Shown here in pieces: positions 1 to 64,000 of a stretch of DNA of 64,000 bases (position 1 is its first letter; each line of letters opens with the position of its first letter). Origin of the DNA: Candidatus Hydrogenedentota bacterium (GTDB taxonomy: Bacteria; Hydrogenedentota; Hydrogenedentia; Hydrogenedentales; SLHB01); assembly GCA_045863335.1 (NCBI GenBank), contig BTVY01000007.1, forward strand, positions 64,001 to 128,000, in the 5' to 3' direction. Below the pieces are notes generated by a model. That model had not been told where the DNA came from. It did not search any database and saw nothing but the letters and a program-made list of their open reading frames with translations. A program made the translations under genes and the position numbers.

Positions 1-323
1 ACATCCACCTGCTCGAGCTTGTAGTAATAGGTCTTGCCCGGTTCAACATCGAGATCGTAGTACCGGTAACGTTGCGGAATCGTCGTAGTCCCCGCGGCGT
101 GAACCGGGGTCTTCGCATTGACAACGCGGGTCTCGCCGTCGGGCCTGTCCGCGCGGTGGATATAGAAACCGAAGGCGTTCATCTCGGTTTCCGTCTGCCA
201 GGACAGACGGACGCGCCATTGTTCAGAGGCCGCGAGGCCCGCGTCAGCGCTCCCCTTTGTCGATTGACAGCCGGCCGCCACAGCGATTACAAGAATCGCG
301 ACGGTTGGAACACCGATTTTCAT
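1..323 (-). CDS. Lipoprotein with FN3/Ig-like domain (truncated at window edge)
   Basis: Not in the ORF track. Manual translation from ATG 323 gives MKIGVPTVAILVIAVAAGC (lipobox), then VRLSWQTETEMNAFGFYIHR...YRYYDLDVEPGKTYYYKLEQVD; frame stays open to base 1; AAAGGGG RBS upstream. Confidence 0.8.
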   Translation of the reverse strand, partial: MKIGVPTVAILVIAVAAGCQSTKGSADAGLAASEQWRVRLSWQTETEMNAFGFYIHRADRPDGETRVVNAKTPVHAAGTTTIPQRYRYYDLDVEPGKTYYYKLEQVD

Positions 324-433
324 AATCGCCCCTTTGAACTGGTTTCCATCGGACTACGCGGATTTTCTCTCAGAAACTGCGAATCGCAAGTGTATCATAG
401 GGTGCCGCAGTCTGAAACCGGCACGAGATTACG

Positions 434-2317
434 ATGACAACGCAATCACAAGAAGGACAACAACTAACACGGCGCCGCGGATCGGTCCTCCGAACGTGGG
501 TGCCCGTGCTGCTGTTGCTCGCGACGACCGGCCTTGTGTACGGACGCGTGCTGCAGGCCGGATTCGTGGCCTTCGACGACGGCATCTACGTGACGCACAA
601 CCGGCACGTTCCCAACGGAATCACCGCAGCGAACCTCCGCTGGGCGTTCACCACGCTCGAGACGGCTACATGGCAACCGCTGACCTTGATTTCCCATATG
701 CTCGACGTCGAGATGTTCGGGCTCTGGCCCGGCGGCCACCACCTGACCAACGTCATTTTCCATGTGGTCAACACGCTCCTCCTCTTCGTGGTATTGCGAT
801 ACATGACCGGCGACTGGGGACCCCCGCTTTTTGTTGCGGCGGTGTTCGCGTTGCACCCCCTCCACGTGGAGTCGGTCGCATGGGTGTCCGAACGCAAGGA
901 CGTCCTCAGCACCTTCTTCTGGTTGCTTACCATGCTGGCGTTCGCCCGCTACGCGCGCGCGCCGGGGATTGGCGCCTACGTGGCTGTGACGCTCGCGTTT
1001 GGACTGGGACTCATGGCGAAGCCCATGCTCGTCACGCTGCCTTGCGTGCTATTGCTCTTCGATTACTGGCCCCTTCGCCGAATCGGAACCGTAGCAAGAC
1101 CGTGGCAAATGCGCGCAGCCGCGAAGTTGATTGCGGAGAAGACACCCTGGTTTGCCATGGCCGTCGCGTCATCGTTGACAACACTTCTCGCGCAGCGCGG
1201 AACGGAATCGGTTGTTTCAATCGAGAACCTGCCGCCTGGACTTCGCATTGGCAACGCTCTGGTATCGTACTGGAGGTATGTTGGCAAGACGGTCTGGCCG
1301 GTCGATCTGGCCGTGTACTACCCCTTCCCACATGGCGGCATCCCTGCCATTCAGATTGCACTGGCCGCAATGGGGCTCGCCTTGGTTTCGGCGGCCGCGT
1401 TTTACCTGGTTCGTCGAGCGCCCTATGCATTCGTGGGATGGTTCTGGTACCTGGGGACTCTCGTGCCGGTAATCGGTTTTATTCAAGTCGGATCGCAGGC
1501 GATGGCGGATCGGTACACGTACATACCGCTCATCGGGCTGTCCATGATTCCCGCTTGGGGGATCCCCGAGCTGCTGGCCCGCGCGTCCCGGAACGAAGCG
1601 GCTGGCGTGCTGAAGAAGCGGTTGCGCGTGGTTGCGGCCGCCGGATGCGCCCTGTGCGCCGTGTGGAGTTGGCTGACCTTCGCGCAGGCGGGAACATGGC
1701 GCGACTCGCTGCACCTGTTCCGTCATGCAGCGGACGTGACCGAGAACAACTATTTGGCGCTGGCTAACACGGGGATGGCATTGAACGGCAAAGGACGATT
1801 TGAGGAAGCCATCCCTTACCTCGAACGGGCCCTGGCAATCGATCCGGATCGCGCGGGCACCTTGTTCGACCTCGCTCACGCCTGCGAGAATACCGGCCGA
1901 ATAGCGGACGCGATCGCGCTCTACCGAAGAGGTCTGGCAATTCGGCCCGGCGACGGAAGCGCACTGACGAATCTTGGGCGATGCCTGCTTTCGAGCGGTA
2001 ACCCGGAAGCGGCATTGGAGGCGCTCACGCAGGCACTCCGCTACCGTCCGGATTCGGAACCCACCCTCTCCAACTACGGCGTCGCCCTCATCCAACTGGG
2101 CCGCGTTCGCGACGCGCTGGTACATCTAAACGACGCTGCACGGAGGTATCCCGCAAACGCCGACCTGCGAGTGAACCTGGGCATTGCGTATGCCGCAAAT
2201 GGGGACGCGGCGTCCGCGCTTCGAGAGTTTGAAGCGGCCCTTCAACTAGACCCCGGCAACGAACAAGCACGGATGAATTCGCAAATTCTCCGCAGCCAAC
2301 CGGTTGCCGGTGACTGA
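434..2317 (+). CDS. TMTC-like GT-C glycosyltransferase (protein O-mannosyltransferase-like) with C-terminal TPRs
   Basis: FDD loop after TM1, WQPLTLISH, FALHPLHVESVAWVSERKD, LMAKP, ADRYTYIP, WRDS..LF; multiple TM helices followed by about 5 TPRs. Confidence 0.88.
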   Translation: MTTQSQEGQQLTRRRGSVLRTWVPVLLLLATTGLVYGRVLQAGFVAFDDGIYVTHNRHVPNGITAANLRWAFTTLETATWQPLTLISHMLDVEMFGLWPGGHHLTNVIFHVVNTLLLFVVLRYMTGDWGPPLFVAAVFALHPLHVESVAWVSERKDVLSTFFWLLTMLAFARYARAPGIGAYVAVTLAFGLGLMAKPMLVTLPCVLLLFDYWPLRRIGTVARPWQMRAAAKLIAEKTPWFAMAVASSLTTLLAQRGTESVVSIENLPPGLRIGNALVSYWRYVGKTVWPVDLAVYYPFPHGGIPAIQIALAAMGLALVSAAAFYLVRRAPYAFVGWFWYLGTLVPVIGFIQVGSQAMADRYTYIPLIGLSMIPAWGIPELLARASRNEAAGVLKKRLRVVAAAGCALCAVWSWLTFAQAGTWRDSLHLFRHAADVTENNYLALANTGMALNGKGRFEEAIPYLERALAIDPDRAGTLFDLAHACENTGRIADAIALYRRGLAIRPGDGSALTNLGRCLLSSGNPEAALEALTQALRYRPDSEPTLSNYGVALIQLGRVRDALVHLNDAARRYPANADLRVNLGIAYAANGDAASALREFEAALQLDPGNEQARMNSQILRSQPVAGD

Positions 2318-2473
2318 TCCCGTCCCTGGGGGACTGATTCGTTCGCGCAATAGCGGGCGCATTCGCATCGAGGGCATGCACTTGAGGTAACTCCCAAAAC
2401 TTCGTAAGATCGCCGTGTTTGCCCAATCCATGGGATTTGTTCGGGCTGCGATGGTCTGATTGGGGAGCGCGGG

Positions 2474-3688
2474 TTGTCTCGATTTCGAGTGGAACATGCC
2501 GCATGGCTCGCATTAATGGCGAGCTTCGCGATTGTCTGTGCGCTGGGGTATAGTTTCCGCGGCACGGTCTTGGGACAACTTCACGAGCAGCGGTTCGATA
2601 CGTTGATCGGAGAGGCGCGCGACTTCGACCGGCGCGGCGAGCCGGACCGTGCCGCAACCGTATATGAAACCTTGCTCGAGCGGTACCCGAAGAACGAAGA
2701 GCTTTTGGTGGCTTATGGCGAGCACGTGGAGGCCCAGGGGCAGCTGCAGGAAGCCGAGGCGGCCCTCGCGGAGGCCGCGTCATTGGGGCGCCAACGGTTC
2801 AGCGCGGTTCGCCGTTACGCGAGTTTCCTGGAGCGGCTAGGCCGGTCAGAGGAGGCCGCCGCGTTCCTGGAGGATTATCTGCGCCGCTATCCCGACGATT
2901 TTACGGCCCACCTTGATCTCGGCTTCATCTACATGCGGCTCGACCGTTGGCAGCAGGCCGTGGGAGCGCTGCAACACGCTGCCCGGCGCCCGGAACTCGA
3001 GTTCGTGGCCCGCAGCAATCTCGCCGGCGCCTTCATGGAGTTGCGGCAAATCGAAAACGCGATTCAGGAGTGGCGGCGCGTGACCACGATGGGGCCCGGC
3101 GCGGAGTATCAGCAGTACCTCCAGCACATTGCTATCGCCTATGAAAATCTCGACCTTCCGGAGCAAGCGTGCGATGCCTGGCAGTCGTTCCTGGATCGGT
3201 TTCCCAATTCCATCCTTGGCGCGGAGCGGGTGCTCGCCCTTGCCGACCGCTGTGGGACGGAGGAGATGCAGGCACGGGCCGCCTTACGCCTCGCCGCGCT
3301 TTCACCGGAGCTCGCGATCGATGCCGCTCTCACACCGCGCCTGGAAATCGCAGGAGTCACTCGGCCGGAGGCTGCGATCACTCCCGGTTCCACGCTCACG
3401 CTCGAGGTGTGGTTTCAGGTGGTGCGGGCCGTTCGTCATCCAACCTTCGTGTCGTTTTCCTTGCAGGGTTCCGACGGAACGGTCTATCCCCTGATCAGCG
3501 AACCGGATGCCTTGGGAACGCCGCCCCTGTGGAGGGGAGATACCGTTCGCCAACCCTTCGCCATCCGTGCGCCGGAAGTCCTCGCCGGCGGAACCTACAC
3601 CCTTCGAATTCACTCCGCCGAAGATGGCGGTGGGACGGTAGCCCTTTGGCCCTCCGAAGCGGTCGACGCGCAAGGGGGCTCGGAATGA
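2474..3688 (+). CDS. Membrane-anchored TPR protein with C-terminal Ig-like domain
   Basis: N-terminal TM, TPR-like helices, C-terminal beta-rich PGSTLTLEVWF...GTYTLRI; TTG start with GGGGAG RBS; stop overlaps next ATG (ATGA). Confidence 0.8.
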   Translation: MSRFRVEHAAWLALMASFAIVCALGYSFRGTVLGQLHEQRFDTLIGEARDFDRRGEPDRAATVYETLLERYPKNEELLVAYGEHVEAQGQLQEAEAALAEAASLGRQRFSAVRRYASFLERLGRSEEAAAFLEDYLRRYPDDFTAHLDLGFIYMRLDRWQQAVGALQHAARRPELEFVARSNLAGAFMELRQIENAIQEWRRVTTMGPGAEYQQYLQHIAIAYENLDLPEQACDAWQSFLDRFPNSILGAERVLALADRCGTEEMQARAALRLAALSPELAIDAALTPRLEIAGVTRPEAAITPGSTLTLEVWFQVVRAVRHPTFVSFSLQGSDGTVYPLISEPDALGTPPLWRGDTVRQPFAIRAPEVLAGGTYTLRIHSAEDGGGTVALWPSEAVDAQGGSE

Positions 3689-5064
3689 TTCGCCGTTTCG
3701 GAAGAGTATCGACGGACGCCGTGCTGGTCGTCTACGCCTTCGGGTTTTGCGGGATATTGCGGACGCTTACCGGCGCTCCCTACGAATCGCTCGAAACGCT
3801 GGTGTACTCACTGGGGCCCTTCGTCTTGATTCATATACTGGCCCTGGGGTTCTTTGGGGCCTACGACTTCGGACGGCTTCGCAGCGAGTCAGACCTTGCG
3901 TTCGCGGCCTTGACGGGATCAATTGCCGGGTCGGCGCTATCGTTCATTCTTTCGTCCACGTTTATGCTCTATTACGCGCCGGATGTCCAAGTCGTGGGGC
4001 GATCCGTCTTCCTGGCGAGCGCAGTTTTATGCGCCATTGCCCTGCCGGCGTGGCGTGTGTGGTACACGCGGGTGCGCCGCCGCCGCGGAGAACTCGACAC
4101 GCGCGTGATCGCGTACGGGTCTGCGGAAAGCGTACAGGAGGTTGCCTCGGAACTGGCCCAGTACTCGCGCGCGGGACACCGCGTCGTGGGGTGCGTAGTC
4201 AGCGATGAAGTATCGGGCGCATTAGCGAGCGATCCTCCGATGCTCGGATCGGATGAGAACCTGGAATTGCTGATCCGCGAGCACGACGCGCACGAGGTGC
4301 TCATCATCGGCGACGTGCTGGCCCACGATGCGAAAGCCTTGTTGCGCGTCTTGCGCATCTGCGAGAACACGTCCGTTGTGGTTCACGTGTTGCCGGGATA
4401 CTACGAAGCCATGGTGGGCCGGCTCGACCTATACGAAATCGGCGGCTTGCCCCTCATCGAAATGAAGCAACACCCGGTGCCGTGGTCCTATGGCGTCCTC
4501 AAACGGCTCATGGACCTTGCGGGCGCGTTCATTGCACTGTTCCTGGGCTTCCCCATCCTGACCGCGGCCGCCATCGCCATCAAGCTGGACTCCAAAGGCC
4601 CGCTGATTTACTCGCAAGTGCGCTCCGGCCGGAACGGACGCGAGTTCCGAATCTACAAACTTCGGACCATGACGGCGGACGCGGAGAAGGACTCCGGACC
4701 CGTATGGGCACAGAAATCCGATCCCCGTGTCACCCGGGTGGGTAAGTTTCTCCGGAACAAGCGCATCGACGAGATCCCCCAGCTATGGAACGTGCTCAAA
4801 GGCGACATGAGTCTCGTGGGACCGCGTCCGGAACGGCCTTTCTTCATCGAGAAGTTCTCACAGGATGTCCCGTTGTTTTCCCTTCGCCTACGCGTGAAGC
4901 CCGGCGTGACCTCGTTGTCTCATGTGTGGGGCCGGTACGATTCGTCCCCTGCCCACCGCTTGCTGTACGATCTCGTCTACATGAGCAACATCTCGCTCAT
5001 GCTCGATTTGCGCATCCTGATCGACACCATCAAGATCGTACTCACGGGGCGGGGCGCCCAGTAA
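3685..5064 (+). CDS. Polyprenyl-phosphate glycosylphosphotransferase (WcaJ/WbaP-type initiating sugar transferase)
   Basis: 4 TM helices, CoA-binding-like domain, KRLMD, FRIYKLRTM, DPRVTRVGKFLR..RIDEIPQLWNVLKGDMSLVGPRPE; start moved to ATG 3685 (ATGA overlap). Confidence 0.93.
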   Translation: MIRRFGRVSTDAVLVVYAFGFCGILRTLTGAPYESLETLVYSLGPFVLIHILALGFFGAYDFGRLRSESDLAFAALTGSIAGSALSFILSSTFMLYYAPDVQVVGRSVFLASAVLCAIALPAWRVWYTRVRRRRGELDTRVIAYGSAESVQEVASELAQYSRAGHRVVGCVVSDEVSGALASDPPMLGSDENLELLIREHDAHEVLIIGDVLAHDAKALLRVLRICENTSVVVHVLPGYYEAMVGRLDLYEIGGLPLIEMKQHPVPWSYGVLKRLMDLAGAFIALFLGFPILTAAAIAIKLDSKGPLIYSQVRSGRNGREFRIYKLRTMTADAEKDSGPVWAQKSDPRVTRVGKFLRNKRIDEIPQLWNVLKGDMSLVGPRPERPFFIEKFSQDVPLFSLRLRVKPGVTSLSHVWGRYDSSPAHRLLYDLVYMSNISLMLDLRILIDTIKIVLTGRGAQ

Positions 5065-5077
5065 CCACGGGGTTTGC

Positions 5078-6859
5078 ATGACGCGGGAAGAACTGCTGCG
5101 ATACGGCCGGACCTTGCGTCACCTCAAGGTCTCGCAAATCCTGTGGCGCGCGCGCTACGCGGCAGAGAAACGGCTCCCGATTCTCAAAGGCCAGGCTACC
5201 GTCCAGGCCCCTCCACAGTTTGACTCATCAACGATGGACCAGATTCGCACGGCGATGGGCGAATTGGCCTGGATCCTCCCGCCGAACGCGGACGCCGTTG
5301 ACGCGCTGTGCAGGAACGAGTTCACGTTTCTCAATCACACAGAACAATTTGGCCACGCGGTGGACTGGTCGGTCCCAGGTGCAAGCACGCTCTGGCGGTA
5401 TCATCTGCACTATTTCGGTTGGGGGCGTACCCTCGCTCTCGCCTATTTGCAGGAAAACCGGGAAGCGCTGCGCGCGCGGTTTCTGAGTCTCGCCGACGAT
5501 TGGATCGACAAGAATCCTCGGGGTTCCTCGCCCGGCTGGGACGCCTTCGTCATTTCCTCGCGATTGATGAACTGGGCGCAGGCGTTTTCGGTGTTTGCCG
5601 AAGCGTCCCCGCAGGTACTGGAAAGCGTTGCGAATCAGACTGGCTGGTTGCTTCGTCACCTGGAGAAGGACGTTCGCGCGAATCACCTGTTGAAGAATGC
5701 GCAGGCCCTGGTGATTGCGGGGGCCGTGCTCGGCGATCGCTACGGCGAACAAGCCACGCGGCGCGGATTGGAACTGCTCGCGCAGGAATTGGACGAGCAA
5801 ATCCTGGAGGACGGCGGGCACTACGAACGCAGCCTCATGTACCATTGCCAGGTGCTCGAAGATAACTTGTTCGTGCATGCCGCACTCGAAGACCCGCCAG
5901 CGAAGCTCACTTCCGTCATCGAAAAGATGTCCGGCTTTCTCGCGCGGATGCTGTACCGGGACGAAAGCATCCCGCAATTCGGTGACGCGAATCTCGACCT
6001 CGACGTTCCAGCGGAAGCACTCCTTCGTTTGACAAAGAAGCGCTTCCCAAATCTTGAATTGGAACGGCCCACTGGCTGCCGTGCCGAGGTAGCTTCCGGT
6101 TTCTATATCCTCGAAACTGCGGACGGCGAAGCGCGCATGACCGTCAAAGCGGGCAACCCCGGCCCGGCATATCAGCTCGGCCATGCGCACTGCGACATGC
6201 TGAGTTACGAGTTCTTCGCGGACGGCCGCAGACTGATCGTGGACTCCGGCGTCTTCAGTTATGACAACGATAAGTGGCGTGAGTACAGTCGCGGCACATC
6301 GGCCCACAACACCGTGCGCGTCAACGGCCGGGAACAACTCGAATGCTGGGACCGCTTTCGTGTTGGCCGACGATACAATTCCACCATTCGCGCGTGGACC
6401 GAACACGCCGGCGGTCAACTGCTGATCGCAAGTCACGATGGTTTCGCTCCGCACGAGTACCAGCGAATCGTTTATCTTGCCCCCGCTGGTTTTTGGCTGG
6501 TCGCGGATCGGGTGACCGGGCCGGAATCGTGCGACGTGGAAAGCTTCGTACATGCGCATCCCGAAGCGGGCGTCGAAGAGGGCTACGAGCAGTGGCGGAT
6601 CGAGTTCGGGAAAACCGTAGTGAAGCTCGTTCCGTTCGGCATGGACTGGGCCGAATTGGTCCAGGGCGCGGAATCGCCGGCTCAGGGTTGGTATTTTCCA
6701 CGCTTTGGCGAGGCGCGACCTGCCCCCAGCCTTGTGCTCCACCGACGGAATCCGTGCCCCGTCCTCTGTGGCTATGGTATCTTTTATGGTCCTCGAGATT
6801 TCGAATCGCCGGAGAGACTTCGCGCGCTGGCGGAGGAGTTGTTCGCACACCAACCATGA
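5078..6859 (+). CDS. Heparinase II/III family protein
   Basis: LWRYHLHYF, HLEKDVRANHLLKN, EQILEDGGHYERSLMYH, GHAHCDMLS, RGTSAHNTVRVNG. Confidence 0.9.
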   Translation: MTREELLRYGRTLRHLKVSQILWRARYAAEKRLPILKGQATVQAPPQFDSSTMDQIRTAMGELAWILPPNADAVDALCRNEFTFLNHTEQFGHAVDWSVPGASTLWRYHLHYFGWGRTLALAYLQENREALRARFLSLADDWIDKNPRGSSPGWDAFVISSRLMNWAQAFSVFAEASPQVLESVANQTGWLLRHLEKDVRANHLLKNAQALVIAGAVLGDRYGEQATRRGLELLAQELDEQILEDGGHYERSLMYHCQVLEDNLFVHAALEDPPAKLTSVIEKMSGFLARMLYRDESIPQFGDANLDLDVPAEALLRLTKKRFPNLELERPTGCRAEVASGFYILETADGEARMTVKAGNPGPAYQLGHAHCDMLSYEFFADGRRLIVDSGVFSYDNDKWREYSRGTSAHNTVRVNGREQLECWDRFRVGRRYNSTIRAWTEHAGGQLLIASHDGFAPHEYQRIVYLAPAGFWLVADRVTGPESCDVESFVHAHPEAGVEEGYEQWRIEFGKTVVKLVPFGMDWAELVQGAESPAQGWYFPRFGEARPAPSLVLHRRNPCPVLCGYGIFYGPRDFESPERLRALAEELFAHQP

Positions 6860-8097
6860 AAATCCTCCTGCTTACACAGTACTTCCCGCCGGAGTTCGGC
6901 GCGGCGGCGGCGCGCAACTCGGAGCATGCTCGGTTCTGGGCCGAGATGGGCCATGACGTCGAGGTCTGCACCGGGTTTCCCAACTACCCATCCGGCATCG
7001 TCCCCGGCGAGTATCGCGGCCGGCTCTATGCGCGCGAAAAACAAGACGGCTACGAAGTCATTCGCTCCTGGATCTACGCCACGCCCAACCGCTCGGTACT
7101 GAAGCGGGCGCTGGCGTCGCTGTCGTTTATGATCTCCGCATTGGTTTCCGGGCTGTTCCTGTGCCGCCGGCCTGACGTCGTCATCGCGTCCTCGGGGCCA
7201 TTCTTCGTAGGACCACTGGGGTACCTGCTGAGCCTGTTCAAGCGCGCGCCGCTGGTGTTTGAAGTGCGGGACATTCTGCCGCAACAAGCCGTCGACGTGG
7301 GCATGATCCGCAATCCGCTTCTCATCTGGACGCTGCAAACGATCGAGGAGTTCCTGTACCGCCGCGCGCGTTGCGTCGTGACGGTGGCGCAGGCTTCCAA
7401 GGAATCCATCGTGAGCCGTGGTTTCCCGGAGGAGAAGTTCGCCGTCATCGAGAACGGCATCCGCGAGGACCTGTTTGCTCCCGGTTCAAAGATGAATACG
7501 GTACGCGAAGAGTACGGCTGGAACGATACGTTCGTCGCCATGTATGTGGGCGCGCACGGCGTATCGCAGGGATTGTTCACGCTGCTTGAAGCCGCAGAAA
7601 GGCTGCGCGACCGCGACGATATCCACTTCGTTTTCATCGGCGACGGCGCTGACAAACCGAAAATGACCGCATGGGCGGAGCTGCACGAACTGACCAATGT
7701 GGAGTTCCTGCCGTTGCAGCCTAAGGAACGAATGCCCGGGTTGTATGCCGCCGCCGACGCGTGCTTTGTCCCGTTGCGCAAAGGTGAGTACTTCACCATC
7801 AACATCCCCTCGAAAATCTTCGAGATCATGGCCTGTGCGCGGCCCATCATCCTCGGTGCGACGGGCCAGGCGCTTCGCATCGTGGAATCGGCCGGCAGCG
7901 GTATTGCAGTGCCGCCGGAAGACGCAGCCGCCTATGCCGAAGCGGTTCTCAAGCTCCGCGACGATTCGTCCTTGGGCGAGCGGCTCGGCGCGAGCGGGCG
8001 CGCCTATGTGCTGGAGCATTTCACGCGACGTCAGAAAGCCCGCCAATACAGCGACGTGCTGGAAGCGACAATCGCTTCGGCGGGACAACGCAGATGA
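6856..8097 (+). CDS. Glycosyltransferase family 4 (WbuB-like)
   Basis: MKILLLTQYFPPE, GFPNYPSG, FEVRD, IPSKIFEIMACARP; ATGA overlap with upstream gene. Confidence 0.92.
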   Translation: MKILLLTQYFPPEFGAAAARNSEHARFWAEMGHDVEVCTGFPNYPSGIVPGEYRGRLYAREKQDGYEVIRSWIYATPNRSVLKRALASLSFMISALVSGLFLCRRPDVVIASSGPFFVGPLGYLLSLFKRAPLVFEVRDILPQQAVDVGMIRNPLLIWTLQTIEEFLYRRARCVVTVAQASKESIVSRGFPEEKFAVIENGIREDLFAPGSKMNTVREEYGWNDTFVAMYVGAHGVSQGLFTLLEAAERLRDRDDIHFVFIGDGADKPKMTAWAELHELTNVEFLPLQPKERMPGLYAAADACFVPLRKGEYFTINIPSKIFEIMACARPIILGATGQALRIVESAGSGIAVPPEDAAAYAEAVLKLRDDSSLGERLGASGRAYVLEHFTRRQKARQYSDVLEATIASAGQRR

Positions 8098-10949
8098 CGG
8101 ACGCGGATGCGAATCGCGATCCCGGCGTGCGCGCCATTCGTGTAGTTGCAGCAATCGGCGCCGCCGCGACGATTCTGGTTCTGTGGCCCGGCACCCATTC
8201 CCCGCCGCAGGATCCGAAGTATTTCCTCATCGGCATCCTGCCCCTGTTCTTGGGAATCGCGTGGCTTGTCGATCGGCTGCGGCGAAAAAGCGGCGTCATC
8301 GCGACTGGTCTACCGTTTTACTTCCTCGCAGGTTTTCTGCTCCTTCAATTCCTCGCGGCGCTCTTCTCGGAGCGGATGCCTATCAGCCTCGCAGCGTTTG
8401 CGCCTTTTTTCGCCCTCGGTCTCATTGCGTTTCTCGTCGCGCAGGGAGTCCGAACGACGAACCACGCGTGGACGATCTTCTGTTGGATTGCTGTCGCGGT
8501 CGCGCTGTCCAGCGTGTACGGTCTGGCCCAGAGAGCTGGGTGGGACCCGTTTCCCTGGGCCGCGCGCGATATCGAGGAGTATCGCGGTCTCCCCTCGACC
8601 TACGGAAACCCCAACATCGCGACCCACTGCCTGAACCTTGGGATTCTGATTCTTGCGGGATTGTCGTTTCGCCGTGGCACACGGTGGTGCGCGGTGCTCC
8701 TGGTGCCCATCGCCTTGCACCTCTACTTCACTGAAGTGCGAGCCGCCCGCGTCGCAGTACCCGCCGGCGCGGGAATTGTGTTGCTGGCGTGGATGTATCG
8801 CCGCGTCGCGGGGTCACCACAAAAGACGCTCGCCTGGACCTGCGCGACCGCCCTACTCGCCGCGCTGGCCGTGGGGTCGGCCGCCATGATCTACACAAAG
8901 TGGTCCACCGGCACCTATCTGCCAACGGGGCATTCCTTGCTCCTCCGCTACAACGGATACTACGGCGCATCCCAAATGATCGCCGATCGCCCACTGCTTG
9001 GCTTTGGACCCGGAACCTACCGGATCGAAAACGTTCCCTATTGGACTCCCTACGAGGAAACGACGTTTGCCACCGACAGCAGGTATAACGCGCGCGTTCA
9101 CAACGCCTACCTCGAATCTGCCGTGGAATCCGGGTTTGGCGGCGCGTTCTTCTACATCGGGTTTGTTGTGTCGCTGACACTTCTGAGTCTCGGCACCGCA
9201 CTCACTGCAACCGATCGCGACAAGCGCATATTGGGCTTCACGCTCGCAGCCTGTTTCAATGCCTTCGCAGTCGACGGCTTGTTTGGGTTCAATCTCCGCA
9301 GCCCCGCGTCAGCAACGATCTTCTTTATCCTGGCCGGGGTACTGGTTGGGTCGACTTTCAGGAAAGGCTCAAGTAGCACTGGTCAGTCGTCGCGCATGGC
9401 CGCCGCGCCCTTGGCATGTACCGGAGTAGCCCTTGTGCTCGCCGTCGTCGCCGGCGCGGTATTCGCGTCGCAGATCCTGCGACAGAAAGCCACCGCTGCC
9501 TACACGCTGGGCTATCCGCAGCAGGCCCTCGTCTTCCTGGGTCAGGCTCAGCGGATTTCACCGTGGGACACCGACATCCTCCGGCAGACGGCCGAAGTGA
9601 ACGCAACCATGGGCAGAACTCGCGACGCGATCGACTTGTACCAGGAGGCCCTGCGACTGAATCCCTACTGGGTGATGGACCATGTGAGCCTTGCGAGACA
9701 ATACTTCCAACTATCGGAATCGGGGAACGCGTCCTTCCTGCGTCAGGCGACAGAATCCGCCGAACGGGCCTTGGCGTTGTGTGCAACCTTGCCCGGCGCC
9801 CACGAACTGTTGGGACGGATTGCCTTGGCCCAATCGCTCGACCGCGCGGGTGACGGCCGGGATATCGAGGGCGCGGACGTCCGAGAAGCAGTCGACCACT
9901 TCCAGAAAGCCCTTCAGTATGGGGTTTCGGACCGCGAGCAGGTGCATCGTATGACCGCCCAAGCCCACCTCATTCTCGGCCAGATCGACGAGGCGGAACG
10001 GGCATATCAACGTGCTGCCGAGCTGACCAGCGGTACGGACATGACCTGGGCGCTTTTCGAGCAGTTCGCCCACGAAACCGGGCGTTGGACGGCGTTTTCA
10101 GATGCGCTGAACAACGCGATGGACCGCATCGAACGCGTCAATCCGGGAAATTGCACGGAGTTGGCCCGCATAACGTGGTGGCTATCCCACGCGTATGCAG
10201 ACGGCATGAAGGACCGCGCGCTTGCATCCCAAGTACTGGAGTCGGGAGTTCGCTCCTGCCCGCACGCGATCGATCTGTGGGGCGCATACGTGGATCTCCA
10301 CGACGCGGCGCGCGATCGGGTTCGCCTGAAGGCGGCAATGAACCGCTTGGATCAAGTGAAAGAAACGAACAGCAACACACCCAAATTGGTTTCGGATCTC
10401 ATCGCCTATCTCAACGCTCCCGATTGGAATGTCATGCAGCAGGTTGTTGATTTCCTCGATGATTTTCCGGTAGCCCTCCAAGCAAGTCCGACTGAAGACC
10501 CCGCGCGTGCCTACGGTTGGTTGTTCAGTGTGTATGGGTCCGATCTGGCTACCTCGAGCGGCCCGCCCGGAGAGCGCGGCGAATTGCTCGTGCAGTTGGG
10601 CCAGGCCGCGGCGGAGTTGGGCGCGTGGGTTCAGGCCAACGAGATCCTGGCATCGGCCCTCCCGCTGTTACCCAAAGGGCCGGATGTGGAATGCCTGTTG
10701 CTGCGCGTTGCGGTGCTCGAATCCATGGGCCGGTTCGATGAGGCCCAGAAGATCGCCGCCGACGCTGCGAATCGCGCGCGCAACGACTACCGGACCCAAC
10801 ACGCCTTGGCCCGGCAATCCGCGCTGAGCGGCCGCGCGGCCGAGGCGCGTTTGTCCTATCGATTACTCCTGACGCGTTTCGCGTTGGACCCTCCGACGCG
10901 GAATACAATCGAGCAGGAGATGAAGGCGCTTCTGGGAGACGGTCAATGA
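8094..10949 (+). CDS. O-antigen ligase/O-oligosaccharyltransferase (Wzy_C) family membrane protein with long TPR C-terminus
   Basis: About 12 TM helices, STYGNPN, LR...MIADRPLLGFGPG, VHNAYLE; roughly 480 aa of TPR-like helices follow. Confidence 0.85.
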   Translation: MTDADANRDPGVRAIRVVAAIGAAATILVLWPGTHSPPQDPKYFLIGILPLFLGIAWLVDRLRRKSGVIATGLPFYFLAGFLLLQFLAALFSERMPISLAAFAPFFALGLIAFLVAQGVRTTNHAWTIFCWIAVAVALSSVYGLAQRAGWDPFPWAARDIEEYRGLPSTYGNPNIATHCLNLGILILAGLSFRRGTRWCAVLLVPIALHLYFTEVRAARVAVPAGAGIVLLAWMYRRVAGSPQKTLAWTCATALLAALAVGSAAMIYTKWSTGTYLPTGHSLLLRYNGYYGASQMIADRPLLGFGPGTYRIENVPYWTPYEETTFATDSRYNARVHNAYLESAVESGFGGAFFYIGFVVSLTLLSLGTALTATDRDKRILGFTLAACFNAFAVDGLFGFNLRSPASATIFFILAGVLVGSTFRKGSSSTGQSSRMAAAPLACTGVALVLAVVAGAVFASQILRQKATAAYTLGYPQQALVFLGQAQRISPWDTDILRQTAEVNATMGRTRDAIDLYQEALRLNPYWVMDHVSLARQYFQLSESGNASFLRQATESAERALALCATLPGAHELLGRIALAQSLDRAGDGRDIEGADVREAVDHFQKALQYGVSDREQVHRMTAQAHLILGQIDEAERAYQRAAELTSGTDMTWALFEQFAHETGRWTAFSDALNNAMDRIERVNPGNCTELARITWWLSHAYADGMKDRALASQVLESGVRSCPHAIDLWGAYVDLHDAARDRVRLKAAMNRLDQVKETNSNTPKLVSDLIAYLNAPDWNVMQQVVDFLDDFPVALQASPTEDPARAYGWLFSVYGSDLATSSGPPGERGELLVQLGQAAAELGAWVQANEILASALPLLPKGPDVECLLLRVAVLESMGRFDEAQKIAADAANRARNDYRTQHALARQSALSGRAAEARLSYRLLLTRFALDPPTRNTIEQEMKALLGDGQ

Positions 10950-11707
10950 GCGCATCGCCGGCAGAAACGCAGGTGACTGATGTGGATACGAAGCCGCCCT
11001 ATACACTGTTCGTGGTGGCCATCGCGGCCGCGTGCGCAGCCTTCACCGCCTTCGTATACGTGTACCCTCGCCTGGCGGGTCCAACTATCGCGCGGATGGA
11101 CCGCGCACTCGGATTGGAACAGTTCGAAAACGGGCAGCGTTTGCAGGCCGCGGGCGAGTACGCCAACGCCATACAAAGTTACCAGTTGGCGCTGGAAGGG
11201 CACTTCGAGGATCCCAAGTATCGCACCTTCACGTTGAAGGCGTTGGGGACGCTGCTCTGGTGGCGGGAAAGCGCCGAGGCGGCGCTACCGTATCTCGAAG
11301 AGGCCTACCAGAGTCCTCATGCCCCGCTCACGCTGTTCGATCCCTTGTGCGATTCGCTCCTACAGACCGGGCGAATTGAAGACATCCCTCCGGTTTGCGA
11401 GCGATGGTATCACGAGGCCGGACTCGAGAACGACGCGGAACAGCAGGCCCGTGCCGTGTACTACCTGGGAAAGGTCCAGCAAGAGCAGGGCGACGAGACC
11501 GGCGCTATGGCGCGGTTCTACCAGGGCGTCCTGCTACACCCCGGCGGGGACAATGCGTACGAATTGGGCCTCGCCTACTACAACGCGGGCGATAACAACC
11601 AGGCGCTAGTCTACCTGGAGCAATACCTGGAAAGCGGCTCCGGTGGCCGGGCGCAATACGCGCGTGAAGTTCGAGACCGAATTCTCGCCAAGCGCAGCGC
11701 CGAGTAA
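10946..11707 (+). CDS. Membrane-anchored TPR protein
   Basis: Single N-terminal TM, TPR patterns (YYLGKVQQEQG, YELGLAYYNAG); ATGA overlap. Confidence 0.82.
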   Translation: MSASPAETQVTDVDTKPPYTLFVVAIAAACAAFTAFVYVYPRLAGPTIARMDRALGLEQFENGQRLQAAGEYANAIQSYQLALEGHFEDPKYRTFTLKALGTLLWWRESAEAALPYLEEAYQSPHAPLTLFDPLCDSLLQTGRIEDIPPVCERWYHEAGLENDAEQQARAVYYLGKVQQEQGDETGAMARFYQGVLLHPGGDNAYELGLAYYNAGDNNQALVYLEQYLESGSGGRAQYAREVRDRILAKRSAE

Positions 11708-11734
11708 GGTTCAGCCCGCAGGCGTCCACCTCTT

Positions 11735-12994
11735 CTACGTCCGGCCGGATCCCAACACGCGCACGATGAACCCAGCCTCGCGCCAGTCTTCATGATCGAG
11801 GAGATTTCGCGTGTCGAACAGGACCGGCTTCCGCATCAGACGGATCACTTGCCGGGGATTCAGATACTTGTAGTCGTTGTGATCGGTCAACAACAGCAGG
11901 CAATCGGCCCCGTCGAAACACGTCTCCAAGGGCAGGAGATCGATGTCCGCATTCTTCACGAAAGGATCGTGGACCGCGAGCGTGACGCCCCGATCTCCAA
12001 GCAGTTTAATCACGTCGAGCGACGGACTCTCCCGCATATCATCGACATTGCCTTTGAACGCAAGCCCAAGCACCGCCACCTTCGGCGATTCCACGCCTTC
12101 CAGAAATTCCATGGTCCGTTCGACGACATGGTGCGGCATGCCGTCGTTACGCTGCCGGGCGAGATGTACGATCTTGGCCGTATCGGGAAACTGCTCCACA
12201 AGAAACCAGGGGTCAACGGAGATGCAATGACCGCCGACGCCGGGGCCCGCCGTGTGGACGTTGACACGAGGATGCCGGTTCGCCAGCCGCGCCACGTCAC
12301 CGAAATCGATCCCCAGGGACTCACACAACAGCGCCACTTCGTTGGCAAGCGCGATATTGACATCGCGAAACGTGTTCTCGATGACCTTGACCATCTCCGC
12401 GGTGGTCACGTCCGTCAGGAAGATCTCGCCTTCAACAAAACTCGCATAGATGTCCCTCGCCAACTGGGCGGACAACGTATCGAATCCGCCGACGACGCGG
12501 TCGTTTTCGATCAATTCCTTGAGAATCTTGCCGGGCAACACGCGTTCCGGGCAGTGGGCGAGATAGATGTCCTTTCCCACTTCCAGGCCCGACTTCTCCA
12601 GGATAGGCTTGAGCATGTCGCGGCAGGTGCCGGGCGGCGACGTAGACTCGAGAATGACGAGGTTGCCCTTCTCCAGAAACGGCACGATACGCTCCGTGGC
12701 TTGGCAGACGTAGCTCATGTCCGCCTTCTTGTCGGCCGTGAGCGGCGTCGGTACCGCGAGGAAGAATACATCCGCCTTCTCGGGCTCGAGCGATGCGCGG
12801 AGGTTTCCCGAACCGATTGCCGCGCGCACGACCGTATGCAGTCCCGGTTCTTCGATATGAATGTTCCCCGCGTTCACGGTCTCCACGATGCGGGCGCCCA
12901 CGTCGACCCCCAACACCTGATACCCGTTCGTCGCCAGCACGCTTGCCGTCGGAAGGCCGATATACCCCAGTCCCATCACGCAGATACGTTTCAT
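11735..12994 (-). CDS. wecC: UDP-N-acetyl-D-mannosamine dehydrogenase
   Basis: GLGYIGLPTA, AVPTP, LESTSPPGT, HCPERVLPG, ENTFRDVNIALANE, PGVGGHCISVDPWF, FKGNVDDMRESP. Confidence 0.92.
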   Translation of the reverse strand: MKRICVMGLGYIGLPTASVLATNGYQVLGVDVGARIVETVNAGNIHIEEPGLHTVVRAAIGSGNLRASLEPEKADVFFLAVPTPLTADKKADMSYVCQATERIVPFLEKGNLVILESTSPPGTCRDMLKPILEKSGLEVGKDIYLAHCPERVLPGKILKELIENDRVVGGFDTLSAQLARDIYASFVEGEIFLTDVTTAEMVKVIENTFRDVNIALANEVALLCESLGIDFGDVARLANRHPRVNVHTAGPGVGGHCISVDPWFLVEQFPDTAKIVHLARQRNDGMPHHVVERTMEFLEGVESPKVAVLGLAFKGNVDDMRESPSLDVIKLLGDRGVTLAVHDPFVKNADIDLLPLETCFDGADCLLLLTDHNDYKYLNPRQVIRLMRKPVLFDTRNLLDHEDWREAGFIVRVLGSGRT

Positions 12995-12998
12995 TGCG

Positions 12999-14105
12999 TC
13001 ATACTCCTACCGATTCCAGATGCCCCGCGATTCGTCGGCTGGCAAGGCCGTCGCCATAGGGATTCACCGCGTTCGCCATTCGCCGGTACGCGGGCGCGTC
13101 GTCCAATAGCCGTTGTACATTCTCTACGATCCCATGGTACGTATTGCCGACCAGCATCGCGGTACCGGCATCGACCGCTTCGGGACGTTCCGTCACTTCG
13201 CGCATGACAAGCACGGGTTTGCCAAGGGACGGAGCCTCCTCCTGTACTCCGCCCGAATCCGTGAGAACGAGATACGCCTTCTTGAGGATATGGACAAAGG
13301 GCAGGTAATCGAGGGGCTCGATGAGGTGAATGCGTTCTTCGCCCTTCAATATCTCGTCTACCGCCCGCCGCACGTTTGGATTCGGATGTACTGGATACAG
13401 GATCTCCACATCGTCGTTGGCATGCACCAGGTCGCGCATGGCCCGGCACATCTGGTCGAACCGCTCGCCGAAACTCTCTCTCCGGTGCGCCGTCACCAGG
13501 ATCAATCGCCGCTGCGTGCCCACGTCGGAAAGCAGGGGGTCGTCGAATGTGTACGGCCGCGCCGCCACATCGAGCAATGCGTCGATCACCGTGTTGCCCG
13601 TAACGACGATGTGCTTCTCCGGGATGCGTTCGCCGCGCAGGTGCGCCGCGGCCGTCTCGGTGGGCGCGTAGTGGTAGTCGGAAAGCGCATCACCCAGCCG
13701 CCGGTTGATCTCCTCCGGAAAGGGGCGGTACTTGTCGTAGGTACGCAGCCCCGCTTCCACGTGGCCAACACGAACGTTGTGGTAGTAGCTCGCGAGCGCC
13801 GTTGCGAAGGTCGTTGTCGTGTCGCCATGCACGAGGACGACATCCGGTTTGTCCGCCTCCAGAACCCGGCCCATCTCCAGAAGAACGCGGCTCGTGATGT
13901 CCGAGATCGTCTGGTTGGGCTGCATCAAATTGAGATCGCGATCCACGTGAATCTGGAACACGTCGATCACCTGATCGAGTAACTCGCGGTGCTGCGCGGT
14001 CAAACATACCCGCACGTCGAAACCAGAACGGCTCCGCAATTCGTTCACGACCGGCGCCATCTTGATGGCCTCCGGCCGCGTCCCCATGACGACCAAAACC
14101 TTCAT
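12999..14105 (-). CDS. wecB: UDP-N-acetylglucosamine 2-epimerase (non-hydrolysing)
   Basis: GTRPEAIKMAP, VHGDTTT, HVEAGLRT, PFPEE.NR, TDSGGVQEEAPSLGKP, NPYGDG; start set at MKVLVV (14105). Confidence 0.95.
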   Translation of the reverse strand: MKVLVVMGTRPEAIKMAPVVNELRSRSGFDVRVCLTAQHRELLDQVIDVFQIHVDRDLNLMQPNQTISDITSRVLLEMGRVLEADKPDVVLVHGDTTTTFATALASYYHNVRVGHVEAGLRTYDKYRPFPEEINRRLGDALSDYHYAPTETAAAHLRGERIPEKHIVVTGNTVIDALLDVAARPYTFDDPLLSDVGTQRRLILVTAHRRESFGERFDQMCRAMRDLVHANDDVEILYPVHPNPNVRRAVDEILKGEERIHLIEPLDYLPFVHILKKAYLVLTDSGGVQEEAPSLGKPVLVMREVTERPEAVDAGTAMLVGNTYHGIVENVQRLLDDAPAYRRMANAVNPYGDGLASRRIAGHLESVGV

Positions 14106-14311
14106 GAACCTCTCCGAACCCCAAGTTCTGCGATTACCCCGAAACGCGCGTCCAACGGCGCTGTTTGCGGAGGAACCGTGAGTATACTGAACAAAGGCCG
14201 CCGATGTGTACTCCTTCCAGCGCTGAGCTGAACAAAACCCGACAAGCCGCCCCATAGTATCCAGAGGGAGGCACGGGCAGAAGCGTTTATAGTCTCAGTA
14301 CTTGACGCAGG

Positions 14312-14349
14312 TTGACAAACATGAATTGCAAATGTTAAGCTAGCTAAAC
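14312..14349 (+). promoter_or_regulatory. Sigma70-type promoter with overlapping 16-bp palindromic operator
   Basis: TTGACA at 14312-14317, extended -10 TGtTAAGCT at 14333-14341, palindrome GTTAAGCTAGCTAAAC at 14334-14349. Confidence 0.6.
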
Positions 14350-14400
14350 TATAGGTTCTTTTGCAGATAATTAGTTTTAGTTACACATAGGATGTTCGTC

Positions 14401-15330
14401 ATGAGAAAAGGTTTCACGTTAATCGAGTTGCTGGTCGTCATCGCCATAATCGGCATTCTCGCCGCAATCCTTCTACCTGCACTGTCTCGCGCCCGGGAAG
14501 CGGCCCGGCGCGCTTCGTGCCAAAACAACCTCAAGCAAATCGGCCTGGTCCTGAAGATGTACGCCGGGGAGAGCGGGGGCGATTATCCCCGAATCGACCT
14601 GGACGACGAGTTTGGAGCGTCTGCCGTCCTTCCAGGCGAGGGTTGCGAAGGGGGCGACGACGGGTTGAACTTCATGTTCGAGTTTGCCGCAGTGTACCCA
14701 GAGTACCTAGCCGATACGAACGTGCTGGTCTGCCCTTCGGACCCCATGGCGGGTAGCGGCGCAGCCCTGGAGATCGTGCGCGACGCGGGCGGTCATATCT
14801 GCCCGTGGGTCAATTACGCCAGCACGCCGCATCAGAGCTATTTGTACCACGGATTCCTCATGGACCAAGTGGAAGCGGACGATCCAATGGCCACCATGCC
14901 GACGCCCATGGGCCCTGCCACCGGGCCAGGACAACTCTTCTTTATCGCGACGAATCTGTTGGCGTACCGCGACTACGACCCAACCAACGACGGGGAAATC
15001 GACCGGGACATCTCAGCGCCGCCGATGATGGCCGGCCTGGGGTTTGGCAATGGCGGCAGCGACACGATCTACCGGTTGCGCGAAGGCATCGAGCGGTTTC
15101 TCATCACGGACATCAACAATCCCGCCGGATCCAACCGGGCTCAATCGGAGATCGTAACGGTGTGGGACGTGGTCAGCGCCGATCCATCCGGGGGCGCGGA
15201 GTTCAACCACATTCCCGGCGGTGCCAATACGCTATTCCTGGACGGGCATGTGGAGTTCGTGCGGTATCCCGGTGCGTTTCCGTCCCACGCGTCCGCCGCG
15301 CGCATCGTGGCAATGATGTACACACAATAA
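14401..15330 (+). CDS. DUF1559 prepilin-type N-terminal cleavage/methylation and H-X9-DG domain protein
   Basis: RKG^[22 protein letters not shown]...[25 protein letters not shown]; ATG 14392 is an alternative start. Confidence 0.92.
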
Positions 15331-15341
15331 GGAGATCCCCA

Positions 15342-16163
15342 ATGAATACGGACTACGCGGCTACCATCCCCCTTCCCGGGGAGCATCTGTCCACGGAGAA
15401 AATGCCCGGACACTGGTTGCTGGCGCGACTTGGCAAGCGGGTGCTGCGTCCGGGCGGCATCGAGCTGACGCGCCGGATGCTGTCGGCGCTCGAAATCGGA
15501 CCGGCGGATGACGTGGTCGAGTTTGCGCCGGGCCTCGGCGTTACCGCGCAAATGACGTTGCAGCGCAAACCGGCCACATATACAGGCATTGAACGCGACG
15601 AGAACGCCGTCGAGCGAATCCGGCGGTTTCTTGCGGGGCCTTCGCAGCGGTGCGAGATGGCGCGCGCCGAGGCGAGCGGGCTGGAAGCGGGCACCGCATC
15701 GGTGGTGTATGGGGAAGCCATGCTTTCCATGCAGACGGCAGCAGGCAAGGCCCGAATCGTGAAGGAGGCGCATCGCGTGTTGCGGCATGGCGGACGGTAC
15801 GGCATCCATGAGCTGTGTCTGAGGCCGGACTCGTTGGACGAGGGGATCAAGTCGGCCATCGAGCGGGACTTGTCCGAGGCGATTCGCGTCGGAGCGCGGC
15901 CCCTGACGTCCACGGAGTGGCAGTCCTTGCTGGAGGACGAAGGGTTTCGCGTCATCTCCGAGAAGGCCGCGCCCATGCATCTCCTGGAGTTGCCACGAAT
16001 CATCGCGGATGAGGGCATATTCGGCGCAGGGTTTATTGCGTGGAACGTACTTCGGGACCGCGCCGCGCGCAAACGCGTGCTAGGAATGCGCCGCGCCTTC
16101 AAGAAGTACGAGCGGTATCTCTCCGCGATCATGTTGATCGGTGAGAAGACGGACAATCGCTAA
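15342..16163 (+). CDS. Class I SAM-dependent methyltransferase
   Basis: PGHWLLARLGKRVLRPGG, motif I VVEFAPGLG, VYGEAML, RVLRHGG; GGAG RBS before ATG 15342. Confidence 0.88.
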   Translation: MNTDYAATIPLPGEHLSTEKMPGHWLLARLGKRVLRPGGIELTRRMLSALEIGPADDVVEFAPGLGVTAQMTLQRKPATYTGIERDENAVERIRRFLAGPSQRCEMARAEASGLEAGTASVVYGEAMLSMQTAAGKARIVKEAHRVLRHGGRYGIHELCLRPDSLDEGIKSAIERDLSEAIRVGARPLTSTEWQSLLEDEGFRVISEKAAPMHLLELPRIIADEGIFGAGFIAWNVLRDRAARKRVLGMRRAFKKYERYLSAIMLIGEKTDNR

Positions 16164-16204
16164 CTCTTTCACCGTCTGAATACGGACATCGTCGCCGATG
16201 GTCT

Positions 16205-16234
16205 CGTGGTTTGGGCAAGAATGCCCAAACCACG
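16205..16234. terminator. Perfect 13-bp hairpin (terminator or REP-like)
   Basis: CGTGGTTTGGGCA-AGAA-TGCCCAAACCACG about 40 nt after the stop; no U-tract. Confidence 0.5.
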
Positions 16235-16688
16235 GGCACGTCGCATTACTTCACAATTCACTTGAGAAAATGCTTTCGCATACTTGGAGAAGCTTTGCAC
16301 GACACCTCGGCTAATCGATTAACCCACTAGCGAGCCCGAGCGTCTACTCGCGAACAATTCTCACGGCTCCCCGCGACACCGACTACGGACAAACTCCATC
16401 TGAGGTGGGAGAAACGGGGGCAACGAGTCCCCCTTGCGTTCTTTGCGTTCTTTCGTGGCCAACTTATTTCTTCTATTCGCAGTGGATACAAAACGACAGA
16501 GTCCTTTCAGAAAACGGCCGTTCGCTTTCTGCCTACGCCACGCCTTGGTATCGCGTTTTCTATAACCCACCCTTTTCCTTTATGATTGCGCCCTGCGCGG
16601 TGGTTGCCTTGTGGAACGAATCCACGGAAAACGCGCGGCCACTCCATGACCAGGAACGGCGGCGCAATTGCACAAGAAAGCGGAAGGA

Positions 16689-17546
16689 ATGACGGTTAGT
16701 CTGGAACGAACGTTTCGCGTGCGCCACTACGAATGTGACGCCTACGAAAACGTCTACTATACAAACTACCTCCGCTACATCCAGGAAGCGGCCATGGACG
16801 CCTCGGCCTCACTGGGCTTCGACGCGGCATGGTACGCCGGTCAAGGGACCACGTGGATGGTCCGGGACACGGAGATCGAGTACCTGCGCCCGCTCCGGTA
16901 TGGCGATTCCGTCCATATCAAGACCTGGGTGGAGAATTTCCGCAAGGCCGTTTCCCGGCGCGCCTATCAACTGACCTTTCCGGACAGCGGGGAACTCGTT
17001 GCCCGCGCGGGCACGGAATGGGTGTACCTCGATGCGGCTCGGGGACGGCTTACGCGCATTCCCGACGAGTTCAAGACCCGTTTCTTTCCCGAAGGCCAGT
17101 CCGACGATCTGCCACCCCGCGAACGTTTTCCCGAGACGCTACGGCCCTCCGTGGGTGTCTTTACCCAGCGGCGGCGCGTGGAATGGCGCGACATCGATCC
17201 GGCCCAGCACGTGAACAATTCCGTGTACCTGGCCTACGCCGAGGATTCCGCGGTGGAGGCGGCCATGGCGGTCGGCTGGCCGCCTTCGCGAATGCGCGAC
17301 GCCGGGTTCGCCGTGCGGGTCACGCGGCACCGGATCGAATACAAGATTTCCGCCTTGCTGGGCGACGACCTCGAAATTGCCACCTGGATGGAAGCGAGGG
17401 ACGATGCCGCGATACGGTACTTCGAAATGACCCGCATTCAGGATGGCGCGGTCCTGGCGCGGGCGCTCGCCGAGGTGGAATGGTATGACGTCGCCACCGG
17501 CGCGCGAACCGCCATTCCCGAAGAATTCAGGAGTACGATGCGGTGA
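16689..17546 (+). CDS. Acyl-CoA/acyl-ACP thioesterase with tandem hot-dog domains
   Basis: Two 4HBT-like repeats: VRHYECDAYENVYYTNY and VEWRDIDPAQHVNNSVY; GGAAGG RBS. Confidence 0.88.
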   Translation: MTVSLERTFRVRHYECDAYENVYYTNYLRYIQEAAMDASASLGFDAAWYAGQGTTWMVRDTEIEYLRPLRYGDSVHIKTWVENFRKAVSRRAYQLTFPDSGELVARAGTEWVYLDAARGRLTRIPDEFKTRFFPEGQSDDLPPRERFPETLRPSVGVFTQRRRVEWRDIDPAQHVNNSVYLAYAEDSAVEAAMAVGWPPSRMRDAGFAVRVTRHRIEYKISALLGDDLEIATWMEARDDAAIRYFEMTRIQDGAVLARALAEVEWYDVATGARTAIPEEFRSTMR

Positions 17547-18958
17547 GTTTCGCGAGCATTCAATACGCGGTATTTCTGATCGTCGTCTATGGGCTCTACC
17601 GCCTGCTGTCGCACCGCGGGCAGAACATCATGCTGCTCATCGCCAGCTACGTCTTTTACGGCGCCTGGGACTGGCGGTTCCTGAGCCTCATGCTCATATC
17701 CACGTTTGTGGACTACTTTGTCGGCCTGCGTCTCCGCGACACGGAGAACGTGAGCACCCGGCGTAAGCTGCTCATGGCGTCGCTCGTGGCGAATCTCGGA
17801 ATGCTGGGGGTCTTCAAGTACTTCAATTTCTTCGCCGACTCTTTCGCGGAAATGATGGGCTGGTTTGGATTAACCGTCCACTGGACGACTTTATCCATCG
17901 TGCTGCCCGTCGGCATCTCTTTCTATACGTTCCAGACCCTGAGCTACACCATCGACGTCTACAACCGGAAACTGGAACCGACGGATCGCTTCCTGGATTT
18001 CGCCCTGTTCGTATCGTTCTTTCCCCAGTTGGTGGCGGGACCCATCGAGCGGGCCAGCCACCTTCTTCCGCAAGTGCTGACGAAACGAACCATCACCTGG
18101 GACCAAACCACGCGCGGCCTCTACCTCATCGCCTTTGGACTCTTCAAGAAGGTCGTCATCGCCGACGGCGTCGCGCGGTCGGTAGACGCCATCTACAACG
18201 CCAGCGGAACGGTTACGTGGGCGGACGTTATCCTGGCGACGTATCTCTTCGCGTTGCAGATCTACGGCGACTTCTCGGGATACAGCGACATCGCTCGCGG
18301 CACGGCGAAGCTCCTCGGCTTCGACATCATGACCAACTTCCGCCTCCCCTATTTCGCCACGAACCCCAGCGAGTTCTGGCGGCGCTGGCATATCAGCTTG
18401 TCCACCTGGCTGCGCGACTACCTGTACATCCCCCTCGGCGGCAACAAGAACGGCACGCGGCAGACCTATCGCAACCTGATGACCACGATGGTGCTCGGCG
18501 GGCTTTGGCACGGCGCGGCGTGGAACTTCGTCCTGTGGGGCATCTTCCAGGGCGGGATACTCTGCATTCACCGGCCCTTCGCGAAGCACGAGCCCGAGCC
18601 GAAGACCCTCGGCGCGCACATTGTCCGGGGGATCAAAGCCGCGTTGTTCTTCCAAGTTGTGTGTTACGGTTGGCTGCTCTTCCGCGCGCGGTCCTTCGAG
18701 CAGATCTGGAACTACACCATTACCCTGGTCGCCGATTTTGGCAACCTCGCCACTTCCATTCCCATGCCGCCCTTCGCGACGCTGTTGGGGATACCGCTTC
18801 TCTTCGTCCTCGACCTCATTGAATTCGAAACCGATACGCCCCAGTTCTACCGCCGCTGGATCACCCCGGCGCGGGGACTGTTGTACGCGGCACTACTCTT
18901 TATCTTTCTGATGGGAACCAGCAATGAACCATCCCAATTCATCTACTTCCAGTTCTAG
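17543..18958 (+). CDS. MBOAT O-acyltransferase (AlgI/PatA/DltB family)
   Basis: ISFYTFQTLSY, FFPQLVAGPIER, DFSGYSDIA, FWRRWHISLSTWLRDYLYIPLGG, GLWHG, C-terminal FIYFQF. Confidence 0.95.
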   Translation: MSFASIQYAVFLIVVYGLYRLLSHRGQNIMLLIASYVFYGAWDWRFLSLMLISTFVDYFVGLRLRDTENVSTRRKLLMASLVANLGMLGVFKYFNFFADSFAEMMGWFGLTVHWTTLSIVLPVGISFYTFQTLSYTIDVYNRKLEPTDRFLDFALFVSFFPQLVAGPIERASHLLPQVLTKRTITWDQTTRGLYLIAFGLFKKVVIADGVARSVDAIYNASGTVTWADVILATYLFALQIYGDFSGYSDIARGTAKLLGFDIMTNFRLPYFATNPSEFWRRWHISLSTWLRDYLYIPLGGNKNGTRQTYRNLMTTMVLGGLWHGAAWNFVLWGIFQGGILCIHRPFAKHEPEPKTLGAHIVRGIKAALFFQVVCYGWLLFRARSFEQIWNYTITLVADFGNLATSIPMPPFATLLGIPLLFVLDLIEFETDTPQFYRRWITPARGLLYAALLFIFLMGTSNEPSQFIYFQF

Positions 18959-20078
18959 CCTGCCGCGGAAACGCGTGCGCGACGGAATCCGGGCCTGCGG
19001 CTGGATGATCCTGTTCCTCATCGGAATGGACATTACCGTGAACCTGATGTTCCCCTACCCCGCCGACCCCCAAGCGATGCCCAACTCGTTGGAACGCTAT
19101 TTCGAGTACGGCCGATCGGTTGAGGGCAAACTGCCGCGCATCGTCGGGCCCACCGATGAAACCACCCAGCCCGTTGCCGCGGCCGGTTGGCTGAACCCGG
19201 ACGACTGGAAAGAACAACCCACCGCGGCCGCCAGCGAAGACGGCGTCCTCCTGGCCGTCTACGGCATGTCCTTCGGCGCGGACCTCGGCGAATGGCTCTG
19301 CGCCCACGACGAACGGTTGACCATGCGATTCATCGGCGGCCCCGCGGCCCCGCCCAACTTCGTTTACGCCGCCTACACCATGGACCGGGGCCGGCACGAC
19401 GCGGACGTGGCGGTGCTCGCGATCATGGCGTCCAGCCTACGCGGCATGATGACCCTCACCGGGATGACGGTGAACTTCGAACAGCCCTTTCCCTTCACCT
19501 ATCCCCGGTACTCCGTCGTGGACGGCACTCTGAAAGCCGTGTGGCCGCGCATCCTCTCGCTGCCGGAACTCCGCGACGCCATGGCCGCCCCCGCCGAATG
19601 GGACCTCTTCGTCGACCAGCTCGCGGAACACGACGTGTACTACAGTCCCCTCCTCTTTGAAGGGACCCCTCTCGACCACTCCGCCATCGTGCGCATGTTG
19701 CGGCGCGCCTGGGCCCAACGGCGCAACCTCCGGATCATCCATTCCATCCATGGCCCCGCCGGGTTCGACGAAAACCAACCCCTCGTACCCGCGCTCAACC
19801 TCATGGTCAAGGAATTCGCGCAAACCTGCGAAGCAGACGGCATCGTCCCCATCGTCTACCTCGTCAACGACCGCGGCTACAGCGACCACCTCTTCAAACT
19901 CCTGCAACCCGTCCTCGACGAGAACGACACCACCTACCTCAGCTCCCACCAATTCGCCGACCCCGACAACCCCGCCAACTTCATCGGCGACGGCCACTTC
20001 ACCGATTCCGCCAACAACCAAATCGGCGAAGCGTTCCACGCCTTGCTCGCGCGGGAACTGGGGCCGGATAGCGATTGA
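18924..20078 (+). CDS. SGNH-like acyltransferase partner (AlgJ/PatB/DltD-like)
   Basis: N-terminal TM, YGMSFG (block I-like), C-terminal GDGHF; overlaps the MBOAT 3' end. Confidence 0.7.
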   Translation: MNHPNSSTSSSSLPRKRVRDGIRACGWMILFLIGMDITVNLMFPYPADPQAMPNSLERYFEYGRSVEGKLPRIVGPTDETTQPVAAAGWLNPDDWKEQPTAAASEDGVLLAVYGMSFGADLGEWLCAHDERLTMRFIGGPAAPPNFVYAAYTMDRGRHDADVAVLAIMASSLRGMMTLTGMTVNFEQPFPFTYPRYSVVDGTLKAVWPRILSLPELRDAMAAPAEWDLFVDQLAEHDVYYSPLLFEGTPLDHSAIVRMLRRAWAQRRNLRIIHSIHGPAGFDENQPLVPALNLMVKEFAQTCEADGIVPIVYLVNDRGYSDHLFKLLQPVLDENDTTYLSSHQFADPDNPANFIGDGHFTDSANNQIGEAFHALLARELGPDSD

Positions 20079-20219
20079 CGGCACCATCCAGCGCACTCGC
20101 ACGTGACTAACCGCAGAATCCAAACGCGCCGCTTCGACTCTCCCAAGCACCGAAGAATCCACGCAGATCTTCAATGCTAAGTACACGACGATCGGTGGCG
20201 CCAAACCGCCCCAACGGCA

Positions 20220-20483
20220 GCCCAACGGGCCTGCATACTTACAGTCACGCCACGGCGTGATTGGCGTGCCTTTGGCACGACTACCTGGGGTCACCTGTAC
20301 CCCCAATCTGGCTTCCCCTGAAAGGGGTATACAATACTTCGATCATTGTGCAACGCTTTCAGCGTATTGGTAGATCGGGGCTCCGGCACCCAGGCTAGGC
20401 CCTGCCGGTGGTACGCCGCGCAAGTGCGCGACGTCCCGCCGACCGAGCCAAGCCTGGGCTGCGAGTATGCAGGCCCGTTGGGC
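20220..20483. mobile_element. Non-autonomous palindromic element (long REP/MITE-like)
   Basis: 25-bp terminal inverted repeats (20220-20244 and 20459-20483, 23/25 match) with internal hairpins CCCCTGAAAGGGG and ACGCTTTCAGCGT. Confidence 0.65.
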
Positions 20484-20758
20484 CAGATCGGAGCAGTGAT
20501 TGAGAAGTTGAGGAACTCGTTGTATGCCACGCGATTTGCGCCGAAAAGTGCACTCCCATCTTCCGCCTCGGACGAGGCGACAGACTGTAGTCACGCCGCA
20601 GGCGTGATGGAGCGAAGCGGAACGTTGGGTACCGCCACCGTCCCCTACCGCATAGCCCCCGAACGGCGGCGGTAGATCATCAGGAACGATCATCCCGATC
20701 CCGCTTCACCAGCCTGGCACGAAACGCGCACTACGGCACTGCCAATTCCTCCAGTTAG

Positions 20759-20813
20759 AAACGGGCGAGACGCCCATTCTCCTTGACTCCTAAATCGGTG
20801 AAAATCGGTCCAA
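20759..20813. repeat. REP-like direct repeat, left of TA module
   Basis: AAACGGGCGAGACGCCCATTCTCCTTG...TCCTAAATCGGTGAAAATCGGTCCAA; second copy at 21642-21711. Confidence 0.75.
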
Positions 20814-20935
20814 CTCGCCTCGGCATAGCCTCCGGCGGTGCCACGCCTGCGGCGTGGCGTGGCGCACGGATGGTGAGGGTCACGAGCGGCTAAACCGATT
20901 CACGACTTGTCACGCCTGTGGTTTGCATCGACGGA

Positions 20936-20964
20936 TTGACACCAACAGCCGCTGCTGGTCTAAT
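20936..20964 (+). promoter_or_regulatory. Sigma70-type promoter of TA operon
   Basis: TTGACA-17 nt-TCTAAT with extended TG. Confidence 0.7.
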
Positions 20965-21003
20965 AGAGTTGTCGACCGTTCGCGCCGACAGGTGGAGATG
21001 CTT

Positions 21004-21231
21004 ATGACGTTTGAGCAAATCAAAGCCGAAATCAGCAGATTGCCACTCTCCGAGAAGCTCCTCTTGCTGGAGGATACGTGGGATTCCATCGCCGCGAATT
21101 CCAGCGAATTGCCCGTGCCCGAATGGCAGCGGAAGGAACTCGACAAACGGTATAAAGAGTACCTGGAGGGAGGCGTCGAGTTGCGCGACGCGCAGTCCGT
21201 TCACGAGTCGATCCGCAATAAGTACCGATGA
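21004..21231 (+). CDS. Addiction-module antitoxin (TIGR02574/Unstab_antitox-like)
   Basis: LPLSEKLLLLEDTWDSI...PEWQRKELDKR pattern; GGTGGAG RBS; ATGA overlap with toxin. Confidence 0.88.
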   Translation: MTFEQIKAEISRLPLSEKLLLLEDTWDSIAANSSELPVPEWQRKELDKRYKEYLEGGVELRDAQSVHESIRNKYR

Positions 21232-21509
21232 AGCTGCGGTACACGCCGCGCGCCGCCCATGAACTGGAGGTGGCGGTCGACTGGTATGAGGAGCAGTGCC
21301 CAGGATTGGGCATCGAGTTTCTCGAATCCGTTGAAAGGGTGTTGGCATCGACTCGTGAGAATCCGTGGCTTTACCCGCGCACCCATGACGCTTTTCGCCG
21401 CTGCCTCACACGGCGATTCCCATTCTCCATCCACTTTACAATTGAAGACGATACCATCGTCCTGCATTCGGTTTTCGACAACCGGCGCAGTCCCAACGAT
21501 CTTCCGTGA
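21228..21509 (+). CDS. Type II toxin, RelE/ParE family
   Basis: A..ELEVAVDWYEEQCPGLG.EF, RRCLTRRFPFSI, VLHSVFDNRRSP. Confidence 0.9.
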   Translation: MKLRYTPRAAHELEVAVDWYEEQCPGLGIEFLESVERVLASTRENPWLYPRTHDAFRRCLTRRFPFSIHFTIEDDTIVLHSVFDNRRSPNDLP

Positions 21510-21641
21510 CCGGAAATGGGGAAATTGTTACCTGCGACGAGGGACACCGGAATTCCATTGGTTCACGCTTAAGAACTTTGCTCATGTTCCTGGCGGTTCA
21601 CTTTTCTTCCGTTACGGCCTTGTCCAATCCTTCCGTCACGA

Positions 21642-21711
21642 AAACGGGCGAGACGCCCGTTCTCCTTGTCGCACGTTCTCTTAGGTCCTATATCGGTGAA
21701 AGTCGGTGCAA
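21642..21711. repeat. REP-like direct repeat, right of TA module
   Basis: AAACGGGCGAGACGCCCGTTCTCCTTG (26/27 to left copy)...TCCTATATCGGTGAAAGTCGGTGCAA. Confidence 0.75.
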
Positions 21712-21886
21712 TCGGTGGACTGCCGATACCCCGTCTTCATCTGCGGCAATCTGCGTCATCTGCGGATCGATCCCTGCCGTTGATTGCCACGCCGCCGGTG
21801 TGGACGGTATAGTGCAACGCGGTGGCGATACCCCAGTGTTTCGGTCCGTAGTTTGCAGTGGTAGTCCGCGTTAGAAGGTTCTTTTC

Positions 21887-24124
21887 ATGCCTGTTTCCAA
21901 TATTGCCAAGCTGACCATCAGCGAGTCCGATCTGCGCGGCGCGTTGATTGAATCCGTGCGCGTGTCGAACAGCCCCGGGGCGGTTGCCTACGTGGGCGAC
22001 CGCTGGGGCGCGATACTCCATGAAGCGACGGGGAACCGTCAGCTCGTCCCGGCGCCGGTGAAGGCGGAGGTCAACACGATCTACGATCTGGCGTCGCTCA
22101 CGAAGGTCGTGGCCACCACCACGGCGGTGATGCAGTTGCACGAGGCTGGCAAGATCCAACTCGATCGGCCCGTCTCCGACTACCTGCCGATCCCTGCCTT
22201 CGACGCATTTACCGTACGGCATTGTCTCACCCACAGCGCGGGTCTCGTGCCCGGCCTTCCGTATTACAAGGAATGCAGCTCCATCGACGAGATGCTCCAG
22301 CGCTACGCGGAGGTCCCCCTCAAGTCGCAACCGGGGACGCGGTGGCTGTACTCAGATGTGGGGTTCATGATCCTCGGGCGTATCGTCGAACTGGTGGCAG
22401 CGGATTCGCTGGATGCCTACTGCCGGAAACACATCTTCGAACCGCTCGGGATGGCCGACACCGGCTTCAAGCCCGATACCGCGCGCCGGGCCCGCTGCGC
22501 CGCCACGGAGAACTGTCCCTGGAGAGGCGCCTTGATGGTCGGCGAGGTTCACGACGAGAACGCCTACGCCGCCGGAGGCGTGGCGGGCCATGCCGGGCTT
22601 TTCGGAACCGCCGCGGACCTTGCGACCTTTGTCCGCGCGCTGTTGGCCGGGAAGATCCTGCGTCCGGACACCGTGAGCGAAATGACCCGCGCGCCGCAAA
22701 TCCCCGCGTGGCCCTGGCAGGGGATCGGCTGGCAGTTAGACGGATGGTCGTCGAAGCACAGCGGCTTCCTCACCTCCCGCACAACCATGGGCCACTCGGG
22801 TTGGACCGGCACCAGTCTGTGGATGGACTGGAAACGGGGCCAGTTTGCCATCCTCCTCGGAAACACCTGCCACCCGTCCCGCAGCGCGCGCAACAATGTG
22901 GATTTCCGGCGAGTCTTTCACGCCGCCGTCTCCAAGGCGCTCTACAAGAACACGATCAACACGCACAGTGGGCTCGATCGGTTGCAGCGGGAGGACTTCG
23001 GCGAACTGCGCGGGAAGCGCGTTGCACTCCTCACCCACCATGCCGCCGTCGACCAGTTGGGCCGGCACATCCTCGACGTGTTCGCCCTGGCGCCCGACGT
23101 GCAACTGAAACTGCTCTATAGCCCGGAACACGGCATCAGAGGCCACGCGGAAGCCGGAGAATCCGTGCCCTCAGAGAATGGCGACATCCCGGTCATCAGC
23201 CTGTACGGCGCGCGCAAGGCGCCCACGACCGAAGAACTCCGCGGGATCGACTGGTTCGTCATCGATCTCCAGGATGTCGGCGCGCGGTATTACACCTACG
23301 CGGCAACCATGAAGGACTGCCTGGAGGCCTGCGCGCAGGCCGGGGTCCCGGTGCTGGTACTGGATCGGCCCAACCCGGTAGGCGGCACGATTCTGGAGGG
23401 TCCCATCGCGCTCAACACGGCTTCGCCCGTTTGTTGGGGCGCCGTGCCCATCCGCCATGGGATGACCATGGGCGAGATCGCGCTCCATTTCCAGCGCACC
23501 GAATTCGCGAGCACCAAATTGAGCGTATCCGTCAGCGCCCTCGATAACTGGTTGCCCAGCCGGTTCTTCGACGCCTGCTCCCTGCCCTGGCTCCCGCCGT
23601 CCCCCAATATCCCGGATGCCGGAACGGCCATCCTCTACACCGGCACCTGCCTCTTCGAAGGCACGAACCTCAACGAAGGCCGCGGCACGGAGACACCATT
23701 TGAGATCATCGGCGCGCCGTGGCTGGACAGCTCGGCCGTGCTCGGTATCCTGGATGAGGAGGCCTGTGCCGGTATGCAGTTGGACGCGATCCAATACACG
23801 CCGGTGAGCATCCCCGGCAAGGCATCCAGTCCGCGCTATCAGGACACGTTATGCAACGGCATACGGATCACGCTGTTGGACGCGCACGAAGCCCGGCCCT
23901 TTGCCGCCACGGTCGCATTGATCGCGGCAATTCGCAAGACGCATCCCGCTGAGTTTGCATGGGGACCGAGCTTCGATGTCCTCGCCGGCTCGAATGATCT
24001 CCGAACGCGCATCGAGCAAGGCCAAGGGTGGCGCGAGATTATTGCAGCCTACGCCCCGGGGATCGCGAAATTCGATGCGATACGCCCCAGATTGTACAGT
24101 GATGACGTAGTTGGAATGCCTTAG
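21887..24124 (+). CDS. namZ: Fusion of beta-lactamase-family serine hydrolase (AmiE-like) and DUF1343 exo-beta-N-acetylmuramidase NamZ
   Basis: N-terminal ASLTK (SxxK), YSD, GHSGWTG; C-terminal SPEHG, DLQDVGARYYTY, VLDRPNP, RHGMTMGE, PSPNIP, EGRGT. Confidence 0.88.
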   Translation: MPVSNIAKLTISESDLRGALIESVRVSNSPGAVAYVGDRWGAILHEATGNRQLVPAPVKAEVNTIYDLASLTKVVATTTAVMQLHEAGKIQLDRPVSDYLPIPAFDAFTVRHCLTHSAGLVPGLPYYKECSSIDEMLQRYAEVPLKSQPGTRWLYSDVGFMILGRIVELVAADSLDAYCRKHIFEPLGMADTGFKPDTARRARCAATENCPWRGALMVGEVHDENAYAAGGVAGHAGLFGTAADLATFVRALLAGKILRPDTVSEMTRAPQIPAWPWQGIGWQLDGWSSKHSGFLTSRTTMGHSGWTGTSLWMDWKRGQFAILLGNTCHPSRSARNNVDFRRVFHAAVSKALYKNTINTHSGLDRLQREDFGELRGKRVALLTHHAAVDQLGRHILDVFALAPDVQLKLLYSPEHGIRGHAEAGESVPSENGDIPVISLYGARKAPTTEELRGIDWFVIDLQDVGARYYTYAATMKDCLEACAQAGVPVLVLDRPNPVGGTILEGPIALNTASPVCWGAVPIRHGMTMGEIALHFQRTEFASTKLSVSVSALDNWLPSRFFDACSLPWLPPSPNIPDAGTAILYTGTCLFEGTNLNEGRGTETPFEIIGAPWLDSSAVLGILDEEACAGMQLDAIQYTPVSIPGKASSPRYQDTLCNGIRITLLDAHEARPFAATVALIAAIRKTHPAEFAWGPSFDVLAGSNDLRTRIEQGQGWREIIAAYAPGIAKFDAIRPRLYSDDVVGMP

Positions 24125-24318
24125 GCTACCGGCTGCTCGGCGCGATAGACGACCGTGTAGATGAGGTCCCCCGATCCGGCTCGGCCGCCCGGTTCGTGAC
24201 TTAAGGCGGTCTTTATGGTGACCACGTCAACCTTGTTCTGCAAAACCCATTGGTTGACCGTCTTGTCGAGTTCCGCGGTCTTATCTTCATACCCTTTGAA
24301 GGTTTGAACGAATAGCAT
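24121..24318 (-). CDS. Small protein, Cse60/DUF2758-like
   Basis: Strong AGGAGGAGG RBS; VQTF...ELDKTVNQW...IK...IYTVVY pattern. Confidence 0.65.
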   Translation of the reverse strand: MLFVQTFKGYEDKTAELDKTVNQWVLQNKVDVVTIKTALSHEPGGRAGSGDLIYTVVYRAEQPVA

Positions 24319-24526
24319 CCAGATCCTCCTCCTTTCCCACCGAAGATGAACGCGCCTAGTGTAGCAACCGCACGAGTGGATGCCAAATTGGTTGACCGTG
24401 GCGAATCACTTGCGTAGGCTGGAGTTAGCCCAACAGCGCCGCGCCCGGCGGAAATGGCGCTCGCAGCCCCCGCGTTCCATTAGGTATCGGATCGAGGGCA
24501 ATCGATTCACCACGGAAGGAGGTCCC

Positions 24527-25588
24527 GTGAAAGCAGCCTATATCGAACAGAACGGCGATTTGGACGCCTTGCACGTTGGCGACGTGGCCGATCCAAAACC
24601 GGCCCGCGATGAAGTCGTCATCGAAGTCAAAGCCGCGGCGCTCAATCACCTCGACATCTGGGTCCGCAAGGGCCGTCCCGGTTTGGAGCTTTGCTTTCCC
24701 CACGTGCTCGGATCCGACGCGATGGGAACGGTCGTGGCGCTGGGCAGTGAAGTCGACACTGTGGAAGTGGGTCAGGAGGTCGTCGTCGATCCGGGTCTGT
24801 CCTGCGGTGTGTGCGAATTCTGCCTTCGCGGCGAGCAGAGCGAATGCCTGCACTACGGGATCGTCGGAATGAGCCGTCCCGGAACGTTCGCGGAGCGCGT
24901 CAGCGTACCGGCCACAAATGTGCATCCCTCGCCCAGCCACCTCACGCCGTCAGAGGCGGCGGCACTTCCGCTTGCATACCTCACCGCGTGGCGCATGCTC
25001 ATGACGCGGGGCCAGCTCAAGGCGAGCGATACGGTGCTCATTCACGGCATCGGCGGAGGGGTCGCGTTGGCGGGACTTCAGCTGGCGCGGCTTTCGGGCG
25101 CCGAAGTCATCGTCACGTCCTCTTCCGACGAGAAGCTGCAACGTGCGGCGAAATTGGGGGCCTCGGCGACCATCAATTACTCCAACAATCCCAACGTGGC
25201 CGTCGCCGTCAAAGACTTGACCGGAGGCCGGGGCGTCGATCTCGTACTCGACTCGGTCGGCGCTGCAACGTGGCCGATCAATTTTGGGGCCATCCGGCGA
25301 GGCGGCCGGATCGTCCATTGCGGCGTCACGTCGGGTGCCTCGGCACAGGTGGACATCTCCGCCTTGTATTGGAACCATGTCACCATTCTGGGTTCGACGA
25401 TGGGATCGCGAGAGGAGTTTCGTCAGATGGTGCGCGCGGTGAGCTCCTCCAAGCTGAAACCGGCTGTCGATTCAGTGGTATCCCTCAACGATGCCCGTAC
25501 CGCCATGGGACGAATGGAGCACGGAGAACAGTTCGGGAAGATCGTTCTGGATATCAAAGGGAAATTCGCGGATACGGTTTCGGCCTAG
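24527..25588 (+). CDS. Zinc-binding dehydrogenase/NADPH:quinone reductase (MDR family)
   Basis: ALNHLDIW, PHVLGSD, structural Zn CGVCEFC...C, GIGGGV; GGAGG RBS before GTG 24527. Confidence 0.9.
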   Translation: MKAAYIEQNGDLDALHVGDVADPKPARDEVVIEVKAAALNHLDIWVRKGRPGLELCFPHVLGSDAMGTVVALGSEVDTVEVGQEVVVDPGLSCGVCEFCLRGEQSECLHYGIVGMSRPGTFAERVSVPATNVHPSPSHLTPSEAAALPLAYLTAWRMLMTRGQLKASDTVLIHGIGGGVALAGLQLARLSGAEVIVTSSSDEKLQRAAKLGASATINYSNNPNVAVAVKDLTGGRGVDLVLDSVGAATWPINFGAIRRGGRIVHCGVTSGASAQVDISALYWNHVTILGSTMGSREEFRQMVRAVSSSKLKPAVDSVVSLNDARTAMGRMEHGEQFGKIVLDIKGKFADTVSA

Positions 25589-25598
25589 CGCTTGACGT

Positions 25599-26753
25599 TC
25601 AGGACAGAAGCCGCTTCCGAAGCACCAAGCCTGCGCCAAAGACCGAGGCGATGACTCCGGCCACCCATGTCCGGGGATCGGACCACAGCGTGCCCTTGGC
25701 TGGGGCGGCCACTGGATTCTCGGAAGAATCCGCAACCAGACGGCCCTCCTCCATGGCGTTCGGCTGCGTGGGAGCCAGGCTTGCCATCTGTTGAGCGTCC
25801 TCGCGCCCTTCCGGCCGAAGTCGCCCCAAGGGCGAATGCTGGTCGACAACCGAAGTCTTCACCGCATCGTCGGGCGAGGAAGCCGGAGTCGCCGATTCGG
25901 TCCCGATAGCACCGGCTGCCGGTGGCGATGGCAGCGCGGCTCTCTTTCGCTCAAACTCCTTCGCCATGCGGTTCAACTGCGACAACCGGGACGCAGAATC
26001 CGAAAGCTCTGCTGGCGCTCCGGACCGCGTTACTTGGGGCATCCCGCCGCGTTCGCCGAGTTCAGGACCTTGCGATGGCGAATCGCCGTTCCCGGTGGGG
26101 ACGACGGGGCTGCCCGCCCCCCCCGACGGCACCGGATTCCCGGATCCATCCGCCGGGTCGTCGGCATCGTCGTCCGGCGCGGGGACAGGACCCTCGTCAT
26201 CGGGGACATCGGAACCGCCATCCGGGTCCTCACCTGGCGGCGTGTCCGGGTCTTCTGGGTCCGGATCGTTTGCCGGTGAACCGTTAAGCTCGAAGGTGCT
26301 GCTACTCCCCTGCGAGGCAATTGTCTGTCCGGCCAGGGAAGCCAGGGTTGTGCCGTCAATCGTCAAGTTGGTTTCGGCCGCGCTCGACGTGTCAACACGG
26401 CGGAACGACACCTCGGCGACCTTTCCGGCGTCCATCGTGGACTGATTGAGGCCGAACATCATGACCACATAATTGCCGGGGGAAGTCAGATTGTACTGAA
26501 CGCCCTTTTCGGCGGCGAGGGCGGCCTCGCCCGCCCGAACCCCGTTCGGGGCGAGTATCGCGGGATCGTAGCGCAGCGTGAAATCCAATGCGGCGACACC
26601 ATCTCCGAGGTTCCCATCCAGAAATACGGGAACAGTCACGTTACTGCCGTCTACGGCAGGAGTACCGATTGTAAGAACACCCTCTCCCAAAGCGGGCAGC
26701 ACCGCAAACACAAGGATTAGTGGGAATGTCTTGCTCAGATACGATAGTTGCAT
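25599..26753 (-). CDS. Secreted cohesin-domain protein with Pro/Asp-rich linker and C-terminal membrane anchor
   Basis: Signal peptide, VTVPVFL...ALDFTLRYDPAIL cohesin pattern, DPDPEDPD linker, TM plus RKR tail; start uncertain. Confidence 0.75.
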   Translation of the reverse strand: MQLSYLSKTFPLILVFAVLPALGEGVLTIGTPAVDGSNVTVPVFLDGNLGDGVAALDFTLRYDPAILAPNGVRAGEAALAAEKGVQYNLTSPGNYVVMMFGLNQSTMDAGKVAEVSFRRVDTSSAAETNLTIDGTTLASLAGQTIASQGSSSTFELNGSPANDPDPEDPDTPPGEDPDGGSDVPDDEGPVPAPDDDADDPADGSGNPVPSGGAGSPVVPTGNGDSPSQGPELGERGGMPQVTRSGAPAELSDSASRLSQLNRMAKEFERKRAALPSPPAAGAIGTESATPASSPDDAVKTSVVDQHSPLGRLRPEGREDAQQMASLAPTQPNAMEEGRLVADSSENPVAAPAKGTLWSDPRTWVAGVIASVFGAGLVLRKRLLS

Positions 26754-26893
26754 TTCGAAAGCCCAGAACTGGTAACTCACGATCATAACGTTGCTTAAGA
26801 GAAACGTTTCGTATCGCACACGCGTTGACAGGCCAGAGCAGGCCCCACGCAAAACACAAAACGAACCATCTCAGCCACTTGCAACAAGACGGC

Positions 26894-27508
26894 CTATTTG
26901 TCGTCTCCCCGGGCCGATTCTTCCGCCATGACACGGTCTTTCGCTCCGGCCGGATCGTCCCAGCCAGGCCGGTCGATCCAAGCGACTGAACTCGCCTCGC
27001 CGAGCTGTTCGTCTACCGGGGTACTCCGATGGGTGCTGGGGAATATCGAGGCCATCGCCGCGAAGGCATGGGATTGTCCAAACAACGTGTATCGCATGAT
27101 TATAATCAGCAGGAAAAACCAGGCCGAGACTTTTGCAAACGCCACAACAAGAACCACGACGCGGAGATTCGGTATCGGAATGTCCGCAAGATGGCCCACT
27201 TGGGCCAGCGAAAAGTTCAGGAAGGCCACCAAACCGACAATGGAAAACTGCAACGCCCGGGCCTTCGCATCGATCCGGGACAACCCTGCTTCCAGGCACC
27301 GGTGGTACGCAAAAAGACCCAAGTACGCCGAGAAGGCCAAGGTAATCAGGTGCGGACTGTTTACCATGGCGTTCAACACGCTGACCTGCCCCAGGTCCCG
27401 GAGTGTGAAAAAGAGCCGCTCCGGCTCCAGCCCGGCCAAGAAGAACACGGACCAGATTGCGGCCGCGGGCAGAGACCATGGGTCCCATTGTTTTACCGTT
27501 TGCGACAA
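26894..27508 (-). CDS. Hypothetical membrane protein (about 4 TM)
   Basis: Hydrophobic segments; probable TTG start at 27508 with GGAG 7 nt upstream. Confidence 0.65.
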   Translation of the reverse strand: MSQTVKQWDPWSLPAAAIWSVFFLAGLEPERLFFTLRDLGQVSVLNAMVNSPHLITLAFSAYLGLFAYHRCLEAGLSRIDAKARALQFSIVGLVAFLNFSLAQVGHLADIPIPNLRVVVLVVAFAKVSAWFFLLIIIMRYTLFGQSHAFAAMASIFPSTHRSTPVDEQLGEASSVAWIDRPGWDDPAGAKDRVMAEESARGDDK

Positions 27509-27673
27509 TTTGTAACTCCGGCGTTGGCAGGCGAATAGGCGTCCCGGCGCGTTGCGACGGGGTGCCCGGTCATGCAGACGCGAACACCACCCTCCATAGA
27601 ATCGGAACCCCATAGGCCATGCGAATTGTTCTTCAGCAATGGTATCACATGGCCCGGCCGGAGACGAGAAGCG

Positions 27674-28852
27674 TCACAACCCGGAACGCAGGACGGCGTC
27701 GCAGATGGGGCCCCGCGACTTGTGCCCCTTCAGAACGAGGTGGCCGTAGTTGTGACTGCCACGAAGTTTGCGGACAATCCAGTTCAGGGCGTTGTTGGAT
27801 TCGTTCAGGTACGGGTTGTCGACCTGGCGCGTATCGCCGAGGCAGATGCATTTCACGTTCTCGCCCATGCGCGTGAGCAGCGCCCGAATCTCCGTTCGCG
27901 ACAGGTTCTGCGTTTCGTCGATGATGACCACCGCGTCTTCGATGTTCATTCCGCGAATGAAAGCGAGCGGGAGGATTTCGAAGCGGGCCGAGTCGTACTT
28001 GGACTGTTCCGCCTTGGGATCGGCGAAGATCTTGTTTGCCGGGCGCAAGGCATGAAGCTTCGCCGTGAGGCCGTGCAGATAACTCACGTAAGGTTCGATC
28101 TTCTCCGCCACATCCCCGGGAAGGAAACCCATCTTCGTGCCGATTTCGATCATGGGTTTCAGCACGTAAATCTTGTTGAACCGCTTTTGCTCGAGTGTCA
28201 GGTACAGCGCCGCGGCGAGTGCAAGAAAGGTCTTCCCAAAGCCGGCTTCGCTTTGCAGGGTGACGAGATCGATGCGCTCGTTCAACAGCAGTTCGAACGC
28301 GAGATTCTGATATACCGTGCGCGGCTTGACCTTCCATATCTCGTGTTCGTACTCGATGACGCGGGGCCCTTCGGGTCCGTGGAAGAGGGGCTTACCTTCG
28401 TGCCACTCAAAACAGTTGGGGTATGGCTCCTCCCCTTCGGCGACAAAACCTGTATAGTGCTGCGATTCCGATTCGAAGGGATTGGAACTCTTGAACTCCT
28501 GGCTGCGAACTCCGCTGTGCTCCGCCAACAATTGCAGGATTCGGTCGTTGGTGACCAGGATAGGGTCGTCCATCCCCCCGCTCTTGATGTCTTTGAGGAT
28601 TTGCAGGTCGACGTTGGGCAGCGGTTCCGTCCCGTTCTGGCCGATAATCTTGATAACACTGAAATTCTCGCGGATGGAATCGACCGCTTTCGCCACGAGA
28701 TGCTGGACGCGCGGTTCCTTCTTGAGCTTGTCCAATTCCAGCAACACGTGAAACGGGATGCTGACCGAGTTCTCCTCCCCATTTCGCAGGATGCGAATGC
28801 AATTTGGATCTTCCAGCAGCGCGTTGGTGTCCAGAACGTAACTCTTCTTCAT
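27674..28852 (-). CDS. phoH: PIN-PhoH (PhoH2/YlaK-like) ATPase/RNase
   Basis: YVLDTN, ELDKLK, VTND (PIN domain); AGFGKT, GFLPG, IRG, IIDETQN, GD..QVDNPYL. Confidence 0.92.
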   Translation of the reverse strand: MKKSYVLDTNALLEDPNCIRILRNGEENSVSIPFHVLLELDKLKKEPRVQHLVAKAVDSIRENFSVIKIIGQNGTEPLPNVDLQILKDIKSGGMDDPILVTNDRILQLLAEHSGVRSQEFKSSNPFESESQHYTGFVAEGEEPYPNCFEWHEGKPLFHGPEGPRVIEYEHEIWKVKPRTVYQNLAFELLLNERIDLVTLQSEAGFGKTFLALAAALYLTLEQKRFNKIYVLKPMIEIGTKMGFLPGDVAEKIEPYVSYLHGLTAKLHALRPANKIFADPKAEQSKYDSARFEILPLAFIRGMNIEDAVVIIDETQNLSRTEIRALLTRMGENVKCICLGDTRQVDNPYLNESNNALNWIVRKLRGSHNYGHLVLKGHKSRGPICDAVLRSGL

Positions 28853-29428
28853 GAATTCGCCTCCAATACGAAAGAGCGGGAAGAATCGCGTCTAAGGTCG
28901 CCCGGACGGTGAATGACGCCGGCGAACCGGCATACAAGAGCAGAGTTTGGTGAGATTTCGGTGAGCGAGTCCCGGAGTACTTCGGGCAGAACGGCGGCGC
29001 TGCCGGCCGGCGCTACTGCAGGTCCATCGGGACTCACAGCCCCGCCTGGAACCATCCGCTTCCTCTCGGACGCCCAATCCCGAGGAGGGGCGCTCGTTCG
29101 GCAGTACTTGCCGGATGACCATAGGTGGCGTCCGGCGCTTCGTTGGACTCCGCGTGCGTCTATGTCGCGCTTCCTTGGCCCGGTCGCTGCCGCAGGGGAT
29201 TCCTCGGTCCGGGGCATCCGGCCGAAGGCGCAGCGCCTGTTCCAACTGACGGGGCGGAGAGGTTAGCCTGCCTCGCCACCCTTCCATTACGAGCATACCA
29301 TACAAGATGTAGGATTGCTATAGCCGAAACTACAACATATTGAATTTATGGATTTGCTCAGAACGACAAACATGACGGGGATTGGCCACCTCATGCTATA
29401 GTACGCGCCGCAACTTCGGGGGTCTCCA

Positions 29429-30235
29429 ATGCATCCCATACTCCTCGATTCTTTCGGGATTACGATAAGTTCGTATGCCGTTGTGCTCGCAATTGCCGTA
29501 GTAGCCGCCTCAGCCGCCACCGTCCGCAAGGCGGAACATCGGGACGTTCGCTTCAGCTATTGGACGGCGGTGGGCGCCCTTCTCGGGGGAATGGTGGGAG
29601 CCAGGGCGTTCTGGATTCTCCAATTCAGCGAATGGACTAATCTTGGGCGCGCGGCGATCGTATGGGCGCCTGGTATGGTCCTGTACGGCGGCGTTCTGGG
29701 CGCCGTGGCGACACTTGTCGTCTTATCCCGGATTCAAAGGCAGGCCTTGCTGCCGGTGTTGGACGTCGCAGCGCCACACGCCGCCCTGGGCGAGGGTATC
29801 GCGCGAATTGGGTGCTTCCTCGCGGGGTGCTGTTGGGGCGCGCCGTGCGCCGTTCCCTGGGGCGTCCGGTTTCCCGCAGGCAGTTTGGCGTACGGCGCGC
29901 AACTTGAAGCGGGGCTGACTGACGCATCGGCGACCCATTCGCTGCCAGTCCATCCCACCCAACTTTACATGACAGTGGGATTGGCCATCGGCTACTTCGC
30001 GTTGCGCGGCATACTGCATCGTCCCCACCCGAACGGCCTCGTCCTCGCCTCGTATCTCGCGTACTACGGCGCGCTTCGATTTGCCGTCGAGTGCTTTCGG
30101 GGCGACAGCACGCGGCCACTCTGGGGAATGACGCTCTCGCAAGCGATTAGTGTGATGCTGCTCGTGGCGGGTGTAACGGCAGTGGTCGTACTCCAACGGA
30201 TTGACCACAGTACCAATACCGGCAGCGACCGGTAG
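29429..30235 (+). CDS. lgt: Prolipoprotein diacylglyceryl transferase
   Basis: MHPIL, SY, GMVLYGG, RIGCFLAGCCWG, HPTQLY, YGALRFAVECFRGD. Confidence 0.88.
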   Translation: MHPILLDSFGITISSYAVVLAIAVVAASAATVRKAEHRDVRFSYWTAVGALLGGMVGARAFWILQFSEWTNLGRAAIVWAPGMVLYGGVLGAVATLVVLSRIQRQALLPVLDVAAPHAALGEGIARIGCFLAGCCWGAPCAVPWGVRFPAGSLAYGAQLEAGLTDASATHSLPVHPTQLYMTVGLAIGYFALRGILHRPHPNGLVLASYLAYYGALRFAVECFRGDSTRPLWGMTLSQAISVMLLVAGVTAVVVLQRIDHSTNTGSDR

Positions 30236-30333
30236 CCACGCGGCATACCTTCCTTGCATGGCTGCTCGCTCCTGCGTATTCTGCTTGGTGCAAACCATTT
30301 TTCCGGCATAACTTGTCAAACATTGGAGATGCA

Positions 30334-31101
30334 ATGAAGAGATTGATTTCGTGGAATGTGAACGGCATTCGCGCGGCGGGCCGAAACGGATTTCTGGAGT
30401 GGCTGGACCGGGAGAAACCGGACGTCGTGTGCGTGCAGGAGATAAAGGCGAATCCGGACGATGTACCCCAGGAACTGCGCGAACCGAAAGGATACGCGAG
30501 CCTGTGGCAACCGGCGAAGAAGAAGGGCTACAGCGGCGTTGCGACCTATTTTCGGGTCAAGAGCGAGCCGTTGGCGGTCGCAACCATGGGTATCGGCGAA
30601 TTCGATGATGAGGGACGAGTGCAACTCGTCGAGTACAAAGATTTCACCGTCGTCAATGCATATTATCCCAACGCCCAGGCCGAGCGGGCGAGGCTGGACT
30701 ACAAGCTGGGATTCTGCAAGGCCATGCTCAAGTTGTGCAACAAGCTGCGCAAAGCCGGCACCAACCTGGTGATCTGCGGCGACTACAATATCGCGCACAA
30801 AGAGATCGACCTGGCACGCCCGAAGGACAACCGGAATAGTCCCGGTTTCTATCCCGAGGAATGCGCGTGCATGGACGAGTTTGTTCAAGCGGGTTACGTG
30901 GACACCTTCCGGCATTTTAATCCGAATCCCGGGCACTATACCTGGTGGTCGTACCGGTCGCGGGCGCGGGAGAAGAACATCGGCTGGAGAATTGACTACC
31001 ACTGCGTGAACGCGGAGTTTTTGCCGAAGGTCAAGTCTGCTCACATTCACGCGGACATCATGGGTTCCGACCATTGCCCCGTTTCCATCACGGTGAATTA
31101 G
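30334..31101 (+). CDS. xth: Exodeoxyribonuclease III
   Basis: SWNVNGIRA, QEIK, GYSGVA, GDYNIAH, YTWWSYR, GWRIDY, GSDHCP. Confidence 0.95.
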   Translation: MKRLISWNVNGIRAAGRNGFLEWLDREKPDVVCVQEIKANPDDVPQELREPKGYASLWQPAKKKGYSGVATYFRVKSEPLAVATMGIGEFDDEGRVQLVEYKDFTVVNAYYPNAQAERARLDYKLGFCKAMLKLCNKLRKAGTNLVICGDYNIAHKEIDLARPKDNRNSPGFYPEECACMDEFVQAGYVDTFRHFNPNPGHYTWWSYRSRAREKNIGWRIDYHCVNAEFLPKVKSAHIHADIMGSDHCPVSITVN

Positions 31102-31105
31102 GCAC

Positions 31106-31696
31106 ATGAAATCGCAAGTCACCACCAAGCACGGCGATTCGGGAGATACAACGACCCTGGCCGGCGAGAAGGTATCCAAATCGCACGCGATTGTGGAATG
31201 CACGGGCTGTATCGACGAGGCGCGCGCCTGGACGGCCCTGGTCCGGCAACGTCTCACCTCGGCGAATCTCGAAGATGCCGCCCACTGGCAAGACTTTCTC
31301 CTGTGGTTGCTGCACGTGTATTTCGTGATCGGGTCCGCATGCAGCGACCCCGCGAACCGGCGGCCCACCTATCACCCTCGCGTGCTTGGGCAAGCAGATA
31401 TCGAGCGCCTCGAATCGGAGCAACAGCGGCTGGAAGATCGAGTCAAGCTGCCACGCCAGTTTGCCGCGTCCGGAGCAAATCCGGTGGCCGCGGAATGCGA
31501 CGTCCTGGTTACGGTGGTCCGCCGCATGGAACGGTCCGTGGTTCGGCTGCGGGAATCGGTCCCCGATTTCGAAGCGACAGCCATTCTCATATTCGTCAAC
31601 CGTCTCAGCGACACGCTGTTTATGCTGGCGCGGTACCTGGACGGAGGCGTCCACGTGCCGGTCGACTACCGGCTGCTCGATACGGGCATGGAGTAG
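31106..31696 (+). CDS. pduO: ATP:cob(I)alamin adenosyltransferase (PduO type)
   Basis: TKHGDSGDT, V.K, G.IDE, VVRRMER, NRLSDTLFMLAR. Confidence 0.88.
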   Translation: MKSQVTTKHGDSGDTTTLAGEKVSKSHAIVECTGCIDEARAWTALVRQRLTSANLEDAAHWQDFLLWLLHVYFVIGSACSDPANRRPTYHPRVLGQADIERLESEQQRLEDRVKLPRQFAASGANPVAAECDVLVTVVRRMERSVVRLRESVPDFEATAILIFVNRLSDTLFMLARYLDGGVHVPVDYRLLDTGME

Positions 31697-31732
31697 TTGC
31701 CGGCAATGAAGCAAAGGAAGTCAGAGTAAGTC

Positions 31733-32368
31733 ATGGCGAAATTCCTGCCGCTCTTTCCACTGCAATTGGTGGTGTTTCCGGGAGAGAAGCTCAAGCTTCA
31801 CATTTTTGAACCACGGTACAAACAACTCGTTGGCGAATGCCAAGGTGAAGGGATTACGTTTGGGATACCGGCATATCTCGAAGGGCGGGTCGCCGAGTTT
31901 GGAACGGAGATGCGTCTCCTCAATATCTTCCGCACCTACGAAAACGGCGAAACGGATGTGCTGGTGGAAGGCGTCGCCGCGTTTCAACTGCTGCGATTTC
32001 AACGCGCGATACCGGACAAGCTCTATTCCGGGGGCGATGTGTTGGTCATCGAGAATGACGCGGTGTCCTATTCCATTACGGTCGAAGAACTGGCCAGTCA
32101 ATACGCCCGGTTTCATGAGTTGCTGAAGTCCGGTTACAGCCGGGATCGGTTTGACGCGGAGAACCTCTCGTTCCACATTGCGCATGAAGTCGGGCTCACC
32201 CTGCAGCAGAAAGTGCACCTCCTCTCGATTCCCAAGGAGTCCGAACGGCAACTCATGCTCCTGGAGCATTTGCACACGGTTATTCCGGTGCTGGAAGGCG
32301 CCAACGAGACCCGAAAACGGGTCAAAGGGAATGGCCACTTCAAAACCCTGCCGCCACTTGAGTTATAA
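31733..32368 (+). CDS. LON peptidase substrate-binding (N-terminal) domain protein
   Basis: LPLFPLQLVVFPGEKLKLHIFEPRY. Confidence 0.9.
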   Translation: MAKFLPLFPLQLVVFPGEKLKLHIFEPRYKQLVGECQGEGITFGIPAYLEGRVAEFGTEMRLLNIFRTYENGETDVLVEGVAAFQLLRFQRAIPDKLYSGGDVLVIENDAVSYSITVEELASQYARFHELLKSGYSRDRFDAENLSFHIAHEVGLTLQQKVHLLSIPKESERQLMLLEHLHTVIPVLEGANETRKRVKGNGHFKTLPPLEL

Positions 32369-32469
32369 GTTTCGGCACCCTATCGTGTTATCCCATTCTT
32401 TGAACGCGCGGCGACCTGTTGATAGACTGATCGACGGGAGGCGAAACCGACGCTTCCCGGAGGTGCAAG

Positions 32470-33294
32470 ATGAGCGAAACCACCATACGAAGAGCCGCTG
32501 TCGCAGGCCAGTTCTATCCGGAAGACCCGGAAGCGCTTCGTCGTGTCACGCTGCACCATATTGAAAGTGCGGACGTGGAACCGGCCCCGGACATGGTAAC
32601 TACCATCGTATCCCCCCATGCGGGATTTATGTATTCCGGACCCACGGCCGGCCACGCCTACGCCCGCGTTCGCGGAAAACAGCCGGGGCGAGTGGTATTG
32701 CTCGGGTGTTCCCATCGATACTTTATCGATACGGCATCCGTGTTCACACGGGGATCCTTCGAGTGTCCCGCAGGGACCTTTCCCATCGACGAACCTTTCG
32801 CGGAAGAACTCGCCAAGGCCCTGGATTCCGAACCGGATGAACCCCACCGTCCCGAACATTCGCTGGAGGTTCAGCTGCCGTTCCTCGCGTGTTCGCTTGG
32901 CGTCGTGCCCATTGTTCCGGTCCTGTTCGGCGGGCCCGTACGCGAATGGCACGCGCGCGTGGGCGAACGGCTTGCAACCATGCTCAATCGCGACGACCTC
33001 GTCGTCGCCTCGACAGATCTCTCCCACTACCTGTCCGAGCAAGAGGCGAATGCAATTGACAAGCGGTCCATTGAATCCGTGCTCTCCAAGGACTGGCAAG
33101 CTTTTGCGGAGGGTATCGAACGCCGATCCTGTTCCATGTGCGGCGCGTCGGCCGTAACGGCAGCGATGGTTTGCGCGTTGAACCGGCAGGCCGAGGCATG
33201 GCGCATGCTGGACTATCGAACCAGCGCCGCCGCTTCGGGCGACTATTCACGCGTGGTTGGATACGCCGCGCTGTCCATGGAGCGGGCCGCATGA
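32470..33294 (+). CDS. amrB: AmmeMemoRadiSam system protein B (MEMO1 family)
   Basis: R.AAVAGQFYP, PHAGFMYSG, EHSLEVQLPFL, ASTDLSHY, MCG, VVGY. Confidence 0.92.
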   Translation: MSETTIRRAAVAGQFYPEDPEALRRVTLHHIESADVEPAPDMVTTIVSPHAGFMYSGPTAGHAYARVRGKQPGRVVLLGCSHRYFIDTASVFTRGSFECPAGTFPIDEPFAEELAKALDSEPDEPHRPEHSLEVQLPFLACSLGVVPIVPVLFGGPVREWHARVGERLATMLNRDDLVVASTDLSHYLSEQEANAIDKRSIESVLSKDWQAFAEGIERRSCSMCGASAVTAAMVCALNRQAEAWRMLDYRTSAAASGDYSRVVGYAALSMERAA

Positions 33295-34391
33295 CGGTCC
33301 AGGACGTGTGTGACGCCATCGAACGGCTGGCCCCTCCGGGATTTGCCTACTCCTGGGACCGTGTGGGGCTGAGTTGCGGAACCCCCCAACAGCCCGTGAA
33401 GGGCGCGGTCGTCGCCTTGACCGTGACGCGGGATGTGCTGAACGCCGCGCTGCGGTCCAGGGCCAATCTGATCGTATCGCACCACCCGTTGATCTGGGAA
33501 CCTTTGCGGACGTTGCGCAGGGATGACCCGCACACGGCCCTTTGCCTCGACATCGCGCAAGCGGGCATCGCGTGTTTCGCGGCCCACACCAATCTCGATG
33601 TGGTCCCCGGCGGCGTCAACACAGTCCTGGCGGAACGGCTGGGGCTCACCGATCTCGTTCCCCTCGTTACCGTGCCGCAGGCGGAGCAAATAAAACTGGT
33701 TAGCTTCGTGCCAGAATCTCATTTGGCGGACGTACGCGGCGCGGTGTGCAATGCCGGGGCCGGCGTCATTGGCGAGTACACGCATTGCTCCTTCAGCGCG
33801 CCGGGCGTTGGCACGTTTCTACCGGGCGATAAGGCTCGGCCGTTTTCGGGATTGAAGCATACGGTCAACGAAGAGCCGGAACGGCGTTTCGAGGTGCTGG
33901 TTCCGAAAGCACGGCTGGGGGCGGTACTGGCGGCGTTGGCAAAAGCGCATCCCTACGAGGAGCCCGCCTACGACGTCGTTCCGCTTGACGGTTCGGATCG
34001 GTCGATTTCACTCGGGCTAAAAGGTATGCTCCGCCGGGAACTGACGTTGAACCGGTTCGCCTCGCATGTGCGGCAGACACTTGACGTCAGCCACGTCCGC
34101 GTTGTCGGCGAAGGCAACCGGAAGATCCGCCGCGTGGGAGTCCTCGGGGGCGCTGGGGGAAGCGAAGTTGGTTCCATACCGTCAGACGTGGATGTCCTCG
34201 TGACGGGGGATGTGGATTATCACGATGCCTTGAACGCGCAGGACCGCAATTTGTGTGTTGTGGATGCGGGTCACGTGGGAACCGAGAAGTGGATTGTACC
34301 CGCGCTGGTACGATTCCTGGAAGCAGAGTTTCCGAAACTGAAGGTTGCGGGGTATGACGAACCGGATCCTTTTCGCGTCGTCACGAAGTAA
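33291..34391 (+). CDS. Nif3-like dinuclear metal centre hexameric protein with YqfO/PII-like insert
   Basis: WDRVGL, HHPLIW, HTNLD, KLVSFVP...HPYEEPAYD, DAGH..TE; ATGA overlap. Confidence 0.92.
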   Translation: MTVQDVCDAIERLAPPGFAYSWDRVGLSCGTPQQPVKGAVVALTVTRDVLNAALRSRANLIVSHHPLIWEPLRTLRRDDPHTALCLDIAQAGIACFAAHTNLDVVPGGVNTVLAERLGLTDLVPLVTVPQAEQIKLVSFVPESHLADVRGAVCNAGAGVIGEYTHCSFSAPGVGTFLPGDKARPFSGLKHTVNEEPERRFEVLVPKARLGAVLAALAKAHPYEEPAYDVVPLDGSDRSISLGLKGMLRRELTLNRFASHVRQTLDVSHVRVVGEGNRKIRRVGVLGGAGGSEVGSIPSDVDVLVTGDVDYHDALNAQDRNLCVVDAGHVGTEKWIVPALVRFLEAEFPKLKVAGYDEPDPFRVVTK

Positions 34392-34406
34392 ACAGAAGGA
34401 CCTTCT

Positions 34407-35873
34407 ATGTCCGGACCATTGAATATCCTTTACGTCAGTTCCGAAGTGGTGCCCTTCGTGAAGACGGGCGGGTTGGCCGACGTTTCCGAGGCGCTCCCGC
34501 GCGCGCTTCGCGCACAGGGGCACGACGTGCGAATCGCCATGCCCTGTTACGGCACCATTCCGGACGCGCTCAAGGGTGAGCGTTCGGGTCCGTGCTCGGC
34601 GCGCGTGAACGGGGATACCCGCTTTGCCGCGTGGCGCACCTCGAAACTGCCGGATTCCGACATCCCGGTCTATCTCATCGAACACGACCAGTATTTCTGG
34701 CGCGATCACCCCTACGGCGCAGGCAATATGGAGTATCCCGACAATCTGGAACGGTTCTGTTTCTTCTGTCTGGCCGTACTGGATTTCATCCCCCAGACGG
34801 GTTGGGTGCCCGACGTAATTCATTGTCACGACTGGCACACCGCTCCCATTCCCGCGTATATCAAGACCCGCTTCGTCGACCATCCATTCTGGGGTGGAAT
34901 TCCGACGGTGTTCACCATCCACAACCTGGCGTACCAGGGACGCTTCGCTTCGTCGCTGCTCCCGAAGACGGGTTTGGGCTGGGAACTGTTCTCGCCCAAG
35001 TACCTCGAGTTCTACGGCGACATCAATCTCATGAAGGGGGGCGTGATATTCGCGTCCAAGCTAAATACGGTCAGCAAAACCTATGCGAAGGAGATCCAGA
35101 CCGACCTTGCGGGAAACGGCCTGGAAGGCGTGCTCCGAACACGCGCTACAGATCTGATCGGCATTCAGAACGGCGTCGACCTTGGCGTGTGGAATCCGGT
35201 GACCGATCGCCGCATCGCCGCGACATACAGCGCCGACGACCTGGCCGGCAAGACAGCGTGCAAACCCGCACTCCAGAAACTTGCTCAACTTCCCGTTCGC
35301 GAAGTCCCTGTTTATGGCGTGGTGTCGCGCCTCGTGTGGGACAAGGGCATCCCGTTGCTGGTATCCACCCTGGAACAAATGTTGAAAGAGGACATCCAAC
35401 TCATCCTGCTAGGGTCCGGCGACGCGAGCTTCGAGGGAGCGCTGCGCCAGACCGCTCAGGCACACCCGGATAAGTTGTCGGTGACCATCGGATATGACGA
35501 GGATCTCGCGCACCAGATCTACGCGGGCTGTGACTTCTACCTGATGCCGTCGCGCACAGAACCCTGCGGATTGAGCCAGATGTACAGCATGCTCTACGGG
35601 ACGGTGCCTATCGTCCATCACACGGGAGGGCTTGCGGACACGGTCACGGATGCGACAGCCAAAAACCTGACCAACGACACGGCGACCGGGTTCGCATTCC
35701 GCACGTGGACCGATCGCGCGTTTCTGAATGCGTTCAAACGCGCCCAGAGAACCTATCGCGATACAGAGACGTTGGCAATGCTCCGCCGGAACGGGATGCG
35801 GCAGGACTTTTCGTGGAGCAGTTCCGCGAAGCAATACGTGCAACTGTTCAGGGAGGCGATGGCCGCGCCGTGA
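34407..35873 (+). CDS. glgA: Glycogen synthase
   Basis: KTGGLADV, HCHDWHT, TIHNLAYQG, MPSRTEPCGLSQMY, TGGLADTV. Confidence 0.95.
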   Translation: MSGPLNILYVSSEVVPFVKTGGLADVSEALPRALRAQGHDVRIAMPCYGTIPDALKGERSGPCSARVNGDTRFAAWRTSKLPDSDIPVYLIEHDQYFWRDHPYGAGNMEYPDNLERFCFFCLAVLDFIPQTGWVPDVIHCHDWHTAPIPAYIKTRFVDHPFWGGIPTVFTIHNLAYQGRFASSLLPKTGLGWELFSPKYLEFYGDINLMKGGVIFASKLNTVSKTYAKEIQTDLAGNGLEGVLRTRATDLIGIQNGVDLGVWNPVTDRRIAATYSADDLAGKTACKPALQKLAQLPVREVPVYGVVSRLVWDKGIPLLVSTLEQMLKEDIQLILLGSGDASFEGALRQTAQAHPDKLSVTIGYDEDLAHQIYAGCDFYLMPSRTEPCGLSQMYSMLYGTVPIVHHTGGLADTVTDATAKNLTNDTATGFAFRTWTDRAFLNAFKRAQRTYRDTETLAMLRRNGMRQDFSWSSSAKQYVQLFREAMAAP

Positions 35874-36346
35874 GCAACTCGAGCGTGGTGCTGACAACGC
35901 GGTCTCCCGAGGAGACGGAGCGGCTGGGAGAAGCGCTGGCGCGGCTTATGCCGACTGGCGGGACGGTCGCGCTGCGGGGTGAACTGGCTTCAGGAAAGAC
36001 CTGTTTCGTCCGCGGCATGGCCCGTGCGGTTGCCGACGATCCTTCCATACACAGCCCCACGTTCACGTTAATCAATGAGTATGGTTCGGCGCGCAAACTC
36101 TTTCACCTGGACCTGTATCGACTGGGGTCTATAGACGAGGTTGCCGAACTCGGCGTGGAAGAGTTGTTCGACAGCGCCAGCATCTGCGCCGTGGAATGGG
36201 CGGAACGCGCGGAGCTTCTATTGCCGGCTAAACGCGTAGATGTACATTTCGACCATGCGGGAGAGGATCGGCGGACGATTGAAATCGGCGACCGCGGATT
36301 ACTTGCCCCGGGCTGGCGTGAGACCATTCGCGATTTACAGGTTTAG
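35870..36346 (+). CDS. tsaE: tRNA t6A biosynthesis ATPase TsaE
   Basis: GELASGKT, SPTFTL, HLDLYRL, VEW; GTGA overlap with glgA. Confidence 0.93.
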   Translation: MSNSSVVLTTRSPEETERLGEALARLMPTGGTVALRGELASGKTCFVRGMARAVADDPSIHSPTFTLINEYGSARKLFHLDLYRLGSIDEVAELGVEELFDSASICAVEWAERAELLLPAKRVDVHFDHAGEDRRTIEIGDRGLLAPGWRETIRDLQV

Positions 36347-38659
36347 CGCGCGCAGCTCGGTCATGAGTTCGCGAATCGTCTGGTAGCGGTCTTCCGGCTT
36401 CTTGGCAATCGCTTTCGTCACAATCGCGTCCAGTTCAGGGGAAACTCCTTCGACGGTCTGGCCGGGGGGCGGCGGCATCTCGTTGAGCTGCCGTTCCAGC
36501 ACGTTCTCGCCAAGAAATGCCGTCTCGCCGGTCAAGCACTCGTGGAGAACCAATCCCAGCGAATACACGTCGCTCCGCGCATCTGCGTCCTTGCCCAGCA
36601 CTTGTTCGGGCGACATGTAGCTCGGCGTACCCATGACGACGCCGGTGCGGGTCATGCGGGAGTCCTCCGCCTTGGCAAGCCCGAAGTCGGTCAGCTTCAC
36701 GAGACCGCCTTTGGCGAGGAGAATGTTGTCCGGCTTAATGTCACGATGAACGATGCCGGCTTCGTGTATGGCCGCCAGCGCGCTGCAAGCCTGCACGATG
36801 ACATTTGCCGCTTCCTTGGGCTTCAGTTTGCCGCGCTGGCTGAGGTACTTGTGCAGGCTGGGCCCGTCGATGTACTCCATGGCGATGTATGCCTTGCCCA
36901 CGCTCGCGCTGATATCGTAGATGCTGATGATGTTCGGGTGGGCGATCTTTGCCGCCGTGCGCGCTTCCCGCACGAATCGTTCGCGGTACTCTTCGGAACT
37001 GTCTATCAGACTGCCGAGAAACTTCAACGCGACGGGTCGATCGAGCTGACTGTCCCGCGCAAGATACACGACTCCCATACCGCCGCGGCCCAACTCCCGT
37101 TCGAGGGTATAGCGCCCGCCCAGGGTGGACTCAACGGATTCCATGACGCGTGTGGCGGCGGCCGATCCCTCCACGCCCACGGTTGGAGCGCTGGTCGACA
37201 TGCCGCCCGGACTGGCGAGGTGGTGGGACGCGTGAGCGCTCATCGAGATTCGGGAAGAGATATTCGAGATGCGGTCCGACACGTCGCGGAATCCCACGTT
37301 GACGGTGCGAATCTTGTAGAGGATTTCTCGTGACTCATCCAGCTTACCAAGCTGTTCGTACGCGAGGGCGAGCATGTAGAAATAGTCCACGTTCTGGGAA
37401 TCGACGCGCTTGCCCGTGAGGTGGTTGTCCAACGCGGCGGCGCAGTGGGCGTAATCGCGCAGCTCGTAGAAACTACGCCCAAGCAAGGCGCGCGACTGAT
37501 CGAAGTTCGGATGGTTATCCGGGACCCGCTGCAGCACCTTGATCGCCTGCTCGAAGCGCGCCGCGTGTGCGTACGAAACCCCGGCGCGATAAAATTCTCC
37601 GGCCCGCTCAAAGCATTCGGCCGATCGAACCGCGTCGGCCGCTTTGGCCCACATTTCGCCCGCGTTGAGGAAGTCGCCGGCCTGCGCGTAGGCCGCCGCA
37701 GACTCTTTCCAATTTCCTTTCATCTGGTGGTACCGGCCCACGATGCGCGCGGCATCCTTATCTTTCCCCGCCTGCTTCATGCATTGGGCCGCTTCCTCGA
37801 GCTTGCCCGCGAGGAGGTATACCTCGCCCGCCTGCGAAAGATCGCCGCCCTCTTTGAACAGGGCGGCCGCCTGGTCATACCGCTTGGCCAGCTTCAGGCG
37901 CGCGGCGATCGCGGGCAGCAGCGCGTTGCGCTTGTCGGTGGGTACTTTCGACTTGCCGGGTTCCGTGCTCAGCATCTTGTAGCACTCATCGGCCGCGGCG
38001 ACTTGGGCATCGACCGCGTCGGGGGGATTGGCAAAGTACGTCGCGTAGACGTCGGCCGCCTCGCCAAAGTTTTTCGCCGCAGCGAAAGACGCCGCGGCGA
38101 GCGCGTTATTGCCTCCTCGCACGTAGGCCTTGGCGGCGTCCACGTGTTTACCAGACTCGCTGAAGAGTCGCGCGGCGTTGCTGAAATCCCGTTCCTTGAG
38201 CAGAAGCTTGGCCGCCTTTCGCTTGTTGCCGGCCTTAGCCAGTTCCATGGCGGACGCGCGGTTACGTCCCGCCTTGCGCAGGAGTTTCGCCGCTTCCTTG
38301 TGGCGGCCTGCCGACGCGTAGAGTTCGCCGGCCCCAGCGTAATCGCGCGCCTTCTTCAATCGCGCGGCCGTCTCATCCAAATCTTCACCGGGTTTAAGGC
38401 GTACGGTGGGCTCTCCCTGTTGGGCAGCTTCCAAAGCACGCACCTCGTCCGGATCGACGAGGAGGCTGTCCCGCCCCCGGTGGCGAATGAACGAGCGGAT
38501 CTTACCGATTGCGGAGAGAATGATGTACAGGGCCAGGAGCGCGAGGATGAGTTTCGCGAAAAAGACGATGAGCGGTGAGAGTTCTATTCCGGTAAACCGC
38601 TGAAAAAGCGCGATGGGGACATTCAGAAGCGTGTTCCAAAGATAGGAGAGAAAGCCCAT
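36335..38659 (-). CDS. Ser/Thr protein kinase with N-terminal TM and SNAP/TPR-like helical repeats
   Basis: C-terminal Hanks kinase: LGRGGMGVV, VALK, HRDIKPDN, DFG, GTPSYMSPE; recurring AA..Y..AG repeats upstream. Confidence 0.92.
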   Translation of the reverse strand: MGFLSYLWNTLLNVPIALFQRFTGIELSPLIVFFAKLILALLALYIILSAIGKIRSFIRHRGRDSLLVDPDEVRALEAAQQGEPTVRLKPGEDLDETAARLKKARDYAGAGELYASAGRHKEAAKLLRKAGRNRASAMELAKAGNKRKAAKLLLKERDFSNAARLFSESGKHVDAAKAYVRGGNNALAAASFAAAKNFGEAADVYATYFANPPDAVDAQVAAADECYKMLSTEPGKSKVPTDKRNALLPAIAARLKLAKRYDQAAALFKEGGDLSQAGEVYLLAGKLEEAAQCMKQAGKDKDAARIVGRYHQMKGNWKESAAAYAQAGDFLNAGEMWAKAADAVRSAECFERAGEFYRAGVSYAHAARFEQAIKVLQRVPDNHPNFDQSRALLGRSFYELRDYAHCAAALDNHLTGKRVDSQNVDYFYMLALAYEQLGKLDESREILYKIRTVNVGFRDVSDRISNISSRISMSAHASHHLASPGGMSTSAPTVGVEGSAAATRVMESVESTLGGRYTLERELGRGGMGVVYLARDSQLDRPVALKFLGSLIDSSEEYRERFVREARTAAKIAHPNIISIYDISASVGKAYIAMEYIDGPSLHKYLSQRGKLKPKEAANVIVQACSALAAIHEAGIVHRDIKPDNILLAKGGLVKLTDFGLAKAEDSRMTRTGVVMGTPSYMSPEQVLGKDADARSDVYSLGLVLHECLTGETAFLGENVLERQLNEMPPPPGQTVEGVSPELDAIVTKAIAKKPEDRYQTIRELMTELRALNL

Positions 38660-38740
38660 GTAACATTCCCCGTTGTGACTGAGCAACCGGCCTTGCGCAC
38701 ATATACTACGTCATGGACCTGCGAGCAACAACTTTAACAC

Positions 38741-41065
38741 TCAGCCGGCCATTGCGTCGCTTTCGGAGGTCTCCATGCGAAGCAAGTCGAATCGCGGATC
38801 GTTCTTCAGGCGACGCCAGACGCGAATGGGGTTGATGGCAACAGCCACGCCAAGTTCCTCACGGGCTGCGGCCAGTTCTCCAAGCTGGGTAAGCACGGCG
38901 GCGCTTTCGCAGAGCGCTTCCACGTCTCCTCGAGCCACATGCGCTTCCCGCGCAATCCGGTAACCGTCGGCGAGGACCTGCAATTCTTCAAATTCCCACA
39001 AGTCCTCGATTAGCCGCTTCTGCACGTTCGGGTTTGCCGCGGGCAACTCACCGCCCATGCTGGAAACGAAGGCCTCCGCCAGGGCGTTCCGGGTCAAGTC
39101 CTCCTGGATGGCATCGCCCAAGTCGCCCACAGGGTCTGGGCCGGGCATATTGAGAAGGTATTGCTCCACATAGACAATGGCTTGCTCGCGGTCGCCAGCC
39201 CGAGCCGCTGCGCGGGCGGACGCCAGCCAGGGCACCGCGTCGTCCCCCCGAATTCGGCGCGCCAGTTCGGCGGTGTGCGTGGCGGTGCGTATGTCGCCTT
39301 GACGCCGGGAAGCCTCGGACAAAGGCAGCAGCATGGCGGCAACGGTTTGACGAAGTTCAGCATTCCCGGCTGAGTCGTCGAGATCACCGGCATAGTCATC
39401 GATGCGGTCCAGGGAGTGCCGTTGAACCATACCATCCCTGGGAAAAACGAGGACGACCCCGTTTCGCTGCACGCGCGCGGTCAGCCAGGGCGCGGAAACT
39501 CCAACGAAGGCGAACGGGCGTTTGGAAAAATTGTCGCACATCAATTCCCAGATGGCAAGATCGCGCAGATCGCTGCGCGATCCGGCGGAATGGTTCAGCG
39601 CGGCAAGCGCTTGGGGCCGCTCCATGGCCCAACGGTTTAGCGCGTCGATCGGTGGGAAAACCGAATCGATGTTCAACTTCGCGCCCGCGATGGCGTTCAG
39701 CCGGCTCCGATGGCGGGGAGAACTGAGCGCGTCGGCGGAAACAATCGTCACATCGGGCCGAATGGCGCGAGTGACTTGTACGGTTTCGATCAACGTATGG
39801 ATGCGCGCGTCTCCGGTGATCAGGACCGACTCGGGGGGGCAGTCGGCAAGAACCGCCTCGGCGAGGGCGCTCGTGGTTTCCGGGGATTCCGGGGTATAGC
39901 GAGTCCATTGCAGTGCGATGAGTGCCAATCCGAGCACCGCCACGATTCCGACGCGGCGCGGCAGTTGTGCTTCTTTTGGCAAGAGTATCCGCGCCATTCC
40001 AACCAGCCCCCACGCAGCAAAAAGGGCCACGCTCGCCGCGACCATGGCTTGGGCGGCGGACGAATCGGTAAGGACGACCGGGGTTCTCTTTTGATTGGTC
40101 AGTGCCGGGAGAAAGGGGCCCATGGCGAGAAACACGAACGTCCACCCAAGCGCCAGACCGACATGGCGCTGGCCAATTGCGACGATTAAGCCGACCAACG
40201 AAACGGCGAGAATGGGCCATACGAACTCGTCGTTGAGGCGGGCTAGAAAGCCGAATGCAGGCGTTCCGTCGCCAAGAGTTGGATACGGCGTGGCGAGTGC
40301 ATGGGCCAGGAATTCAGCGCGTCCTTCGCCGGCGACCAGGGAATTCCATATTGGCAGTCCGGCTCCTGCGACGAAGCCCACCGCATAGGTAAGGATGATG
40401 ACCCAAGCAGAAGAACGCGCCGCGGCGGAGTGAATCGCCAGTACGGCGAGGATAAGACCGGCAACGCCGAAAACGGGGTCGTTTGCGGACGCGAGTCCGA
40501 TGAGCAACGCGGCCACAAAGAGTGCCGGCAACCGCAGTGGACGAGCGGGCCGGCAGACCACAAAAAACGCCGTCAATGCCAGTGCAACGGTGATTGTGGC
40601 GGGAGAAAAGCCAGTCAGTGTCGTGCGCCATACGGTAGCGCATGAGAATAGCAGCCCCGCCACGCAGCCGCAGAGGACCCGCTCCAGGGAAGGCATGCGC
40701 TCCGCGGTGAGGTTCACGGTTAACGACGCCACCAAGGCGGCAGATAGCGCCCCCAGAAGGAGATTCACGGTGTGCAAGAGATCGAGGAGAGTACCCGGTG
40801 CGAGCGCGCGGCATGTTTCTGCCATCCAGGTGCTGAGGAGTGGGCGGTCATAGACTCCGTGGCCCGGTGCCGCCCAGCCTTGCCACACCCCGGCCGCAAT
40901 TCCACGGTCGTGATGCCAGAAGAGCATGCCTGCGACAGCGGCGAAAACGAGCACCCCTGCCCTGAACGGAAGTCGCCACGCGCGGTCGACGCTGGACAAA
41001 TCCTCGACGTGGCCCGGATGGTCCGGAAGAGTGGACAAGTCCGGCGGTTGTTCCAGGTTGTTCAT
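38741..41065 (-). CDS. DUF2723/TMEM260-like GT-C membrane protein with TPR-like tail (divergent)
   Basis: About 11 TM helices, then LADCPPESVLITGD...VQVTRAIRPDVTIV resembling the DUF2723 periplasmic motif. Confidence 0.62.
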   Translation of the reverse strand: MNNLEQPPDLSTLPDHPGHVEDLSSVDRAWRLPFRAGVLVFAAVAGMLFWHHDRGIAAGVWQGWAAPGHGVYDRPLLSTWMAETCRALAPGTLLDLLHTVNLLLGALSAALVASLTVNLTAERMPSLERVLCGCVAGLLFSCATVWRTTLTGFSPATITVALALTAFFVVCRPARPLRLPALFVAALLIGLASANDPVFGVAGLILAVLAIHSAAARSSAWVIILTYAVGFVAGAGLPIWNSLVAGEGRAEFLAHALATPYPTLGDGTPAFGFLARLNDEFVWPILAVSLVGLIVAIGQRHVGLALGWTFVFLAMGPFLPALTNQKRTPVVLTDSSAAQAMVAASVALFAAWGLVGMARILLPKEAQLPRRVGIVAVLGLALIALQWTRYTPESPETTSALAEAVLADCPPESVLITGDARIHTLIETVQVTRAIRPDVTIVSADALSSPRHRSRLNAIAGAKLNIDSVFPPIDALNRWAMERPQALAALNHSAGSRSDLRDLAIWELMCDNFSKRPFAFVGVSAPWLTARVQRNGVVLVFPRDGMVQRHSLDRIDDYAGDLDDSAGNAELRQTVAAMLLPLSEASRRQGDIRTATHTAELARRIRGDDAVPWLASARAAARAGDREQAIVYVEQYLLNMPGPDPVGDLGDAIQEDLTRNALAEAFVSSMGGELPAANPNVQKRLIEDLWEFEELQVLADGYRIAREAHVARGDVEALCESAAVLTQLGELAAAREELGVAVAINPIRVWRRLKNDPRFDLLRMETSESDAMAG

Positions 41066-41188
41066 CGAATCGTCAACACCCGCTGTATATGGCGCATACC
41101 GCCCTGGGAATGGTCTTCGTGCTGGTGGCGCAGTGGCAATGCGTCCCGAATGACCGAACGCCCCGTTGCCTTGGGAAACGGTAGAATC

Positions 41189-42241
41189 CTACAAGGAAGG
41201 AACAGGTGTCAACTGATCGGTCTCGCTGTAGCACAGATTCTCGAGGGCCGCGAGCACCAGACTTGCCGACCGATCCCAAGAAGCTCCGTCGGCACGTTCG
41301 CGCGCCTGCCTCGCCAAGCGGCGCCGAACGATTTCATCCCGAAACAAGGCGTCCAAAACCTCGGCCAGATGCATCGAATCGCGCGACCGGTGCAAAACCC
41401 CGGTCTCGCCCGCTCGTACGACCTCCCGGCCCTCGGCGGTGTCGGGGCAGACGACGGGAATTCCCAGGTTGGCAAAATCAAGCGCACGCCACTCGCATCC
41501 TTCGCCGCAGTACGCGACCCAGGCGCGTTCCATGTCGTCGATCGGCATCTCATCGGCGCGGACTGGCCCGAGCCAGTGAATACCCTTGGGAAATCCGCGC
41601 GTGGGTCCAACGACCGTGCATTTGAGCGAATTCACTTGCCGGCCGGTGAGTCTGCGTAGGGCGCGCGACAATGGCTGCGCGCCATTCACAAACGCAGCAA
41701 GGGAAGGAGTCTCCGCGGGAGCAATCGGGACACGGTCCGGGTATTCCGTGCATCCAAAGGGCGCCCGGATGATGTGGCGGCTGGGTACCCCCGCCTCGAG
41801 CAATTCCCGCCACGCGAGTTCGGTGGGTGCGACGATTGGGCCGTCCAATGCCCGAAGGCCGGGCGAGAGCTGAAATACTATCGGTACCAGTGGCGTCTTC
41901 GTGTATTTGGCGACGGGGAACGGCCGCCCCGTCACGCAATCCACGATAACGTCGAATTGGCGCAGAACTCCATCCGGGCCCGTCATCCGCGAGAAAAACA
42001 AGCCCGTCATGGCGCGGTAGAGCGCCTTTGCACCGAGACGGGCGATCTGGATGCCGTCCACTTGCTCCAAGGTCTGGCTCTGTGGATGAACCAGGGGTAT
42101 TCCGCCATGGTTCTGGCACAGCCACGCCACGTAATTGCCTTCGGCGGCAACGCGGCGGAACACCTCGTAGACGTATCGTTCGACGCCCGTTGCGCGAGGG
42201 TGTTGCCAATCGCGCGCACACAGGACCAATATCCGAAGCAT
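41189..42241 (-). CDS. Glycosyltransferase family 4-like (divergent)
   Basis: RDWQHPRATGVERY N-terminal motif, GIPVV..D..G.RE.V..GETG, WD..A; ExxxxxxxE motif altered. Confidence 0.78.
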   Translation of the reverse strand: MLRILVLCARDWQHPRATGVERYVYEVFRRVAAEGNYVAWLCQNHGGIPLVHPQSQTLEQVDGIQIARLGAKALYRAMTGLFFSRMTGPDGVLRQFDVIVDCVTGRPFPVAKYTKTPLVPIVFQLSPGLRALDGPIVAPTELAWRELLEAGVPSRHIIRAPFGCTEYPDRVPIAPAETPSLAAFVNGAQPLSRALRRLTGRQVNSLKCTVVGPTRGFPKGIHWLGPVRADEMPIDDMERAWVAYCGEGCEWRALDFANLGIPVVCPDTAEGREVVRAGETGVLHRSRDSMHLAEVLDALFRDEIVRRRLARQARERADGASWDRSASLVLAALENLCYSETDQLTPVPSL

Positions 42242-42603
42242 GATGAATACCCTTGAACTGGCCGGAAGAGTGAGGTTACCTGCGCTCTCCAATCCCAGTC
42301 TGTCCCATTAATTGTGTCAGGATACGGCCGATTTTGGCAACGTCCGGGACGAAGTTTTTGTGGGAACGGAGGATCTCTACGGTTGATTCTGGGGCGAATC
42401 CCGTGCAAAATACGTTCGCCGACAAGTATTTACCTCTACGTGCGCGAACACGCGAGGCTGAGGTTTCCACGAATGGGCTGGGGGAACGGCGGAGCAGCCT
42501 ACGGGCGAGTTGGCGGGTGCGCGATGTTGCGCAATGCGACGCGGGGTTGTGTTACTGTACGAGAATGTCGTTCACTGCGGCCGAACGGAAGGTAGATTAG
42601 CGT

Positions 42604-43329
42604 TTGCGATACGCGATCATATCAGATCTGCATGCCAACCTCGAAGCGGTAGAAGCGGTGCTGCAACGAATTGCACAACATCGGGTCGACCAAATTGTTT
42701 GTCTGGGCGATGTGGTTGGCTACAATGCCAGCCCAAACGAATGTGTCGATCGTGTCCGCGAAGCGGGTATCCCCACGATTTGTGGCAATCACGACGCCGT
42801 GGCTTGCGGTATCGAGGAACCCTGGGGGTTCAATCCGGTTGCCCTCCATGCGGCACTGTGGACTCGGGAACAATTGACGGAAGACAACCTCGCGTGGATC
42901 AAACACCTCCCCGACAACATTCGCTTCGACCATTTTCTTGCGACCCACGGATCCCCAAGCGACCGCGACTGCTATCTCTTTACGTGGGAGGATGTCGTAC
43001 CGCATCTGTCCTATGTGGAGGATCTCGATTACGATCTGTGCTTTTTCGGCCACACCCATAGCCCGGGCATTTTCTCGGCAGACGGCCTGTATACGGTCGA
43101 CGACAATTCCCGGTTTGCGTTGGGCGAGGGCAAGACGTTCTTCATCAATCCGGGTTCGGTAGGACAACCTCGGGACGGTGACCCGCGGGCGGCCTTCGGC
43201 ATTTTCGATACCGACAAGAATGAGTATGAACATGTCCGCGTGGACTACGACATCCGAAAAGCCGCCGACCGGGTTGTCGAAGCGGGACTCCCCCCGTTCC
43301 TGGGTGAACGTCTGTTCTTGGGCCGGTAG
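42604..43329 (+). CDS. Metallophosphoesterase (calcineurin-like, YfcE/MJ0912 type)
   Basis: SDLHAN, LGDVVGY, GNHD, HGSP, GHTH, NPGSVGQPRDGDPRA. Confidence 0.93.
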   Translation: MRYAIISDLHANLEAVEAVLQRIAQHRVDQIVCLGDVVGYNASPNECVDRVREAGIPTICGNHDAVACGIEEPWGFNPVALHAALWTREQLTEDNLAWIKHLPDNIRFDHFLATHGSPSDRDCYLFTWEDVVPHLSYVEDLDYDLCFFGHTHSPGIFSADGLYTVDDNSRFALGEGKTFFINPGSVGQPRDGDPRAAFGIFDTDKNEYEHVRVDYDIRKAADRVVEAGLPPFLGERLFLGR

Positions 43330-43404
43330 GCATAGACCTCGGTATCAGGGGTCCAGGACGACGCCGCGGAACGCGGCGGCATCGTTGAAAGAAGGAGTTG
43401 CCAA

Positions 43405-43995
43405 GTGCGAACAAGCGAGGTCGTACGCGACACGAATGAGACGAAGATTCGCGTGGCCGTTGCGCTAGACGGAACGGGCGCGTCAGATTTGGAAACGGGG
43501 ATCGGGTTCTTCGACCACATGTTGAACCATGTGGCCCGGCACGGGCTATTCGACCTCACCGTGAAAGCCAAAGGTGACCTCGAGATCGACGGGCACCACA
43601 CGGTCGAGGACGTGGGGATCAGCCTCGGAAAAGCGTTCCTGCAGGCATTGGGCGACATGAAGGGCATCGCGCGCTTCGGTCATGCGGTTATTCCCATGGA
43701 CGAGGTGTTGGCCGAAGTCGCCATCGATTTCAGCGGGCGCCCATTCTTGTCGTTCCAGGCGGACTTGCCGCGGGGGCGCGTCGGGGAGTTTGATTCGGAA
43801 CTGACGGAAGAGTTCTTCCGCGCATTCGCAGTCAACAGCCGCAGCACGCTGCATATCGTCCTTCGCCGGGGCGGCAACCTTCACCACTGCATCGAAGGGA
43901 TATTCAAGGCCTTCGCACGCGCCCTGGATCGCGCCACTCAACTCGACCTCCGAATTGAGGGGGTGCCGTCGACCAAGGGCATGTTGGAAACCTGA
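43405..43995 (+). CDS. hisB: Imidazoleglycerol-phosphate dehydratase
   Basis: R.T.ET, TGIGFFDHML, D.HHTVED, PMDE, N.HH..E..FKAF, PSTKG. Confidence 0.96.
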   Translation: MRTSEVVRDTNETKIRVAVALDGTGASDLETGIGFFDHMLNHVARHGLFDLTVKAKGDLEIDGHHTVEDVGISLGKAFLQALGDMKGIARFGHAVIPMDEVLAEVAIDFSGRPFLSFQADLPRGRVGEFDSELTEEFFRAFAVNSRSTLHIVLRRGGNLHHCIEGIFKAFARALDRATQLDLRIEGVPSTKGMLET

Positions 43996-44025
43996 CGTGG
44001 GCGACGGCGCGGGGCGTGACTTCGC

Positions 44026-44949
44026 ATGAATCGAGAATTCACGGCCGGCGTGTCGCCGGAACGCGGCGAGAACGCGGATAGCGCACCATATTCCCCCACG
44101 GACGATTGCGTCGGCGTGTTGATCGTCAACCGCAACAAGCGGGACTATCTTCTGCGCGCGCTTGAGCATGTCTTCGCCTCCACGCACCCACACCTCAAGG
44201 TCGTTGTGGCCGATGACCATTCAGTCGACGATTCGGTCGCCGCGGTTCGCGAGCGGCACCCGGATGTGCATGTCATAGTGACACACGAACGGCGGGGTGC
44301 GCCCGGCATTCGAAACGACGGGATTCAACCTTTGCTGGAGGATTCGTCCGTCCGCTTCGTGGTGTTCCTGGACAATGATGCGTTCGTCGATCCCGGTGCT
44401 ATTTCCGCGATGATGGAGGCCGCAAACCGCGACCCCTCGATTGGAATCGTCGCACCAAAGGCTTTCCGCAATCGATCGGAGCGAATCCTGTATTCCGCCG
44501 GCGAACTTCGCGTCAATTTCTGCACCGGGACCGTGCGTGATGTGGGCGCCGGAGAGGTGGACAAAGGCCAGCACGACGTGGCCCGTGCCATTCAAGCCTG
44601 CGCTTCGTTCGCCATGCTGGTGCGCCGGGAGGTTATCGAGGTTTGCGACGGATTCGATGAAGCCTTCTATCCCTATGGATGGGAGGATGTGGACTTCACG
44701 CTGCGCGCGCGACAGCACGGGTACACGATATGGTACGCTCCGGCCGCGACGGTGGAGCACCTCGGTGGAAAGATGGGGCGCGGTCTGGTACTTGACTACG
44801 AAATCGCGAAGGCAAGAAACCTCTTCCGGCTCATGGCCCGCCACGCCTCGTGGCTGCAGTGGGTTAGCTTCCTTATTGTCCTGCCATGGCGCGCAGCGCT
44901 CATGGTCCTTTCACGAATCCTTGGCCGTGTTATGATAGGGTCCAGGTAG
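44026..44949 (+). CDS. Glycosyltransferase family 2
   Basis: VVADDHSVDDS, FLDND, GFDEAFY..WEDVDF. Confidence 0.92.
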   Translation: MNREFTAGVSPERGENADSAPYSPTDDCVGVLIVNRNKRDYLLRALEHVFASTHPHLKVVVADDHSVDDSVAAVRERHPDVHVIVTHERRGAPGIRNDGIQPLLEDSSVRFVVFLDNDAFVDPGAISAMMEAANRDPSIGIVAPKAFRNRSERILYSAGELRVNFCTGTVRDVGAGEVDKGQHDVARAIQACASFAMLVRREVIEVCDGFDEAFYPYGWEDVDFTLRARQHGYTIWYAPAATVEHLGGKMGRGLVLDYEIAKARNLFRLMARHASWLQWVSFLIVLPWRAALMVLSRILGRVMIGSR

Positions 44950-45018
44950 GCCGTTACTTAGCAGACACATCAGCCGGACCAAAATGGGCAATTGGGCCGG
45001 ACGTTGGGGAGAGTGACC

Positions 45019-46596
45019 ATGTCATTGCGCGTACTTGCGTTGTCCGTCGAGACAGCCAGCCCGGAAGCGATAGACCGCGGTTGTGCGGAAGGGTTCATGC
45101 CGAACCTGAGCGCGCTTCGCGAACGTGGCGCCTACGGCCCGCTGGAGAGTGTTTCAAACATCTCGAGCGGTTCCATTTGGCCTTCCATGTATACGGGCTG
45201 CATGCCGTCGAAACACGGCATCGCAAATTTTCATATGCATTTCGTGAACGGGACCTACCACATCGACCGGTACGGTCCCAACCAGGTGATGCGGCCCGCC
45301 GTGTGGGACCATCTGGCGAAAGCCGGAAAACGATCGGTCATCATGGACGTTCCATTAACGCGACCGCACCCCGGAATGAACGGAATCATGATCTCCGCGT
45401 GGGGAGTCGAAGGTCCCGCGTGGCGACGTCAGACGCACCCCTCCGAGTTGCTGAGGCAATTGGATCGCCAATTCGGACCCTATCCGCTGCCGAACGACGA
45501 TTACCGCCGAAGCATCCGCTCCACAGAGTTGGACAAGGTGCGCGAGCTACGTGACATCCTGTTCAATGGCATGCGCCTGAAAACCCGCGTGTTGAAACAC
45601 CTCATGAGAACCGAACCGTGGGATTTCGTTCTGGGCGTATTCTCAGAAACCCATTGGGCGGACCACGTCATGTATCACGTCATCGATCCGGCCCATCCGG
45701 ATTACCGTCCGGAGTTCAAGGATGAGTTCGGGAGTTTCTTCGAAGACTTGTTCGCCCTGCAGGACGCATGCATTGGCGAACTGATCGACGGTCTCGATGA
45801 CGACGTCATCGTGCTGGTGTTCTCGGGTTCGGGGGTCCGCCCCAGTTACTACGGAAATCACCTTCTGCCCGACGTGCTCGAGCGACTCGGGTACGGTTCT
45901 GGCCCGGGCGGCGCGCCGGAACCAGAGGAAAGTGCCGAGTCCACGAAATCCTGGAGTTACTATCGCATCCGGCAGATTCAAGATACCGTCTCCACTCCGG
46001 TCATCATGACCCTGAAGAAGCTCGCACCAACGCGCCTTTGGGAGAAGTGGACGCGGCGGCTGATTTTTGCCCGGGAACGCTGGGCCGATAGCCGGGCGTT
46101 CTGTCTTCCCAACGACTACTGCGGCAGCATTCGCATCAACCTCGAAGGGCGCGAGCCCAACGGCAAAGTGCGGAAAAACGAATACGACGCGGTCTGCGCC
46201 GAACTGACCAACGAAATGCTGGCGCTAGAGAATCCGGACACCGGCAGTCCCGCAGTGGAAGCGGTCTTGAAGATTCGCGAGTGCTGCCCCGGCGAGCACG
46301 CGGATCGCCTGCCCGATCTTTCTGTAGTCTGGTCGGACAAGCACCCCATTCGCGCACTGCGATCTCCGCGCGTGGGCACGGTGCGCGGAGAAAACCCCGA
46401 ACGCAGGCCCGGCGCCCACAGCAATGTCGGTTTCGTTACCGCGGCGGGACGCGGAGTCCGCGCCGGCGCACCGCTCGAAAACGCCCGGCTCATCGACCTC
46501 GCGCCTACAGTGCTTCACGCGATGGGGATCGAGCCAGGGGAGGAGATGGACGGCCGGCCGCTGCCCCTATGGGACCGGGTCGCAGTGCCGAATTGA
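45019..46596 (+). CDS. Alkaline phosphatase superfamily / type I phosphodiesterase-nucleotide pyrophosphatase
   Basis: MPNL..L...G, S...WPSMYTG..P..HG, IRINLEGREP.G, GAH, DLAPTVL. Confidence 0.85.
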   Translation: MSLRVLALSVETASPEAIDRGCAEGFMPNLSALRERGAYGPLESVSNISSGSIWPSMYTGCMPSKHGIANFHMHFVNGTYHIDRYGPNQVMRPAVWDHLAKAGKRSVIMDVPLTRPHPGMNGIMISAWGVEGPAWRRQTHPSELLRQLDRQFGPYPLPNDDYRRSIRSTELDKVRELRDILFNGMRLKTRVLKHLMRTEPWDFVLGVFSETHWADHVMYHVIDPAHPDYRPEFKDEFGSFFEDLFALQDACIGELIDGLDDDVIVLVFSGSGVRPSYYGNHLLPDVLERLGYGSGPGGAPEPEESAESTKSWSYYRIRQIQDTVSTPVIMTLKKLAPTRLWEKWTRRLIFARERWADSRAFCLPNDYCGSIRINLEGREPNGKVRKNEYDAVCAELTNEMLALENPDTGSPAVEAVLKIRECCPGEHADRLPDLSVVWSDKHPIRALRSPRVGTVRGENPERRPGAHSNVGFVTAAGRGVRAGAPLENARLIDLAPTVLHAMGIEPGEEMDGRPLPLWDRVAVPN

Positions 46597-46657
46597 TCCG
46601 GTTCGGGAATCGCTCCATTCGTCCGCTACGGCGTCGTAATCGAGCGCATACGACGGC

Positions 46658-46686
46658 GTGACAACCCCGTGTGCCTTCGTTATAAT
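46658..46686 (+). promoter_or_regulatory. Sigma70-type promoter of usp-HDOD
   Basis: GTGACA-17 nt-TATAAT. Confidence 0.7.
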
Positions 46687-46745
46687 AATCATTCGCAAGT
46701 GCGGTTAGACCGACGACCCGGGAAGGAGTTCAAGAGCGCCGTTTT

Positions 46746-47579
46746 ATGATTAAGCACATTCTTGTACCTACCGACGGCAGCGAGCAAGCGGTATGTGGCG
46801 TGCGGTACGCAGTCGCGGTTGCCAAGCAGTACGGCGCTAAAATCCACGGCTTGCATGTAATTGACCTGAAACTCCTGGAAGGTCCGATTCTGCGCGACGT
46901 ATCGGCCTCCCTCGGCACGGCGCCCTACGCGAACTACGAGGGCAACATCAGCATGATCCTCGAAGAACGCGGAAAGGTCGCGCTCCAAGTATGCGAGCGG
47001 CTGGCCAAGGAATCCGGCGTGGACGTTACCGTCCAGAATGTTACCGGGCTTGTCGAGCGCACGATTCTCGAAAAGAGCGAGCTGGTCGACCTGGTCGTGA
47101 TGGGCCGTAGTGGGGAACACAGCGAGTGGCTGGAAGGCGTGCTTGGTTCAACGACGGAATCGGTGGTGCGCCGGACTACAAAGCCCGTGCTGGTAACCGG
47201 CCGGGAGACGCCCGGCAACGATCGTTTTGTCATCGCCTACGACGGCTCCACCCATGCACGGCGCGCGCTGAGCGTTGCCGCGGACGTGAGTGGCAGTTGG
47301 AAGGCTCCGCTGGACGTGCTCGTCGTGGGAAATGGAACCAAGTCGGAAGCGGCGGTAGCGGAAGCGCGCAATTACCTTGAACCTCACGAGCTTACGGTCC
47401 GTTACGTGCTGCGGGAGGGCGACCCGAGCGAGGTCATCGTTGGCTACGCCCGGGAATGCAACGCGGATTTGCTTGTGATGGGCGCCTACGGGCACACCAA
47501 AGTGCGGGCATTGGTTGTGGGAAGCACGACTGCGTACGCCATGAATCACGCGCCGTGCCCGCTCCTCCTCACCCGATAA
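46746..47579 (+). CDS. Tandem-domain universal stress protein
   Basis: ILVPTDGS, DLVVMGR.G...LGST, AYDGS, LLVMGAYGH...GSTT. Confidence 0.93.
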   Translation: MIKHILVPTDGSEQAVCGVRYAVAVAKQYGAKIHGLHVIDLKLLEGPILRDVSASLGTAPYANYEGNISMILEERGKVALQVCERLAKESGVDVTVQNVTGLVERTILEKSELVDLVVMGRSGEHSEWLEGVLGSTTESVVRRTTKPVLVTGRETPGNDRFVIAYDGSTHARRALSVAADVSGSWKAPLDVLVVGNGTKSEAAVAEARNYLEPHELTVRYVLREGDPSEVIVGYARECNADLLVMGAYGHTKVRALVVGSTTAYAMNHAPCPLLLTR

Positions 47580-47606
47580 CGGCAACACGAAGGAACGCGA
47601 ACGCAA

Positions 47607-48479
47607 ATGGAACCGATTCGGAATCTTGATCAGATTATCGAGCGCGTCGGCGATCTTCCGGCAATCCCGGAAGTGGTCGCCGAGGTGCTCAGGGCGACCG
47701 ACGATCCGTTGGTCGATATGGCGGATGTGACTGAGATCATCGAGCGGGACCCTGCGATGACGGCGAAGATACTTCGCATCAGCAATTCGCCCTACTACGG
47801 AATGAAACAGTACGTGGGCACCCTCAAACTCGCCCTGGTGATCCTGGGCGTCCGGGAAGTGCGAAACATCGTCCTCGGAGTGTCTGTATTCGACACGTTG
47901 AAGGATGGAAAGCACAACAAGCTGATACCCGATTCGTTTTGGAACCACTCCTTTCTCGTCGGTGGTCTGTCGAAACAATTGGCGACCACCATGCGCCTGG
48001 GCATGCACGGTGAAGCCTTCATCTGCGGGCTCTTGCACGATATGGGCAAACTCGTCTTGCTCCGGCAAATGTCGACGCCGTATGCGAAGCTGCTGGAATC
48101 GGCGCGGGAACGCCCGGAGTCGCTCTGCGAAGCCGAAGTCTCCCAGTATGGGTTCACCCATGCCGACGCGGCGGCCGCGCTCGCCGAGCGGTGGAACTTC
48201 CCGAAGACCCTTGCCGACGCGATCCATCTCCACCATCCGGCCCGCGATACGGCACTGAGCACCGCAAAGGACCCCAAGCTCGCCGCCATCGTAAGGCTTG
48301 CCAACGTTGCCGTGCACGAGGATCTGGATGAAGCGGATGGTCCTTCCGCGGCAACGTCGGACAGCGAGATCTGGACCGTCCTCAGCGCCTCGCCGGCTCC
48401 AATCGATGCTGCCGATCGCCGCAAGGTATTGGCGGAAATGATCGAGGAACTGAAAGGCAATCCGACGCCCCAGTTCTGA
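47607..48479 (+). CDS. Stand-alone HDOD domain protein
   Basis: LPAIP, DPAMTAKILRISNSPYYG, FWNHS, GLLHDMGKL, WNFP. Confidence 0.93.
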   Translation: MEPIRNLDQIIERVGDLPAIPEVVAEVLRATDDPLVDMADVTEIIERDPAMTAKILRISNSPYYGMKQYVGTLKLALVILGVREVRNIVLGVSVFDTLKDGKHNKLIPDSFWNHSFLVGGLSKQLATTMRLGMHGEAFICGLLHDMGKLVLLRQMSTPYAKLLESARERPESLCEAEVSQYGFTHADAAAALAERWNFPKTLADAIHLHHPARDTALSTAKDPKLAAIVRLANVAVHEDLDEADGPSAATSDSEIWTVLSASPAPIDAADRRKVLAEMIEELKGNPTPQF

Positions 48480-48548
48480 CGGTTGAACACCAAGCATTCG
48501 GCCCTCCACTTCACGGTGCGCGGGGTCTTCAGGAGTCAGTACACCACC

Positions 48549-48809
48549 ATGGCAAAGAAGGAACGAATTCCAATCCAACGCTCGGACGGCTTGGAATCGA
48601 TTGATTTGGAACTGGACGAAGCGCTTGGCAGATTGGACGGCGCCAACGAGCGGATCGTGAACCTGTTGCAGTCTATCGAAACGGCAAATGCCGCCGACGA
48701 GACGAAGGTTTATGCGGAAGAAGGCGACGACGACGAGGAGCATGTCGAACCGGCGGCAAACGAACCGCCGGAGTCGTCGGATGAGAACGCCCGAACTCCC
48801 GCTGAATGA
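48549..48809 (+). CDS. Small acidic hypothetical protein
   Basis: Coiled-coil-like N-half, D/E-rich tail, AGGAG upstream. Confidence 0.6.
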   Translation: MAKKERIPIQRSDGLESIDLELDEALGRLDGANERIVNLLQSIETANAADETKVYAEEGDDDEEHVEPAANEPPESSDENARTPAE

Positions 48810-48882
48810 GGTTGCGATCCTGAGCGCTCGATTCCCCCGCGGGCGTGTCGATTCGCGGAGGAACCACCGCGTCCCGTTATCC

Positions 48883-48938
48883 AAATCGGGATCGATATCG
48901 AAGCATGTTCCCGATGCCGATTTCGATGTTGATTTTGA
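48883..48938. repeat. 6-bp-period inverted repeat (ATCGnn)n...(nnCGAT)n
   Basis: ATCGGG ATCGAT ATCGAA then CCCGAT GCCGAT TTCGAT GTTGAT. Confidence 0.55.
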
Positions 48939-48995
48939 CACGGGCAAATGCGCAGCAGCCAATCGGAACAATCGGCCAATTGCGCTCAGTTGGCA

Positions 48996-50207
48996 ATGAG
49001 CGGCGAGACGCACGTAGTGACCATCCCTATTGACACTGCACCCGCCGAGAACGGCGCACTCAAGATTCTTATGACCGATCCCCATCTCAAAGGCGGGGGG
49101 CAGGTGCGCTACGTCGTCAATCTTTCCCGGGAACTGGTGCGGTTGGGACACCAGGTGACTATCGGCTGCAAGCCGGACAGCGTACTTGCCGAGGGCGCTC
49201 GCGACGCGGGATGCGGCGTCTTGAACGAATTCAGTTACCGCGGCGGGCTGCGCCCACGCTGCTGGCTGCGCGATATCGCACGAGCACGGCGGTTCATAGC
49301 CGAAGCAAAGCCCGACATTCTTCATGCCAACGGATCGCAGGACCATTGGGTCAGCGCGGTGGCCAACCGGCTCGACGGGTTCCCCGCGACCATGGTGCGA
49401 ACGCGCCACAATACGTACGCGGTCAGCGAAAGCTGGGCAAACGGGACGCTCAATCGCGCGTGGACGGACTACCAGATCGCCGTGTGCGAAGCCGTATTCG
49501 AACTCCGGGCGACCCGGCCGGTGTTCGACGCGACGCGCATGTGCGCGATTCACAATGGCGTCGACCCAGACGCGTTCAAACCGAACCCGGAAACGCGGCG
49601 GCGAATGCGTGGCGCGTTTGGATTCGACGAGGACCAGGTGGTGCTTGGCATGGCCGCACGGCTGACCGAAGCGAAGGGACATCAATTCCTGTTTCGCGCG
49701 GTTACGGGATTGAAAGCGCGGCACCCGGCACTCCGGCTCCTGATTCTCGGACAAGGCGATCTCGAGAGTCACCTCAAGCGCCTTGCCGGCGAACTGGGAA
49801 TCGCCGACATTACGACCTTCGCCGGTTTCCGCACTGATATTGCAAACTGCGTGCAGGCTTTCGATGTCGGTGTACAACCGTCCATCGACTGCGAGGCGTC
49901 CTCCTTCAGCGTAATGGAACAGATGGCGACCGAGGTGCCCATGGTAGCTTCCGACCACGGCGGCACCAAGGAGATCGTGCGCGACGGCCAGGACGGCTAC
50001 ATCGTCCCGCAGGGGACGGTGGAGCCGCTCGCAGAAGCGCTTGAGAAACTGATGGCCGATCCCGCCCTGCGAAAACAAATGGGGGTCTCCGCGCGGCAAC
50101 GGATCGCCGAGGAATTCACGCTGACCAAACTCGCCGAACGAACGGTCGCCGCATACCGGCGCGCCCTCGATGTACACGGCGCGCGGCGCCACAATGTTGT
50201 GCCGTGA
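48996..50207 (+). CDS. Glycosyltransferase family 4
   Basis: GGGQ, IHNGVD, ARL...KG, PS..CEASSFSVMEQMA, GG..EIV. Confidence 0.92.
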   Translation: MSGETHVVTIPIDTAPAENGALKILMTDPHLKGGGQVRYVVNLSRELVRLGHQVTIGCKPDSVLAEGARDAGCGVLNEFSYRGGLRPRCWLRDIARARRFIAEAKPDILHANGSQDHWVSAVANRLDGFPATMVRTRHNTYAVSESWANGTLNRAWTDYQIAVCEAVFELRATRPVFDATRMCAIHNGVDPDAFKPNPETRRRMRGAFGFDEDQVVLGMAARLTEAKGHQFLFRAVTGLKARHPALRLLILGQGDLESHLKRLAGELGIADITTFAGFRTDIANCVQAFDVGVQPSIDCEASSFSVMEQMATEVPMVASDHGGTKEIVRDGQDGYIVPQGTVEPLAEALEKLMADPALRKQMGVSARQRIAEEFTLTKLAERTVAAYRRALDVHGARRHNVVP

Positions 50208-50290
50208 TAACGCGCGTGCAATTCCACCGGGCCAATCGAAACGCTCCTGCCAAATCGGTAACGCCGTCGCGTCATTGCGCGATGGCGGAC

Positions 50291-50346
50291 TTGTGGTGCA
50301 GGCTTCCAACCTGCGCAGGTCGCCGGGCTGGAAGCCTGCACCACAA
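50291..50346. repeat. REP-like palindrome
   Basis: Perfect 18-bp inverted repeat TTGTGGTGCAGGCTTCCA / TGGAAGCCTGCACCACAA. Confidence 0.75.
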
Positions 50347-50421
50347 TGCTCACAACGCCGGAATCAGTAGTGAGACCGGTTCACGGAGACAAGGGATGAA
50401 CCCTCCGAAAGGACACTGCGC

Positions 50422-51507
50422 GTGAGGATTCTCCACATCGACGAGCAGCGGGGCTGGCGGGGCGGCGAGCAACAGGCGAGTTATCTCATTCGCGGGCTCG
50501 TTGAAAGAGGCCATGATTGCGCCATCGCGGGCCGCACAGGGAGCGCCTTTGTCACTGCCGACCACGGACCTGGGTTGTTCGAAATCGTGGAAGCGCCCTT
50601 CCGTGGCGAGGCCGACCTTTGGACCGCATTCAAACTTTCGCGCGCCGTGCGCCGCCTGGACATCGACATCCTGCACGCACACACGAGCCACGCGCTGACG
50701 TACGCCGTGCTCGCGCGGAAATTGGCGGGGCGGGGTAAGGTGGTCGCATCGCGCCGGGTGGACTTTCCTCCGCGGCAGAACGCCTTCAGCCGATGGAAGT
50801 ACGGCGCGGCCGACCACATCATCGCCATCTCCGGGAAGATTGCGGAAGTCATGCGGACGTTCGGCGTGCCTGAGTCCCGGCTCAGCGTGGTCTACAGCGG
50901 GATCGACCCGGCACGGCTCGACGTGCCGCCGCTGTCGCGCTCGTCGCTGGGCGTTCCAGAAGGGGTTCCCCTGCTGGGCAATGTGGCGGCGTTGGTGGGG
51001 CATAAGGATCACCAGACCCTGATCGCCGCCATGGCCGAAGTCCTGCGCGCCGTACCCGAGGCACATCTGGTTGTCGCGGGCGAGGGCCCCCTGCGGCCCG
51101 AATTGGAACGGCAGATTGCGGGGTTGAATCTCGGCCACGCCGTACACCTGCTTGGGTTCAGGAATGATGTGCCGGCGATTTTGAAAGCGCTCGACGTCTT
51201 TGTCATGTCCAGCAAGGAAGAAGGCCTGGGCACCTCCGTACTCGACGCCATGGCCGCCGGCGTTCCCGTGGTCGCCACCGCCGCCGGCGGGATTCCCGAA
51301 ATGGTGCGGGACCGGTCGACGGGGCTGCTGGCAACAGCGCGCAACCCGCGGCAGTTGGCGGATCAAGTCATCGAGATGGTCCGCGATTGCCGGCTGGCCG
51401 AGCGGTTGCGCGAGAACGCATTGACGCTCGTGTACGATCGTTTTACAACCAGTGCCATGGTCGCGGGGAATTCCGAGGTGTACGAAAATGTGGTGCGAAG
51501 CGGGTAG
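50422..51507 (+). CDS. Glycosyltransferase family 4
   Basis: WRGGEQQ, SRRVDF, HKDH, EGLGTSVLDAMAAG.P, GGIPE. Confidence 0.93.
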   Translation: MRILHIDEQRGWRGGEQQASYLIRGLVERGHDCAIAGRTGSAFVTADHGPGLFEIVEAPFRGEADLWTAFKLSRAVRRLDIDILHAHTSHALTYAVLARKLAGRGKVVASRRVDFPPRQNAFSRWKYGAADHIIAISGKIAEVMRTFGVPESRLSVVYSGIDPARLDVPPLSRSSLGVPEGVPLLGNVAALVGHKDHQTLIAAMAEVLRAVPEAHLVVAGEGPLRPELERQIAGLNLGHAVHLLGFRNDVPAILKALDVFVMSSKEEGLGTSVLDAMAAGVPVVATAAGGIPEMVRDRSTGLLATARNPRQLADQVIEMVRDCRLAERLRENALTLVYDRFTTSAMVAGNSEVYENVVRSG

Positions 51508-51634
51508 CCGCTCCAAGTCCAGTACGTGGCCGGGGACGGGATGCCGGTGAACCGAGCATCAGCCGGGCCAGGGTTTCGCGATGGAAGCTTCATTAAAACG
51601 AGGCGTGCTCGCTTACCCGTGCAAGCGAACCAAC

Positions 51635-51663
51635 TTGCAAAGATCCGGAAACTTACCTATACT
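51635..51663 (+). promoter_or_regulatory. Sigma70-type promoter
   Basis: TTGCAA-17 nt-TATACT, about 140 nt upstream of the small lipoprotein gene. Confidence 0.6.
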
Positions 51664-51804
51664 GAACCTCGTTTCGTCAGGACATGAATGAGCCTGCAAG
51701 GCTCGCAAGGTCGCTGATGGCGATTCTCAACCGGTTAGACTTTTTCGATGCGTTTAACAACAGCTCCCCGTCCGGTGCGGGGGCCTATTATTCAGGAGGT
51801 GAAT

Positions 51805-52017
51805 ATGTTGAAGAAAATGGTGTTGGGGCTGTGTTCGGTATTGTTGGTGTTCGGCGCTGCCGGTTGTGGCGGCTCGGAGGGTGAAGCTGGCCGTACAAAC
51901 GCGCTCGAGGAAGCCGACAGCCGGCCGGGTCGCGGCCTGAGCAGGGGCGAGCGCGAGCAGCTCGAAGAAGCGCGGCAGGAAGCGCAGCAGGCGCAGGAAG
52001 CCGGCGCAACCGAGTAA
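51805..52017 (+). CDS. Small lipoprotein
   Basis: AGGAGGTG RBS; MLKK-hydrophobic-AAGC lipobox; charged helical tail. Confidence 0.8.
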   Translation: MLKKMVLGLCSVLLVFGAAGCGGSEGEAGRTNALEEADSRPGRGLSRGEREQLEEARQEAQQAQEAGATE

Positions 52018-52161
52018 GCGTTACCCAGGCATGGCAGATTCATCGCCGTGCCTGATCGGCCGTCGCGCGGCGCGTTCTGGTGCCGAACTACGAAATGTAT
52101 TTGGTAATCCCCGGACTCATATGACGGCCACGGGTGCGTCTCGCGTCCGGCACGAGTGAAC

Positions 52162-52207
52162 GCAGGGGGTTCGTCTGGTGCAACCCAGGGAGCCCCCTGT
52201 GCTTTTA
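52162..52207 (+). terminator. Putative intrinsic terminator
   Basis: GCAGGGGGTTC...GAGCCCCCTGT stem followed by GCTTTTA. Confidence 0.5.
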
Positions 52208-52583
52208 TGCCCTATCCCCTGCACTCCGTCTGCCAAGTCCTTGCACCGATATTGGGAAGGCACCCACCCGTCTTGAATCCGGATTCCTCATCGTCTCATG
52301 GCACGCGGGGACATGTCGAACCATGTTAGTGCTGTGAGAAACGCGCGTTAAGTACCTCATCGAGGCAAGGTGAATCGCAGTTCTTCTTGCCGAAGAATCA
52401 CAGCGGAACGACAGGGAGACCGGACTGCCTTCCCCGTCCACGGGAGGGGTGACGTCAACGAAATCCTCGACAAGGCGATTTCGGAACGACGCCAAAGACT
52501 TTCCAGATGGTAGCACCCGTGGGGAAGTGGCCAAGCTTACGTTCACGCAATCATTTCGAAAGCTGGCGCCGCGACGCGCCTTA

Positions 52584-52620
52584 CAAAAAGAATCTGGGGC
52601 TCTCTTTCGAGAGCCCCAGA
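52584..52620 (-). terminator. Intrinsic terminator of second DUF1559 gene
   Basis: Perfect 12-bp stem with GAAA loop on the minus strand, followed by UUCUUUUUG. Confidence 0.85.
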
Positions 52621-52694
52621 GATCTTCAGTTCACCTTGAATCCGTTACGTGCGGGCACTTGCGAGAAGTCCGCGCATCGCACGAACCACTCGGT

Positions 52695-53714
52695 TTACCA
52701 CGAGGAGTTGTTCATATTCTCGGGCGTAAGGAACCAGGTCCGCGTGGCCAGTTCACCCGGGTACCGGATGAATTCGACGTGGCCGTCCATGAACAGGACG
52801 TTCACACCACCCGGAATGTGGTTGAACTCGTACGCTTCATCGGTCGCGCCCGTCACGGGATCGTAACCATCGACGAATGCTTCGTCACGCAGCAACAGAA
52901 TGTCGGACTGGGCTTTCGCCGAGCCGGCAGGATTGTTGATGTCGGTGATCATGAAGCGCTCGACGCCTTCACGCATGTTGAAGAGCGTCCATTCACCGGT
53001 CGACGTGACTACTTCTTCGATGTCGTCGCCACCATCTTCGTGGGTGCGATCGTAGAACGCATCCGAAAGGATCGCGAGGTCATCAAACGCATCGACTTTG
53101 TCCGTCGACATGGCCGTCGGCGGAACTACGACACCGGTGTAGCAGTAGGTGTCATAGAAGAAGCTGGGGGCGCACACGCCGGCGGCCAGCGCTTCACCAC
53201 CAGGGGCGCAGCTCTGATCCGGCTTAGCTTGACCGTCGGAACCAACCACGTCGTCCTGAGCGTTACCACCCGACTCAGCGCCGAGGACATCGAACATGCG
53301 CTGACCAAGGGACTTCAGGCGGAAATGGTTGCTGTTACGCCACGTGGAGTGAACGCCGCGCATTTCGACGTAGTCGTAGCTCTGACCTTCACCCGGAGGA
53401 GTGGAGGGGCAGTCATGCAGATTGTAGTCGGTGTTGTATTCCGGATAGATTTCGACCCAGCTGATGTTGCTCCACCAGCGGACGTCCGTATACGGACGAC
53501 GATAGTCCTGATACGGCTGCGGGTATTTCTCGCCAGTGCTCTCGTTGGCGAACATCTTGATGACCAGACCCAACTGCTTCAGGTTGTTCTGGCAGCTCGC
53601 ACGACGGGCGGCCTCACGGGCGCGCGCCAGTGCCGGCAACAAGATCGCCGCAAGAATACCGATGATCGCGATCACGACCAGCAGCTCGATAAGCGTAAAG
53701 CCTTTTTTCTTCAT
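52695..53714 (-). CDS. DUF1559 prepilin-type N-terminal cleavage/methylation and H-X9-DG domain protein
   Basis: KKG^[38 protein letters not shown]; AGGAG RBS. Confidence 0.93.
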
Positions 53715-54003
53715 GAGAGAAGTTCTCCTGAGTTACTTAGAGTATTGGCTATGAAGCACAATAATGCCGTTTGTTTGGAAAAAACAATTCCGAGGGATAC
53801 GATTCTGACTGATTGGAAAAGGAAATCACCGAAGCTCGTTTACCCCGATATATCCCTTTCCCTTGCAACACCTCCTTCCCTGACACAAGTGGCAAGTTTG
53901 CACGAGGAAAGCGTCGGATTACACCGAATGACGGAATGCACCTCGCGCCATTTGCGTCACTGTTCAGCCCTTAACAGAAGGATTATAACTCCGTCGTGCT
54001 TTT

Positions 54004-54032
54004 ACTCTAGGGTATGGGAGTCGGATTGTCAA
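54004..54032 (-). promoter_or_regulatory. Sigma70-type promoter of second DUF1559 gene
   Basis: Minus strand TTGACA-17 nt-TAGAGT, implying a leader of about 280 nt. Confidence 0.6.
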
Positions 54033-54211
54033 GTCCTTTTTTTGCCCTCTCATGCTCCGTTTTGGTTATTTCACCGCCGCGATCCTTGACCCGCAATGGG
54101 GGATATCCGTATATATGAACGGATTGGCTGAACCCATCATCTCCGCGACTGTGCGTCTTGCGGGTGCTGCGTGGCGGGCCAGCAACGGCCAACGGAACTA
54201 GCAATACAACA

Positions 54212-56107
54212 ATGAGTTACGTACGGATTGATAGCGTCTCCAAATCCTTCGCGGGCGAATGCGTGCTGCGAGAGGTCAATTTCCGCGTCGAAGAGGGCGA
54301 CAAGATCGGGCTTATCGGCCGCAATGGCACGGGAAAGAGTACCCTTTTCCGGCTTATCCTCGGTGAGTTTGAGCCGGATTCAGGCACGATCGAACGCATG
54401 AAGCGGGCGCGCGTCGCCTGTCTCGCCCAGTTGCCGGTCTTGAACCCGGGCGACACGCTATTTGACGTGGTCATGCACTCCTTTCGCGAGCTGCTTGACC
54501 TGGAGCATCAACTGCGCGCCATGGAAGACCGGCTAGCCCAGGGCGACAACGGTGTGATGGACAGGTACAGCGCCTTGCAAGAGACCTTCCAGGTGCGGGG
54601 CGGCTATGAGTTCCGCACGAATGCGAAGCGGGTGCTGCACGGACTCGGATTCACCATCGAGGATTTCGATCTTCACGTGTCTGCGTTGAGCGGGGGCCAG
54701 CGCACGCGACTCATGCTGGCCCTGGTGCTGTTGCAGGACGCGGACCTCCTCCTTCTCGACGAACCGGAGAACCACTTGGATCTCGAAGCACGGGAGTGGC
54801 TCGAGTCGTTCCTGAAGGATTGGCCGCGGGCCTTTGCAATCATCTCGCACGACCGCCAGATGCTGAACGCCGTCACCAACCGCATCGTGGAAATCGAACG
54901 CGGCGAACTGCGGGGGTTCACGGGCAATTACGACGCCTACATGGCGAACAAGGCGTTGGTACAGGAGCAGCAGCAGAAAGCCTTCGAGCGGCAGCAGGAG
55001 TTCGTCGAGAAGGAAGAGCGCTGGATCAACCGGTTCCGCTACAAGGCATCCAAGGCGTCGCAGGTCCAAAGCCGGATTAAGCGCCTCGACAAGCTGGCAC
55101 GGGTTGATGCGCCGGACAGCGAGGTCTCATCCGCGCGGTTCTCCCTCGGCGAGGTGGTGCGGAGCGGTGCGGTCGTATTGGAGGCGAAGGGACTGTCCAA
55201 GGCCTACGGCGACCTGCGGCTGTACGAGAACGTGGCGTTTCAGGTTGAGCGCGGCGAACGGGTAGGCATCATCGGCCCCAACGGAGCGGGCAAGACCACA
55301 TTGTTGCGGCATATCGCGGGCGAACTGGACGCGTGCGCGGGAGCGGTGACGCTGGGGCACAAGGTGCGGCTGGGGTTCTACGATCAGCATCACGAAGGCA
55401 TGAACCCCGCTGGCGACATCTTCAGCGAGATCGGCCAGGTCCGGACGGACATGACGCCGGAGAAGGTCCGCACCTTTCTCGGCCGCTTTCTGTTCACGGG
55501 CGAAGACGTGTTCAAACCCATCGCGGCCTTGAGCGGCGGCGAACGCAGCCGGGTGGCCATCGCCAAGTTGATCCTGGAAGGGGCGAATGTGCTGCTGCTC
55601 GACGAGCCAACGAACCATCTGGACATCGCGTCGCGTGAGGCATTGGAATCGGCCCTGGAGGAGTTCCCGGGCAGCATCCTGATGGTGTCCCATGACCGGG
55701 CCCTCATCGACCGGCTCGTAACGAAGCTGGTTATCCTGGAGCATGGGCATACCCGCGTGCATCTGGGCAATTACTCCCACTACAAGTGGAAGCGCGCGGA
55801 AACTGAGTCGACCGCGGAACGCAAATCGACCGGCGAAGTGTTAAAAATCCGGCGCGGCAAGAAACCGCCGCGGGACAAGGCCGCCCAAAAGGAACGGCGC
55901 AAGCAACGGAACCAGCTCGAAGATATCGAACGGGACATCGCGGAAATCGAAGAGATGATTACCGCCATCGAAGGCCGTTTCCCAACGCTGGACCCCGCCG
56001 ACTTCCAAGCGCTCCAGGATCTCACCGCCGAATACGAGGGCCTGAAGAAAGACCTGGGCGATATGTACCAGGAATGGGAACGCCTCGCGGGGGAGTTGGC
56101 GGAGTAG
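54212..56107 (+). CDS. ABC-F family ATP-binding protein (Uup/YdiF-like)
   Basis: Two ABC domains (GRNGTGKST/LSGGQ/LLLDEP; GPNGAGKTT/LSGGE), no TM helices, C-terminal coiled coil. Confidence 0.95.
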   Translation: MSYVRIDSVSKSFAGECVLREVNFRVEEGDKIGLIGRNGTGKSTLFRLILGEFEPDSGTIERMKRARVACLAQLPVLNPGDTLFDVVMHSFRELLDLEHQLRAMEDRLAQGDNGVMDRYSALQETFQVRGGYEFRTNAKRVLHGLGFTIEDFDLHVSALSGGQRTRLMLALVLLQDADLLLLDEPENHLDLEAREWLESFLKDWPRAFAIISHDRQMLNAVTNRIVEIERGELRGFTGNYDAYMANKALVQEQQQKAFERQQEFVEKEERWINRFRYKASKASQVQSRIKRLDKLARVDAPDSEVSSARFSLGEVVRSGAVVLEAKGLSKAYGDLRLYENVAFQVERGERVGIIGPNGAGKTTLLRHIAGELDACAGAVTLGHKVRLGFYDQHHEGMNPAGDIFSEIGQVRTDMTPEKVRTFLGRFLFTGEDVFKPIAALSGGERSRVAIAKLILEGANVLLLDEPTNHLDIASREALESALEEFPGSILMVSHDRALIDRLVTKLVILEHGHTRVHLGNYSHYKWKRAETESTAERKSTGEVLKIRRGKKPPRDKAAQKERRKQRNQLEDIERDIAEIEEMITAIEGRFPTLDPADFQALQDLTAEYEGLKKDLGDMYQEWERLAGELAE

Positions 56108-56123
56108 ATTTCGTGGCATGAGC

Positions 56124-56246
56124 TATGGACGGCATGGACCGTCTGGACGCTATGGACGAAACAGATGCGGGTTCGCGGAACCGCGGTCGTATGTGAATCC
56201 ATAGAACGTTCGAGTCTGACGGGTCCTTATCGTCCATAATGTCCAT
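56124..56246. repeat. 9-bp-period inverted tandem repeats (TGGAC...GTCCA)
   Basis: ATGGAC/CTGGAC at 56125, 56134, 56143, 56152; GTCC at 56223, 56232, 56241. Confidence 0.6.
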
Positions 56247-56320
56247 CCCCCCGAAGTAAATGCGAAGAACCATGCATACCCGCGATAAGAGTATAATCGT
56301 TTGTCCCCCAACGTTCCGGA

Positions 56321-57718
56321 GTGCCTGAATTGAATATCCCGATCCTATCCGGGTTGCGCGAGTTGGACCGCGCGCCGCGCCAGTTCTTGTATTTCATCGT
56401 GTTCAACGTGGTTTCCTGGCAATGCATCGTCGGGAACGCGCTGGTGCTGTTTGCCCGGAGCCTGGATATCCCCGCGTCTTGGGTGGGGTTTCTTATCGCC
56501 TTCATGCCCCTGTCCATGTTGCTGGTGTTGGTCACCGTTCCGCTGGTCACCTACCTGGGACCGCGCCGGCTCATGTCGACGGCGTGGGGTTCGCGTTGCG
56601 TGGTCATCTGCGCGGTGTTCCTGATTCCCTTTGTGATGGACCGCTACGGGCTGAAACCGGCGCAGTACGTGCTCATGGGCGCGACGCTGGGGTTCTGTCT
56701 GTTGCGGGCTATGGGCGGGGGCGGCTGGTTTCCATGGCTCCATGAGGTGGTGCCGGAACACCAGCGAGGCACCTACTTCAGCACGGAATCGGCCATCACG
56801 CAGCTCCTCTGGGTCGTGGTGGCCTCGGCGCAGGCATTCATCCTGCACGAGAACCCGGGCCTGTACCACTTCCTCGCCTTGTACGCCATCGGGATTGCCG
56901 CCGGGTTCATCAGCCTCATCTACATGGTTCGCGTACCGGGCGGCCGGGGTGTGACCGAACGAGTTTCCATGCACTCAAGCTTTGGAGCGTACCGGATTAC
57001 CCTGTCTGACCGGCCTTTCCTCCAGTTCGTGGTCGTCGCGACGCTATGCTTTTCGTGCTTGACGTGGCTCTCCGCGGCGCTGGTTCTTTACATGCGCGAC
57101 GCGCTCGGATACTCGCCGAGGGACATCATGTTGATTACGGCCGCCGGCGGCGCGGGTATCCTCGTCACGATCCGCCAGTGGGGCCGGTTCGCCGACCACT
57201 CGGGCAGCGGCCGCGCCATGTTCCTGAGTCTCGTGGGACACAGCGTCAGCGCGCTGGTTTTCCTCATGATCGTTCCCGGCGCCTGGTGGACGTGGTGGCT
57301 GCTCCCGCCGACGGTGGTCTTTTCGGGCGTGTTCGCGGCAGCCTATACCATGGCCGCCCACCGCGCCATGCTGAATTTCGTTCGCTCGCCCGGTCGCGTG
57401 GCCTACACCAATTTTTGGACCGTGGGGACGTCACTCGCCTTGGGCATCACACCGATTCTCGTGGGGTACTCGATCGATCATTGGGGACTCTGGGGATACC
57501 GCACCTGCTTCCTGGCCTGTGCCATTGGAGGAATCTGCTGCGCAGTGGCGAGCCGATTTGCCGTCCAGGACAGCACGCCGCTCGAACCTTCGCTGAGCCG
57601 GCTCGTCAATCCGGCCTTGCCAGTGCGCACGCTCGCACGCATTCTGTGGATCACACTGGGACTGCACGAAAGCGGACGGCGCACAGGGGCGGCGCTTCGT
57701 CCGTCAGACCGATCGTGA
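56321..57718 (+). CDS. MFS transporter
   Basis: About 12 TM helices, W..EVVPEHQRG.YF, WGRFADHSG loop motif. Confidence 0.85.
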   Translation: MPELNIPILSGLRELDRAPRQFLYFIVFNVVSWQCIVGNALVLFARSLDIPASWVGFLIAFMPLSMLLVLVTVPLVTYLGPRRLMSTAWGSRCVVICAVFLIPFVMDRYGLKPAQYVLMGATLGFCLLRAMGGGGWFPWLHEVVPEHQRGTYFSTESAITQLLWVVVASAQAFILHENPGLYHFLALYAIGIAAGFISLIYMVRVPGGRGVTERVSMHSSFGAYRITLSDRPFLQFVVVATLCFSCLTWLSAALVLYMRDALGYSPRDIMLITAAGGAGILVTIRQWGRFADHSGSGRAMFLSLVGHSVSALVFLMIVPGAWWTWWLLPPTVVFSGVFAAAYTMAAHRAMLNFVRSPGRVAYTNFWTVGTSLALGITPILVGYSIDHWGLWGYRTCFLACAIGGICCAVASRFAVQDSTPLEPSLSRLVNPALPVRTLARILWITLGLHESGRRTGAALRPSDRS

Positions 57719-57774
57719 TTTTCCCGATTCCTCGGCCGTGGTTCACGGCATAGCCTAGTCTTCGTTAATGCATT

Positions 57775-57835
57775 GTATTTACTTCATTTATATTGTCAAG
57801 AATTTCTCCACAAATGAAGATACATATGATATACT
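57775..57835 (+). promoter_or_regulatory. AT-rich promoter/operator of kor-hdrA operon
   Basis: Extended -10 TGaTATACT (57827-57835); inverted repeat CTTCATTT/AAATGAAG; Rex-like TTGTCAAGAATTTCTCCA (57793-57810). Confidence 0.55.
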
Positions 57836-57881
57836 CGATTTAGTGCCGACGATTGTCACCGTATTCAGGGGGAATGAAGTA

Positions 57882-58202
57882 GTGACTTCGACACCGGGCT
57901 ACCCGCGTACGCCTATGGACCGGGACACGGCGTACGTACCAAGGGGGCAAGTATTTGTGATCCCGGGACGCTGCAAGGGCTGCGGCTATTGTATCGAGTT
58001 CTGCCCGCAGCTCGTTCTTTCCACGTCCAGCGACATCAACGCGAAGGGTTACCACTACCCTATCGTCGCGGATGAAAAATCGGACGCATGCATCCACTGC
58101 GGCTTTTGCGATGTCGTCTGCCCCGAGTTCGCCATCTACACGGAAGAGATTGATGCGCCCGGATCTCAGGCGTTGGAGGCGCACGATGCCGGGAACCGTT
58201 AG
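57882..58202 (+). CDS. korD: 2-oxoacid:ferredoxin oxidoreductase delta subunit (2x[4Fe-4S])
   Basis: CKGCGYCIEFCP and CIHCGFCDVVCPEFAI; GTG 57882 with AGGGGG RBS (ATG 57915 is an alternative). Confidence 0.9.
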   Translation: MTSTPGYPRTPMDRDTAYVPRGQVFVIPGRCKGCGYCIEFCPQLVLSTSSDINAKGYHYPIVADEKSDACIHCGFCDVVCPEFAIYTEEIDAPGSQALEAHDAGNR

Positions 58203-59361
58203 CGCAACATCCAGCACTCCGCCCCGCGTCATGACCGGCGAGCACTTCATGGTCGGCGACCACGCCTGCGCGGAAGGCGCCCTCGCGGCCGGTCTGGATT
58301 TCTTCGCGGGATACCCGATTACCCCATCCACCGAGATCTGCGAACGGCTTGCCCACCGGCTGCCGCAGGTGGGCGGAACCTTCGTGCAGATGGAAGATGA
58401 ACTGGGCAGCATCGCCGCCATTCTGGGCGCATCCGCCGCTGGCGCGCGCACCTTGACCGCCACGTCCGGCCCGGGCTTCAGCCTCATGATGGAGAACATC
58501 GGCCTGGCGGCGATGATGGAGATTCCCTGCGTCATCGTGGACGTCATGCGCGGCTCGCCTTCTACCGGTCTGCCCACCTTGGTCGGGCAAGCTGACGTGT
58601 TCCAGGCGCGCTGGGGTTCTCATGGCGATTACGGGATTGTTGCGTACTCGCCCTCCTCGCCGCAGGAGTGTTTCGATCTCACAATCCGCGCATTCAATGT
58701 GGCGGACCGATTGCGCATTCCCGTGTTCGTGTTGATGGACGAAGTCATCGGCCACATGACGGAGCGCGTCGTGATTCCGCCGGCGCATCAGATTCCCCGC
58801 GTGGATCGAAAGCGGCCGTCCCACGAACCCGGCGACGCGGTGTTCCTGCCGTTCAAGGCGGACGCCGATTTGATTCCCCCCATGGCCCACGCGGGCGAGG
58901 GGTACAACGTGCATTTCACGGGGCTGACCCACGACGAACGGGGCTACCCCGCGTTGAACGCGCAGACTCACGAGCAATTGGTCACGCGGCTGGTCAACAA
59001 GGTGGCCGTTCACGCGCCCGAAGTTATCCTGACCGAGGAAGTCGACCTCGACGACGCGGAAGTAGTGGTCGTCGCGTTCGGCTGCACGGCCCGCTCGGCA
59101 CGCCGCGCGGTAGCGATGGCGCGTCAGCAGGGTGTCAAGGCGGGATTGCTCCGGCTGATTTCGTTGTGGCCCTTCCCCGAGGAGCGCGTTCGAGAATTGG
59201 GACGGCGGGATGCGGTGAAGCGATTTGTGGTGCCTGAAATCAACATGGGGCAGATGTGCCGCGAGGTGGAACGCCTTACCCATCTGCCCGTGCAGTCCAT
59301 CAACCGGGCCGGCGGCGCCATGATCACGCCGCAGTCGATTCTGGAGGTGCTTGTGTCATGA
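58186..59361 (+). CDS. korA: 2-oxoacid:ferredoxin oxidoreductase alpha subunit
   Basis: AGYPITPSTE, QMEDE, TATSGPGFSLMME, RGSPSTGLPT, ARWGSHGD; substrate not established. Confidence 0.92.
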   Translation: MPGTVSATSSTPPRVMTGEHFMVGDHACAEGALAAGLDFFAGYPITPSTEICERLAHRLPQVGGTFVQMEDELGSIAAILGASAAGARTLTATSGPGFSLMMENIGLAAMMEIPCVIVDVMRGSPSTGLPTLVGQADVFQARWGSHGDYGIVAYSPSSPQECFDLTIRAFNVADRLRIPVFVLMDEVIGHMTERVVIPPAHQIPRVDRKRPSHEPGDAVFLPFKADADLIPPMAHAGEGYNVHFTGLTHDERGYPALNAQTHEQLVTRLVNKVAVHAPEVILTEEVDLDDAEVVVVAFGCTARSARRAVAMARQQGVKAGLLRLISLWPFPEERVRELGRRDAVKRFVVPEINMGQMCREVERLTHLPVQSINRAGGAMITPQSILEVLVS

Positions 59362-60278
59362 GCGTTCCGGCTCCAGCCGCTACCCAATTCGTTGAAGAGC
59401 ACCCAATCGATACCCTCCTCCGCGCCGACCGCTTTCCTCATATTCTCTGCCCCGCCTGCGGCATTGGCTCCGTAATCCATTGCTACGTACAGGCCATTTC
59501 CGAATCGGGCATCGACAAGGCGCAGCACGTATGCGTGTCGGGTATTGGGTGCAGTGGACGCGCGGCGGGCTACATCAACGTCGACAGCTACCATACCACA
59601 CACGGGCGCGCGGTACCGTTTGCGCTGGGCATTGCGGTGTACCGGCCGGAATTGTGCGTCACGGTGATCAGCGGCGACGGCGACCTGTCGTCCATCGGCG
59701 GCAACCATTTGATCCATGCCGCGCGCCGCAATGTGAATCTGAACATCATCTGCATCAACAACTTTAACTACGGGATGACCGGCGGTCAGGCGGGGCCGAC
59801 GACCCCGGTAAGCGCCAAGTCGTCCACAACGCCTTTCGGCAGTTGGGAGCGCCCGTTCAATCTCCCCCACCTCGCGCACGCCGTCGGCGCTTCCCTGGTG
59901 TCACGGTGGACGGTATTGCATGCGCGGCAACTCAAGCAGACGATTCTCAAGGCCATGCATAAGCAGGGCTTTGCGTTTATCGAAGTCCTCTCGCCCTGCC
60001 CTACCGGTTTCGGCCGGCCGAACGATCGGGGCGATGGAATCGAAGACATGCGGCGGTACCGCCAGCGTTGCGTCATTGACGACGAGGCGTACCTTCCGGA
60101 CATTGACATCGATATAACGGACGACACGAGCCCGATTGTGGTGGGGAACTTCGTCGACATCGACCGCCCCCCCTTCCAGCCGGTGCTCGGGGCGCCTCGT
60201 CGTGAAGTGGCAAAGGTATTGGCGGAAAACGCAAACCAACGGACGAGATCCCGGGAGTCGATTGGCCATGAGCACTGA
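59358..60278 (+). CDS. korB: 2-oxoacid:ferredoxin oxidoreductase beta subunit (TPP-binding)
   Basis: CPACG, SGIGCS, HTTHGRA, GDGD..IGGNH, NNFNYGMTGGQ, SPCPT. Confidence 0.92.
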   Translation: MSVPAPAATQFVEEHPIDTLLRADRFPHILCPACGIGSVIHCYVQAISESGIDKAQHVCVSGIGCSGRAAGYINVDSYHTTHGRAVPFALGIAVYRPELCVTVISGDGDLSSIGGNHLIHAARRNVNLNIICINNFNYGMTGGQAGPTTPVSAKSSTTPFGSWERPFNLPHLAHAVGASLVSRWTVLHARQLKQTILKAMHKQGFAFIEVLSPCPTGFGRPNDRGDGIEDMRRYRQRCVIDDEAYLPDIDIDITDDTSPIVVGNFVDIDRPPFQPVLGAPRREVAKVLAENANQRTRSRESIGHEH

Positions 60279-60831
60279 GACAACGCAGAACGGCCCTGTC
60301 CAAATCCGCATCGCCGGTTACGGTGGGCAGGGCGTCATTCTAACCGGCATGCTATTGGGTAAGGCCGCCAGTCTGTACGATGCGAAGGAAGCGGTGTTTA
60401 CCCAATCCTACGGACCCGAGGCGCGGGGCGGCGCATCAAGCGCGGACGTGGTGATCTCGTCCGATCCTATTGACTATCCCCTGGTGACGGAGCCGGATAT
60501 TCTCGTGACGCTATTTCAGGAGGCGTACAGCAAGTACCGGCCCAGCTTGAAACCCGGTGGCACGCTTATCGTGGAGAGCGATCTTGTGCATACCAACGGC
60601 GACGCCAATGTGGCGGGGCTTCCCGCGTCGCGCATGGCGGAGACGATCGGCCGCCGCATCGTCGCGAACGTCGTCGTATTTGGCTATCTCGTGGGCAAAA
60701 CGGGCGTCGTCAGCAAAGAGGCCGCCATGAAAGCTATTGAAGCGACGGTCAAACCGAAGACTTATGAATTGAATCTGAAGGCGTTTACAGCGGGATACGC
60801 GCGGGCCACGGAGGAGTCGGGCCGTGAGTGA
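60268..60831 (+). CDS. korC: 2-oxoacid:ferredoxin oxidoreductase gamma subunit
   Basis: AGYGGQG, QSYGPEARGGAS, N.KAF..G. Confidence 0.92.
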   Translation: MSTETTQNGPVQIRIAGYGGQGVILTGMLLGKAASLYDAKEAVFTQSYGPEARGGASSADVVISSDPIDYPLVTEPDILVTLFQEAYSKYRPSLKPGGTLIVESDLVHTNGDANVAGLPASRMAETIGRRIVANVVVFGYLVGKTGVVSKEAAMKAIEATVKPKTYELNLKAFTAGYARATEESGRE

Positions 60832-62230
60832 TGCCGTACTCGTCGTGGGTGGTGGTATCGGCGGTCTCCGCGCGGCGTTAGACCTCGCGCATGCGGGCGC
60901 GCGCGTCGTTCTTGTGGAAAACAAGGCAACCGTCGGCGGCAAGCTTGCCGCACTATTGGAAGAGGGACGGACGGCCCTGGACCTGCCCGAGGGCGCGTGG
61001 CTACCCACCCTGGCGCAAGTGGAAGCCAGTTCGCAGATCGAGATCCTCACGCTTTCCGAGGTGGTCGCGCTGTCCGGCGAACCCGGCGAGTTTGCGGTGA
61101 CCATCCGCTCCCGTTCCCGCTTCGTGAGCGACGTCTGCGACCATTGCAGCGTCTGTAAGCAGGTCTGCCCTGTCGTGCGTCCGAATGAATACGATGCCGG
61201 TCTCTCCTTTCGGAAAGCCATCTTCAGTCCCTTGAAGAGTCCGGTGCCGTCTTCGTTCGTCATCGATATCGACAGTTGCTTGAACGACCCGCCGAACTAC
61301 ATACCCTGTCAGCGTTGCGTAGAGAATTGCCATGTAAGCGCGATCAGTTTCGACACGCCACTGGAGCGGACGATTACGCGGGACGTGGGAAGCGTCGTGT
61401 TGGCGGCGGGCTTCGACCTGGACGGCGAGAAGGCGCTCGTAAGGTTCGGATACGGCAAACACCCCGACGTGGTGACGTCGCTCGAATTGGAGCGGCTCTT
61501 CGCGGCGTCGGGCGCGACCGGCGGGTACGTGGAGCGGCCCTCCGACGAGCGCGATCCGGAACGGGTGCTGATTGCGATAGCCGATCCCACGGACTTCACC
61601 TGGACCTACACGGCCCGGCACGCGAAGCGCATGCTGGATCAAGCGCTGGAACACGTGACCATTGCGTACGAATCGCCTGCCTCCAGCGGCAAAGGTCCGT
61701 CGTCGTTCCTTCCCGGTTCGGTACGGGAGAAGACACGGCTCGTTCATGCGACGGTCGAATCCGTCAATCCAGACTCGGGCGGCGCATTGCTGGTGACCAT
61801 GCGGGATGGAAGAACGGGCTCCGTTGTGAGTGAAGCGTTTGATCTCGTCGTAGTCGCGACGGCCGTACAACCACCAAGGAGTATGCCGACCGTATCAGAC
61901 GCGTTGGGGGTTCGTCTTGGGCCGGACGGGTTTGTCCGAACAACGGAAAAGGATGGCGCACGCGTGGTAACCAGCCGCCCCGGCGTTTACGCTTGCGGGT
62001 GCGTGACCGGTCCGAAAAACATTCACGAGACGCTGACGGAAGCGGCGGCGGCTGTGGAACAAGCGTTTCAACACGCGCGGCGTGGCACGCGGCGGGCAGG
62101 TCCGCCAAAGCCCGAACTGGAGCCTTCGGGCAATGGGATATCGGAAGATGCCTTGCGTCAGCGGATGGGGCAAGTGGTCGAAACGCTAATCTCCATGGGC
62201 GAAAAGCGCCTCACCAACGGGAACTCCTGA
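60824..62230 (+). CDS. HdrA-like FAD/[4Fe-4S] oxidoreductase (truncated, divergent)
   Basis: VVGGGIGG, inserted ferredoxin domain (CDHCSVC...CP; C...CQRCVENC), NEYD.GL..RKAI, YG....VVTSLELER...SG.TGG...RPSD, GC..GPK.I. Confidence 0.85.
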   Translation: MSDAVLVVGGGIGGLRAALDLAHAGARVVLVENKATVGGKLAALLEEGRTALDLPEGAWLPTLAQVEASSQIEILTLSEVVALSGEPGEFAVTIRSRSRFVSDVCDHCSVCKQVCPVVRPNEYDAGLSFRKAIFSPLKSPVPSSFVIDIDSCLNDPPNYIPCQRCVENCHVSAISFDTPLERTITRDVGSVVLAAGFDLDGEKALVRFGYGKHPDVVTSLELERLFAASGATGGYVERPSDERDPERVLIAIADPTDFTWTYTARHAKRMLDQALEHVTIAYESPASSGKGPSSFLPGSVREKTRLVHATVESVNPDSGGALLVTMRDGRTGSVVSEAFDLVVVATAVQPPRSMPTVSDALGVRLGPDGFVRTTEKDGARVVTSRPGVYACGCVTGPKNIHETLTEAAAAVEQAFQHARRGTRRAGPPKPELEPSGNGISEDALRQRMGQVVETLISMGEKRLTNGNS

Positions 62231-62235
62231 CGCGG

Positions 62236-62574
62236 TCAAACCTCGTCCAGCGAATCCAGCATGGCCCGGATCTGATTTTCCATCCGGTCGAGGAGGTCGA
62301 CCACTTCTTTGCGTGTCTTCGGACGCCCCTCCCCTTTCAACTCTTGGGCAAGCCGTACGCGCGCGCCTTCGGTGGAAAGCTTTTCGTGCCGCAACAATTG
62401 CTTGATGCGCCGCACGATCTCGATGTCGCCGGAGCGGTAGTATCGGCGATTCGCACGATCGCGCCTCGGTTTGAGCTGAGGAAATCGGCTTTCCCACTGG
62501 CGAAGGATATAATCCGGCACGTCGGTTAACTCGCTGACCTCGCGAATGCTGTATCGTTTTTCGGGATGTTCCAT
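62236..62574 (-). CDS. MerR-family HTH regulator
   Basis: YSIREVSELTDVPDYILRQWE..F..LKP.R....RRYY; start set at MEHPEK. Confidence 0.9.
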   Translation of the reverse strand: MEHPEKRYSIREVSELTDVPDYILRQWESRFPQLKPRRDRANRRYYRSGDIEIVRRIKQLLRHEKLSTEGARVRLAQELKGEGRPKTRKEVVDLLDRMENQIRAMLDSLDEV

Positions 62575-62611
62575 GTTCTGACCAAGTCTGGTTCTACTAC
62601 CAAACGCGTAA

Positions 62612-62855
62612 GAACATCCCCCTTGATCCCCCTTCAAAGGGGGAAAAGCCCACAACGCTCCGCGTTGCGAAGAGCGCGGATCGCAATCTCGGAATTCCCG
62701 TTCACCGTCTTCAAAATGGGAATTGAGGAGCGCGCTCCGCGTGCTCTCTTCTTCGGGTCGCTCGGCGCGCGACGAATTGTCATAGCGCGGTCTTTCGATC
62801 CCTCGATCGGGGGACGGCAGATTCCCCGTTTGAAGGGGGATCAAGGGGGATGTTC
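62612..62855. mobile_element. MITE/REP-like element with 34-bp terminal inverted repeats
   Basis: GAACATCCCCCTTGATCCCCCTTCAAAGGGGGAA (62612-62645) and its inverse (62822-62855), 33/34 identical. Confidence 0.72.
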
Positions 62856-62898
62856 AATTGTACTCTCGAGCGTGCCGGCGCAACGTTGCCAGCCCCGA

Positions 62899-63786
62899 TC
62901 ACGCGCCGAGCCAATCCTGCGGCTTCAGGTAGACCTCCGTCAACTCGGCTTCGGGCGTGCCCGGTTCGGGGCGCCAATCGTAGCGCCACTTCGCGACAGC
63001 CGGCATGGACATGAGGATCGACTCGATGCGGCCGCCGGACTGCAATCCGAACAGGGTGCCCCGATCGTACACGAGGTTGAACTCCACGTAGCGCGATCGC
63101 CGGTAACATTGAAAATCGCGCTGCGCGTCCGTGTACGGCGCGTCGCGATGGCGCTCGATCAGAGGCCGGTACAATGACGGAAAGGCGTTGCCCAAGGCAC
63201 AGACAAATTCGAAGTTCTTCTCCGCGTCGTGCCGGAGGTGATCGAAGAATAGCCCTCCCACTCCGCGCGTTTCGTTCCGGTGCCGGATGAAGAAGTACTC
63301 GTCGCAGGCCTTTTTATGTGTTACATAGTCTTCACCGCAAGCATCGCAGAGTTGCTTCAACTCGCGGTGGAAGGCAACCACGTCTTCGCGTACCGGATAG
63401 TACGGCGTCAGGTCGACGCCGCCGCCGAACCACCACAGGTCACCCGCCTCGAAATAGCGCACGTTCAGGTGGATCGTGGGCACATGCGGGTTCCAGGGGT
63501 GTATGACCAGACTGACGCCGGTGGCCACGAAGGGAGTGTCCGGCGCGATATTGAATTGCGTCGCGGCGGACGCGGGAAGACTCTCGCCATGGATGGCGGA
63601 AAAATTGACGCCGCCCTTTTCGATCAGCGGGCCGCCTTCCCACACGCGCGTGATGCCGCCACCGAAGCCCTTCTCGTAGGACCACCGGTCCTCGCGGTAC
63701 GCTGAGCTGTCTGCCTCGACCAGAAAGCTCGCGATGCGATCTTGTATGTCGCGAAAAGCGGCCTCGATCGCATCAACGCCCGGCAC
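62899..63786 (-). CDS. hemF: Oxygen-dependent coproporphyrinogen III oxidase
   Basis: EKGGVNFS, GVSLVIHP.NPHVPT.H.N.RYF, WWFGGG.DLTP, RGVGGLFFD, RYVEFNL..DRGT.FGL. Confidence 0.95.
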   Translation of the reverse strand: MPGVDAIEAAFRDIQDRIASFLVEADSSAYREDRWSYEKGFGGGITRVWEGGPLIEKGGVNFSAIHGESLPASAATQFNIAPDTPFVATGVSLVIHPWNPHVPTIHLNVRYFEAGDLWWFGGGVDLTPYYPVREDVVAFHRELKQLCDACGEDYVTHKKACDEYFFIRHRNETRGVGGLFFDHLRHDAEKNFEFVCALGNAFPSLYRPLIERHRDAPYTDAQRDFQCYRRSRYVEFNLVYDRGTLFGLQSGGRIESILMSMPAVAKWRYDWRPEPGTPEAELTEVYLKPQDWLGA

Positions 63787-63788
63787 GG

Positions 63789-64000
63789 CTACTCCGCGTT
63801 GTTATTCTTGGTGACGGTGTAAACAGTCAAGTCCTCCAACCCGCTATCGCGACGTCGGAAGATGAATTTGCCCGCCACATAGCCGATGACAAACATCAAG
63901 GCGTGCCCGAGGAATCCGACGTAGTAATTGTGAATGTACTGCGGAATTCCGTCGATCTGGCTGGACAGTGCACAGTACAGCGTGAAGCACAACGTTAACG
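63789..64000 (-). CDS. C-terminus of membrane transporter, probably sodium:solute symporter (truncated by window edge)
   Basis: Frame open to the window end; two TM helices ending GY...F......L..LT.Y, typical of SSS family tails. Confidence 0.55.
   Translation of the reverse strand, partial: LTLCFTLYCALSSQIDGIPQYIHNYYVGFLGHALMFVIGYVAGKFIFRRRDSGLEDLTVYTVTKNNNAE

Follow-up and report, generated by a model that had tools for sequence, protein, structure and literature searches.

Introduction

HdrA serves as the textbook example of an electron-bifurcating flavoprotein, one whose iron-sulfur clusters have been held to be essential wiring. Some 2-oxoacid:ferredoxin oxidoreductases (OFORs) carry a flavoprotein subunit that bypasses free ferredoxin, such as the 2-oxoglutarate:NADP+ oxidoreductase of Azoarcus evansii and the phenylglyoxylate:NAD+ oxidoreductase PadEFGHI; in both, the flavoprotein is of an NAD(P)-binding type that is not known to be related to HdrA.

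Among the closest known systems is the HdrA of methanogens (MvhADG-HdrABC and Fdh-Hdr; 5odc, 7bkb, 8rvu). According to excerpts of PMC9012536, its inserted domain leads to ferredoxin and its flavin-domain cluster leads to HdrBC, C197 ligates the N-terminal cluster of the partner, and electrons pass between FAD and the inserted domain via the N-terminal cluster. In the accessible portion of PMC12054007, K409 and E356 at flavin N5 are proposed as marks of bifurcating HdrA, and HdrA class A6 and the minimal 'A0' forms are shortened, lacking the N- and C-terminal domains. A genetic tie between HdrA and a four-subunit OGOR is described in the available sections of PMC6315080 and PMC11636981: in tubeworm symbionts and Thioflavicoccus mobilis, korABCD is interspersed with flxABCD-hdrABC in rTCA clusters, and direct Hdr-to-OGOR electron delivery has been proposed for the tubeworm symbionts. 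In the main texts of the papers that we searched, neither a korDABC-linked Cys-less HdrA nor a Kor-Hdr-Etf module is described.

A kor operon that ends in a reduced HdrA

The 64-kb stretch of DNA analysed here (the window) contains korD, korA, korB, korC and a 468-aa HdrA-like gene as one tight string on the plus strand (57882-62230), and domain profiles place the alpha, beta, gamma and delta Kor subunits together in this operon. korD (58202 its last position, from 57882; +) encodes a 106-aa delta subunit of the 2x[4Fe-4S] ferredoxin type (Fer4_7) with two CxxCxxCxxxCP motifs, whose 8 cysteines are invariant in an alignment of 17 rows. korA (58231-59361, +) encodes the 376-aa alpha subunit (POR_N and PFOR_II), korB (59358-60278, +) the 306-aa beta (TPP) subunit (TPP_enzyme_C), and korC (60268-60831, +) the 187-aa gamma subunit (POR), which is also supported by an alignment. 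Only the alpha subunit passes an NCBIfam equivalog cut-off (NF006412, 544 bits against 411); beta, gamma and delta score under theirs, the best match of delta being OGOR_delta. The solved chains nearest KorA are 1yd7 (5.6e-109), the alpha subunit of a 2-keto acid enzyme of P. furiosus, and then 8ys5 (5.8e-81), a 2-oxoglutarate synthase. As for substrate class, the best models are generic 2-oxoacid types and the OGOR models score under cut-off.

The HdrA-like gene (60824-62230, +) starts with GTG 8 nt inside korC (GTGAGTGA), with GGAGGAG upstream of the start. The initial annotation described the five genes as overlapping end to start, which holds for korA/korB (4 nt, ATGA), korB/korC (11 nt) and korC/HdrA-like but fails at korD/korA, where the genes lie 28 nt apart.

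A thioredoxin-reductase-like FAD domain with a GxGxxG motif is seen in the HdrA-like protein by profile, alignment, structure model (pLDDT 83.4) and Foldseek, whose top matches are HdrA chains (TMq 0.73). The best NCBIfam match is HdrA2 at 264 bits (profile positions 140-567 of 777), under the curated cut-off of 1100, and the HdrA model scores 206 against 1400 bits. Matches by phmmer to solved HdrA chains (8rvu, 5odc; E ~1e-56) cover HdrA residues ~145-565 only, so the N- and C-terminal ferredoxin-type domains are missing, just as the initial annotation had claimed. Judged from its sequence, the predicted protein consists of two parts of HdrA, the flavin domain and the inserted 2x[4Fe-4S] domain, and nothing more.

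Within this core, some elements are intact and others are replaced, without a stop or frameshift in the reading frame. The FAD dinucleotide motif GGGIGG (residues 9-14; 60848-60865, +) is present, and G9, G11, G14, E32, G38 and G39 are conserved across the short and long forms described below. The inserted ferredoxin domain (residues 99-176; 61118-61351, +) carries CxxCxxCxxxCP and the family signature CLNDPPNYIPCQRCVENC, and retains all eight cysteines (105, 108, 111, 115, 152, 162, 165 and 169). LELER (residues 220-224) and GPKNI (396-400) are also retained. The LDKxFPTxDCxxC region (residues 44-58; 60953-60997, +) is degenerate and modelled with low confidence, its two cysteines being replaced (C194 by L54 and C197 by G57, by manual count on the alignment in 5odc numbering, here and below). 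In the former cluster-binding subdomain (residues 247-292; 61562-61699, +), all four flavin-domain cluster cysteines are gone (C386 to I252, C399 to a gap, C403 to T259, C404 to W260), K409 is R265, and YMDIRAFxKG reads YESPASSGKG; E356 is retained as E223. This subdomain is modelled as a confident beta-alpha-beta unit, and reading residues 247-292 by eye we found no classical NAD(P)-binding glycine motif, unlike in the NAD(P)-linked OFOR flavoproteins. A C-terminal helix (residues 441-465; 62144-62218, +) follows a disordered linker (421-438) and shows L..R.E..L..L...G in the short-form majority consensus. The alignment thus bears out what was first read from the letters, namely the kept FAD, inserted-domain, LELER and GPK.I elements and the in-frame loss of the core cysteine motifs and of YMDIRAFGKG.

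Compared with methanogen HdrA, the protein is 28-29% identical and shares the FAD fold, the inserted domain, LELER and GPKxI. It differs in lacking the N-terminal cluster domain, the C-terminal ferredoxin domain, the flavin-domain [4Fe-4S] cluster, C197 and K409, in having no HdrBC or MvhD partners, and in carrying 7 extra residues (LNDPPNY) between the first two cysteines of the second cluster motif. The flavin-domain cluster also separates it from class A6, in which that cluster is described as kept in the accessible portion of PMC12054007. Another shortened form, the sHdrA of Hyphomicrobium denitrificans (6tjr), gives a match with E 2.5e-23 and TMq 0.58. sHdrA presumably keeps the flavin-domain cluster and lacks the inserted domain, which would be the opposite reduction.

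The initial annotation had noted no hdrBC, mvhD or flx genes in view, and none were found within the 64-kb window. The source genome (99.4% complete) contains no second HdrA and no FlpD/MvhD domain anywhere, and only two CCG-domain frames, both unlinked to the operon.

Short and long forms of one kor-linked family

The family motifs CLNxPPNY[LIV]P and VCP[VQ]Vx[PA]NE[YFH] served to collect related loci, and the best 80 of 520 matches were used; synteny results apply to this motif-bearing subfamily, not to HdrA overall. With our own locus included, 27 of the 81 loci carry short Cys-less genes (26 among the best 80 of 520), each with an intact frame (27/27), and 54 carry Cys-containing genes, the complete long ones measuring 876-1188 aa. 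Synteny with kor had been singled out at the outset as a check, and it proved constant: korC lies directly upstream on the same strand in 78/78 loci with upstream DNA, in 73 of them within 150 nt, and all four kor genes are visible in 69/80, the others being cut by contig ends (9) or devoid of upstream DNA (2) (best 80 of 520).

The long form is a ~1130-aa tandem HdrA/MvhD fusion. It shares with the window protein the upstream korDABC genes, the CLNxPPNY signature and 39-45% identity over the common core, but retains all cluster cysteines and K409 and adds a CHCGxNI-type domain, a second flavin domain, a ferredoxin domain and FlpD/MvhD. Genes for an HdrD-like protein, EtfA and EtfB follow 39/39 long forms, in contrast to 0/25 short forms with at least 3.2 kb of downstream DNA (best 80 of 520). 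The window locus has the kor and CLNxPPNY traits of the resulting eight-gene Kor-Hdr-Etf module; the tandem HdrA with MvhD, the HdrD-like gene and downstream etfAB are absent from the window and from 25/25 short-form loci in that set. Among the best 80 of 520, the eight inserted-domain cysteines are present in 25/25 short and 51/51 long forms, the K409 equivalent is lysine in 1/25 short versus 51/51 long forms, and E356 is retained in 16/25 short forms.

In the tree, the short forms occupy one side of one branch (SH-aLRT 100; 99 without the trait columns), the Cys-less/short trait changes once, and the short Cys-less state has a single origin, with the long form as sister or parent group. For pairs with dS <1, omega of the HdrA-like gene is 0.051, 0.043, 0.145 and 0.172, compared with 0.02-0.08 for the kor genes in the same pairs, 2-5 times the kor value in some. 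Long branches show that evolution is faster in the short clade than in the long one. Both forms conserve the FAD motifs and the entire inserted domain, and the loss of constraint is confined to the surroundings of the former cluster. The short gene is under purifying selection and is not decaying; the suspicion that this copy alone had lost its cysteines through relaxed selection is contradicted, as the Cys-less state is common to the whole clade. Among the residues that set the short clade apart, Q273 alone is fully conserved, so there is no obvious new substrate pocket.

The Cys-less HdrA is conserved in several aerobic bacterial lineages. Short forms occur under several phylum labels, and long-form MAGs are labelled Chloroflexota, Rokuibacteriota/Methylomirabilota, Elusimicrobiota, Planctomycetota and Sysuimicrobiota. 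A 2-oxoglutarate dehydrogenase is encoded in 25/26 short-form versus 4/24 long-form genomes, and a haem-copper oxidase (COX1) in 26/26 versus 18/24; with oxidases in so many long-form genomes the split is not clean, and we set aside oxygen adaptation as the cause of cluster loss. FlpD/MvhD was likewise rejected as a clean marker of form: it is found in 24/24 long-form genomes, but 11/26 short-form genomes also match, with small or weak matches, none in a frame >1000 aa. The symbiont rTCA clusters described in the available sections of PMC6315080 and PMC11636981 differ from the window locus in having complete HdrABC and Flx and in serving CO2 fixation, whereas short-form hosts have 2-oxoglutarate dehydrogenase and oxidases.

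A proposed redox partner of Kor

We propose that the HdrA-like protein serves Kor as a dedicated FAD/FeS redox partner that does not bifurcate, probably as its fifth subunit, and put the probability of this reading at about 0.6. Sequence anatomy, fold, synteny, single origin, selection and co-distribution are established by the results above and speak for it. That it is probably non-bifurcating, as first suggested from the letters, gains weight from the loss of every other electron route, with the flavin-domain cluster and both terminal domains gone as well as MvhD, HdrD and Etf, and from that of Lys409, a proposed mark of bifurcating HdrA in the accessible portion of PMC12054007.

The ancestor is the first half of the tandem HdrA/MvhD in korDABC-hdrA/mvhD-hdrD-etfAB, which presumably worked as a flavin-based bifurcating or confurcating unit. 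Since the long form is the sister group and is followed by HdrD-like and etfAB genes in 39/39 loci, the short gene is the surviving first half of this module, an origin that the initial annotation missed. One gene lineage lost the second HdrA half, MvhD, HdrD and EtfAB along with the flavin-domain [4Fe-4S] cluster, the C197-type ligand and Lys409, and the reduced form later spread among aerobes that also have 2-oxoglutarate dehydrogenase; the remainder is under purifying selection and is translationally coupled to korC. The inserted ferredoxin domain would then exchange electrons with the KorD clusters, replacing the free ferredoxin of canonical HdrA, and FAD would link one-electron transfer through FeS clusters to a two-electron reaction, either with an acceptor or with a donor. 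We infer the binding to Kor, the electron path, its direction and the acceptor. In a predicted complex of KorD, KorC and the HdrA-like protein, the score is no lower when an unrelated protein replaces KorC, so this prediction speaks neither for nor against binding. With the N-terminal cluster absent, FAD and the two clusters may sit too far apart for electron exchange, judging by the path given in excerpts of PMC9012536.

This last point fits a different role, which we consider unlikely, in which the inserted-domain clusters merely extend the KorD wire to an external ferredoxin or flavodoxin and the flavin fold is a frame with FAD structural or absent. No part is more conserved than the inserted domain, the bridging N-terminal cluster (as outlined in excerpts of PMC9012536) is missing, and constraint has gone around K409 and the cluster that once neighboured the flavin. 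However, all the FAD-binding glycines, E32 and the GxxxxG...GPK motif are conserved across lineages just 35-40% identical, and a 390-aa frame would be costly for an 80-aa ferredoxin module.

It is rather improbable that the gene encodes a separate co-transcribed enzyme outside the Kor complex, a ferredoxin- or KorD-dependent flavoprotein reducing a small molecule (disulfide, O2/peroxide or quinone). Aerobes would have a use for a flavin that drains off low-potential electrons, and short-form genomes are aerobic by COX1, with an O2-dependent coproporphyrinogen oxidase encoded two genes downstream in the window; but the start codon inside korC, the gene order invariant across phyla (best 80 of 520 loci) and the lack of conserved new pocket residues speak against it. 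We give still less credence to continued bifurcation or confurcation, whether by a homodimer or together with Etf or CCG-domain proteins from other loci. E356 persists in the window protein and 16/25 short forms, two CCG-domain frames exist elsewhere in the source genome, and HdrA functions as a dimer (excerpts of PMC9012536), yet a single FeS chain remains, 24/25 short forms (best 80 of 520) have lost K409, the source genome lacks MvhD/FlpD and a second HdrA, and no HdrD/Etf lies within about 3.3-6 kb in 25/25 short-form loci of that set. A decaying leftover of Hdr-Etf module loss, to which the faster evolution of the short clade and its several lost cofactor sites might point, is highly improbable given frames intact in 27/27 loci, omega of 0.04-0.2, invariant cluster cysteines and FAD motifs and a spread over several phylum labels.

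Returning to the redox partner of Kor, the sequences point to a putative five-part form of 2-oxoacid:ferredoxin oxidoreductase, previously unstudied. It is tempting, though speculative, to see here a new class of five-subunit, ferredoxin-independent 2-oxoacid oxidoreductases of aerobes, in which an HdrA-derived FAD subunit would take electrons directly from KorD and pass a pair to NAD(P)+, quinone or oxygen, and which would go back to a Kor-Hdr-Etf bifurcating supercomplex that was reduced to its ferredoxin branch on the move into oxygen-respiring hosts. Those hosts might include the widespread sediment Woeseiaceae and sludge Hydrogenedentota. A selected HdrA with FAD and ferredoxin-branch clusters only is a natural minimal version for dissecting the parts of HdrA, illustrates the evolutionary dismantling of bifurcating machines, and forms with the long form a matched pair of test cases for biochemistry. 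It also suggests that some aerobic heterotrophs run an oxygen-sensitive-type 2-oxoacid enzyme with a private flavin outlet beside an ordinary dehydrogenase, which has implications for how carbon moves through marine sediments and wastewater sludge.

Signals, transcripts and flanking genes

A weak promoter-like site, TCCACA-17-TATACT (57807-57835, +; consensus match 9/12), lies in the AT-rich gap upstream of korD, and a weak terminator-like hairpin (62286-62302, +) 56 nt past the HdrA-like stop; both scans are near chance (2 promoter sites against 1.2 expected, 8 terminators against 5.1). An Rfam scan of 57000-63000 gave no match. Contigs of the RNA-recorded run X2 span 57500-62435 nearly completely, and one (60661-61084) crosses the korC/HdrA-like junction. 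They also span the intergenic gaps on both sides of the operon, and contigs from an RNA library are no proof of transcription, so we do not use them to argue for an operon transcript. Only short pieces, with 95-99% likeness, came from runs X18-X20.

No additional gene is conserved across lineages in the flanks of the short-form loci. The O2-dependent coproporphyrinogen oxidase gene of the window lies two genes downstream of the operon, and the flanking genes are lineage-specific: MerR and coproporphyrinogen oxidase in Hydrogenedentota, and RnfB-like and PFOR genes in Woeseia-type loci.

The kor operon and its terminal HdrA-like gene

ORF calls place five genes, korD-korA-korB-korC-HdrA-like, in a string at 57882 to 62230 on the forward strand. 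Pfam and NCBIfam assign the first four to a four-subunit 2-oxoacid:ferredoxin oxidoreductase, as its delta, alpha, beta and gamma subunits in that order. The alpha subunit is the sole one above a curated equivalog cut-off (NF006412, 544 bits vs 411), and since the kor subunits score below the cut-offs of the 2-oxoglutarate-specific NCBIfam models, 2-oxoglutarate is no more than a candidate substrate; the nearest solved alpha chains are 1yd7 (Pyrococcus furiosus 2-keto acid enzyme, 5.6e-109) and 8ys5 (2-oxoglutarate synthase, 5.8e-81). With the start codons set from conserved N-termini, neighbouring reading frames overlap at three of the four junctions, by 4 nt (korA/korB), 11 nt (korB/korC) and 8 nt (korC/hdrA-like), and a GGAGGAG box lies immediately 5' of the last of these. 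The end-to-start overlap that the initial annotation ascribed to the whole string thus holds for these three junctions and not for korD/korA, which are separated by a 28-nt gap.

Upstream, an AT-rich gap separates korD from an MFS transporter gene in the same orientation. Downstream, a MerR-family gene (62236-62844) and a gene for coproporphyrinogen III oxidase of the oxygen-dependent type (62899-63786; PF01218, E 1e-118) are both on the reverse strand, and they keep the same position in the five closest Hydrogenedentota loci (L001-L005).

The HdrA-like protein lacks the flavin-domain cysteines

The 468-aa product of the HdrA-like gene (60824-62230, forward strand) aligns with HdrA chains of solved structure (E about 1e-56), and the alignment is limited to HdrA residues about 145-565, which comprise the thioredoxin-reductase-like flavin domain and the inserted ferredoxin domain. 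An AlphaFold2 model from 33 relatives is confident (pLDDT 83.4, pTM 0.78); its structural matches are, best first, HdrA chains (TMq 0.73), the HdrA-like subunit 6tjr and thioredoxin reductases. The FAD motifs and all eight inserted-domain cysteines are intact, with seven additional residues (CLNDPPNYIPCQRCVENC) within the second cluster motif, and the protein ends in a disordered linker (421-438) and a helix (441-465). Counting along the alignment to methanogen HdrA (PDB 5odc), C194 is replaced by L54, C197 by G57, C386 by I252, C403 by T259, C404 by W260 and K409 by R265, while C399 falls in a gap and E356 is retained as E223. The solved-chain alignment, the cysteine replacements and the intact FAD motifs bear out the earlier observation of a stripped-down HdrA in every substantive point.

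A clade-wide loss under purifying selection

Among 5.8 billion proteins, a search recovered about 35 homologues (437-515 aa, 34-83% identical), none with the lost cysteines, and two partial proteins (P0020 and P0034) that carry the CLNxPPNY signature and retain the cysteines. We also scanned one genome per species, which gave 520 matching stretches, and took the best 80. Among the window and these best 80 of 520, 27 of 81 loci encode a short form lacking all three cysteine motifs (457-490 aa where complete), and 54 encode a Cys-containing long form (876-1188 aa where complete, mostly about 1130).

The 25 short forms of sufficient length were placed in a maximum-likelihood tree of the shared core (quick search), where they make up one side of a branch with an SH-aLRT of 100, or 99 once the 45 motif-holding alignment columns are dropped. 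A single change from Cys to Cys-less is enough on this tree, and it is a loss because outgroup HdrAs and long forms both carry the cysteines. By the Nei-Gojobori method, the omega of the short gene is 0.04-0.2; pairs with dS below 1 give 0.051, 0.043, 0.145 and 0.172 (the corresponding kor genes give 0.02-0.08), while above a dS of about 1.5 the pairs are saturated and their omega is not for close reading. Selection on the short gene is clearly purifying, somewhat looser than on Kor. The idea of a decaying gene whose orthologues keep the cysteines is contradicted by these omega values and by the clade-wide Cys-less state.

A column-wise comparison shows the FAD-binding residues, GYGxHPD, GPTGG and nearly the whole inserted ferredoxin domain to be common to short and long forms. 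Positions conserved in long forms and free in short forms cluster at residues 45-64, 255-263 and 282-299, in the neighbourhood of the lost cysteines. K occupies the K409 equivalent in 51/51 long forms and 7/7 outgroups; the 25 short forms have S (13), R (7), A (3), K (1) or T (1). At the E356 equivalent the same 25 have E (16) or Q (9), and Q273 is the only invariant residue specific to the short clade. According to PMC9012536, the flavin-domain cluster is the route to HdrBC, C197 is a ligand of the N-terminal cluster of the partner, and electrons exit to ferredoxin through the inserted domain; K409 and E356 are proposed as marks of bifurcating HdrAs in PMC12054007. Given these published roles, every lost element is tied to a route whose partner is also gone, and the element retained is the ferredoxin branch.

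Linkage to kor and origin from a larger module

Conservation of the link to korDABC across genomes, a check proposed in the initial annotation, was assessed with the window's five operon proteins as tblastn queries against the best 80 of 520 loci. The korC gene is directly upstream on the same strand in 78 of the 78 loci with any upstream DNA, within 150 nt in 73 of them. All four kor genes are present in 69 of the 80; in 9 the locus is truncated at a contig end, and 2 begin inside the gene. Upstream kor genes are common to short and long forms in this sample, and since the loci were drawn by the motifs CLNxPPNY[LIV]P and VCP[VQ]Vx[PA]NE[YFH] and limited to the top 80 of 520, the synteny claim is confined to the motif-bearing subfamily. 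We confirm that the short HdrA-like gene with kor is a real and conserved feature. Of the best 150 proteins from a profile search of 1.84 billion representatives, 19 have CLNxPPN (the flavin-domain cysteines are absent from 17 and present in 2) and 119 are other Cys-containing HdrA relatives. In five loci (L021, L055, L073, L011 and L013) the gap after korC is 157-1512 nt, so extra DNA or a gene appears to be inserted at an otherwise tight junction.

The long form contains the shared core, a CHCGxNI-motif domain, a second flavin domain of the pyridine-nucleotide-disulphide type, a dicluster ferredoxin domain and FlpD/MvhD. The CHCGxNI motif is a feature of the HdrA N-terminus. The long form is thus a tandem HdrA, similar to 'type II' as defined in PMC12054007 and to the fused HdrAs discussed in PMC9012536. 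In two long-form loci (L072 and L020) three genes follow it: one for an HdrD-like protein with ferredoxin and two CCG domains, etfA and etfB. Among the best 80 of 520 loci, these three genes follow the long form in 39 of 39 with at least 3.2 kb of downstream DNA, and none of them was found in the 25 of 25 short-form loci with as much. A search of the window's genome (99.4% complete) found no second HdrA and no FlpD domain. The shared core, the restriction of HdrD and Etf to long forms and this genome-wide result indicate that the short gene is the surviving first half of the HdrA from an eight-gene Kor-Hdr-Etf module, korDABC-hdrA/mvhD-hdrD-etfAB. Several stand-alone FlpD/MvhD frames in long-form genomes (G027, G031, G041, G043 and G050) have one in-frame TGA each, as expected for selenocysteine MvhD proteins.

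Proposed mechanism

Most likely, the inserted domain would dock on KorD, the ferredoxin-type subunit, in the place of free ferredoxin, and the FAD would act as a converter between one and two electrons toward an acceptor or donor. Three points weigh against so simple a model: the short form lacks the cluster that in canonical HdrA connects FAD with the inserted domain, the former cluster subdomain of the window protein shows no NAD(P) motif, and only one residue specific to the short clade (Q273) is invariant. A less likely alternative is a pure FeS wire with a vestigial flavin; the missing bridging cluster speaks for it and the conserved FAD-binding residues against it. Also less likely is a free-standing flavoprotein merely co-transcribed with kor, against which stand the constant kor linkage and the sparse clade-specific conservation. 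Residual bifurcation with partners encoded at unlinked loci is less likely too; the E356 equivalent persists in most short forms, but the K409 equivalent in only one. The initial interpretation of a dedicated, probably non-bifurcating electron-exit subunit is supported in part, by the match of lost elements to lost partners and by the kor linkage, and the evolutionary origin extends it.

Shortened HdrA classes, including A6 without terminal domains and minimal 'A0' forms, are described in PMC12054007, and four-subunit OGOR is tied genetically, and by proposal functionally, to Hdr-Flx in tubeworm symbionts and Thioflavicoccus (PMC6315080 and PMC11636981). The literature searched, which covered listings and text passages of mostly open-access papers, contained no HdrA without the flavin-domain cluster yet with the inserted domain, no fixed korDABC link for a Cys-less HdrA and no description of the Kor-Hdr-Etf module.

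Hosts and distribution

By record title, short forms occur in Hydrogenedentota, Woeseiaceae, other Gammaproteobacteria and MAGs labelled Nitrospirota and FCB group, and long forms in Chloroflexota (mostly Anaerolineae), Rokuibacteriota/Methylomirabilota, Elusimicrobiota, Planctomycetota and Sysuimicrobiota. Marker families were surveyed in the genomes of 26 short-form loci and of 24 of the 54 long-form loci. Matches to the 2-oxoglutarate dehydrogenase E1 family are present in 25/26 short-form vs 4/24 long-form genomes and cytochrome oxidase subunit I in 26/26 vs 18/24, a pattern rather than a statistical test, given that MAG completeness is not stated and the short form has a single origin. 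The window's genome has both. This suggests that the long module serves organisms with Kor as their main 2-oxoglutarate enzyme, and that the stripped short form would accompany an auxiliary Kor in aerobes.

In Woeseia-type Gammaproteobacteria, genes for an RnfB-like membrane FeS protein (PF04060 plus dicluster) and a large PFOR adjoin the korDABC-hdrA-like string (L028:1-2920, reverse strand; same genes in L043, L050, L058, L079 and L080), divergently in four loci and downstream in two, an arrangement that resembles a local cluster of genes for low-potential redox proteins. Weak FlpD/MvhD-like matches (E 1e-9 to 1e-17) lie within frames of about 510-560 aa at G010:C7:41788-42060 and like places in genomes G011, G014, G016, G018, G019, G021 and G022; in G010 and several others, the same contig has cytochrome-oxidase subunit I matches within a few kb of them. 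The HdrA-like protein of L002, titled 'uncultured Nitrospiraceae', is 99% identical to the window's, and relatives at 96% and 78% (L001 and L005 compared) are titled Hydrogenedentota; the Nitrospiraceae label of this MAG is probably wrong. DNA near-identical to 57500-62435 of the window occurs in sludge, bioreactor, biofilm and wastewater metagenome runs (20 rows from 14 studies with all or part of it, 7 containing at least half of the sampled words), and the source organism appears to be common in such systems.
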